Shown piece after piece: positions 1 through 32,000 of a stretch of DNA of 32,000 nucleotides. The stretch lies in NCBI GenBank assembly GCA_039033955.1, contig JBCCBQ010000001.1, positions 120,190-152,189 of the forward strand, written 5' to 3'. Origin of the DNA: Pseudomonadota bacterium (lineage in GTDB: Bacteria > Pseudomonadota > Alphaproteobacteria > Caulobacterales > Hyphomonadaceae). Both the position numbers and the translations under genes were made by a program. Below the pieces are notes generated by a model that was given only the letters and a program-made list of their open reading frames with translations, was not told the origin of the DNA and searched no databases. Positions within the stretch are counted from its first letter, which is position 1. Each line of letters opens with the position of its first letter.

Positions 1-1491
1 AAAGCTGGAGAGATAGGCTCCGAGATTGGCCGTGGTCTGAACATCCATGCCGAGGAAACGATGGTCGGCGTCGAGGGTGAGGGTGGCCGTAGTGCGGTGG
101 TCGCGGCCATGGGCATCGCAGAGGAAACTCTCTTCGCGGGAGGCTACCCATTTCACTGGGCGGCCGATCTTGTAGCTTGCCCAGAGTACGGCGCACTCTT
201 CCGGATAGATGAAGATTTTCGACCCGAACCCGCCACCGATGTCTGGAGAGACGACGCGGAGATTATGCTCCCCGATGAAGCCGACGGTTTCAGCGATGAC
301 CTTGCGAGCCATGTGAGGGTTCTGGCTGGTGGTATAGAGCGTCGCCGTCTCATCGCCCATATAATAGTCAGCGATGGCCGCGCGGGGTTCCAGTGCATTG
401 GGGATCAGGCGATTGTTGGTGAGGGAAATTTCGACCGTATGAGCGGCCTTTTCGAGGGCCTGCTCGACGCCGGTCTCGTCGCCGAATTGCCAGTCGAAAC
501 AGAGATTGTTTGCAGCCTCATTGTGGAGAGGCATTGAAACATCTGCTTTGAGGGGATCGACATTGTGAGGCTGGCTTTCGAGGATTGCCGTCACAGCCTT
601 GGCAGCTTTCTTTGCGATGTCGGCGGTCTCCGCCAGCACGATGGCGTAGGCGTCGCCGACATAGCGCAGGCGATCATGGGCAAGAATCGGTCGCCGCCCG
701 CCGCGCATGGGCGATCCATCTCGTGACCGCACCATCCAGCCGCACCCGAGGTCGCCGAGGCCATCGGCAAGAATATCGGCTCCGGTGAAGACCGCAGCGA
801 CGCCGGGAATCCTGAGTGCGTCAGATACGTCTACGGACTTTATGTTAGCTTGGGCAACGGTGGACCGGACGAAGGTCGCATGGAGCTGTCGATTGATGTC
901 GACGTCGGCGCAGTATCTGCCCTTACCGGTGAGGAATCTCTTGTCTTCTTTGCGCGGTGTGGCGGCACCGATGCTGGTCACGCCACCCGCTGCCGATTGG
1001 ATCGCTCTCTGCTCGGTGGCGAGACTGCGCACGGCCCGGACGATGTTCTGGTATCCCGTGCAGCGGCAGATGTTTCCCTTGAGCCCTTCGCGGATGTCGT
1101 CGTCGGTCGGGTTGGGATTGCGCCTGAGGAGTTCGCGCACGCTCATCACCATGCCGGGTGTGCAGAAGCCGCATTGCAGGGCGTGTTTTGCGCGGAAAGC
1201 CTCTTGAACTCTGTCGAGCTTCGGGCCGTCAGCGACGCCCTCTATGGTATTGATGATCGCCCCGTCGGCCTGGTGGGTGAGCACGGTGCAAGCTTTCACC
1301 GATGCACCGTCGAGCTCGATGGTGCAGGCACCGCAGCGCGCGGTCTGGCAGCCAATATGGGTTCCGGTGAGTTTAAGTGTGTCGCGCAGGGTATCGACGA
1401 GGGCGGTAGTCGCTTTAGGGTAGGTGACGGTGTGCTGGCCGTTCACTGTGAACGAGACGGTGCCGTGCGGATTATCGGTAACCTTAAGCAA
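1..1491 (-). CDS. Fused [2Fe-2S]-binding (CoxS-type small subunit) and molybdopterin hydroxylase large subunit (CoxL/xanthine dehydrogenase family) protein; 3' part runs off the left window edge
   Basis: Absent from the ORF track because it has no stop inside the window. Manual reverse translation of 1491->1 gives one open frame of 497 codons. It reads VSFTVNGQHTV..LKLTGTHIGCQTARCGACT..ALQCGFCTPGM..GNICRCTGYQNIV (both Cys clusters of CoxS-type subunits). It continues in frame into IGAATPRKEDKRFLTGKGRY...SPDIGGGFGSK...ANLGAYLSSF (large-subunit N-terminal half). The start is uncertain: TTG at 1491 or ATG at 1551. Confidence 0.85.
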   Translation of the reverse strand, partial: MLKVTDNPHGTVSFTVNGQHTVTYPKATTALVDTLRDTLKLTGTHIGCQTARCGACTIELDGASVKACTVLTHQADGAIINTIEGVADGPKLDRVQEAFRAKHALQCGFCTPGMVMSVRELLRRNPNPTDDDIREGLKGNICRCTGYQNIVRAVRSLATEQRAIQSAAGGVTSIGAATPRKEDKRFLTGKGRYCADVDINRQLHATFVRSTVAQANIKSVDVSDALRIPGVAAVFTGADILADGLGDLGCGWMVRSRDGSPMRGGRRPILAHDRLRYVGDAYAIVLAETADIAKKAAKAVTAILESQPHNVDPLKADVSMPLHNEAANNLCFDWQFGDETGVEQALEKAAHTVEISLTNNRLIPNALEPRAAIADYYMGDETATLYTTSQNPHMARKVIAETVGFIGEHNLRVVSPDIGGGFGSKIFIYPEECAVLWASYKIGRPVKWVASREESFLCDAHGRDHRTTATLTLDADHRFLGMDVQTTANLGAYLSSF

Positions 1492-2119
1492 AGAGCTGTC
1501 CGATCCGTGCCAATCGGGGGAACACCATCGGCACCCGTTGCTGATAGTCATTATAAGCGCTGCCGAAGCGAGCCGTCAGCTCCCGTTCTTCCATCAGCAT
1601 GATGAGGTAGAGCCCGGCGAAGAATAATCCGGACACGATGTATCCGCCGGTATAGTTGGCGGCGAGCGCCCAACCCACCGTGCCGACGACGATCATGAAA
1701 TAGCGGGGGTGGCGGACGATGGAAAAGGGGCCCGCCTCAATCAGTTCGTGGGCCTCGCTTTTCACTTCCGGAATACCGGCAAATGTGCGGAAGCTGAGAT
1801 GCGAGCGAATGCGCGACGACATACGGAGGCTGCCGATATAAATTGCCGTGCCGGCGACCAATAAAGGAATACTCGTTCCAAGATCCCGTCCGATCGCCGT
1901 TTCAAAATTCAGGATAATAAGGGTGAGGGTTGTCAGAATCACAACGAGCGCTGCGGTATACGCTTGCCAAGCGGGACGGGTTTTCCAGGCCGAAATCGCC
2001 CCATGAATGGTGAGCCAGAATACAATAACGACCGGCAATATAACGATCAGCACGACCGTCAGGCCGTATCTCACAGCGTCGAGCGATATCGCATCCATGT
2101 CGTATAAAAGCGTGGACAC
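1484..2119 (-). CDS. Isoprenylcysteine carboxyl methyltransferase (ICMT)/phospholipid methyltransferase-family membrane protein
   Basis: 211-aa ORF with a GTG start and multiple hydrophobic helices. The C-terminal signature is GPFSIVRHPRYFMIVVG...LMEERELTARFGSAYNDYQQRVP, typical of the ICMT/PEMT-like family. Its stop overlaps the probable start of the downstream Mo-hydroxylase gene. Confidence 0.7.
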   Translation of the reverse strand: MSTLLYDMDAISLDAVRYGLTVVLIVILPVVIVFWLTIHGAISAWKTRPAWQAYTAALVVILTTLTLIILNFETAIGRDLGTSIPLLVAGTAIYIGSLRMSSRIRSHLSFRTFAGIPEVKSEAHELIEAGPFSIVRHPRYFMIVVGTVGWALAANYTGGYIVSGLFFAGLYLIMLMEERELTARFGSAYNDYQQRVPMVFPRLARIGQLFA

Positions 2120-2157
2120 TTAGTTGTGTCAAAACACGTGTTCGGTTAAACGGCACC

Positions 2158-2535
2158 ATGGAATCCCTGAGCACGTCGGACATTTCAACCCATGATCTGG
2201 TGCGCAAGCTCATAGGGGGGATGCCCGGGCGGTTGAATAAGGATGCCGCCAAAGGTCTGGACGCAACAATTGAATTCGATCTGGTCGGTGAAGGCGGTGG
2301 CGTGTTCCAGATCGTAATTCAAAACCAGACATGCCACATTGAAGAAGGAAAAAGTCCCGACCCTAGCGCCTCGGTGAAGATGTCTACAGACACCTACATC
2401 GACTTGGCTCTCGGGCGCGTGACGGGTTCTCAAGCCTTTTACAAACGCAAGGTTCGACTGAAAGGCGGTCTGAACCTCATCATCAAGATGCACACGCTAT
2501 TTCCTTCGCTCTCCAAGGACGAGCAGCAACTTTAG
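2158..2535 (+). CDS. SCP2 sterol-binding domain protein
   Basis: 125 aa. The pattern GLDATIEFDLVGEGGGVFQIVI...SVKMSTDTYIDLALGRVTGSQAFYKRKVRLKGGLNLIIKM matches the SCP-2 lipid-transfer fold consensus. Confidence 0.75.
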   Translation: MESLSTSDISTHDLVRKLIGGMPGRLNKDAAKGLDATIEFDLVGEGGGVFQIVIQNQTCHIEEGKSPDPSASVKMSTDTYIDLALGRVTGSQAFYKRKVRLKGGLNLIIKMHTLFPSLSKDEQQL

Positions 2536-2549
2536 GAAAGTCGGTTCGA

Positions 2550-3020
2550 TTAACCGCCGCAGGGACCTTGGTGGGTTCCGCTCATGGTAAAATTTGACGT
2601 GATGGTCATGCCTTCCATGTTGCCGTTGAGATCCAGCGATCCAGTACCGGATCGCCGATCTTCGGCGACGGTGTAGGTGTAATCTCCCACCATTTGCATC
2701 CCATCCTGTATGCAAGTGATGGTCGTGCTCATGGTCAGTCCCGAGATGCTGATTTCGGAGTATTGGCATTCACCGCCGCCGTCTTCCTGCATTTCCTGAA
2801 TCATTCGCTCAGGCGTGAGCGTTGCGTCTTCTGGCTTGATACACTCGGCGTCCGTAAAGGTCCTCGACGGCATCGCAAAGCTTTGGCCTCCGCCCATGTC
2901 TGCGACGCCAGACATTGTATTCTCAAAGGTCCATTGTCCCGGTTCGATAGAGATTGAATCTTGAGCAAAAGCGGCACCACCGAGTGCAATGGCTGCTGTT
3001 GTGGCAAACAAAATTCTCAT
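2550..3020 (-). CDS. Secreted hypothetical protein, DUF3617-like
   Basis: The internal ATG at 3020 gives MRILFATTAAIALGGAAFAQ, a signal peptide. The mature part has PGQW..E, spaced Cys residues and a Gly-rich beta pattern, as I recall for DUF3617. The 20 aa upstream in the longest ORF look non-coding. Confidence 0.5.
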   Translation of the reverse strand: MRILFATTAAIALGGAAFAQDSISIEPGQWTFENTMSGVADMGGGQSFAMPSRTFTDAECIKPEDATLTPERMIQEMQEDGGGECQYSEISISGLTMSTTITCIQDGMQMVGDYTYTVAEDRRSGTGSLDLNGNMEGMTITSNFTMSGTHQGPCGG

Positions 3021-3122
3021 ATGTGCGTCCCTTCCTATTCCCCCGAGCCAACAGCCTACGCTGTTTGGATACGGAAACACAATCCACCTGAATTGGGGGT
3101 GAACTCGGGGGTCGTCGCAGTA

Positions 3123-3611
3123 CTAGAAGCCAACTCCCAGCGCCACGCCGAAGACGAAAGCGTCTTCACCGCTGGAGATATCGTAGTGAGCTTGAGGAGC
3201 GATGGTGAAGCGTTCGGCGATTTCGATCTCGTAAAGCGCACCTATCCGACCGATAGCAAACGTTTCATGGTCTTCACCTTCATCGATGAACTCGACGCCC
3301 GGGCCGACCTGCACAGCGAGCCCCTTCCAGATATGGATGTCCGCGACTGCGAGTAGGGTCGTTGCATCGATATCGCCGACGGCATGCTCGACAACGGCCC
3401 CGACGCCTATGAGACGGTTTAGTCGGTATTCATAGTCGACGCCGATTGTGAAGGCCGTTTCGTCAGCTGACGGAATTGTTGTGCCGCCGATCACGACCGA
3501 GACGTGCTGCCGACGATCTTCTTCGAACTCGACGTCGATCTGCGCATACATCAATGGGTTCAGAACAAGACCCGCAAGGGCAACGAGCAGAATCCGCAGC
3601 ACAGGCAGCAT
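3123..3611 (-). CDS. Hypothetical small outer-membrane beta-barrel-like protein
   Basis: 162 aa with signal peptide MLPVLRILLVALAGLVLNPLMYA. It shows alternating hydrophobic beta-strand periodicity and a C-terminal ...ALGVGF ending in Phe, as in OM barrels. No family recognised. Confidence 0.4.
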   Translation of the reverse strand: MLPVLRILLVALAGLVLNPLMYAQIDVEFEEDRRQHVSVVIGGTTIPSADETAFTIGVDYEYRLNRLIGVGAVVEHAVGDIDATTLLAVADIHIWKGLAVQVGPGVEFIDEGEDHETFAIGRIGALYEIEIAERFTIAPQAHYDISSGEDAFVFGVALGVGF

Positions 3612-3683
3612 CCTTCCGGCATTGGCTGGCAGAAGACTTAAGTCAGGCCGGACAAACTGTCTTTCCGGATACCTCCAGATTAT

Positions 3684-4496
3684 TCAAATTTCGCCCTGAA
3701 GTTCCAATTCGACAGGCCCCGTCATGTGGACCCTGTCATCTTCCTCGCGCCAGTGGACAGTGAGGTCGCCGCCATCAAGCATCATGCGCGCCTTGCGTTC
3801 TGTCAGACCGGCTCTAGCAGCGCAAACAAGTGCGGCGCAGGCTCCTGTACCGCAGGCGAGGGTAAGGCCAGCTCCTCGTTCCCAGACTTTCAGCCGGATC
3901 GTTTCCCGATCGAGAATCTGCGCGAAGCCGACATTGACGCCTTCCGGGAAAAGGGGGTGGCCTTCTACGAGAGGTCCGACGGCTGGAATTTCATAGGCGT
4001 CCACATCGTCCACGAAGAAGACCGCGTGGGGGTTGCCCATGGAAACGACCGCAGGGCGGGAAAGGATCGGATCATCTATTGGGCCGATTTTGACGTCGAC
4101 ACCGCGCACATCCATTGCTTCAGCCAACGGGATATCCTCCCACCCCATTAGCGGAGACCCCATATCCACCGTGATGAGACCCTCGGTGCCGGCGCGTCTG
4201 GCTTTCAGGACATCGGCCTCGGTTTGGATGGTGACCATGTCCTTGCCTGTTTCGGCCAGCATAAGCTCGCCGACACAGCGGGTAACGTTCCCGCAGGCTG
4301 ACACTTCGCCACCGTCGGCGTTCCAGATCCGCATGAACACATCGCGCGTCGGCGCACGTTCCAGGGCGATCACCTGGTCGGCGCTCGTCTCCGAGGCAAT
4401 TTCACGGATCTGCGCTTCACTCGGCGCGAAGGGCGTCTCCCGCGCGTCGAAGATCATGAAGGCGTTACCCGCACCGTTCATCTTCCAGAATTTCAT
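3684..4496 (-). CDS. dapF: Diaminopimelate epimerase
   Basis: 270 aa. N-terminus MKFWKMNGAGNAFMIFD, plus both catalytic Cys motifs (SACGNVTRC and ACGTGACA). Confidence 0.9.
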   Translation of the reverse strand: MKFWKMNGAGNAFMIFDARETPFAPSEAQIREIASETSADQVIALERAPTRDVFMRIWNADGGEVSACGNVTRCVGELMLAETGKDMVTIQTEADVLKARRAGTEGLITVDMGSPLMGWEDIPLAEAMDVRGVDVKIGPIDDPILSRPAVVSMGNPHAVFFVDDVDAYEIPAVGPLVEGHPLFPEGVNVGFAQILDRETIRLKVWERGAGLTLACGTGACAALVCAARAGLTERKARMMLDGGDLTVHWREEDDRVHMTGPVELELQGEI

Positions 4497-4543
4497 GGGG
4501 CGCTACTTAGTGGCTTTCACTCCAAAATGAAATGGAAAAGGGA

Positions 4544-5494
4544 TCAACGCACGGCACCAGCGGGGCGGGTGCGGAGCGCATTCCAGATGAAAAGGCCGCC
4601 AGCAATCCATATCGGTAAGGACAGGACCATGCCCATTGTGACGCCCCCAAAAAGGAACTCGATATGGGCATCGGGCTGGCGGAAATTCTCCGCTATTGTG
4701 CGGCCAATCCCGTACATGATGAAGAACAAACCGGTAGCGAGACCGGGCTTACTCAGGATTTTGTAGCGCCAGGCCAAAACGCCCATCACGATGAAGGGGA
4801 TCAGTCCTTCAAGCAGCCCCTCATAGATTTGGCTTGGATGTCGCGGCATCTCTGTTCCGAGGTACACCCAGGTTTTCTGAACGGCGTCCCATGCTGCTGG
4901 TGGACCCGAGGCATTTGGAGAAATGCCTTCGGGAAAGACCATCCCAAGCGGGCTTGTCGTATGGCGACCGTAGAGTTCAGCATTCATGAAATTGCCGAGG
5001 ATGCGGACCATGAAAACCGGGATTGGTGCCAGCATCGCGGCGAGGTCTGCGAAATTCAGGAGCGGAATGTTGCGGGCTCGGGACACCAGAAAAATGACGA
5101 GGCAGACCCCGATAAAGCCACCATGGAAAGAGAGGCCGCCATCCCATACCCGGATAAGGCTAAGCGGATCAGCGGCAATCCGGCCGGGCTCGAATGGCAG
5201 CTGATAGAACAGAACATATCCGATGCGCCCGCCCAGGATCATGCCGACCAAAGCCCACACGAACACGTCGTCAGTATGTTCTCGTGTGACCGGTGAAGGC
5301 GTGCCGCCATAAAGCGCTGGCCGCTCTATGATGCGGTTTATGTACGCAAATCCTACGAGCAAACCGATGATGTATGAAATCGCGTACCATCGGAGCGGCA
5401 GAGGACCGATTTCGAGACCGAAGAGCCCGAATTCCGGTATCGTAAAGACATACGGACTGAACTCGGGGAATGCGAGTGCGGCGAATGCAATCAT
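4544..5494 (-). CDS. lgt: Prolipoprotein diacylglyceryl transferase
   Basis: Polytopic membrane protein with RWYAISYIIG, GGRIGYVLFY, HGGFIG and GNFMNAELYGR motifs. The start was chosen at the internal ATG (5494, MIAFAALAF...), because the longer ORF overlaps the ubiK start region. Confidence 0.9.
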   Translation of the reverse strand: MIAFAALAFPEFSPYVFTIPEFGLFGLEIGPLPLRWYAISYIIGLLVGFAYINRIIERPALYGGTPSPVTREHTDDVFVWALVGMILGGRIGYVLFYQLPFEPGRIAADPLSLIRVWDGGLSFHGGFIGVCLVIFLVSRARNIPLLNFADLAAMLAPIPVFMVRILGNFMNAELYGRHTTSPLGMVFPEGISPNASGPPAAWDAVQKTWVYLGTEMPRHPSQIYEGLLEGLIPFIVMGVLAWRYKILSKPGLATGLFFIMYGIGRTIAENFRQPDAHIEFLFGGVTMGMVLSLPIWIAGGLFIWNALRTRPAGAVR

Positions 5495-5572
5495 TGAAAA
5501 GCCTTTACCCTTAAGCGTTTCGATACCATCTGCTAGGACAGAAAGGCGACATTTGCTTGAAGGAGTACCTGC

Positions 5573-5818
5573 ATGGCGGGCCAAAATCCACTGCTTGATG
5601 AACTAGCTGGTTTGATGACCGGCGCTATGGGTGCGGCGCGGTCGGTCGGAGAGGAAGCTCAAACGCTCGTTCAAAACCAGGCGGCACGCCTCGTCGCGGA
5701 TATGGACCTTGCCACCCGAGAGGATGTGGACGTGCTGAAGGCGCTGCTGCAGTCGGCCATTGAACGGATAGATGCGTTGGAAGACGAACTCGCGTCCATG
5801 AAGGCAGATAGCGAGTAA
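5573..5818 (+). CDS. ubiK: UbiK/BMFP (YqiC) family accessory factor, coiled-coil
   Basis: 81 aa with a strong AAGGAG Shine-Dalgarno 7 nt upstream. The pattern NPLLDELAGLMTGAMG...ATREDVDVLKALL...RIDALEDEL is typical of the UbiK/BMFP family. Confidence 0.7.
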   Translation: MAGQNPLLDELAGLMTGAMGAARSVGEEAQTLVQNQAARLVADMDLATREDVDVLKALLQSAIERIDALEDELASMKADSE

Positions 5819-5841
5819 CAGGCGAATTCAGGAACGAAACC

Positions 5842-6090
5842 ATGCTCGTCATCCTGAAATTTATTCTGATTTTTATCATCCTTCTGCTGATCCTGCTCAT
5901 TCTGATGCGGCTTTGGCGAGGAGGAGGCTGGTGGGGCGGAGGTCAGCGCCGCGGACCCGAGCCCGGTGATCCGGGATTGGCGAGAACCCTGACGGATGAT
6001 GCCATAGACAAGGCTACGGGTAATATCGGCGATGAAACACCGACAAAGGAAAAGGTGCCCGCAACAAGCGAAGATGACTCCAAGAGCTAG
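5842..6090 (+). CDS. Hypothetical small membrane protein (one TM, Gly/Trp-rich linker, acidic tail)
   Basis: 82 aa. It has a very hydrophobic N-terminus MLVILKFILIFIILLLILLILM, then RGGGWWGGGQRRG. There is no family signal, so coding status is uncertain. Confidence 0.35.
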   Translation: MLVILKFILIFIILLLILLILMRLWRGGGWWGGGQRRGPEPGDPGLARTLTDDAIDKATGNIGDETPTKEKVPATSEDDSKS

Positions 6091-6113
6091 GCTTAGGCAG
6101 ATTCGCGCTTTGG

Positions 6114-7607
6114 TTGATTGTTGGACAAATCTTACTGGTCTTTCATCTTTGCATGGCTTGGGTGGACGGCTTCAAAGAAAACCGAACAACAGCGCAGCTG
6201 GACGCAGTTGGCAGCGCTGAGACAGACCTTGCGGCAAATAGGCTAGCCGATCGAGCGCCGTTTTTATCGAGCCGACGCCTGAACGGTAGGGTGAGCTGGC
6301 TCTGGCGCTTTATTGGCGGAATAGCGCTGTTGGCTCTTCTCGCTCCGGGCGTCGTCATCGCGACCCTGTCGAATGCGTTTCTGGCGCTCTTTTTTACAAT
6401 GATTGTTTTGCGCGGCGCACTGGTTGCGGCGTCCGCGACGTATAGACGAAAGCGAACGACGAACCGCTCGGCGTTTTCGCTGATGCGGGCCTGGCCCGAC
6501 TACACCTTATTGATCCCGCTTTACGACGAGGCGGAGTCCGTTCCGGGGCTGGTAGAAGCCCTGAAGCGCTTAGACTACCCGGCTGAGAAGAAAGAAGTGA
6601 TATTCCTGACCGAGGAAACCGACAGCGAAACCACGCAAGCCCTGAGACGCAGCTGCCTGCCAACAAACTGGTCTATACTTGTCCTGCCCGACGGACTTCC
6701 AAGAACGAAGCCGAGGGCGTTGAATGTAGGTTTGCAGCGCGCGTGCGGAAAGTACCTGACGATTTACGACGCTGAGGATCGTCCCCATCCGTCTCAGCTA
6801 AAGGCTGCCGTTTCAGAGTTTGAGCAATCAGGATCGCAGGAGTGCGCCTGTGTGCAGGCTCCATTACGAGCGCACAACGCCGCCTGTAGTTGGACCGCTG
6901 GTCAATGGGGCCTGGAATACGACGTTCATTTCGGTCTTATCGTTCCGGCACTCGCCGATGCTAGGTTGCCGATCGCACTGGGGGGAACAAGCAATCACTT
7001 TCGAGTGGATGTCCTCAAAGCTGTGGGAGGGTGGGACGCTTGGAATGTTACCGAAGACGCCGATCTGGGGCTCCGCTTCGCCCGGCTCGGTTGGAAGATT
7101 TCGTCAATCTCGCCGCCGACACTCGAAGAGGCTCCTGAGAAACTGAGTGTCTGGACGGCCCAGCGCTCGCGATGGATCAAGGGCTACATTCAGACATGGG
7201 CGGTGCTGATGACGCGGCCTTTGGATGTCGCGGCGGAGGTTGGAGTCCGAGGGTATTTGTGTACACACCTGCTGCTGGCTGGAGCCATTCTATCTGCGTG
7301 CCTGCATGGACCGCTTTTCATTTGGTGTCTCGCAAGTCTTGCGGTTCCAGGCATGGGGGTCGGGGGCATTAGCCTTGCAGTGGTCAGTCTTGGATATTTG
7401 GTGAGCGCAATATCTGCGATAGTGGCACCGGGCAATCGCAGGCACAGATGGCTTTTGGTGATGACGTTGCCCATCTACTGGCCGTTGCTTTCTATCGCCG
7501 CCGCGAGAGCCATAGTCGAGCTTTTCCGATCTCCCTATAGCTGGGCGAAGACGCCCCATGGCTTGACGGCGCACGCCCCATCACTAGACCCGGCAGCATT
7601 CTACTAG
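6114..7607 (+). CDS. Membrane-embedded processive family-2 glycosyltransferase (synthase-type; D, DxD, TED, QxxRW motifs)
   Basis: 497 aa. An N-terminal TM segment is followed by the GT-A core with LIPLYDEAE, TIYDAEDRP, NVTEDADLG and QRSRWIKGY. Several C-terminal TM helices follow. The start (TTG 6114 vs ATG 6153) is uncertain. Confidence 0.8.
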   Translation: MIVGQILLVFHLCMAWVDGFKENRTTAQLDAVGSAETDLAANRLADRAPFLSSRRLNGRVSWLWRFIGGIALLALLAPGVVIATLSNAFLALFFTMIVLRGALVAASATYRRKRTTNRSAFSLMRAWPDYTLLIPLYDEAESVPGLVEALKRLDYPAEKKEVIFLTEETDSETTQALRRSCLPTNWSILVLPDGLPRTKPRALNVGLQRACGKYLTIYDAEDRPHPSQLKAAVSEFEQSGSQECACVQAPLRAHNAACSWTAGQWGLEYDVHFGLIVPALADARLPIALGGTSNHFRVDVLKAVGGWDAWNVTEDADLGLRFARLGWKISSISPPTLEEAPEKLSVWTAQRSRWIKGYIQTWAVLMTRPLDVAAEVGVRGYLCTHLLLAGAILSACLHGPLFIWCLASLAVPGMGVGGISLAVVSLGYLVSAISAIVAPGNRRHRWLLVMTLPIYWPLLSIAAARAIVELFRSPYSWAKTPHGLTAHAPSLDPAAFY

Positions 7608-7626
7608 CTCCAGGGAAGACAATACG

Positions 7627-7851
7627 ATGGGATGGACGTTGACCATTATCGGCCTCACCGTGTCCCTCTCGCTGGCTGTCCTGGCCAATTGGCGGGCCGG
7701 TTTGCCAAAAGAAGATATTCGGCCTTGGGCAGTGCCCTGGAGGCTGGTGCTGATCTTCTCAGGGTTTTTCTTCTTCCTGTTTGTCGTCAATGCAGTGAAC
7801 CTTTTGGGCATTGAAACCGGGCCTGACCAATCGCCATTTTCGCGTTTCTAG
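7627..7851 (+). CDS. Hypothetical small membrane protein (2 TM)
   Basis: 74 aa with two clear hydrophobic helices (WTLTIIGLTVSLSLAVLA and LVLIFSGFFFFLFVVNAV). It lies 20 nt downstream of the GT2 gene. Confidence 0.4.
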   Translation: MGWTLTIIGLTVSLSLAVLANWRAGLPKEDIRPWAVPWRLVLIFSGFFFFLFVVNAVNLLGIETGPDQSPFSRF

Positions 7852-7919
7852 GTAGCTGCCTTGTGAAGCCAGCCATGCTATGTTTTCGATACCGAAACAA
7901 AGCCAAAAGGGAGGATAAG

Positions 7920-8312
7920 ATGGCGACACCCCAGGAATTGATGCAGATCGGCGGAAAGCTCGTTGAGATGTGCAATGCAGGACAGGATACAGAGTGCCTT
8001 GACCAGCTTTACTCGGCAGACGCCGTGTCCGCTGAAGCGGTACCGATGCCGGGTCAGGATAGCGCAGAGGCACCAGGCCTTGATGCAATAAAAGGCAAGC
8101 ACGAATGGTGGTTTGCCAACAATGAGGTGCACTCGTCACAGGCTGAAGGCCCCTTCGTTCATGGTGACGATCGCTTCAACGTTATCTTCAGCATGGACGT
8201 GACGGACAGGAATACAGGCGAGCGGACGCAAATGCGCGAAGTCGCGACATACTATGTCAACGATGCGGGCAAGATCCATCGTGAAGAGTTTGCCTATCCC
8301 CTGGAGGGATAA
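7920..8312 (+). CDS. SnoaL-like/NTF2-fold protein
   Basis: The start was moved to ATG 7920, which sits behind a strong GGGAGGA Shine-Dalgarno. The 130-aa product has an NTF2-like pattern (LYSADAVSAE..., KHEWWFANNEVHS, FSMDVTDRNTGERTQMREVATYYV). Confidence 0.6.
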   Translation: MATPQELMQIGGKLVEMCNAGQDTECLDQLYSADAVSAEAVPMPGQDSAEAPGLDAIKGKHEWWFANNEVHSSQAEGPFVHGDDRFNVIFSMDVTDRNTGERTQMREVATYYVNDAGKIHREEFAYPLEG

Positions 8313-8417
8313 ATCGGCGAAACCTGCAACAATCTGACCTTGCGTGACGGCTTGGCCTCGTCTCGGCGAGCGGTTAGATTGTGTATGTAGATGAGAGAAT
8401 GAAAAGGGAGCCACTCT

Positions 8418-9638
8418 ATGGCTTATGGCGACACCGCTCAGCTTGACGCATTCCGGGCCGAGGCCCGGAGCTGGCTCGAAGAAAACTGCCCGGAATCGAT
8501 GCGCTCACCGATGGCAGGCGACGCCGACGTAATATGGGGTGGGCGTAAGCAGGAGTTCCAGAACCCCGACGCAAAGCTCTGGTTAGAGCGCATGGGTGAC
8601 AAGGGATGGACAGCCCCCGAATGGCCAGCCGAATATGGCGGAGGCGGACTGTCAAAAGCGGAAGCTCGGATCCTGCAGGAAGAATTAGGGCGCATCAAAG
8701 CGCGCCCGGCGCTCCTATCTTTTGGCATATGGATGTTCGGTCCCGCACTGATGGAATTCGGCAATGAAGAGCAGAAAAAGCGCTTCATTCCGGACATCGT
8801 GAAAGGCGAGACGAGGTGGTGTCAGGGCTATTCGGAGCCGGGCGCGGGCTCCGATCTCGCCGGGCTTCAAACCAAATGCGAAGACAAGGGCGATCATTAT
8901 TTGATCAACGGTCAGAAGGTGTGGACGTCTTATGCCAATCATGCCGACTGGATCTTCTGCCTGGTCCGTACAGACACAAGCGAGAAGCATAATGGCATCA
9001 GCTTCATCGTCTTCGATATGGAGACCGAGGGTGTGGAGACCCGGCCGATCAAGCTGATCTCAGGATCATCTCCCTTCTGCGAAACCTTTTTCAACGATGT
9101 GAAGGTGCCGAAGGAGCAGATGGTCGGCGAACTGAACAAGGGCTGGACGATTGCCAAGCGCCTACTCCAGTTCGAGCGGCAGTCTATCTCCGCCGGTGGG
9201 TTCGGATCGACGAGTGCGGGTGCAGGCGGGATCGGCGTCCAGGATATCGCCAAGCACCATCTCGGGACGACCGGGGATGGAGCGCTGAGCGATGGTGACC
9301 TCCGTGCGCGGATCACGAAGCATATGATGTACGACAAGGCCTTTGGGCTCACCGTGCGCCGCGGCACCGAAGAAGCCAAAGCTGGCAACGATATCGGCGC
9401 AACGACATCGATCCTGAAATACTGCGCCGCGAAGCTAAACCAGGAAAAGACCGAGCTGACCGTAGAAGCTCTGGGAACCGAGGGGCTTGGTTGGTCAGGT
9501 GATGGTTTCGACAAGCGCGCCATCGGGGCTACGCGGGCGATGCTCCGCGCCAAGGGCAACTCGATTGAGGGCGGAACGTCTGAGGTGAACCTCAACGTCA
9601 TCGCTAAGCGCGTGCTTGGCCTGCGGGAGCACCAATAG
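8418..9638 (+). CDS. Acyl-CoA dehydrogenase family protein (putative catalytic subunit)
   Basis: 406 aa. WCQGYSEPGAGSDLAGLQT and INGQKVWTSYANHADW are present. The C-terminal SIEGGTSEVNLNVIAKR carries a Glu at the usual catalytic-base position. Confidence 0.9.
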   Translation: MAYGDTAQLDAFRAEARSWLEENCPESMRSPMAGDADVIWGGRKQEFQNPDAKLWLERMGDKGWTAPEWPAEYGGGGLSKAEARILQEELGRIKARPALLSFGIWMFGPALMEFGNEEQKKRFIPDIVKGETRWCQGYSEPGAGSDLAGLQTKCEDKGDHYLINGQKVWTSYANHADWIFCLVRTDTSEKHNGISFIVFDMETEGVETRPIKLISGSSPFCETFFNDVKVPKEQMVGELNKGWTIAKRLLQFERQSISAGGFGSTSAGAGGIGVQDIAKHHLGTTGDGALSDGDLRARITKHMMYDKAFGLTVRRGTEEAKAGNDIGATTSILKYCAAKLNQEKTELTVEALGTEGLGWSGDGFDKRAIGATRAMLRAKGNSIEGGTSEVNLNVIAKRVLGLREHQ

Positions 9639-10250
9639 GTGACCAGACTCGAATTCTTCTTCGAGTTCGCATCAACCTACTCCTACCCAGCAGCCATGCG
9701 AATTGAAGCATTGGCTACGCAGTACGAGGTGGATGTCACCTGGACGCCATTCCTTCTTGGACCCTTGTTCCACGAACAACAGGGGTTGCGAGATAGTCCG
9801 TTCAATGTGGTGCCAGAGAAGGGTCGTTATATGTGGCGCGATATGGAGCGGATTTGTGCCACAGAGGAATTGCCGTTCCGCCGTCCAAAGACTTTTCCGC
9901 AGAACGGCCTGCTGGCAGCTCGCTTCGCTGTGTCGCTGCTTCAGCGAGAACGCTCGACCTTCGCAAAAGCCGTTTATCGAGCGAACTTCGCCGACGGTCT
10001 AGATATTTCTGACGTAGCCGTGCTGGCTGAACTGGCAGACCTTAGCATTGAAGACGTAACAACCCGCTCGGAAGATTCCGACACCAAACAGAAGCTTCGA
10101 GAGAATACTGAGCGCGCAAAAGCCTATGGAATTTTCGGCGCTCCGAGTTTCGTAACGGCTGACCAGGAACTTTTTTGGGGAAACGACCGCATCGAACAAG
10201 CTTTGGCGTGGGCATGCTCCGCTGCGGAACGAAAAACAGAATTAGCGTAG
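9639..10250 (+). CDS. 2-hydroxychromene-2-carboxylate isomerase/DsbA-like thioredoxin-fold family protein
   Basis: 203 aa. Its GTG start immediately abuts the upstream TAG stop. The N-terminus is FFFEFASTYSYPA and the C-terminus is FGAPSFV..ELFWGNDRIEQAL, typical of HCCA isomerase-type DsbA proteins. Confidence 0.85.
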   Translation: MTRLEFFFEFASTYSYPAAMRIEALATQYEVDVTWTPFLLGPLFHEQQGLRDSPFNVVPEKGRYMWRDMERICATEELPFRRPKTFPQNGLLAARFAVSLLQRERSTFAKAVYRANFADGLDISDVAVLAELADLSIEDVTTRSEDSDTKQKLRENTERAKAYGIFGAPSFVTADQELFWGNDRIEQALAWACSAAERKTELA

Positions 10251-10263
10251 GAACATAATCATC

Positions 10264-11394
10264 ATGACCTTCCTTCTTACAGAAGACCAACAAATGCTGC
10301 GCGACACTGCGCTAGCCTTCGCGCGAGACGAACTTCCAACGACGCATTTTCGGGCTTTGCGAGATGCTGGTGCAAATGGTGTTGATCAGGAAACGCGAAA
10401 GAAGCTGGCGGAACTCGGCTTCTTCGGGGTGATTATACCGGACGAGCCCGGAGGCGAGCATTTCGGCCTCGTGGGTCTTGGTCAGATTTTAGAAGCGCAG
10501 GGCCGAACGCTCGCTGCGACGCCACTTTTGCAAACGGCGCTTATTGCAGCCTCTGCCCTACAGCTCTCAGGTGATGACGCGCTGGCGGGTGAATGGTTGC
10601 CAAAAATCGTGACAGGGGAGGTCACCTTCGCCCTGGCGCTGGACGAAGGGGCCCATCACGCGCCAACAAATATCGCCACGACTGCAACTGAAGCAGATGG
10701 AAATATGATTCTGAGCGGAGCCAAGCGCTTTGTTCCCGATGCCCACCATGCCGATATGTTTATCGTGGTGGCCCGCAGCGGCGGCAAGCCCGGCGACGAG
10801 GACGGTCTGACTCTCTGCCTCATTCCGCGCGACGCAGAGGGTGTGAGTGTCCAGACCTTGAACACACTCGACGCTCACGGCGCAGCACATGTTTCGTTCG
10901 AAAACGCAACCACTGTCGCAGTGCTAGGAGATGTCGGGAAGGGCTGGACGATCCTCGACCCTGTTCTTGACCGAGCGCGCATCGGGCTCGCTGCGGAGAT
11001 GCTTGGCAGCGCAAGCGCGGCGTTCGAGATGACCTTGGAGTATCTCCAGACACGTAAACAGTTTGGCCAACTGATTGGCTCATTCCAGGCATTGCAGCAT
11101 CGTGCCGCGCTTATGTTCACCGAGCTGGAGCTAACGCGCTCAGCGGTCGCGGGCGCTCTGTCTGCTGTCGATGCTGGACGTGACGATGTGCCAGCCTTGG
11201 CAAGCCTCGCTAAATCTCGCGCCGGCGAAACGCTCCATTTGGTCTCTAATGAGACGGTTCAGATGCATGGCGGCATCGGGATGACTGATGAGCATGATTC
11301 GGGTCTTTATCTTAAACGTGCACGGGTCGCTGAAGCGCTTTATGGCGGTGAGAGTTTCCACCGTGATCGTTACGCCAGCTTACACGGCTTCTAG
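10264..11394 (+). CDS. Acyl-CoA dehydrogenase family protein (possibly a non-catalytic partner subunit)
   Basis: 376 aa with the ACAD fold pattern (FGVIIPDEPGG, ILSGAKRFVPDAHHADMF, FQALQHRAA, VQMHGGIGMTDEH). The C-terminal motif is ALYGGESF, with Tyr/Gly where the catalytic Glu normally sits. Confidence 0.85.
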   Translation: MTFLLTEDQQMLRDTALAFARDELPTTHFRALRDAGANGVDQETRKKLAELGFFGVIIPDEPGGEHFGLVGLGQILEAQGRTLAATPLLQTALIAASALQLSGDDALAGEWLPKIVTGEVTFALALDEGAHHAPTNIATTATEADGNMILSGAKRFVPDAHHADMFIVVARSGGKPGDEDGLTLCLIPRDAEGVSVQTLNTLDAHGAAHVSFENATTVAVLGDVGKGWTILDPVLDRARIGLAAEMLGSASAAFEMTLEYLQTRKQFGQLIGSFQALQHRAALMFTELELTRSAVAGALSAVDAGRDDVPALASLAKSRAGETLHLVSNETVQMHGGIGMTDEHDSGLYLKRARVAEALYGGESFHRDRYASLHGF

Positions 11395-11493
11395 GCCATC
11401 ACTCAGAGTTACTCTTGTCGATCGAGGTCCAGGTCTCTAGACAACGGGCCGTTAGCTGTCCGCGCGCCCTGCGGGCGTTTGCAGAGTGTTTGA

Positions 11494-13581
11494 GTGCGCA
11501 GATATCTAATCATAATCTTTCTAGGGGCTTTGGCACTGTTCCTGTCTGCTTGCGGCCGGGGCGAAACCTCAGAGAAACGCGAATTGGCTGTGGAGAGCAC
11601 TGACGTCGCTGCAGTCCCAACCGAGCCACTCATAAAGCCATGGGGCTATCCTCTTGACGCGTTCGACCGATCGACGCGTCCGGGCGATGACTTCTTCATT
11701 TATGCGAATGGCGGCTGGCTGGCATCGGCGACAATCCCGTCCGACAGTTCGGGAACGGGTTTCTCTGTAGATATGCGCAACCGCACGCGCGATCGCCTGG
11801 CAAATATTATATCCGACATTGAGACAGGGTACGCGGCAAAGGGAACGCCAGAGCAGAGAATTCGCGATCTCTATAAAAGCTTCATGGATGAGGCACGTAT
11901 TGAAATAGCGACGCTGACGCCCTTCGAGGAACACCTTGATCGCTTGAAACGAGCGGAGACGCACGAAGATATCGCGGCCGCGATGGCGGACCCGGAAATG
12001 GGAATTGCATCCATCTTTGAGGCGGGTGTGGGCATCAACCCGAAACAGCCCAAGGAACACATTCTGCGTATCGGTCATGGCAGGCTCGGTTTGCCAGACC
12101 GAACTTATTATCTTCTGGAAAGTCGCCGACTTGAGGCAATACGCTCAGAGTATATCGACCACATAGACATTGTGCTGACCTTATTGGGTGAGCAGGGCAC
12201 CGGTCCACGCGCCGAGGCCGTATTCGAACTAGAGCTTGAAATGGCAAAGCGCCATTGGACGAGAGCAGACAGGCGCAATGCAGAACTAACGTTTAACCCA
12301 ATGACCGTGGCGGAGCTCGAAGAGTTCGCTCCCGGCTTCCCCTGGTCATCCATGTTGGGCGTCGAAGGGATGTCGGCGACAACAAATGTGCTTGTGCGCG
12401 AAAAGTCCGCATTCCCCGAACTCGCCAACTTGTTTGAAGACACCCCGATCAGTCAATGGCGCGACTATTCGCTGTTTCACTACGTAATGGCCAATGCGGT
12501 TTATATGCCGCGGAAATTCTCGGACCCAAGCTTCGGCTTCTTTCGACGGACCCTGCATGGTCAAGTCCAGCCACGGGCACGCCGATGGCGAGCGATCAGT
12601 TTCGTCGACAATCGCCTCGGCCAGGAAATTGGCAAGCTCTATGTCGACCGCTACTTCCCGGAAGACTCCAAACGTCAGATGGCGGAAATATTCCAGAATG
12701 TGAAGTCGGCATATCGAAACCGCATCGAAGGGTTGGACTGGATGACTGCTGAAACCAAGCAGTCAGCGCTGGCCAAGCTGGACGCTATGACGGGGCAGAT
12801 TGGGTATCCTGAAATTTGGCGCGACTATTCCGGAGTAGAGATAAGTGCGTACGATTTGTTTGGGAATGTACGTCGCCTGCGCGCGGCCGATCATGCTTTC
12901 AACCTCGGTAAGCTGGGTGAGCCGGTGGAACAGGGCGAGTGGTCGAGAAATCCGCAAACGGTGAATGCCTCCTACAGCCGGACGCGCAATGAGGCTTTTA
13001 TTCCGGCAGGCTACATTCAGTCCCCCATGTTTGATCCCAATGCCGACCCTGCCTTGAACTATGGGGCCATTGGGTCGGTTGTTGGTCACGAGATTGCACA
13101 CGGATTCGACGATCAGGGTTCCCGATATGGCGCCGATGGACGGCTTGAGGACTGGTGGACACCAGAGGATCGCGCAGCTTTCGATGAACAGGGTGAACGT
13201 TTAGTGGCTCAATTTAACACCTATGAGCCATTGCCCGGCCTCAGAGTGAATGGACGCCAGACATTGGGCGAGAATATTGGCGATTTGGCAGGCGTTACGG
13301 TCGCATACCATGCCTACGTTCTTTCATTGGATGGTCAGAAGGCTCCTGAGATTGACGGGTTCAGCGGTGAACAACGTTTCTTTCTCGGCCGCGCGCAGGC
13401 CCGTCGTTACAAGCGAACAGAGCAGGGCCTTCGGAAGCGTATTCTCTCACAAGTCCACAGTCCGATGGCGTTGAGGGTCAATGGCATCGTTCGAAATATG
13501 GATGAGTGGTACGAAGCTTTCGATATCCAGCCGGACGATGAGTTATACTTAGCACCGGAAGACCGCATCAGGATCTGGTAG
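11494..13581 (+). CDS. M13 family zinc metallopeptidase (PepO/endothelin-converting-enzyme-like), lipoprotein
   Basis: 695 aa with a GTG start. The lipobox is MRRYLIIIFLGALALFLSAC. Zinc motif VVGHEIAHGFDD, downstream GENIGDLAG, and C-terminal ...RIW. Confidence 0.9.
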   Translation: MRRYLIIIFLGALALFLSACGRGETSEKRELAVESTDVAAVPTEPLIKPWGYPLDAFDRSTRPGDDFFIYANGGWLASATIPSDSSGTGFSVDMRNRTRDRLANIISDIETGYAAKGTPEQRIRDLYKSFMDEARIEIATLTPFEEHLDRLKRAETHEDIAAAMADPEMGIASIFEAGVGINPKQPKEHILRIGHGRLGLPDRTYYLLESRRLEAIRSEYIDHIDIVLTLLGEQGTGPRAEAVFELELEMAKRHWTRADRRNAELTFNPMTVAELEEFAPGFPWSSMLGVEGMSATTNVLVREKSAFPELANLFEDTPISQWRDYSLFHYVMANAVYMPRKFSDPSFGFFRRTLHGQVQPRARRWRAISFVDNRLGQEIGKLYVDRYFPEDSKRQMAEIFQNVKSAYRNRIEGLDWMTAETKQSALAKLDAMTGQIGYPEIWRDYSGVEISAYDLFGNVRRLRAADHAFNLGKLGEPVEQGEWSRNPQTVNASYSRTRNEAFIPAGYIQSPMFDPNADPALNYGAIGSVVGHEIAHGFDDQGSRYGADGRLEDWWTPEDRAAFDEQGERLVAQFNTYEPLPGLRVNGRQTLGENIGDLAGVTVAYHAYVLSLDGQKAPEIDGFSGEQRFFLGRAQARRYKRTEQGLRKRILSQVHSPMALRVNGIVRNMDEWYEAFDIQPDDELYLAPEDRIRIW

Positions 13582-13586
13582 CAACT

Positions 13587-13620
13587 AAAAAAGCCGGGCA
13601 ATAAATGCCCGGCTTCATTA
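13587..13620. terminator. Bidirectional rho-independent terminator between convergent genes
   Basis: AAAAA-AGCCGGGCA-ATAAA-TGCCCGGCT-TCATTAATTT. It has a 9-bp GC-rich stem (13592-13600 / 13606-13614) and a 5-nt loop. An A-run on one side and a T-rich tract on the other serve both strands. Confidence 0.7.
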
Positions 13621-13639
13621 ATTTAGTCTGTTTACTGAA

Positions 13640-13981
13640 CTATTTGAAAGCAGCCGACTTCCGGAATTGCTTTGCCAGAAGGTAGTAGAAAACAGCGCGA
13701 TACTTTGGACGCGTAGACTTGCCGTATGTCGCGATCACTTCCTGGATGCCTTCGTCCAGCTTTGGCGTATCTTTAAGGCCAAGCTTCTTGATCAGGAAGT
13801 TCTTCTTGATCCGGTCCAGTTCTTTCGCATCGGATGCAGCGACTTGCGAGGAGTCCTTGTTATAGATGCTCGGCCCGCATGCCTTGGTCACGCCTTCAAG
13901 CAGAGCCTTGTCGACTTTGAGGCCGACTTTCTCAGTCATCTGCTTTGTGTACTTTTCAATCAACTCTTCACGCTTGCTCAT
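13640..13981 (-). CDS. DUF2853 family protein
   Basis: 113 aa behind an AAGGGAG Shine-Dalgarno. The pattern MSKREELIEKY...CGPSIYNKDSS.VA.SD..ELDRIKKNFLIKKLGL...TYGKS.R.KYRAVFYYLLAK matches my recollection of DUF2853. Confidence 0.7.
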   Translation of the reverse strand: MSKREELIEKYTKQMTEKVGLKVDKALLEGVTKACGPSIYNKDSSQVAASDAKELDRIKKNFLIKKLGLKDTPKLDEGIQEVIATYGKSTRPKYRAVFYYLLAKQFRKSAAFK

Positions 13982-14022
13982 TTGGGAAACTCCCTTTCGA
14001 TAATTTCTGGTGCACGCATACT

Positions 14023-14036
14023 TTGATTCGAATCAA
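14023..14036. repeat. Perfect 14-bp palindrome TTGATTCGAATCAA containing two GANTC sites, 42 bp upstream of the DUF2853 start
   Basis: Read directly from the sequence. GATTC is at 14025-14029 and GAATC at 14030-14034. The function (operator or CcrM-methylation site) is only inferred. Confidence 0.5.
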
Positions 14037-14378
14037 CAAACTGGACCGTTGCAGTTCGTGAACGGAAATGGAAGCCCCTAAATGTTGAAGTTGAATTTGG
14101 TTACTGTGTTGTGTTCTCTCCAACACATATTTTGAGACGTCGCGGCTTGGGCCGCTTTGCGAAACAGCAGTAGATATAAATCCGTACAAAGACGAATGGC
14201 TTGCTGTCGTCATAGGGGGGCAGCTACACTCGTGTTGCCATGACAACTGACGGCCAGTTGCCAAGATGCTGGCGAGGAAATGAACTTTATTCAGCAATGG
14301 AGACCAGAGCGGTCTTGGGCCAACAATTCCGTGAGGTCACAAGACAAACCTGTCAAGCCGCGCTATCTGCCAAACGTT

Positions 14379-15674
14379 ATGTCAAAGATTTTTCGTACTA
14401 TCCTGCTTGTGCCTCTGCTTGGCGTTGTTGCGATTGTGGCAACGAGCTGCACGCAACTTGGATTGAACTATGCAAGCTTAGAGGTCGACAACAAACCAGT
14501 TGCCAGACCCGCCTTAGCGCCTGCGTCCGAGGAGGCTTGGAAAACAGACCAGGTTCCAAGGATCCAATCAGAGCTTGAAGACTATATCTTCGGACCTGTT
14601 CCAATCGGGCTGCAAAGCACCGTTGTCTCGCAAACTGTCATCGATAGCGACTTCCTGGGCGGACGAGGTCAGCTTGAGGAGTACGTTATCGAATTGGGTA
14701 ATGGCGAAGACACCATTCAGTTTCATCTGGCTGCAGTTTTTCCGAAGAATGTTGTTGGGCCGTCCCCTCTTATCATCGGTCAGACATTCAGCCGCAATCC
14801 GGAAGTGTTCCGGCAGTATGAGCTGTTTCCCGGACCACAAATGGAAGACCCACCTGCGAACGGTGAGGGTCCCGGCGGCTTTGGTATGGGGCTCGTGACG
14901 TATATTTTCGGATCTTATATTCAGAAAGCGCCGCTCGAGGACTACCTCGACCGCGGTTATGCCTTCGCAAATTTCTACGCTGCGGAGATCGTGCCTGATC
15001 GAGCCGAGGCGGGTCGTGCGGTATTAGACCGTTTTCCGATTACTGAAGACGGTAGACGCCCGACCGGAGCGGTTGCGGCCTGGGCGGCAGGTTACTTTGC
15101 AGCGATTGATGTCCTAGATGCAGACCCACGCATCGATCCATCGCGGACAGCTGTATTTGGTCACTCAAGACACGGTAAGTCTGCGCTGATAGCGGGCGCG
15201 TGGGATGAGCGCATAGAGCTTGTGATTTCACACCAGTCTGGAACAGGAGGTGCGTCGCTCAACCGCCAAAAGCCGGGCGAGACGGTGAAGCAGATAACGC
15301 GAAGTTATCCCCACTGGTTTGATCCGTCATACGCTGACTACGCCGAAAGGGTAGAAGAGTTGCCAATCGACCAACACATGCTGGTTGCGCTGATCGCTCC
15401 AAGGCGTGTCCTGCTTGGCAATGGTCGCCGAGATGTCTGGTCTGATCCAAATGGAGCTTTCAGAGCGGGATTGGGAGCCAATCCGGCTTGGCAGGTCTTC
15501 GGGCGCTCTGGACTGACCCAGTCTGGCTTACGAGATTTCGACGCCAAGGCGGACATTGCATTTCATATTCGGCCGGGCGGACACGGCATTGTTCGGGCAG
15601 ATATTGACGCTTTCCTAGCCTTTTTGGATGCTAGCTTTACATCTGTAGGGGGTATCAACACAGCGGTGCGATAA
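14379..15674 (+). CDS. Alpha/beta hydrolase, glucuronoyl-esterase (CE15)-like, probable lipoprotein
   Basis: The internal ATG at 14379 gives MSKIFRTILLVPLLGVVAIVATSC, a lipobox-like signal. The nucleophile motif is FGHSRHGKSAL, followed by SHQSGTGGASLNR and HIRPGGHG, as in bacterial CE15 enzymes. Confidence 0.65.
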   Translation: MSKIFRTILLVPLLGVVAIVATSCTQLGLNYASLEVDNKPVARPALAPASEEAWKTDQVPRIQSELEDYIFGPVPIGLQSTVVSQTVIDSDFLGGRGQLEEYVIELGNGEDTIQFHLAAVFPKNVVGPSPLIIGQTFSRNPEVFRQYELFPGPQMEDPPANGEGPGGFGMGLVTYIFGSYIQKAPLEDYLDRGYAFANFYAAEIVPDRAEAGRAVLDRFPITEDGRRPTGAVAAWAAGYFAAIDVLDADPRIDPSRTAVFGHSRHGKSALIAGAWDERIELVISHQSGTGGASLNRQKPGETVKQITRSYPHWFDPSYADYAERVEELPIDQHMLVALIAPRRVLLGNGRRDVWSDPNGAFRAGLGANPAWQVFGRSGLTQSGLRDFDAKADIAFHIRPGGHGIVRADIDAFLAFLDASFTSVGGINTAVR

Positions 15675-15698
15675 TTTCACCGGTCGAAAAGGCGAGTA

Positions 15699-16190
15699 AT
15701 GCGAGCGTTCAGTCAATTTGCGGCGCGAGATGCTGCTATTCTGGCAACGACCATTTTTGCGTGGTCGACGCTGGGATCTTTGAGTTTGAATGACGGTCTG
15801 GCCGCCGAGATGGCCGGTGCTGGCCTTGGGCTAGCAGCGGGCATATGCGCCTGGCTCGTTCATGAATGGGGCCATCTGGTTGTCGGCACCGCCGCAGGTG
15901 CCAAGTTTCGCGTGCCCGATCGATTGACGAGCGTGTACCTGTTTGGGTTTGACAAGAATCAGAACTCCAAATCCCAGTTTCTCTTAATGGCCTTGGGTGG
16001 TTTCGTGGCAACGGCCGCATGCGTGTGGTTCAGTTTGACTGCGTTGCCACAGGACTGGATGGCGACCAGCGTCTTACGAGGTCTGTTGCTTCTCCAAGTG
16101 GCGGTGATCGCCCTGCTGGAGTTGCCGGGTTTCTTGGTCGGGCTTGTCGCCTACCATCGCCTTCCGTCCGTTGATGTGCTGGGCGATTAG
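15699..16190 (+). CDS. Hypothetical polytopic membrane protein with an intramembrane HExxH motif (putative zinc metalloprotease-like)
   Basis: 163 aa with about 4 hydrophobic helices. HEWGH lies at the end of helix 2 (AWLVHEWGHLVVG). Family assignment is tentative (DUF3267/M50-like). Confidence 0.4.
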   Translation: MRAFSQFAARDAAILATTIFAWSTLGSLSLNDGLAAEMAGAGLGLAAGICAWLVHEWGHLVVGTAAGAKFRVPDRLTSVYLFGFDKNQNSKSQFLLMALGGFVATAACVWFSLTALPQDWMATSVLRGLLLLQVAVIALLELPGFLVGLVAYHRLPSVDVLGD

Positions 16191-16247
16191 TAATTTTTAA
16201 CAAAGCGCTATAAGCGAACTCCATCATAACAGAGGGAGTGCTGATTT

Positions 16248-16679
16248 ATGACGATTACAGAATTTCTGAGCCCTGTGCTGGCCCTGATCGCCTGGACCAT
16301 GGTGATGCTTCTGTGGCTTTACGCTACCCGAATACCGGCAATGCAGAAAGCGGGCGTTGATCCGCAAGAAGCCGCAGACACGAAAAGCGACTGGAAGAAG
16401 AAGGTGCCGGCTGGAGCGAACTATCCGGCGGACAATTACAACCACCTTATGGAACAGCCCACCGTGTTCTATGCGCTCATGTTGTTTGCAGCAGCAACGG
16501 GTGGCCAGAGCAGTCTCTTAAACATGTTGGCCTGGGGCTATGTAGGTCTTCGGATCGTGCATTCTCTTATTCAGGCGACCTTCAATCGCGTTATGGTGCG
16601 TTTCGCCTTCTTCTTCATCAGCTCGCTCGTTTTGATCGCTATGACGGTGCTGGAGGTGATGCGGGTGTTTCTCTCCTAA
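16248..16679 (+). CDS. MAPEG family membrane protein
   Basis: 143 aa. The four-helix pattern with NHLMEQPTVFYAL and GYVGLRIVHSLI is typical of bacterial MAPEG proteins. Confidence 0.75.
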   Translation: MTITEFLSPVLALIAWTMVMLLWLYATRIPAMQKAGVDPQEAADTKSDWKKKVPAGANYPADNYNHLMEQPTVFYALMLFAAATGGQSSLLNMLAWGYVGLRIVHSLIQATFNRVMVRFAFFFISSLVLIAMTVLEVMRVFLS

Positions 16680-16702
16680 CAAAACCAGTCTAAACGCTCC
16701 GC

Positions 16703-17776
16703 ATGGCCACAGTATCTGAAACCCGCCTTTCGCAGGTGATTGATCGCTTCGAAGAAATCGAAGCGCGGATGGGCGTGGCGACCGATACAGATGAAATCGT
16801 ATCCCTGTCGAAAGAGCACGCCGAGCTGAAGCCGGTGGCCGACAAGGCGAGGGAACTGGCGGATGCACGCGCCGGTCTTTTGGAAGCCGAAGCACTTGTG
16901 GCCGGAGACGATCCCGATATGGCGGAGCTTGCGCGCGAGGAGTTGGAAGATCTCCGCGCGCGTCTTCCGGCCTTGGAAGAAGAAGTACAGCTTCTGCTTT
17001 TGCCGAAAGATCAGGACGATTCCGCGAGCATTGTTCTCGAGGTCAGAGCTGGCACCGGCGGCGACGAAGCGGCATTGTTCGCAGGTGACCTGTTTCGCAT
17101 GTACCAGCGCTATGCCCAACTCCAGGGGTGGAAGGTCGATCTTGTATCAGTCACCGATGGTGACGTGGGGGGCTATAAGGAAATCATAGCGAATGTCGAA
17201 GGTGAGGGGGCCTTCGGTCGAATGAAGTGGGAAAGCGGCGTCCACCGTGTTCAGCGCGTTCCCGAGACCGAAAGTGGTGGGCGCATCCACACATCGGCGG
17301 CGACGGTGGCTGTTCTGCCGGCTCCAACAAATATCGAGATAGAGATACGCCAACAAGATCTCCGCATCGATACCTACCGAGCTTCAGGGTCTGGTGGACA
17401 GCACGTAAACAAAACGGACTCCGCCGTCAGAATAACACACATCCCAACAGGTATCGTGACGACCAGTTCTGAGAAGTCCCAGCATGTTAACCGCGACAAG
17501 GCCATGCAACAGCTCAAGGTCCGACTGTACGAGAAAGAGCGGGAGGAAGCAGACTCTGCCCGGGCCGAAGCCCGCAAATCTCAAGTCGGCTCAGGCGATC
17601 GATCGCAAAAAGTGCGGACTTATAATTATCCGGAGAACCGGGTGACCGATCATCGGATCAACCTTACTCTACATGCGCTCGACAAAATTGTCGCGGGAGA
17701 CAAGCTCGATGATGTCGTCGTTGCCTTGATCGCCGAAGATCAGGCCCGCCGTCTCGCCGCCATGGAAGAAAGCTGA
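16703..17776 (+). CDS. prfA: Peptide chain release factor 1
   Basis: 357 aa with the RF1 PxT tripeptide (RVPETES) and the GGQ motif ([23 protein letters not shown]). Confidence 0.95.
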
Positions 17777-17790
17777 GCCAGCCAAGTCAG

Positions 17791-18657
17791 ATGGCATCAC
17801 CAACTTATCGTGACCTCATACGGCGCGGAACGAAGCGATTGAATGATGCGGGCATAGAAGAAGCTGCCAGAGAGGCGCGTCTTCTTTTGGCTCTGGCCGC
17901 AGATTGCCAGACAGTCGACCTTATTGCCCGCGAGTATGATCGGCTTTCCGACGCGGCCATACTGACCCGCTTTGACGTTTTCCTTGAGCGTCGAGCGAGC
18001 CGAGAACCCTTTGCCCATATCGCCGGATATAAAAACTTCTTTGGACTGACATTGAAGTCGGATGCGCGAGCGCTGGTGCCGCGATCGGATTCTGAAATTG
18101 CAGTTGAGCGTGCACTCGATCTGCTGCCGCGGGGCAGGAGCGTTACGGTTGCAGATCTGGGCACCGGCTCCGGCTGCCTCCTTGCCGCGATATTGAACAA
18201 ACGTGGAGGTGTGCGAGGCATCGCGCTTGAAGCGCATGCGGACACTGCGGCTTTGGCCAGGGAGAACTTCAAACGTCTGGCTCTGATGGATCGTGTTGAG
18301 CTCGTGATTGGATCGTGGACGGACTGGCAGCATTGGGCGATGGCGGATCTTGTCATCTCAAATCCACCCTACATTCGATCAAGTGAGATTGCTGGCCTTG
18401 ATCCCGAAGTCAGAGACTATGACCCGCGAGTAGCTCTGGATGGTGGAGAGGATGGCCTCACGGCCTATCGCGAGATCATCTCGTTGGCTCGAAAGCACAT
18501 GCCGGAAGCAGCACCGCTCGTTCTAGAGATCGGGTTTGATCAGGCCGAAAGCGTATCCTCACTGCTCAACAGCTCCGATTTCACGGACATTTCAATTTTG
18601 AAGGACTTTTCCGGTCATGACAGGGTTGTGTCGGCTAGATCACCTTCTGCAAAATGA
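17791..18657 (+). CDS. prmC: Release factor glutamine N5-methyltransferase
   Basis: 288 aa, 14 nt after prfA. It has the SAM motif VADLGTGSG and the NPPY motif (VISNPPYI). Confidence 0.9.
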   Translation: MASPTYRDLIRRGTKRLNDAGIEEAAREARLLLALAADCQTVDLIAREYDRLSDAAILTRFDVFLERRASREPFAHIAGYKNFFGLTLKSDARALVPRSDSEIAVERALDLLPRGRSVTVADLGTGSGCLLAAILNKRGGVRGIALEAHADTAALARENFKRLALMDRVELVIGSWTDWQHWAMADLVISNPPYIRSSEIAGLDPEVRDYDPRVALDGGEDGLTAYREIISLARKHMPEAAPLVLEIGFDQAESVSSLLNSSDFTDISILKDFSGHDRVVSARSPSAK

Positions 18658-18867
18658 TAGAATTAGGTCTTGGCGAAGACGGTTGTCCGCGGTAGATAGC
18701 ACCCAGCAGTCGGCGTCCGTGGCCTCAGAAATCAGATTGGCCCAGCCGCACGCGCAACACCTTCGTTTAAATGTGTCTGCCCAGGAAAGAGCAGGACAAC
18801 TAGCTATTGCTGGCCACAAGATAAGTGCCATTCGTCCGAAGGGCGATAGAAACAGGGATCAAGACTC

Positions 18868-19533
18868 ATGAAGCGCCAACGTGGACGCGGTCGTCGATCA
18901 GGCGGCGGAAATAGCAACAATCCCAACCGTCACTTCGAGAGCAACGGACCGGACGTCAAGATCCGTGGATCCGCACAACAAATTCTCGATAAGTATCAGC
19001 AATACGCGCGGGACGCGCAGTCCTCTGGCGATCGGGTTAGCGCTGAAAACTATCTGCAGCATGCAGAGCATTACTCACGCGTTCTCGCTGCCATGCAGCC
19101 AAAAGACAAACCGCGAGACGAACAGCGTCAACAAGATCAAACGACTGACGCAGCGGAGAGCGGTGAAGCGTCGTCGGACACACAGAGCGCGCCGTCGCAA
19201 GAAGGATCGAGCGACGCCGACAACACTAAGCCGCAGCGCTCTCGTGGCCGCCGCCGGAAACGTGACGAGCAAGCTTCCGACGACGGAAACAGCGAAGCAG
19301 CGGCGGATGGCGCACCTGACAGTAATGCGGAAGCAGCAACCGAAGATGCACCGAAACCCCGGACGCGCCGCCCCCGGAAAAAAGCAGATGAAGCCGAAGC
19401 CGCAAATGCTGGTGAGCCAGATGACGGCGTGATGAAGACACTGTCACGTGGCCGGACCACGGAAGCTGCGGAGGCAACGGCTGACGAAGTGGTTGCAGAC
19501 GCAGATCCAGTGTCGGAAACGGCTGCGGAGTAA
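18868..19533 (+). CDS. DUF4167 domain protein (basic N-terminus, long acidic/Lys-Arg-rich disordered tail)
   Basis: 221 aa. RGRGRRSGGGNSNNPNRHFESNGPDVKIRGSAQQILDKYQQYARDA...AENYLQHAEHY matches the DUF4167 core, which is commonly found downstream of prmC in alphaproteobacteria. Confidence 0.8.
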   Translation: MKRQRGRGRRSGGGNSNNPNRHFESNGPDVKIRGSAQQILDKYQQYARDAQSSGDRVSAENYLQHAEHYSRVLAAMQPKDKPRDEQRQQDQTTDAAESGEASSDTQSAPSQEGSSDADNTKPQRSRGRRRKRDEQASDDGNSEAAADGAPDSNAEAATEDAPKPRTRRPRKKADEAEAANAGEPDDGVMKTLSRGRTTEAAEATADEVVADADPVSETAAE

Positions 19534-19581
19534 TGCTGGAATCAGCGATTGCTCGCTAGCCAGACATCGAAGAAGAGCATC

Positions 19582-19614
19582 AAAAAAGGGCGCTGATATT
19601 ATCGCGCCCTTTTC
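19582..19614. terminator. Bidirectional rho-independent terminator (DUF4167 gene / ctrA convergent pair)
   Basis: AAAAAA-GGGCGC-TGATATTATC-GCGCCC-TTTT. The stem is GGGCGC 19588-19593 paired with GCGCCC 19604-19609 (core 6 bp, extendable by flanking A-T pairs), and it is flanked by an A-run and a T-run. Confidence 0.65.
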
Positions 19615-19641
19615 TATCTGATATTCAGTTAGGTCAGCCGA

Positions 19642-20343
19642 CTAGGCAGCTTGCGCTTCTTTCTTCGGTTTAGGGTCACGAAGGACATACCCCCGACCCC
19701 AAACGGTTTCGATATGGTGTTCACCACCCGTGGCTTGAGCCAGCTTCTTGCGCAGCTTGCAGATAAACACGTCAATAATCTTGAGCTCTGGTTCGTCCAT
19801 GCCGCCATAGAGGTGGTTGAGAAACATCTCTTTGGTCAGTGTCGTACCCTTCCGAAGGGAAAGAAGCTCGAACATTTGATATTCTTTGCCGGTGAGGTGG
19901 ACGCGATCATTATCAACTTCGACCGTTTTGGCGTCGAGATTGACGAGAATATCGCCGGTTCGAATGACGCTTTCAGCGTGCCCTTTGGAGCGACGAACGA
20001 TTGCTGTAATCCGAGCGATCAACTCGTCTTTGTTAAAGGGTTTGGTGAGGTAGTCGTCAGCGCCGTAACCGAGCGTCTTAACTTTTGCTTCGATGTCCGG
20101 GTTACCGGAGAGGATCAGGACGGGTGTATTGATCCTTGCCATCCGGAGCTGCTTCAGCACGTCATATCCCGAGATATCCGGCAAGGACAGATCGAGGATA
20201 ATGATGTCGTACTCGTAGACTTTACCGAGATCGACACCCTCTTCACCGAGATCCGTGGTGTAGATGTTGAAACCGGCAGCCTTCAGCATCAGTTCTATAC
20301 TGCGGGCGACGGCGGTATCGTCTTCAATCAGAAGGACGCGCAT
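19642..20343 (-). CDS. ctrA: Cell-cycle response regulator CtrA (OmpR family)
   Basis: 233 aa and nearly collinear with Caulobacter CtrA as I recall it. It reads MRVLLIEDD...[20 protein letters not shown]...LDL.LPD.SG.DVL..LR.A.INTP..ILSG...[53 protein letters not shown]...[16 protein letters not shown]. Confidence 0.9.
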
Positions 20344-20378
20344 GTTCCTCTCCCAATCATTGCCTTTGTGGCATGCTG

Positions 20379-20386
20379 TTAACCAT
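20379..20386 (+). promoter_or_regulatory. Exact TTAACCAT (CtrA 8-mer-type motif) within a cluster of four TTAA elements upstream of ctrA
   Basis: TTAACCAT is at 20379-20386, 36-43 bp upstream of the ctrA ATG. Further TTAA elements lie at 20394-97, 20409-12 and 20419-22. Whether CtrA binds here is inferred only. Confidence 0.35.
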
Positions 20387-20536
20387 CCAAACGTTAAGAG
20401 ACCACACTTTAAGAAAGGTTAACGGCAGTACCAATTCGTAAATACGCACTCACACCATAACGTTGGACGTCCGTGAGAGAGAGTTGATTTGTTCCAGAGA
20501 TCAAGTTCCGATGTTATAGTAATAACAGGTTTGGCC

Positions 20537-22657
20537 ATGAGGATACTGACGATATCACCTCTACAAATCGCTGCTATCATTGGAGCGATGCTCGCTTGGG
20601 CGAGCATTGGAGCAGTGGCCGAAGACCTGAATCGAGCTGATAGCTTTACCCAGGATAGCTCTCTGAATGCGACCGCCATGAGGGGTATCGACCAAGACGG
20701 GGTTGACTTCGCCACTGATCCTGGAGCCGACTTTTACCGATACGCAAATGGCCGTTGGCATGACACCGCCAGGATCGAAGATGGTGATTGGCAGGCGGGA
20801 ACCTCCCAATCCGTTCGAAACCGCGTTGAGCGCCGGACCTCTGAAATTGTCCGCGAGTTGCGCCGCGACCGGTGGCCAGGGAGCAGCAACGAAGGGAAGT
20901 TTCTGACGATTTACAACAACTACAACAATCGGGAGGCAAGACGTCAGGCGGGGCTGCGCCCTATCAGGCCGTTTATAGAGTTGATTGGCCGGGCAGAGAC
21001 CCATGATGATGTGGCGTCCCTCTTGGGAAGTTACAATCTGGATGCAGGTGGGCTTTTCAAGGTCGCGCTTCGCCTCGATCCCATCCAAGGGGCTGGCTAT
21101 GTCGCATCGATAGAACCCGCTGACCTGCTTTTGCAGTCTCAGGCGCTGTATCTCCGGCAAGACAGTCTGGCGATTGATCAACGCAACGAGTCCCGAAGGC
21201 TGCTCGCCCGGTTACTTCGCCGAGTGGGACGCAATTCCCGAGCAGAAAGTCGGGTCGATGCGGTCTTTGAACTTGAGCACCGCCTTGCTGAGCTTTATCC
21301 AGAGCCTGTCGCTGCCCGACAACCTATAATCGCGGAAAATGTGTTCGGTATCGCGTCGCTCGAAACAACCTTCCCGGAATTCCCGTGGCGGCGTTTTCTC
21401 GCAGCCAGAGGTGTCGTCAAAGATACCATTATTCAAGTTCCGCCACGCGATCAGATTCCAGAACTCATCGCTCTATTTCACGCCACTCCGGTAAGTGTAT
21501 GGCGAGACTACATGACCCTTCGACTTATCCTGTCGTATGGCAGTTATCTGGACGAGGGGACTGACCGTCTGGTTGCAGAGTTCGATGCCGCACGCAGCGG
21601 CATTGCATATACGCCGCTGAAGCGACGTGAACGTGCGTGGAGGGTCGCGGCAGACATTTTGCCGGACCCAATTGGTCGAGCCTATGTGGAGCAATACCTG
21701 ACGGACACGACCGTTGTCGAAGTGCACAAAATCGTGGACTGGACCCTGCTTGCTTATCGCGAGCGCATCGAAGCGGCAGATTGGCTGGAGGCTGAAACTC
21801 GCCGACGCGCCATCGAAAAACTGGACGCCATCACAGTGGTCGTGGGTGAACCGCCCGGCTGGAACAATTTCGATTTTTTCACCCCAATAAGAGGAAGTCT
21901 GTTTTCCAACGCCTATTCCCGCCAGCAATTGCGTCATAGATCGGCTTTGGCGCGATTGCTGTCATCTACGGAGGATGAAGAAGATCCGTCGACACCGTCG
22001 AAGAACCCACTTGATGATATCTTCTTCTCACCAATCAGCGTGGGCGCTTACTACTTACCCACGCTGAATTCCATTGTTGTTCCAGCGGCATACCTTCAGG
22101 CCCCATACTATGATCCGTCCGCAAGCTTGGCGGTTAACTTCGGTGCGCTCGGCACCACGATCGGACACGAACTGGGCCATGCGTTCGATGACCAGGGGGC
22201 GAGGCGTGGCCCAGACGGCCAAATCACAGACTGGTGGAGTGCTAAGGATAACGAACAGTTTGTTGCCAAGGGGGACAAGCTGTCTCGGCACCTGTCAGCA
22301 TTTGAGGCGGCACCTGGAATTCCGTTGAACACAGCACTGACGCTTGGAGAGAACCTCAGTGATCTGGTTGGCGTTGAAATCGCATTCCGCGCCATGGAGT
22401 TAGCCCATCACGCGGGTGGGGGAGAAGGGGTAGCCAAAGAAGATGCCCAGGCGTTTTTCATAAGCTATGCTCAGAAAAGAAGGGCGAAACGGCTACCGAC
22501 GATCGAAATCGATTTCGCCTATTCCAATTTGCACAGTCCGCCATCGGTGCGCGTAAACGGCATCCTTCCGCACGTTGATCAATGGTACTCAGCTTTCGAT
22601 GTGTCTGAAGATGACCCCCTATGGGTCGCACCCGAAGATAGGGTCCGCATTTGGTAG
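20537..22657 (+). CDS. M13 family zinc metallopeptidase, secreted (second paralogue)
   Basis: The start was chosen at ATG 20537, giving MRILTISPLQIAAIIGAMLAWASIGAVA, a signal peptide. Zinc motif TIGHELGHAFDD, GENLSDLVG, and C-terminal ...RIW. It is clearly diverged from the 11494-13581 copy. Confidence 0.9.
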   Translation: MRILTISPLQIAAIIGAMLAWASIGAVAEDLNRADSFTQDSSLNATAMRGIDQDGVDFATDPGADFYRYANGRWHDTARIEDGDWQAGTSQSVRNRVERRTSEIVRELRRDRWPGSSNEGKFLTIYNNYNNREARRQAGLRPIRPFIELIGRAETHDDVASLLGSYNLDAGGLFKVALRLDPIQGAGYVASIEPADLLLQSQALYLRQDSLAIDQRNESRRLLARLLRRVGRNSRAESRVDAVFELEHRLAELYPEPVAARQPIIAENVFGIASLETTFPEFPWRRFLAARGVVKDTIIQVPPRDQIPELIALFHATPVSVWRDYMTLRLILSYGSYLDEGTDRLVAEFDAARSGIAYTPLKRRERAWRVAADILPDPIGRAYVEQYLTDTTVVEVHKIVDWTLLAYRERIEAADWLEAETRRRAIEKLDAITVVVGEPPGWNNFDFFTPIRGSLFSNAYSRQQLRHRSALARLLSSTEDEEDPSTPSKNPLDDIFFSPISVGAYYLPTLNSIVVPAAYLQAPYYDPSASLAVNFGALGTTIGHELGHAFDDQGARRGPDGQITDWWSAKDNEQFVAKGDKLSRHLSAFEAAPGIPLNTALTLGENLSDLVGVEIAFRAMELAHHAGGGEGVAKEDAQAFFISYAQKRRAKRLPTIEIDFAYSNLHSPPSVRVNGILPHVDQWYSAFDVSEDDPLWVAPEDRVRIW

Positions 22658-22661
22658 GGCT

Positions 22662-22946
22662 CTAGATCCTTGCCGGTTCGTCAATGATCTCAGTGAGGGT
22701 CACCCCAAGCTCCCCATCTGCAATAACCAGTTTCCCTCGAGCCATCAGCCGGTCGGAAACGTAGATATCAACAGGCTCGTTTGCTCGCCGCTCCAGCGCA
22801 ACAATGTCACCTGAGGCCATGTTTTGAAGGTCTTCAATTGGCATGCGTGCCTCGCCGAGTACCACGTCGACCTGAACGGGCACGTCCATCAGTCTTTGAG
22901 CAAGGGCAGGATTTTCAGCAGAACTCATGGCGAATAAGTTTGGCAA
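22662..22946 (-). CDS. fliN: Flagellar motor switch protein FliN (SpoA domain)
   Basis: 88-94 aa (TTG 22946 or ATG 22928). It reads VPVQVDVVLGEARMPIEDLQNMASGDIVALERRANEPVDIYVSDRLMARGKLVIADGELGVTLTEI, the canonical FliN C-terminal domain. Confidence 0.85.
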   Translation of the reverse strand: MPNLFAMSSAENPALAQRLMDVPVQVDVVLGEARMPIEDLQNMASGDIVALERRANEPVDIYVSDRLMARGKLVIADGELGVTLTEIIDEPARI

Positions 22947-22953
22947 GAAAGTG

Positions 22954-23346
22954 TTAACGATCTGTCGATGCAGCCGATGGATCGAACAGATCCCCCTGGC
23001 CGTCGACGATGAGCTGGCATGCAGAAGCCATAAGCGCCCGAGCGCGACTGCGGTCTTCCTCTTCCATTTTTATCCGATCGAGATGGTCGGCGAGCTCCAA
23101 AAGATGTTTCAGCGCCGCTTTTAGTTCGATAGCCGTTTTTTCTAATCTTTCCAGGGTTTTGGCGTTTTGGTGCGTATGCTCCTGGATCATCTCGACGCGA
23201 GCGTTTTCCAGAAGTCGGGACAGGTCTTGAGCCGTCAAAGATATCACACCACTCGCATCGCCCTGAGGTGCGCTCTCAAAATCCAAAGCACCGAACTTAG
23301 GAGAGAACGTGAAAGCCCGAATGGATTGGACGGTCCGGCGTGTCAC
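22954..23346 (-). CDS. Hypothetical coiled-coil protein in the flbE/fliH position of the operon
   Basis: 130 aa. Its GTG start overlaps the fliG stop (GTGA). The N-terminus is AFTFSPKFGALDF and a long helical, charged segment follows (LSRLLENARVEM...LERLEKTAIELKAALKHLLELADHLDRIKMEEEDR). The assignment is positional only. Confidence 0.4.
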   Translation of the reverse strand: MTRRTVQSIRAFTFSPKFGALDFESAPQGDASGVISLTAQDLSRLLENARVEMIQEHTHQNAKTLERLEKTAIELKAALKHLLELADHLDRIKMEEEDRSRARALMASACQLIVDGQGDLFDPSAASTDR

Positions 23347-24263
23347 TCAACAATGTCCTCTGCTCCTGACGAACCGGGCAGAATGTCTCCACTAGCAATG
23401 AGAGCTCTGGCAAGTCGCGTCATATCTGCTCTCGCCGCATCGACCGTTCTTTCGTCAATCTCTCCAAGCACGGCGATCTCCTCTTTGAGAACGTCGCGTG
23501 CGCGGTTGGTCATGTTTTTGTAGATGGTGGTTGATACCGGATTGTCCGTTCCGACCATCGCTATCATGAGGGTCTTACGCTCTAACCTTGAGAGGAGAGT
23601 CTGAATGCCGGCAGGGGGAAGTTTCGCAAGGTCCTCAAACCCAAACATCAGTGTTTGAATTCTGCGGCCTGCTTCGGGCTCCGCCGTCTGCAGCGCGGCC
23701 AAGAGCGTCTTGCTCGCGTCGGGGTCTAATTCATCGAAGATCCGCGCAAGATTATTTTCCTGCAGCTCTGTATGGCCATCTAGACGTCGGACACGGTCTT
23801 CCAATGCCTGCTCGATGGCGTCCATCGCTTCCACATGAGGTGGATTCATATGAAGCATTCTCTGAAGAACATCGATGGCAACAAGTGATGGTAGGTGCCG
23901 TACGATTTCAGCTGATTGCGTTGGTGGAAGCCGGCCAAGAACAAGGGCCACCAATTGTGGATGTTCATCGCTGAGCACCGACAACACCTTATCCCGCGAC
24001 ACAGACCCCAGTTTCTCCCAAACCGATGACGCTGGTTTTACACGCGCGGTCGGGTTCAATTCGCTTAATAGAGCACTGGCAGCGCGTTCCTCATCCGCAG
24101 CGTCCTCCGGCAGTGTGTCGAGTACATCACTGATCTGTTTAGCATATTCTGGCGGCAGTTCGGCCCAGACCTCGGCTGCGCGGGGTCCGAGAGCACGAAG
24201 GAGGCGTGCTGAACGGAGTATGCCATCAGCCGTCGCTTTCGTGCTGGGCGCGGGCAGTGCCAT
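23343..24263 (-). CDS. fliG: Flagellar motor switch protein FliG (short, 306 aa)
   Basis: EHPQ motif (LSDEHPQLVALVL), MFxF motif (LMFGFEDLAKL), and the C-terminal pattern YKNMTNRARDVLKEEI...AARADMTRLARALIASGDI, as in the FliG torque domain. The start ATG overlaps the upstream stop (TGATG). Confidence 0.85.
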   Translation of the reverse strand: MALPAPSTKATADGILRSARLLRALGPRAAEVWAELPPEYAKQISDVLDTLPEDAADEERAASALLSELNPTARVKPASSVWEKLGSVSRDKVLSVLSDEHPQLVALVLGRLPPTQSAEIVRHLPSLVAIDVLQRMLHMNPPHVEAMDAIEQALEDRVRRLDGHTELQENNLARIFDELDPDASKTLLAALQTAEPEAGRRIQTLMFGFEDLAKLPPAGIQTLLSRLERKTLMIAMVGTDNPVSTTIYKNMTNRARDVLKEEIAVLGEIDERTVDAARADMTRLARALIASGDILPGSSGAEDIVE

Positions 24264-24910
24264 CAGCGATTGTCCTCATCACGTAGCCAGCCGGTGATAA
24301 TCTCGGCCGTGCGAGCGGGTTGATGCTCGGCGAACTCAGCGGCCTTATCGAGGGAAGATGCCGCCTTTGCAAGCGTCGTTGGCGGTGTGTGGGGGCGAGA
24401 AATGACATCGTTTGCAGGAACTGGATCAGCAACCGGTGCAACGAGCCTACGCCTCTGAACCGCTACGAAGAGAAGCCCTGACAACACAGATATTGCAAAA
24501 AGTGTCAGACATTCGGCGAAGAACAAAAATCCCGCTGCTCCGATCGAGCGCGGAGTGAAGTTCGCTTCCGTCACTGAAACGGCTCTACCTGGGGCCATGG
24601 ATTGGATGATGGCTGTAATCTGCTTGGCGTCGCTTGCCGTTTCAGCCGTCTGTCGATCTGAGTTTAGCAGAACAACGATATCGCCGGTTCCAGTGTCACC
24701 AATGCGTACATTGCCCTCTCCAACGAGGGTTTCCGCAAGCGATATGTAGGGGGAATTTGTTTTGGACGCACTCGGGCTTGGGTCTCCTGCGACCACCCGA
24801 AGCACGAGTGCAACGACCGACAGGACAAAAAGGATGCCCGTGATCCACGCCAGGGTTCCTTCGGTTCGTTCAAGACTTGAAGGCACGGCAAAACTCCCAG
24901 CAACGGCCAA
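24263..24910 (-). CDS. Miniature FliF-like membrane protein (TM1, single RBM-like periplasmic domain, TM2, FliG-binding-like C-terminal tail)
   Basis: The longest ORF is 215 aa with a TTG start at 24910. The more likely start is GTG 24886, which sits behind GGGAG with a 7-nt spacer and gives 207 aa. It occupies the fliF slot directly upstream of fliG. The TM segments are LAWITGILFVLSVVALVLRVV and IGAAGFLFFAECLTLFAISVLSGLLFVAV. The periplasmic part LAETL..GNVRI..DIVVLLNSD..DAKQITAIIQSMAPG..VSVTE resembles the YscJ/FliF ring-building motif. The tail ...HQPARTAEIITGWLRDEDNR resembles the FliF C-terminus. Confidence 0.55.
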   Translation of the reverse strand: MAVAGSFAVPSSLERTEGTLAWITGILFVLSVVALVLRVVAGDPSPSASKTNSPYISLAETLVGEGNVRIGDTGTGDIVVLLNSDRQTAETASDAKQITAIIQSMAPGRAVSVTEANFTPRSIGAAGFLFFAECLTLFAISVLSGLLFVAVQRRRLVAPVADPVPANDVISRPHTPPTTLAKAASSLDKAAEFAEHQPARTAEIITGWLRDEDNR

Positions 24911-24945
24911 ACAGGACCGCGGCTTTGGAGTTTACGTGCGTCGTC

Positions 24946-24962
24946 GTAAACGGCGCTTTAAC
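24946..24962 (-). promoter_or_regulatory. Near-consensus CtrA box (TTAA-N7-TTTAC on the gene strand) upstream of the fliF-like operon
   Basis: The minus strand reads G-TTAA(24961-24958)-AGCGCCG-TTTA(24950-24947)-C, an 8/9 match to TTAA-N7-TTAAC. It lies in the 69-bp sciP/fliF-like spacer, 36 bp (TTG start) or 60 bp (GTG start) upstream of the coding start. Confidence 0.3.
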
Positions 24963-24979
24963 CGAAGGCAGATCGCCGT

Positions 24980-25255
24980 CTAGATGCGGCGATACTGCTG
25001 TATACGGGTCGCGCGAAGGCCTTTGGCACCGTGACTTGTGTAAAGACGGACCCAGCCGGAGAATTCTTCATCCGACAGCCCATAGCGTTCACACGCATCT
25101 TCCTGGGAGAGGAGACCTCCCCTTACAGCCGCGACGACTTCTGCCTTGCGGCGTGTCACCCAGCGTTTGGTGCCAGGTGCCGGAAGGTCTTCGAGTGTCA
25201 AAGGACGCCCATTTGGCCCCGAAACACTCACTACGAAAGCATTCTGCTCACTCAT
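24980..25255 (-). CDS. sciP: SciP-like small transcriptional regulator (DUF1153)
   Basis: 91 aa from ATG 25255, behind a GAGGTGG Shine-Dalgarno; the longest ORF starts at GTG 25264. PLTLEDLP..TKRWVTRRKAEVVAAVRGGLLSQEDACERYGLS.EEF..W.....HG..GLRATRIQQYR closely follows the Caulobacter SciP/DUF1153 pattern as I recall it. Confidence 0.8.
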   Translation of the reverse strand: MSEQNAFVVSVSGPNGRPLTLEDLPAPGTKRWVTRRKAEVVAAVRGGLLSQEDACERYGLSDEEFSGWVRLYTSHGAKGLRATRIQQYRRI

Positions 25256-25497
25256 TTTGTCCACCTCATAAGCAAGGGTCGTTCTGTCCCTCGTGCTATG
25301 AACACTACAGGATGCGACTTAAGGGGACGCTCAGCGGGATCGATCAGTTTTGATGAAAATTCGATATGTCTTGGCGCGGCATGTTTGCACTTCGTTGGCA
25401 AAGCTGTGCCGGATTGGCGCACTTAATGTCGATTCTGCGCGAACCTTGCGAAACGGCCAAGGAAACCTTTGCAAATGGTTTCTGCCTGTTTTGACGT

Positions 25498-26718
25498 TCA
25501 GGTAGCGTCAACCATATACGCGCTAATTGTCCGCGTGATGAAACCGCCACCAAGCACACGGCTGGGTTCCGCAGAATCATAGAGGACGCAGGCCTGACCA
25601 GGTGCGACGCCTTCTTCAGCTTCATCGAAGCGAACGACAATCTCATCCTGCTCCATCGAAAGCCGTCCGGGCAAAGGCTCTCGCGTCGATCGTACCCGAG
25701 CCAGAACCTGTAGTTCGGCGCTCGCAGCGTCCGAAATCTCACCAGAGCCAAGCCAGTTTAATTCGCCAAGGGTCAACCCAGCTGTAAGAAGGGCCTCCCG
25801 CGGACCGACATAAACGCGGCGCTCCCGGGCATCGATCTTCACAACGAAAAGCGGTTCTCCTGTCGCCACACCAAGCCCACGCCTTTGGCCGATTGTGTAG
25901 TTTATGACACCCCTATGCTCGCCAAGTACACGTCCGTCGAGATGAACGATCTCACCGCCGCGGCCTGCGCCTGGACGGATCGTTTCGACCACTTTTGCGT
26001 AAGAGCCTTCAGGGACGAAACAGATGTCCTGGCTATCGGGTTTGGCGGCCACAGGCAGATTGTAAGAGTCCGCGAGCTCACGAACCTCGGTTTTCGGTAA
26101 GCTTCCGAGCGGAAAGCGCAGATAGTCGAGTTGCTCAGGTGTCGTCGCGAATAGAAAGTAGGACTGATCGCGGCTGTCATCATGCGCTCTGTGGAGTTCC
26201 GCGCCTGCCGAACCGACCTCGCGCCGAATATAGTGACCGGTCGCAAGGCAATCGGCACCGAGATCTTTTGCCGTGGCCAGGAGGTCAGCGAACTTTACGG
26301 ACTGATTGCACCGGATGCACGGGACTGGGGTTGAACCTGAGAGATAGGTATCCGCGAAATCCTCCATGACTTGCTCGCGGAAGCGGTTTTCGTAGTCCAG
26401 AACATAGTGCGGAATGCCGATCTGATCCGCGACATTGCGGGCGTCGTGAATATCCTGACCGGCGCAGCATGCGCCTTTCTTCTGGATCGCTGCCCCATGG
26501 TCGTAGAGTTGAAGCGTAATGCCGACGACGTCGTAGCCCTGATCTGCAAGAAGCGCCGCCACAACCGAAGAGTCCACACCACCAGACATGGCTGCAACAA
26601 CCCTCGTTTCGGATGGTGCTTTGTCAAACCCAAGAGAATTAAGCCCGCCGGTATGGGCAGGGGAGTGGTCGGTCACTTGTCTTGTCTCCAACGGGGTCAA
26701 GGTCCCGTGCAGCAGCAA
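25498..26718 (-). CDS. mnmA: tRNA 2-thiouridine(34) synthase
   Basis: PP-loop [27 protein letters not shown] and ATGHY motifs. The true start may be an internal TTG or GTG about 30-40 nt downstream of 26718. Confidence 0.9.
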
Positions 26719-26786
26719 TGGACGTATTTAGGAGCTCAGTCCTCACCTAGCAAGATTCTGAAGCGTTGTTTGGTACTTTGGATCCG

Positions 26787-27197
26787 TTACTCGGACGTTG
26801 TGTCCCGCCGAACCACATCGCTCGCGAGAAGCCGATCCATTGCCAATGCTGCATCGTAACTTTCATCCGCTATGAAATGGAGTTGCGGCGTGAACTTCAT
26901 TTCAATCTCTTTACCGAGCCGTCCCCGCAGGAAACTTGCTGCTTTGTTGAGCGCGTCCGCAAGGTTCCGAGCGTGTTCAGTGTCCTGATCTCCCAGAGGG
27001 CTGCAGAACACGTTGGCGTGGCGAAGGTCGGGTGAGCATCTCACTTCGCCGACGGTCACGGATACACCTTGAAGGGCGGGATCTCGAAACTCTTCACGAG
27101 CCAGAATATCAACAAGAGCATGACGCACGAGTTCGCCAGCCCTTAGTTGACGCTGGCTGGGTTCCAGATTTTTAGATTGGCGGTGATGTTTCGCCAT
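26787..27197 (-). CDS. rbfA: Ribosome-binding factor A
   Basis: 136 aa. QRQLRAGELVRHALVDIL...VSVTVGEVRCSPDLRHANVF... is the typical RbfA KH-like core. Confidence 0.9.
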   Translation of the reverse strand: MAKHHRQSKNLEPSQRQLRAGELVRHALVDILAREEFRDPALQGVSVTVGEVRCSPDLRHANVFCSPLGDQDTEHARNLADALNKAASFLRGRLGKEIEMKFTPQLHFIADESYDAALAMDRLLASDVVRRDTTSE

Positions 27198-27209
27198 GGA
27201 TGAGTGCTT

Positions 27210-27767
27210 TCAGACTTCGATGCGCGCTCTTATGGCTTCGTGAAAGGCAGCGCGCTTTGCGTTGTCCTTGCCAAACCAATGATCGGGGATCAAGACCGTA
27301 TCGCTGCCGTCAACCAACAACGCCATAAAGCCACGTCCAGATCTTACGGATCGAATTGCGCTCCACTTGATCTCGGTGCGAATAGGGCCTCTCTCAATAA
27401 TGAGTGCTTTGTCAGCAATGCTGGTTTGGGAGATTTCGTCGCATTCGCCGCCACGTCCGTGTGTCTGACGATAAGCCCATCTCATGAAGATCAGATACCA
27501 GCTGATGCCCGAAAAGGCGGCGATGATGGTGGATAGCAAGAACGCCCAGTAACCACTGTATCCTGACTCAACGAGCGCCGTCCTTGTCGTAAAGGATACG
27601 CCAGCTGAGATGATCGGAGCCGTGACGCCAGCATAGTACACGGTCGTCGGTCCGACGGTGCCGGAACGAGTGATATTCGTAAGACGCCGCAGATCATTCC
27701 GCGAGAGCTTTCCGGAAATCGCAAGCCGCCCGTCCGGGGGCAGGTGTAATACCGCTTCACTGCCCAT
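27210..27767 (-). CDS. Hypothetical membrane protein, YcxB-like (2 TM plus C-terminal PH-like domain)
   Basis: 185 aa. The central hydrophobic pair is VYYAGVTAPIISAGVSF and YWAFLLSTIIAAFSGISWYLIF. The C-terminus IKWSAIRSVRSGRGFMALLVDGSDTVLIPDHWF resembles YcxB-family proteins. It sits between infB and rbfA. Confidence 0.5.
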   Translation of the reverse strand: MGSEAVLHLPPDGRLAISGKLSRNDLRRLTNITRSGTVGPTTVYYAGVTAPIISAGVSFTTRTALVESGYSGYWAFLLSTIIAAFSGISWYLIFMRWAYRQTHGRGGECDEISQTSIADKALIIERGPIRTEIKWSAIRSVRSGRGFMALLVDGSDTVLIPDHWFGKDNAKRAAFHEAIRARIEV

Positions 27768-27844
27768 AAAGCGAGTTCATCTCAGAAAGGAGTGAATATT
27801 CCGTTCTCTAATTCAAACCAACAGAACAGGAATCGTTCCGCTTA

Positions 27845-30394
27845 TTATTCAAGGCGTCGTTCGATTTCCTCGACCTGGAAGCACTCTATTCGATCGCCGA
27901 CACGAATGTCTTCGTACTTCTCGAACGCCATCCCGCATTCCTGACCGTTCGATACTTCCGGCACCTCATCCTTGAAGCGCTTAAGCGTCTTCAGGTTGCC
28001 TTCGTGTATCACTGTATCGTCTCGCAGGAGGCGCACGCCACAGCCGCGCTTTACCGTGCCCTCTGTGATGCGACAGCCAGCAACTTTGCCGATCTTGGAG
28101 ATGTTGAAGACCTCAAGAATTTCGGCATAGCCGAGGAATGTCTCGCGCTTCTCAGGAGCAAGCATGCCGGACAGCGTGTCTTTCACGTCATCTATCAGAT
28201 CGTAGATGACCGAATAGTAGCGAATTTCCACGCCTTCTTTCTCAGCGAGTTCCCTAGCCTGCTTATTTGCGCGAACATTGAATGCAAAGATCGGCGCTTG
28301 AGAAGATTGTGCCAGCAAGACATCGCTCTCGGAGATGCCTCCGACGGCACCGTGTATCACGTGGGCGCGGACCTCTTCAGTGGATAGCTTCTCGAGGCTC
28401 TGGGAAATGGCTTCCACTGAGCCCTGGACATCGGCTTTCACAACTACAGGCAGCTCTGACGCTTCGACAGAACCATCTTTCAGTCGCGTTAGAAGTGTTT
28501 CCAGTGATGCGCGGGCGGCAGCTCCGGCACGACCCTGAGCCTGACGTTTCTGACGTTGACGATACTCTGTGATCTCACGCGCGCGCGCTTCGGTATCCAC
28601 AACAACAAAAGCTTCGCCGGGGTCCGGAGCGCCATCAAGGCCAAGCACCTCGGCAGGAAGCGATGGGCCGGCCTCTTTCATTTGCTGATTTCGCTCGTTC
28701 ACCAGCGCTCGCACCTTGCCCCACTGGGCACCGGCAACGACGATATCGCCCCGTTTCAGAGTGCCTCGCTTGACCAGAACAGTGGCAACAGGGCCTCGTC
28801 CCTTGTCCAACTGGCTCTCGACAACCACACCGTCGGCTGCGCGCTTTGGATTTGCCGTCAGCTCAAGCAGTTCTGCTTGCAAAGTGATGGCTTCAGTCAG
28901 CTTATCCAGCCCCTCGCCGGAAATGGCAGATACATTCACCGACTGAACTTCCCCGCCCATCTCCTCGACCTGTACATCATACTGCAGTAGCTGGGTGAGG
29001 ACATTTTGTGGGTTGGCATCAGCCTTGTCGATCTTGTTGACGGCCACGATGACCGGCACCTCGGCCGCTTTAGCGTGGGCAATCGCTTCCTGGGTTTGCG
29101 GCATAACTCCGTCGTCTGCTGCTACAACCAGAATGACAATATCTGTAACATTGGCCCCGCGCGCACGCATCGCCGAGAAGGCCGCGTGTCCCGGTGTGTC
29201 GAGGAATGAGATTTTGTCTCCTGACCCCAATTGTACCTGATACGCCCCGATGTGCTGAGTGATACCGCCAGCTTCGCCGGATACCACATCCGTTTTCCGC
29301 AATGCATCGAGCAAGGACGTTTTCCCGTGGTCGACGTGCCCCATAATAGTGACAATTGGCGCACGCCCCCTCAGATCTTTTGGGTCGTCGTCTTCGCCTT
29401 CCAGCCCGATCTCAACGTCGGATTCGGAAACGCGTTTGACTGTATGTCCGAACTCTTCGGCGATTAGCTCTGCTGTGTCGGCATCAATGATGTCGTTGGC
29501 GCGCATCATCTCGCCTTCCTGCATCATGAATTTCACGACGTCGGCGACGCGTTCTTTCATGCGTCCAGCGAGTTCCTGCAGTGTGATCGTTTCTGGCAGC
29601 TGGATCTCTCGTGAGACCTTTTCTGTATCAGACGCCTCACCGCTGACACGACGCTCTCTTTCGCGCTCGCGAGCACGGCGCACGGACGCGAGTGAGCGTT
29701 GACGCTCGCTATCATCGCCGAGAGCGGCCGCAATAGTGAGTTTGCCTTTGCGACGTTTCGGTTCGCCTCGGGGTTTTGATCCGCCGGAACCTTTGTTGAA
29801 CGAGTCCCTCTGCTCCCGCTCTTTCTTTACGCGGCCACCGAGCGCCTCAAGCGAGGAGGGCGGGGGCGGTGGTTCGTTCCTTGATGCCGCACCTTGTTTG
29901 CGATCTCCACCGCTGCGTCCGCGTGGTGCTGTTTTGGCGGCCTCAGCTTCAGCTTTGCGGGCCTGTTCCTCGGCTTTGCGACGGGCCTCTGCCTCTTCAC
30001 GCTCTTTCTGAGCTTGAACTTTCCGTTCTTGCTCTTCTTTCAGTCGGTTGCGCGCTTCTTCTGCTTCTTTTGTTTTTGCAGCACGTTCTGCTTCTTGCTC
30101 GTTTCTGGCCTTCAGCGCGGCCTGACGTGCCTTCAACTCGGTTTCAGTAATCCCGAGTTTCTTTGCGAGTTCGGCGCTCTTTGAAAGCGCGGGAGCACCT
30201 GTATCGCTGGACTTCGACGCTGCTCCAGGCTTGCCGGGAGCCCCCACCATGCGACGCTTCTTCTTCTCCACCACAACCTGTTTGGTGCGGCCGTGGCTGA
30301 AGCTCTGGCGTACCGTGCCGCTGGAATTTCCACGGGAAACGGTTAGCGGTTTACGTCCGCCGGAAGAGTTACCTTTGTCTGTCGTGTCGCTCAT
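27845..30394 (-). CDS. infB: Translation initiation factor IF-2
   Basis: 849 aa. It has a Lys/Glu/Ala/Arg-rich N-terminal region, a G domain ([30 protein letters not shown]), and C-terminal domains through ...[13 protein letters not shown]. Confidence 0.97.
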
Positions 30395-30445
30395 AGACTA
30401 TCAAATACCAAATAATTACGCGGTCTGCACCTCTGCCGACCGCTG

Positions 30446-31105
30446 CTACGTTTGCTGCGTCCCGGAATACCAATCTTGCTCGGGCGCTGACCTGAAACCA
30501 ATCAATCGATTATAGTCGGCCATCCAGTTCCTGGAAAACGCACCCGTTTCCAGGAGCGCATGTACCACATGGGATCGCCCGAAGGCCATGCCTAATTCAC
30601 CGGATGTCAGCGCACCCGTGATCTTGCAGTTTCCATAAAGGCTCTCGGCAAGAAAATACAGCTTGTTTCGCCCGTCCGCCGAGCCGTCACCAGCGCTGAT
30701 CATGACGCCGGGACGCCGCTTCTGAAGTGTCGATTTGACCTGATCAAAACCGAGAACGATTGAACCTGCCTTCTTCGCAAGGCCAAGTGTCGATTGTAGA
30801 CGCTTCACAAGCAGGGATTCAACGAGATCTCCGAGGTCTGATTCGACCTGCACGCCTGCTTTGAAGCCTCGCGAGAAAACCTGCTTGCTTTCAGCTTCCG
30901 ACACAGCCTCAAGTGACGCGGTAATCCAGACACCACGCCCGGGTAATTTAGCTGCCAGATCAGGCACGACCGAAGCGTCAGGTCCACGCACGAAGCGCAC
31001 CATCTCTGTCTGCGGACGCCGTGTTCGCAGCACCGCACACTGGCGGATGGGCTCTCCAGCCTCGGTTATTTCAACAGGGTCGTCATTATGTCTGAGGTGC
31101 GGCAT
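30446..31105 (-). CDS. YlxR/DUF448 RNA-binding protein fused to an L7Ae/YlxQ-like domain
   Basis: RQCAVLRTRRPQTEMVRFV..PD..AKLPGRGVWITAS is the DUF448 part. LGLAKKAGSIVLGFDQVKSTL...VMISAGDGSADG is L7Ae-like. The start was chosen at ATG 31105, which overlaps the nusA end by 20 nt; the longest ORF starts at 31147. Confidence 0.75.
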   Translation of the reverse strand: MPHLRHNDDPVEITEAGEPIRQCAVLRTRRPQTEMVRFVRGPDASVVPDLAAKLPGRGVWITASLEAVSEAESKQVFSRGFKAGVQVESDLGDLVESLLVKRLQSTLGLAKKAGSIVLGFDQVKSTLQKRRPGVMISAGDGSADGRNKLYFLAESLYGNCKITGALTSGELGMAFGRSHVVHALLETGAFSRNWMADYNRLIGFRSAPEQDWYSGTQQT

Positions 31106-32000
31106 CGGATCCGCCCTCCGCATCATCATCACTGCCGAGTGCTCCAAGCGCCATCAGCGCTCGTTCTTCTTCAGTGAGGTCCATTTCCTCGGCAACCTGT
31201 TCGGCAGCCATCTCCTGTTGCAACTGATCGACAGCTTCCTGCTCAATCCAGCCGGCAATAACCCGAGCCTTCATGATAAACATCTGAGCGTCATCTTTAC
31301 GCATTTCGCCTTTTGGCAGGATACCAGGTTGAAAGACAGGCTTTCCGTCGGGTCCCGGTTCGCGCCAGCCAGTGATGTCGTCGGGAACCAGCCCCGCAAC
31401 ATCGTCGACGGTTTTCACATCGTTCTCGCCGAGCCTTACAGCAAAGCCGGGCGTCATGCCCTCCAAATCCATAACCGCGTCTTCTACGCCCAGTTCGCGT
31501 CGGCGGGCATCCTGCTCGATAGCAAGTTTCTCAAGGTAATCGCGTCCGCGTGCCTGGATCTCCGCAGCGATGTCTTCATCGAATCCTTCGATCTGCATGA
31601 AGTCTTCAGGAGCCACGTACGCAATCTCCTCGACGGTCTCGAAGCCTTCTGAGGCGAGAAGCTGTGCCAGCGTCTCCTCAGCATCGAGGGCCCTCATGAA
31701 CAACGCCGTACGCTCTGCGAACTCACGTTGATAGCGCTCAGAATCCTGAGTTTCTGTGATCAGATCGATTTGCCAGCCAGTCAGTTGCGAAGCGAGGCGT
31801 ACATTCTGGCCGCGGCGACCGATCGCCAGTGGGAACTGATCGTCTGCGACCACCACTTCAACACGCTGTTCGTCCTCGTCGAGAACAACCTTCGAAACCT
31901 CAGCCGGCTGCAGCGCGTTCACGATAAAGGTCGCATCGTCAAAGGACCATGGAATGATATCTATCTTCTCACCGGCGAGTTCGCCAACAACCGCCTGAAC
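31086..32000 (-). CDS. nusA: Transcription termination/antitermination factor NusA (N-terminal part beyond the right window edge)
   Basis: The frame stays open to the window edge: ...LAGEKIDIIPWSFDDATFIVNALQPAEVSKVVLDED..AIGRRGQNVRLASQLTGWQIDLITE (KH domains). An acidic C-terminal repeat region follows. Confidence 0.9.
   Translation of the reverse strand, partial: VQAVVGELAGEKIDIIPWSFDDATFIVNALQPAEVSKVVLDEDEQRVEVVVADDQFPLAIGRRGQNVRLASQLTGWQIDLITETQDSERYQREFAERTALFMRALDAEETLAQLLASEGFETVEEIAYVAPEDFMQIEGFDEDIAAEIQARGRDYLEKLAIEQDARRRELGVEDAVMDLEGMTPGFAVRLGENDVKTVDDVAGLVPDDITGWREPGPDGKPVFQPGILPKGEMRKDDAQMFIMKARVIAGWIEQEAVDQLQQEMAAEQVAEEMDLTEEERALMALGALGSDDDAEGGSDAAPQT

Follow-up and report, generated by a model that had tools for sequence, protein, structure and literature searches.

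Four tightly packed genes related to flagellar rotor components lie on the minus strand of the window, the 32,000-nt stretch of DNA analyzed here, where a first-pass annotation had placed them (22662–25264 region). sciP adjoins this module on its 5′ side, and ctrA lies beyond a converging peptidase gene on its 3′ side; the identities proposed earlier for these two regulatory genes are correct by NCBIfam scores of 126 and 411 bits. The features of the locus are as follows.

19642..20343, minus strand: ctrA (NCBIfam NF045991, 411 bits)
20408–20422: CtrA-box-like site 5′ of ctrA, one mismatch
20489..22657, plus strand: M13 peptidase gene converging on the module (Pfam)
22662..22928, minus strand: FliN paralog, 88 aa (PF01052, positions 1–73 of 73)
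22954..23346, minus strand: protein X, 130 aa, in the FlbE/FliH slot (family alignments; no Pfam family)
23343..24263, minus strand: FliG paralog, 306 aa (Pfam FliG_M and FliG_C)
24263..24886, minus strand: miniature FliF, 207 aa, identical to NCBI protein P0022
24947..24961, minus strand: CtrA-box-like site, TTAAAGCGCCGTTTA, TTAA-N7-TTTA
24980..25264, minus strand: sciP, CtrA inhibitor (NCBIfam NF051866, CtrAInhibSciP, 126.4 bits; cutoff 100)

The four genes form an operon, with small corrections to their starts. At TGATG (24261–24265) the fliG ATG and the stop of the two-TM miniature FliF gene have one base in common, and at GTGA (23343–23346) the 130-aa gene starts at a GTG that overlaps the fliG stop by four bases. 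These overlapping junctions are kept in nearly all orthologous loci and are therefore not chance. The packing originally described was accurate at both overlaps, but the 7-nt gap placed before fliN is more likely 25 nt, as follows from the most probable fliN start, ATG 22928. From there the protein has 88 aa, the length seen in most orthologs; the alternative, TTG 22946, would give 94 aa. The miniature FliF most likely begins at GTG 24886, which has GGGAG 7 nt upstream and yields the 207-aa protein matching P0022; TTG 24910 (215 aa) is a less likely start. At the 3′ end, the fliN stop (22662–22664) lies 4 bp from the peptidase stop (22655–22657), and no terminator-like hairpin occurs in 22400–25600, where shuffled sequences led us to expect 3.3, both in agreement with the first-pass annotation.

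Profile searches identified the first gene as a shortened FliF. Pfam and NCBIfam matched no FliF model on the single sequence and were insufficient to name it, so the label rests on the family profile. A library-wide HMM search with that profile reached bona fide FliFs (P0221, E 3.7e-6), and Salmonella FliF (6scn_A) matched it at E 1.2e-6. Profile positions 46–74 map to FliF residues ~239–269, the start of RBM3, and positions 69–216 map to ~353–523, covering the end of RBM3, TM2 and the tail; RBM1, RBM2 and the collar have no counterpart in the profile. By hhalign, the tail alone aligned with that of a canonical FliF at 89.7% probability (E 1.9e-6). The protein thus consists of TM1 (~10–36), a periplasmic RBM3 core without the beta-collar (~45–110), TM2 (~114–145), a Pro-rich linker and a C-terminal FliG-binding helix (~171–206). 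Hydropathy backs the two TM segments, and an AF2 model of only moderate confidence (pLDDT 62.8) places an alpha-beta-beta-alpha-beta fold between two TM helices; Foldseek found no significant match to this model. The family comprises 138 clusters at 50% identity, nearly all with members of 195–240 aa. Like Salmonella FliF (PDB 6scn/6sd1-5), it carries a periplasmic ring-building motif between two TM helices, and RBM3a, RBM3b, TM2 and the C-terminal FliG-binding helix of the Salmonella protein all align with it. Unlike MS-ring FliF, it is missing the export-gate housing (RBM1 and RBM2) and the rod-surrounding beta-collar, and ring formation is at most predicted. By these profile comparisons, the miniature FliF that had been proposed is real and FliF-derived.

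The switch-protein genes retain their core domains. In the FliG paralog a shortened N-terminal domain precedes FliG_M, which carries EHPQ (residues 100–103), and FliG_C, which carries MFGF (206–209), bearing out the claim that the EHPQ, MFxF and C-terminal motifs were kept. hhalign aligned it with canonical FliG over the full length, with ~30 aa deleted in the paralog's N domain. It matches the FliG structure 3hjl at E 4.7e-46 and scores 123.6 bits on TIGR00207, below the cutoff of 226.7. The torque-helix charges R254 and E261/E262 are conserved, and EHPQ, R254 and E262 vary little or not at all across the family. Its N-terminal helices rank with the best-conserved positions, as do W200/P190 in the tail of the miniature FliF, a pattern that fits a retained contact between the FliF tail and the FliG N domain. 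The FliN paralog, which evolves more slowly than the other genes of the module, consists of little more than a SpoA/FliMN_C domain, matched in full as the first reading had it. It scores 89.5 bits on the FliN equivalog-domain model TIGR02480, above the 84.05 cutoff, and its orthologs are mostly 86–88 aa.

Protein X is a small helical protein of its own family. Its N-terminus is disordered and carries a conserved F-x-F-xxx-F motif; a helical hairpin follows, and DGQGDLF is the C-terminal motif (AF2 pLDDT 75.4). All 80 homologs, of 116–146 aa, are unannotated. It lacks the C-terminal domain of FliH and with it the ATPase-binding domain of the FliH/FlbE position. Homology to FliH/FlbE is not demonstrable: Pfam assigned no family, and a weak N-terminal resemblance to an FlbE-slot protein had an hhalign probability of 14.5% and was not significant by HMMER.

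The gene order mirrors that of the Caulobacter fliF operon, as the first-pass annotation had proposed. In Caulobacter crescentus, sciP (CC_0903) and fliF (CC_0905) are two genes apart, and the module also adjoins sciP. The first four slots of the Caulobacter-type class II operon fliF-fliG-flbE-fliN-flbD-flhA are ordered as in the module and equally tightly coupled, and both have a CtrA-box-type site upstream. Loci L041 and L043 show the order fliF-fliG-(204–220 aa)-fliN-flbD-flhA, and among the candidates scored, the nearest FliGs outside the family come from operons of this type. The module's FliF has 207 aa against ~540 and is without RBM1, RBM2 and the beta-collar; its slot protein has 130 aa against 204–220 and lacks the C-terminal domain; its FliG carries the N-domain deletion; flbD and flhA are missing; and, in Hyphomonas neptunium, it coexists with a separate full flagellar set.

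The reduced architecture is conserved across Hyphomonadaceae. The block sciP-miniature FliF (205–244 aa)-FliG (302–320)-X (114–137)-FliN (86–112) occurs in ~24 species-level genomes with its gene overlaps kept, and sciP adjoins the module in every locus with upstream sequence. FliG copies in these genomes are 32–73% identical to that of the window, so the reduction is ancient and stable, contrary to the suggestion of a locus caught in reductive evolution. Against a close strain (L040), the four genes differ by 41 synonymous and 15 non-synonymous changes (overall dN/dS ~0.13), distributed as 12 and 1 in the miniature FliF, 17 and 5 in FliG, 7 and 9 in X, and 5 and 0 in FliN. As judged from these substitutions, the module is under purifying selection; with the family-wide conservation, this upholds the original view of a maintained, probably co-translated operon rather than debris.

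A conserved CtrA-box-like site probably belongs to a class-II-type promoter that drives the operon. TTAAAGCGCCGTTTA sits 61–75 nt 5′ of the miniature FliF start, and a TTAA-N7-TTTA-type motif lies 51–82 nt before that start in 23 of 24 orthologous loci, as a perfect TTAA-N7-TTAA in three (L011–L013). The intergenic alignment is 37% identical overall, with TTAA, TTT.C and a downstream TA invariant. We infer CtrA binding from this motif, whose conservation makes the CtrA control suggested earlier plausible. Against such control, the H. neptunium tables leave HNE_1391–1393 out of the CtrA regulon, and the one CtrA ChIP peak close by is attributed to sciP.

Conservation and expression argue against decay. 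The module could be a functionless remnant of an ancestral sciP-linked fliF operon, decaying after a second flagellar set took over. It sits beside sciP as the Caulobacter fliF operon does; large internal deletions took parts of FliF and the expected C-terminal domain of the FliH slot; neither flbD nor flhA is present; the miniature FliF, FliG and X are 52–73% identical where neighboring housekeeping genes of the same genome pair are 84–100% identical, a much faster evolution; and fliG is frameshifted in one locus (L029). We consider this reading very improbable, because the frames are intact and constant in length in ~24 species-level genomes, even where FliG identity falls to 32%, selection is purifying, the overlaps and upstream motif are conserved, what looks like a break in L009 is a stretch of N rather than a lesion, and H. 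neptunium transcribes the genes.

The sole cultured relative for which there are data, the motile H. neptunium, carries both the block and a full flagellar set. The equivalent block is HNE_1390–1393, matched by gene order and annotation rather than by sequence alignment. HNE_1391–1393 are transcribed and rise 1.5–2.1-fold in a divJ mutant (PMC7200025). A separate motility island, HNE_0239–0276, contains fliF, fliN, fliP, fliG, fliI and flgB (PMC7200025), with fliF at HNE_0242, fliN at HNE_0244 and fliG at HNE_0246. Since this block is expressed and stands beside a complete island, we read it as a long-standing, maintained paralog and not an orphaned relic; the earlier label "orphan" needs that qualification. 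The first-pass annotation had reasoned that a second full-length fliF-fliG-fliN would make this a degenerate duplicate. H. neptunium has such a second set, on the match by order and annotation, but "degenerate" does not fit a duplicate that is conserved and expressed.

The module's FliG and FliN might instead be alternative or additional switch subunits of a real motor C-ring, as with spirochete FliG1/FliG2, with the miniature FliF co-assembling with or nucleating a full-length MS-ring through RBM3–RBM3 contacts. Conserved torque-helix charges and the FliM-binding EHPQ, a FliN above its equivalog-domain cutoff, retention of exactly the S-ring-forming RBM3 core in the periplasm, and flhF-like and flhG-like genes next to the module in several relatives all favor this arrangement, in which a module without fliM may depend on the flagellar FliM. 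It is nonetheless unlikely in our view, given that the H. neptunium island has its own fliF, fliG and fliN, that the module FliG falls far below the FliG equivalog cutoff with a shortened N domain, and that the miniature FliF, FliG and X outpace their housekeeping neighbors. Borrelia, with one flagellar system, has duplicated switch proteins in FliG1 and FliG2, and as here a divergent second FliG stands beside the motor FliG. Unlike in Borrelia, one conserved operon, apparently controlled by the cell cycle, joins the module FliG with a miniature FliF, a FliN and a FliH-slot protein.

Downstream of fliN, gene content varies by lineage. The M13 peptidase gene is found at this position only in the window and in L005–L008, L033 and L040; flhF-like and flhG-like genes take its place in L015, L021–L024, L026, L030 and L034–L039, and lie directly downstream of the module in at least nine loci. 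The FlhF-like protein is a short SRP-type GTPase scoring 69.6 bits against an FlhF equivalog cutoff of 174, and its partner is a MinD/FlhG-like ATPase. The abrupt stop of synteny first noted is thus real in the window but lineage-specific, because the peptidase gene replaces the flhF/flhG-like genes there. In other bacteria FliF is a target of FlhF, and C-ring proteins are targets of FlhG. Genes similar to this flagellum positioning and counting system stand directly 3′ of the module in several relatives and are absent from the window; a functional link would be a guess from adjacency.

No further flagellar gene was found in the window, in agreement with the first-pass annotation: Pfam covered the large ORFs of 1–16.2 kb and 19.6–25.3 kb plus a YcxB-like ORF at 27.2–27.8 kb, and synteny and tblastn to relatives identified the remaining genes, RF-1, PrmC, DUF4167, mnmA, rbfA, infB, YlxR and NusA. 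This absence would suit a flagellum-less lineage that lost flhF and flhG and kept the module as its last flagellar-type machinery, a non-motility polar or cell-cycle scaffold; so would the peptidase replacement in the window's clade, purifying selection persisting within that clade and the retained CtrA-box-like site. However, little can be concluded from 32 kb when the contig spans at least 545 kb, and H. neptunium is motile with a full flagellar island, leaving this a decidedly doubtful account.

We favor, with modest confidence, the view that the core of the flagellar fliF operon gave rise long ago to a paralog that Hyphomonadaceae-like alphaproteobacteria have maintained and that forms an MS/C-ring-like, non-flagellar platform. 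The RBM3 core would let the miniature FliF oligomerize in the inner membrane; the tail of this FliF would recruit the FliG paralog, with FliN and protein X docking beneath. Such a platform could house neither export gate nor rod and therefore would not itself be a flagellum; we infer that the module alone cannot build one. Although the FliG paralog retains the FliM-binding EHPQ motif, the module has no fliM, so tethering of FliN to FliG would need a FliM encoded elsewhere or a bridge by protein X. Probably expressed from a dedicated CtrA-type promoter, the platform is likely to act beside a separately encoded flagellum or on cell-cycle or polarity functions, for example on flagellar placement or number together with FlhF/FlhG. 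As a best guess, FliG and FliN would here form a ring anchored in the membrane and lacking an export apparatus, with a link to where flagella are placed or to the cell cycle. What the family keeps beside the cell-cycle regulators sciP and ctrA is a stripped-down rotor base of miniature FliF, FliG, helical protein and FliN. Non-flagellated Lysobacter enzymogenes is likewise reported to keep a subset of flagellar genes, those of type III secretion, apparently repurposed rather than lost (PMC7688988, PMC9927559). Lysobacter keeps the export apparatus, whereas the module, with no export components, keeps only rotor and switch parts.

All five genes of the block are co-oriented on the minus strand. 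They encode SciP, a two-TM protein (the miniature FliF), a FliG-like protein, protein X and a FliN-like protein, and the ORF list places them as follows:

24980-25264, minus strand: sciP, 94 aa
24263-24910, minus strand: two-TM protein (miniature FliF), 215 aa
23343-24263, minus strand: FliG-like protein, 306 aa
22954-23346, minus strand: uncharacterized protein X, 130 aa
22662-22946, minus strand: FliN-like protein, 94 aa

Most of the tight packing described in the first-pass annotation is present in the sequence. The sequence confirms the overlaps TGATG (24261-24265) and GTGA (23343-23346), the fliN stop lies 4 bp from that of a converging M13 peptidase gene (20489-22657), and no terminator-like hairpin was found within 22400-25600. 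The 7-nt gap once given between X and fliN becomes 25 nt when the FliN start is moved to ATG 22928, most likely the true start, which yields 88 aa and matches ortholog lengths. We assign the predicted miniature FliF start to GTG 24886; the resulting 207-aa protein has the same sequence as P0022 at NCBI ('hypothetical protein AAF292_00695'), encoded on a 545 kb MAG contig. Both sciP and ctrA (19642-20343) score above NCBIfam cutoffs. The remainder of the window holds only housekeeping and metabolic genes (Pfam on other large ORFs; the rest by synteny). No export gate (flhA/B, fliPQR), fliI, fliM, rod, hook, filament or stator gene occurs within the 32 kb window, and Rfam and tRNA scans of it gave no matches.

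Profile mapping and the layout of its AF2 model lead us to read the miniature FliF as a FliF cut to TM1, RBM3 core, TM2 and FliG-binding tail. The single sequence had no match in Pfam or NCBIfam. When 1.84 billion representatives were searched exhaustively with an HMM, 138 relatives came up, almost all of them 195-240 aa long, along with bona fide FliFs, the database proteins P0221 (515 aa, E 3.7e-6), P0227 and P0241, each with PF01514 and PF08345. In the 118-member HMM used for domain mapping, positions 46-74 (…LLEPVVGPGNVRVSV) correspond to FliF residues ~239-269, where PF08345 begins, and positions 69-216 to residues ~353-523 (68 bits against P0241). Salmonella FliF (6scn_A) was matched at E 1.2e-6, profile 82-219 aligning with residues 396-559 and profile 45-71, weakly, with 241-267. 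Only the flanking segments of RBM3, FliF ~239-269 and ~353-420, are aligned, and the collar between them is absent; from MS-ring structures we take these segments to be RBM3a and RBM3b, the missing stretch between them to be the beta-collar, and FliF residues ~50-230 to be RBM1 and RBM2. No profile segment aligns to FliF residues ~45-235. PF01514 (YscJ_FliF; RBM1 and RBM2) has no match in the window's protein or any of 21 orthologs, and PF08345 (YscJ_FliF_C) is matched by two of 21 members at E 0.004, under the family threshold.

The protein retains the FliF arrangement of N- and C-terminal TM helices around a periplasmic region. Residues 10-36 and 114-145 stand out as peaks in hydropathy, AF2 places helices at 5-33 and 117-148, and the model (pLDDT 62.8, moderate) has one alpha-beta-beta-alpha-beta unit between the two TM helices. 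Foldseek of this model against PDB returned nothing significant (E 0.03 or worse, generic alpha/beta), with SpoIIIAH only at rank 28. From N to C, the family alignment comprises TM1, a periplasmic stretch of ~85 residues, TM2, a linker rich in Pro and an AAxxAxxxPxRTAxVIRxW helix. With hhalign, this C-terminal helix pairs with the final 30 residues of a canonical FliF (probability 89.7%, E 1.9e-6), and HMMER likewise aligned the tail to those of P0241 and Salmonella FliF. Within the family, P190 and W200 vary little or not at all, and the tail carries the pattern of a putative FliG-binding helix (..P..xA..IR.W..). The annotation of roughly 140 clusters (50% identity) of ~210-aa 'hypothetical' proteins is hereby corrected to reduced FliFs.

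The HMM search brought up two other reduced FliF-like proteins. P0235 (341 aa) retains the first ~60 positions of PF01514, the last ~50 of PF08345 and the tail, and P0239 (294 aa) matches just the last ~50 positions of PF08345. Given these further examples, FliF may have lost internal segments on more than one occasion.

The FliG paralog keeps its middle and C-terminal domains and has an incomplete FliG_N. It matches PF14841 (FliG_M) at 4.4e-17, with EHPQ, and PF01706 (FliG_C) at 1.6e-28, with the torque helix; PDB FliG 3hjl aligns at E 4.7e-46. EHPQ is invariant in the family, E100, P102, Q103, R254 and E262 are conserved, and torque-helix R254 and E261/E262 line up with charged residues of Thermotoga FliG. 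Its TIGR00207 score of 123.6 bits, over model positions 90-337 only, is below the equivalog cutoff of 226.7. Against canonical FliG, hhalign gives a full-length alignment with a ~30-aa deletion in the N domain, and the NCBI name is merely 'FliG C-terminal domain-containing protein'. The N-terminal helices are the most conserved part of the family, consistent with a kept contact to the conserved miniature FliF tail. Outside the family, the nearest FliGs among those scored belong to fliF(541 aa)-fliG-(204-220 aa)-fliN-flbD-flhA operons. The FliN paralog is a bare SpoA domain that covers positions 1-73 of 73 in PF01052 (7.3e-24) and scores 89.5 bits on the FliN equivalog domain TIGR02480, above the cutoff of 84.05.

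Protein X shares with FliH/FlbE only operon position and an N-terminal F-x-F motif. Its predicted layout is a disordered N-terminus, in which F12, F14 and F18 are invariant, a helical hairpin (39-91 and 96-121) and a C-terminal DGQGDLF. All 80 homologs (116-146 aa) are unannotated. Pfam and NCBIfam scans of the single sequence found no match, Foldseek of its AF2 model against PDB found nothing significant (E above 3), and PF02108 (FliH) matched neither the window protein nor any of 54 homologs. HMMER comparison with two FlbE-slot proteins and one FliH was not significant, and hhalign against an FlbE-slot protein gave a weak probability of 14.5% over the N-terminal 70 residues only. FlbE-slot proteins in Caulobacter-type operons are 204-220 aa and bear only weak N-terminal resemblance to X. 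Pfam on 54 members, hhalign and HMMER gave no significant match that would make X a FliH/FlbE homolog; from its position, X may be FliH/FlbE-like without the C-terminal domain. One X homolog, P0057 (L037:10001-10390), bears the JGI name 'K+-sensing histidine kinase KdpD', and four of 54 homologs weakly match HisKA (E 0.017). This likeness is probably helical-hairpin similarity only. A histidine kinase role was at one time proposed for Caulobacter FlbE.

The block is conserved across the family. The FliG-like protein belongs to a small MAG-derived family of 302-313 aa, and scanning species-representative genomes with it yielded 27 loci, 24 of them from Hyphomonadaceae, Hyphomonas or unclassified 'Pseudomonadota' MAGs. 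In every one of these that is long enough, sciP precedes an ORF of 205-244 aa and the genes for FliG of 302-320 aa, X of 114-137 aa and FliN of 86-112 aa, and the 1- or 4-base gene overlaps recur in nearly all loci. Two Acetobacteraceae loci from the same scan have an ordinary fliF (538-550 aa)-fliG-fliN instead. Across the four genes, 41 differences from L040, the close strain used for substitution counts (dS ~0.08 versus the window), are synonymous and 15 are non-synonymous: 12/1 in miniature FliF, 17/5 in FliG, 7/9 in X and 5/0 in FliN. Miniature FliF, FliG and X change faster than neighbouring genes, with identities to the relative's locus L006 of 52%, 73% and 58% versus 100% for CtrA, 95% for IF-2 and 84% for MnmA. 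That the module is a functionless relic is poorly compatible with the conservation data.

Two apparent disruptions occur among the relatives. A break in the module at L009 is a run of N and was rejected as a real lesion. In L029:9950-10902 (a Hyphomonadaceae MAG, JALEGE010000063.1), the fliG paralog is split by a single frameshift, which may be either a genuine lesion or an assembly artefact. Recent horizontal transfer was set aside, given family-wide synteny and a module GC content of 0.54-0.57, the same as the rest of the window.

A CtrA-box-like site precedes the module in nearly all loci compared. In the window it is TTAAAGCGCCGTTTA (24947-24961), one mismatch from TTAA-N7-TTAA, and sits 61-75 nt before the miniature FliF start. 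The number of such sites in the single window is not above chance; across loci, the same motif recurs at the same distance in 23 of 24, is a perfect TTAA-N7-TTAA in L011-L013, and is invariant within an otherwise poorly conserved intergenic alignment. A CtrA ChIP peak in Hyphomonas neptunium is assigned to sciP (HNE_1390), and the listing gives no CtrA site for HNE_1391-1393, which are also absent from the CtrA regulon tables (PMC7200025). A further CtrA-box-like site, TTTAAGAAAGGTTAA (20408-20422, one mismatch), lies ~65-80 nt upstream of ctrA and would be consistent with reports that ctrA is autoregulated in H. neptunium and Caulobacter.

In H. neptunium the putative counterpart of the module coexists with a full motility island elsewhere in the genome. 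After sciP (HNE_1390) come HNE_1391 and HNE_1393, both hypothetical, with the 'putative FliG' HNE_1392 between them, all three expressed and up 1.5-2.1-fold in a divJ mutant (PMC7200025); from gene order and annotation we infer that they are equivalent to the module. This motile species also has a motility island, HNE_0239-0276, with fliL, fliF (0242), fliN (0244), fliP, fliG (0246), motB, fliI and flgB (PMC7200025). In Caulobacter, sciP (CC_0903) sits two genes from fliF (CC_0905) (PMC7200025, supplement). The first-pass description of the module as an orphan holds within the window, where no other flagellar gene was seen, and would need qualifying for H. neptunium, where the putative counterpart accompanies a full motility island. 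The same two observations bear on a rival in which the module is the sole flagellar-type machinery remaining in the window's lineage. Another rival makes its FliG and FliN exchangeable motor subunits; the kept torque helix and FliN score speak for it, the incomplete FliG_N against it.

The module is best read as a reduced yet maintained counterpart of the sciP-linked fliF operon, kept, at least in H. neptunium, beside a separately encoded flagellum. The retained parts would be those needed for a membrane ring bearing FliG and FliN, and the lost parts those that would house the export gate and rod and bind the export ATPase. Our proposal on these grounds is a platform resembling an MS/C-ring, export-less and under CtrA-type control, which might serve flagellar placement or number, or polarity. 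In its fullest form, to which we assign a low probability, the proposal is that Hyphomonadaceae build a second, export-less 'rotor-only' structure, an RBM3-core miniature FliF ring with a FliG/FliN switch-like complex, as a CtrA-controlled, non-flagellar polar or cell-cycle device. Such a device could mark or license the flagellum assembly site with FlhF/FlhG. It might also engage stators without a filament, since the torque-helix charges are kept, and may be the last flagellar-type machinery in the window's lineage.

If functional as proposed, the FliF RBM3 core and tail, FliG and FliN would constitute a separable evolutionary unit, long-lived without export gate, rod or FliM, and a natural minimal system for MS-ring to C-ring coupling. 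The module would then be a candidate missing player tying flagellar placement to the CtrA/SciP cell cycle in stalked budding alphaproteobacteria. Searchable full text on FliG paralogs in Alphaproteobacteria, HNE_1391-1394, flagellar remnants and Hyphomonadaceae FlhF/FlhG yielded no paper on the module. H. neptunium, a cultured and genetically tractable species that appears to have the block as HNE_1391-1394, makes a direct test of the proposal feasible.

Relatives extend the neighbourhood beyond fliN. In at least nine, the interval between fliN and ctrA holds genes for a short FlhF-like GTPase of the SRP type (333 aa) and for a 278-aa ATPase resembling MinD/FlhG (L034:12220-14060 and L037:10796-12635; also L015, L021-L024, L026 and L030); on TIGR03499 the FlhF-like protein reaches 69.6 bits, under the cutoff of 174. 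Both genes are missing from that interval in the window. The abrupt end of synteny at fliN noted earlier is accordingly specific to this lineage: in the window's clade the converging M13 peptidase gene occupies the slot of the flhF-like and flhG-like genes. Hyphomonas-like loci have a phenylalanine hydroxylase gene in that slot. One subgroup presents a third downstream variant, a converging response regulator right after fliN, on the opposite strand, that is only ~27% identical to CtrA (L014:4087-4749, L016:4985-5647 and L018:11601-12263). The window itself holds two M13-family peptidase paralogs, at 11494-13581 (plus strand) and 20489-22657 (plus strand); the second, which converges on fliN, is lineage-specific, and their C-terminal parts are ~50% identical (tblastn in relatives).

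Follow-up and report, generated by a model that had tools for sequence, protein, structure and literature searches.

A conserved, collar-less FliF paralogue in a sciP-linked FliG–FliN module of the Hyphomonadaceae

Introduction

FliF is commonly seen as the indivisible base of the flagellum, with membrane ring, export-gate housing, rod socket and FliG anchor united in one 550 aa chain. Canonical FliF (PF01514 plus PF08345, approximately 530–600 aa) has two transmembrane (TM) helices around its periplasmic region, and an RBM3 core, TM2, a variable linker and a C-terminal A..P..A..R.W(L/M) helix follow one another along the chain; its gene lies directly 5′ of fliG, with translational coupling between the two (E. 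coli, Phenylobacterium). The class II fliF operon of the Caulobacteraceae is one such arrangement: in Phenylobacterium zucineum, the gene order is fliF, fliG, flbE, fliN (547, 341, 215 and 110 aa), and in Caulobacter sciP is CC_0903 and fliF is CC_0905. A short FliF of approximately 330 aa has been described in the Chlamydiaceae, with RBM2, a second RBM-like unit and a fused FliG-M-like cytoplasmic end (Bergeron 2016, PMC4768692). SpoIIIAH-type ring builders combine a membrane anchor with one αββαβ RBM.

Here, we describe a protein of approximately 210 aa, mini-FliF, encoded in a 32 kb window (the whole stretch of DNA that was analysed) from a metagenome-assembled genome (MAG) of the Hyphomonadaceae. 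Mini-FliF shares with canonical FliF the two TM helices, the order of RBM3 core, TM2, linker and C-terminal helix, and the coupled position of its gene directly 5′ of fliG. In contrast to canonical FliF, it has neither RBM1 nor RBM2 (the SctJ-homology region around the export gate) and no β-collar, is not matched by PF01514 or the NCBIfam fliF model and, judged by gene position, coexists in Hyphomonas neptunium with a full-length FliF encoded elsewhere. Like the chlamydial protein, it is naturally reduced, has two TM helices and fewer RBMs, and is found outside a complete canonical flagellar set; however, it keeps only a collar-less RBM3 and a normal, presumably FliG-binding tail, a separate fliG lies downstream, and its one well-studied host, H. 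neptunium, is flagellated.

The module that contains mini-FliF resembles the Caulobacteraceae operon in gene order, stop/start coupling and proximity to sciP, but its products are shorter (approximately 215, 306, approximately 125 and 88 aa), there is no flbD downstream, and its FliG and FliN are highly divergent paralogues. The likeness to SpoIIIAH is an analogy of architecture only. Mini-FliF and FliF RBM3, without and with an insertion, parallel SpoIIIAH and SpoIIIAG, the latter an RBM with a β insertion; SpoIIIAH and SpoIIIAG have a single TM helix each and no tail for binding FliG, and neither gave a significant sequence or fold match to mini-FliF (Pfam, Foldseek against the PDB). In the databases mini-FliF is named only ‘hypothetical protein’, and our literature search found no paper describing it. 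For an initial reading of this DNA from the sequence alone (the sequence-only reading), the architecture was likewise not known to have been described.

Results

A short gene coupled to fliG

The mini-FliF ORF lies on the minus strand at 24263–24910 and encodes 215 aa when counted from a TTG at 24910, whereas the NCBI call (P0001) begins at a GTG at 24886 and gives 207 aa. The GTG is most likely the true start; GGAG or GGGAG elements also occur 5′ of the mini-FliF starts in other loci (Table 1 gives that of the window). The TGA stop of mini-FliF and the ATG of fliG at 24263 have one base in common, and the sciP stop is 69 bp from the TTG or 93 bp from the GTG. The short ORF of 207–215 aa in the fliF slot, its 1 nt overlap with fliG and, for the TTG start, the 69 bp gap were all reported by the sequence-only reading, and can be read directly from the sequence. 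That reading had also seen no frameshifted FliF remnants: a tblastn search with five full-length FliFs as queries revealed no remnants of RBM1, RBM2 or the collar anywhere in the 32 kb, the best match being the mini-FliF tail itself (E 0.095).

Table 1. Features of the mini-FliF locus, in window coordinates
Feature	Position	Strand	Details
FliN, short, 88 aa from ATG, SpoA domain only	22662–22928	−	TIGR02480 E 1e-25; PF01052 E 7e-24
130 aa ORF in the flbE/fliH slot	22954–23346	−	4 nt overlap with fliG stop; no assignable family
Divergent FliG paralogue, 306 aa	23343–24263	−	FliG_C E 1.6e-28; FliG_M E 4.4e-17
Mini-FliF CDS	24263–24886	−	207 aa from GTG; stop 24263–24265, 1 nt overlap with fliG ATG
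FliF-type C-terminal tail, helices 186–196 and 198–214	24266–24361	−	motif A..A...P..TA.II..WL
Pro-rich cytoplasmic linker, residues 154–183	24362–24451	−	pLDDT 59–71; mean pairwise identity 0.21
TM2, residues ~122–153	24452–24547	−	hydropathy; AF2 helix 125–157; aligned to FliF TM2
RBM3-like periplasmic motif without β-collar, residues ~53–118	24557–24754	−	AF2, HHalign
TM1, residues ~16–41 (215 aa numbering)	24788–24865	−	Kyte–Doolittle 8–37 in 207 aa numbering, peak 2.6; AF2 helix 12–41
Shine–Dalgarno GGGAG	24894–24898	−	read from sequence; 7 nt 5′ of GTG 24886
TTAA-N7-TTTAC element (TTAAAGCGCCGTTTAC)	24946–24961	−	sciP/mini-FliF intergenic region, conserved
sciP (CtrA inhibitor; DUF1153)	24980–25255	−	NF051866 CtrAInhibSciP E 3.6e-37, 126 bits (cutoff 100); PF06627 E 3e-37

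Neighbouring genes

The order sciP, mini-FliF, divergent FliG, an ORF of 122–130 aa and an 88 aa FliN is conserved, and the module was found across the Hyphomonadaceae. In the window it sits among housekeeping genes, bracketed by sciP and ctrA, and no other flagellar genes were found in the 32 kb. The sciP start was taken as the ATG at 25255, where the homologues start; the mechanical ORF reaches a GTG at 25264. Between sciP and mini-FliF, a TTAA-N7-TTTAC element is present in 64 of 80 loci, at a median distance of 72 nt 5′ of the start codon, with one match elsewhere in 1.74 Mb searched on both strands. The element resembles TTAA-N7-TTAAC, the CtrA consensus, and this CtrA-box-like sequence may be a promoter or a regulator site. 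No CtrA binding is recorded for the corresponding genes HNE_1391–1393 in the ChIP tables of H. neptunium.

The module FliG has strong FliG_M and FliG_C domains and a weak FliG_N domain, scores 124 bits on TIGR00207 (cutoff 227), and is 26–29% identical to both E. coli FliG and the FliG of Rhodobacterales-type islands; RefSeq names it ‘FliG C-terminal domain-containing protein’. In an alignment of ten members (E. coli FliG numbering), every sequence has R281, and most carry E-E in place of D288/D289 (S-E or S-D in three), with at least one acidic residue kept. The EHPQ and MFxF(E/D)DL motifs are retained; the clade of the window has lost K264 and R297.

The ORF in the flbE/fliH slot has 122–130 aa in every locus checked. 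No Pfam or NCBIfam family matched the 130 aa ORF of the window, and HHalign aligned it weakly, over 24 columns, with the N-terminal part of FliH (probability 17%, E 1.5e-3). Assignment to FliH/SctL was not supported, as only those 24 N-terminal columns aligned and the protein is too short for a C-terminal FliI-binding domain. The module FliN is 63–93% identical across module lineages and 66–93% identical in 80 genome loci. Directly 3′ of fliN, FlhF-like and FlhG-like genes are found in 50 of the 80 loci, but not in the window clade. The module has no FliM gene.

Domain architecture of mini-FliF

Mini-FliF is built, in the order of FliF, from TM1, one RBM, TM2, a Pro-rich linker and the C-terminal helices that in FliF bind FliG. 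Hydrophobic stretches cover residues 16–45 and 122–153 (Kyte–Doolittle, 215 aa numbering), and the AF2 model has TM helices at 12–41 and 125–157, a periplasmic αββαβ unit at 56–116 (block-mean pLDDT 81–94) and two C-terminal helices, in agreement with the TM helices at about 20–40 and 123–151 and the single periplasmic unit of the sequence-only reading. The elements of the periplasmic unit are α1 (56–63), β1 (68–72), β2 (78–83), α2 (88–105) and β3 (111–116); only about 5 residues separate β1 from β2, and the collar insertion is thus absent. In TM2, a Glu at residue 133 is almost invariant (97% of 79 sequences), and the linker is the least conserved of all segments. The tail, the presumed docking site for the FliG N-domain, has invariant P198 and W208, and A202 in 96% of sequences.

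Relationship to FliF

Profile comparisons identify mini-FliF as FliF-derived. HHalign matched it to FliF with a probability of 94.8% and E 5.5e-8 when the collar columns were in place, and with a probability of 96.7–96.9% and E 2-4e-10 when they were removed; the score rose from 62 to 75–77. Without the collar, the two profiles align contiguously (48–217 to 238–end) from RBM3 α1 to the C-terminus, a contiguity that needs the deletion of approximately 85 collar residues from FliF. The periplasmic segment alone matched RBM3 minus collar with a probability of 92% and E 6.3e-7, and the other targets followed at E 1.5e-3 (RBM3 with collar), 0.026 (RBM2), 0.4 (collar) and 0.45 (RBM1). RBM3 minus collar is therefore favoured over RBM2 by more than four orders of magnitude in E-value, and the RBM2 identity that the sequence-only reading had proposed for the domain is ruled out (E 6e-7 versus 0.026). 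What mini-FliF lacks is therefore RBM1, RBM2 and the collar; RBM1 and the collar had been correctly listed as absent, whereas RBM3, listed with them, is kept and RBM2 is absent instead.

In a sequence search of the PDB, three of the seven matches at E ≤10, the best included, were FliFs aligned at their C-termini. The best match, the flagellar M-ring protein 12dr_A (E 0.0011), aligned at 459–566, which comprises TM2 and tail; the others were 8z5s (554–579) and 6scn (466–559). The likeness of the tail to the C-terminal helix of FliF, as originally noted, extends to in-register alignment with solved structures. An HMM built from 79 mini-FliF members matched all 125 of the canonical FliFs, at the C-terminus, whereas reversed controls gave no matches and shuffled controls reached at most 7.5 bits.

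Of the two Pfam models proposed as a check, YscJ_FliF (PF01514) and YscJ_FliF_C (PF08345), neither matched the window protein at E ≤1, nor did the NCBIfam fliF model; PF08345 matched three of the 23 family members weakly (best E 7e-4), and PF01514 and the NCBIfam fliF model matched none of the 23 relatives. Pfam and NCBIfam matches of the window protein to McpB_HAMP, DUF4330 and PspC were dismissed as noise, and one family member had a weak Pfam match to SpoIIIAH (E 0.11). Foldseek of the AF2 model against the PDB gave no match at E ≤1e-3, and its top matches were generic αββαβ domains (C-terminal domains of MamM/CzrB, ribosomal proteins) rather than RBM proteins. The IMG pipeline labels two family members FliF/YscJ.

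Family, conservation and selection

An exhaustive HMMER scan yielded 24 cluster representatives, of which 23 (194–239 aa) can be aligned along most of the sequence; the 889 aa outlier (P0010) matched only through a local, repeated stretch and was excluded from the family. A k-mer-seeded protein search returned only the query itself for the single sequence, and 13 proteins for the family profile. Genome loci were gathered with a FliN alignment. The loci examined include those of cultured Hyphomonas and Henriciella species. An ORF of 208–247 aa fills the space from sciP to fliG in 84 of the 85, abutting or overlapping fliG, and this length range holds down to 23% identity. Wherever a locus is complete, sciP lies 5′ of the short gene, and the gene context was identical in nine of nine family members looked up singly.

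Values of dN/dS were 0.04–0.38 for mini-FliF and 0.04–0.13 for FliG, and mini-FliF is under purifying selection. One lineage (L080) encodes a 126 aa variant that has lost the RBM and keeps the TM hairpin and tail, adjoining an intact FliG. Given its invariant residues and its retention in this variant, the tail can be regarded as the core of mini-FliF.

Coexistence with a full-length FliF in H. neptunium

H. neptunium has a documented flagellum and motility. Its published tables give HNE_0241–0246 as FliL, FliF, hypothetical, FliN, FliP and FliG, and HNE_1390–1393 as SciP, hypothetical, putative FliG and hypothetical. HNE_1391–1393 are the positional equivalent of the module, with HNE_1391 the mini-FliF orthologue by gene position. 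Their RPKM values are 101, 33 and 95, and in a divJ mutant they are up 1.5–2.1-fold alongside the island genes, with weak p-values of 0.10–0.23. HNE_0242, the full-length FliF, is encoded in a motility island apart from the module, together with a FliG and a FliN of the same island, which has the order of a Roseivivax plasmid cluster, fliL / fliF-fliH-fliN-fliP-fliG. The module thus coexists with a complete Rhodobacterales-type island that provides full-length FliF, FliH, FliN, FliP and FliG. At least in H. neptunium, mini-FliF is therefore a second, reduced FliF paralogue, and not ‘the’ FliF. A FliF profile search gave 2811 matches, the best 120 of which were essentially all Rhodobacterales-type FliFs.

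The sequence-only reading had concluded that such a protein could still tether FliG to the membrane but could not build a canonical MS ring. The latter holds for mini-FliF, which is without the parts for a rod socket or export gate; extended to the organism, it is unfounded for the family, because H. neptunium has HNE_0242. We found nothing in the literature on HNE_1391–1394 or on Hyphomonadaceae flagellar gene clusters. In looking for links to Hyphomonas motors, we weighed the E-ring (FlgY/MotE) and a ‘hat-like’ structure related to the fT3SS and set both aside, neither paper having a comparable FliF-like protein.

Discussion

As well as homology to FliF and a defined domain architecture, our analysis established conservation, purifying selection, synteny and expression in H. 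neptunium. The explanation that we consider probable is a selectively maintained, reduced FliF paralogue in a conserved coupled module, more likely to be associated with the flagellum than to be autonomous. The module has the Caulobacteraceae order fliF-fliG-flbE-fliN, so the simplest view is that it descends, by reduction, from an ancestral fliF operon linked to sciP.

Most likely, mini-FliF serves as an anchor or ring in the membrane onto which the paralogous FliG docks. It would sit in the inner membrane and oligomerize through RBM3, by itself or interspersed with subunits of full-length FliF, and would offer its tail to the N-domain of that FliG. Together with the short FliN and the protein of the FlbE slot, this FliG could then form a C-ring-type subassembly. 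Mini-FliF cannot house an export gate, because it has neither RBM1 nor RBM2, and cannot form a rod socket, because it has no collar.

Mini-FliF represents a natural, conserved dissection of FliF, in which a collar-less RBM3 and a presumed FliG-docking tail are paired with a FliG and a FliN of their own. Several questions thereby become testable: whether RBM3 alone sets ring formation and the FliF:FliG stoichiometry; whether a C-ring-type assembly can form on an anchor without an export gate; whether two FliF/FliG/FliN sets build one shared motor or two structures; and how an ancestral sciP-linked fliF operon shrank after a second flagellar set took over. They can be addressed in a tractable genus, because genetics, cryo-ET and RNA-seq are available for H. 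neptunium.

Several observations lean towards a flagellar module. Its FliG keeps R281, the acidic residues at 288/289 and EHPQ, as would suit a rotating motor that contacts the stator and FliM; genes for FlhF-like and FlhG-like flagellar placement proteins adjoin fliN in most loci (50 of 80); and HNE_1391–1393 rise with the island genes in the divJ mutant (p 0.10–0.23). An autonomous machine, in which a collar-less RBM3 ring and a FliG/FliN C-ring-like complex work apart from the flagellum with no rod, hook or export gate, is a reading that we regard as unlikely. Such a device might be, for example, a cell-cycle-controlled polar landmark or scaffold, another stator-driven device or a signalling platform, and it may persist in non-flagellate members, possibly including the MAG of the window. 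The separation of the module from the H. neptunium motility island fits this idea, as do its place among housekeeping genes between sciP and ctrA in the window, the shortening of all four proteins relative to their P. zucineum counterparts, the loss from mini-FliF of every part that contacts rod or export gate and, in the window clade, the lack of adjacent flhF/flhG and the loss of two secondary charges of the FliG torque helix (K264, R297). However, the named cultured hosts are Hyphomonas and Henriciella, H. neptunium is flagellated and motile, and no non-flagellate carrier has been demonstrated. As the module has no FliM, an autonomous assembly would need the flagellar one.

That mini-FliF is an unrelated small two-TM protein, resembling FliF only through the composition of its TM segments and a short amphipathic tail, seems to us very improbable. 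The curated FliF models all failed on the window protein, the structure search was non-specific and the αββαβ fold is common. Against this, the profile alignment covers RBM3, TM2 and tail in the order and register of FliF and gets better once the collar is removed, all 125 FliFs were matched while reversed and shuffled controls failed, three of the seven PDB matches (the best included) were FliF C-termini, IMG labels two members FliF/YscJ, and the gene occupies the fliF position, coupled to fliG.

Slightly less credible still is plain degeneration, in which the only FliF of the organism was truncated during flagellum loss and survives as a pseudogene or neutral remnant. The window holds no other flagellar genes, its FliG falls below the NCBIfam equivalog cutoff, and no canonical FliF of the MAG was among the best 120 of 2811 FliF-profile matches. 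At the level of the family, this reading is already contradicted: length is kept in 84 of 85 loci with dN/dS of 0.04–0.38, conservation extends to the stop/start overlap and the upstream motif, FliN remains 63–93% identical across lineages, and the positional equivalent in H. neptunium is expressed alongside a full-length FliF. Neither a lineage-specific reduction of the sole FliF nor the pseudogenization that the sequence-only reading had allowed for is supported; the occurrence of the same short gene in cultured Hyphomonas and Henriciella argues against the former, and its constrained length and sequence against the latter. Finally, although the source is a MAG, an assembly or binning artefact in the form of a deletion of approximately 1 kb, as that reading had allowed for, has next to no likelihood, given that a separate Logan assembly, made independently from SRR22824269, matches the whole cluster at 100% identity and that dozens of isolate genomes have the same architecture.

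The comparison also corrects annotation: hundreds of Hyphomonadaceae ‘hypothetical proteins’ and ‘FliG C-terminal domain-containing proteins’ belong to one module.

A FliF-derived protein built on RBM3

The short open reading frame (ORF) between sciP and fliG, here called mini-FliF, is real and lies upstream of fliG, with which it overlaps, the A of its TGA being common to the fliG ATG. The minus-strand order is sciP, mini-FliF, fliG, a 130-aa ORF and fliN (see table); together, mini-FliF, the FliG paralogue, an ORF of 122–130 aa in the FlbE/FliH slot and an 88-aa FliN are referred to as the module. The NCBI entry (P0001, 'hypothetical protein AAF292_00695', 207 aa, on a 545-kb MAG contig) starts at GTG 24886, and we adopted this start because GGGAG lies 7 nt upstream of it, as in homologues; residue numbers of the AlphaFold2 elements follow the 215-aa ORF. 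The remaining genes of the 32-kb window are housekeeping genes (dapF, lgt, acyl-CoA dehydrogenases, two M13 peptidases, prfA, prmC, mnmA, rbfA, infB and nusA), with no flagellar genes beyond the module.

Genes and elements of the window (nucleotides) and predicted elements of mini-FliF (residues)
Feature	Position	Strand	Basis
sciP	24980-25255/25264	-	NF051866, E 4e-37
TTAA-N7-TTTAC element (TTAAAGCGCCGTTTAC)	24946-24961	-	
mini-FliF, 215-aa ORF	24263-24910	-	ORF reading
mini-FliF gene as adopted (GTG start), 207 aa	24263-24886	-	NCBI start and GGGAG
fliG, 306 aa	23343-24263	-	
130-aa ORF	22954-23346	-	
fliN	22662-22928/22946	-	
M13 (neprilysin-type) peptidase gene	20489-22657	+	
ctrA	19642-20343	-	NF045991, 411 bits vs cutoff 350
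M13 peptidase gene, paralogue 7 kb away	11494-13581	+	
TM1	residues 12-41		AlphaFold2
periplasmic helix	residues 56-63		AlphaFold2
periplasmic strand	residues 68-72		AlphaFold2
periplasmic strand	residues 78-83		AlphaFold2
periplasmic helix	residues 88-105		AlphaFold2
periplasmic strand	residues 111-116		AlphaFold2
TM2	residues 125-157		AlphaFold2
Pro-rich linker, disordered	between TM2 and terminal helices		AlphaFold2
terminal helix	residues 186-196		AlphaFold2
terminal helix	residues 198-214		AlphaFold2

Curated models did not recognise the window mini-FliF, and PF08345, the FliF C-terminal model, was touched by 3 of 23 relatives. Among PDB sequences the family profile matched best a solved flagellar M-ring protein (E 0.0011), with the alignment beginning at the final periplasmic strand, crossing TM2 and reaching the C-terminal helix; two further PDB FliFs aligned at the same end. 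HHalign, run against five aligned FliFs (E. coli, Roseivivax, Sulfitobacter, Sphingomonas and Azospirillum), placed residues 84–216 on FliF 383–553 (probability 94.8%, E 5.5e-8), with a second, weak alignment of residues 49–74 on FliF 239–264, the first RBM3 helix and strand. Deleting the approximately 85 beta-collar residues from the FliF alignment merged the two pieces into one contiguous match (48–217 vs 238 to the end), with the score rising from 62 to 75–77 and E falling to 2–4e-10. Conversely, an HMM of 79 mini-FliF members matched all 125 canonical FliFs examined, always within their last 170–190 residues, and reversed and shuffled controls failed. The sequence-only reading was thus right to see a reduced FliF with a FliF-type tail, and tblastn with five full-length FliFs across the whole window bore out that no remnants of the missing parts persist.

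That reading had identified the surviving periplasmic domain as RBM2. The segment alone aligned far better to RBM3 minus its collar (E 6.3e-7) than to RBM3 with collar (1.5e-3), RBM2 (0.026), the collar alone (0.4) or RBM1 (0.45), which rules out the RBM2 identity. Of the parts listed as missing, RBM1 and the collar are indeed absent; RBM3 is kept without its collar, and RBM2 is lost instead. Mini-FliF is homologous to the C-terminal half of FliF. From the HHalign results and the AlphaFold2 model (mean pLDDT 79.9), it therefore comprises TM1, a collar-less RBM3, TM2, a linker and a tail that probably binds FliG. A Glu inside TM2 (E133, codon 24512–24514) is kept in 97% of the 79 members; a plain anchor would not be expected to carry a charge within a TM helix.

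Mini-FliF is a partial member of FliF, its closest family, with which it shares the RBM3 core, TM2, tail and gene position, but not the SctJ-homology region or the collar. The only described natural FliF reduction that we found, in Chlamydiaceae, is a different solution: approximately 330 aa that keep RBM2 and another RBM, fused to a FliG-M-like domain (PMC4768692). RefSeq and UniProt name the Hyphomonas mini-FliFs 'hypothetical' or 'uncharacterized', two carry the label 'FliF/YscJ' from the automatic pipeline of IMG, and full-text literature searches, which covered the H. neptunium locus tags, turned up no account of mini-FliF.

Gene context, tail and possible role

A single-sequence, word-seeded protein search with mini-FliF matched only itself. 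When 1.84 billion representatives were scanned exhaustively with HMMER, 24 proteins were recovered, 23 of them 194–239 aa long and aligned over most of their length; gene context was the same in all nine members whose contigs were fetched. A scan seeded with the module FliN (63–93% identity) collected 80 loci. Their named hosts are all Hyphomonadaceae (Hyphomonas atlantica, beringensis, pacifica, jannaschiana, polymorpha, johnsonii, oceanitis and chukchiensis; Henriciella aquimarina and pelagia), with many MAGs besides. Module similarity places the window MAG in this family, its nearest relatives being L011, L012 and L014 (FliN identity 85–93%). In one Hyphomonadaceae MAG (L049, 2961–5920), the FlbE-slot ORF is separated from fliN by two inserted genes, which encode a 416-aa OmpA/BON-domain protein and a 562-aa coiled-coil protein.

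Mini-FliF is coupled to a FliG paralogue. Within its tail P198 and W208 never vary and A202 hardly does, and mean pairwise identity is highest in the tail and lowest in the linker. The slot gene of one uncultured Hyphomonadaceae MAG (L080, 4286–4666) encodes just 126 aa, with two TM helices, a short loop and a FliF-like tail but no RBM, beside intact fliG, fliN and flhF/flhG-like genes. Conservation is also strong in the N-terminal region of the module FliG (GL.RSA.LMRALGP.AA.VWAEL). Relative to E. coli FliG, the module FliG is missing approximately 25–35 residues of the N-domain and N-M linker region. Because of the conservation on both sides and the tail's survival in the RBM-less gene, the core function of mini-FliF seems to lie in its tail, and we infer that this tail binds the module FliG.

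Mini-FliF is most likely anchored in the inner membrane, where it would oligomerise through RBM3 and dock the FliG paralogue with its tail; that FliG, with the 88-aa FliN and the 122–130-aa protein, would form a C-ring-type subassembly. Such an anchor could neither surround the export gate nor hold the rod. We lean slightly towards a flagellum-associated role, because the module FliG keeps R281, acidic residues 288/289, EHPQ and MFxF(E/D)DL (compared with E. coli FliG), because the module encodes no FliM of its own, and because in 50 of the 80 loci an FlhF-like SRP-type GTPase (TIGR03499 E 2e-18, below cutoff) and an FlhG-like MinD/ParA-type ATPase (77–99% identity among loci) directly follow fliN (e.g. 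L016, 6347–8285). Mini-FliF might then slot in among full-length FliF subunits in their RBM3 ring, or the module might form an early polar complex for assembly or placement. That the module instead builds an autonomous, rod-less structure seems unlikely; hints in its favour come from the window module and its near relatives, where neither flhF nor flhG adjoins the module and FliG has lost K264 (to V or L) and R297 (to D or E).

A probable second set, at least in Hyphomonas neptunium

The sequence-only reading treated mini-FliF as the FliF of its organism, yet H. neptunium has a canonical FliF elsewhere. Its motility island (HNE_0239–0276) encodes FliL (HNE_0241), 'flagellar M-ring protein FliF' (HNE_0242, homologue of Caulobacter CC_0905), a hypothetical protein (HNE_0243), FliN (HNE_0244), FliP (HNE_0245) and FliG (HNE_0246), followed by MotB, FliI, FlgB and others (Leicht et al. 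2020, supplementary tables, PMC7200025), in the order of the Roseivivax plasmid cluster fliM-fliL, fliF-fliH-fliN-fliP-fliG. Away from the island lie HNE_1390 (SciP), HNE_1391 (hypothetical), HNE_1392 (putative FliG) and HNE_1393 (hypothetical) (PMC7200025). By gene position this region corresponds to the module studied here, which is therefore a second set beside canonical FliF, at least in H. neptunium. The module is expressed in this one cultured species: RPKM values for HNE_1391–1393 are 101, 33 and 95, and in a divJ mutant the three genes rise 1.5–2.1 fold alongside island genes, with weak p-values (PMC7200025). An FlhF homologue is encoded elsewhere in H. neptunium (HNE_0942).

The module has the gene order of Caulobacteraceae such as Phenylobacterium zucineum, where fliF (547 aa), fliG (341), flbE (215) and fliN (110) also have coupled junctions. 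Every module product is shorter than its Caulobacteraceae counterpart. In Caulobacter, sciP is CC_0903 and fliF CC_0905 (PMC7200025). Linkage of sciP and fliF predates the mini-FliF family, since on two metagenome contigs (L098, 4620–7909; L099, 7406–9668) a full-length FliF of 554–555 aa is immediately preceded by a DUF1153 (SciP-like) gene. The L098 FliF (P0127) is succeeded by a 246-aa ORF and a 110-aa FliN, and it is among the best scorers with the mini-FliF HMM. The simplest history is that an ancestral sciP-linked fliF operon was kept and reduced, the canonical parts coming from a Rhodobacterales-type island.

Conservation and surroundings of the module

The reduction is not a one-off event but belongs to a family-wide paralogue module: the sciP–fliG slot holds an ORF of 208–247 aa, abutting or overlapping fliG, in 84 of 85 loci. 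This constant length, with dN/dS among closer pairs of 0.04–0.38 for mini-FliF (0.04–0.13 for fliG), excludes pseudogenisation or neutral decay at the family level. Nor is the short gene an assembler artefact, because run SRR22824269, assembled separately in Logan, shows the identical cluster sequence.

A striking conserved element, TTAA-N7-TTTAC, stands between sciP and mini-FliF in 64 of the 80 loci and matches just once elsewhere in 1.74 Mb; it resembles a CtrA box with one base changed. A partial inverted repeat, GTTTACG-N8-CGTAAAC, comes after it in the window. No CtrA binding is recorded for HNE_1391 in the H. neptunium ChIP tables. With ctrA 2.3 kb past fliN, the window module is bracketed by ctrA and the gene for the CtrA inhibitor, sciP; between module and ctrA lies a single gene, one of the two M13 peptidase paralogues, which comes straight after fliN and is encoded on the plus strand.
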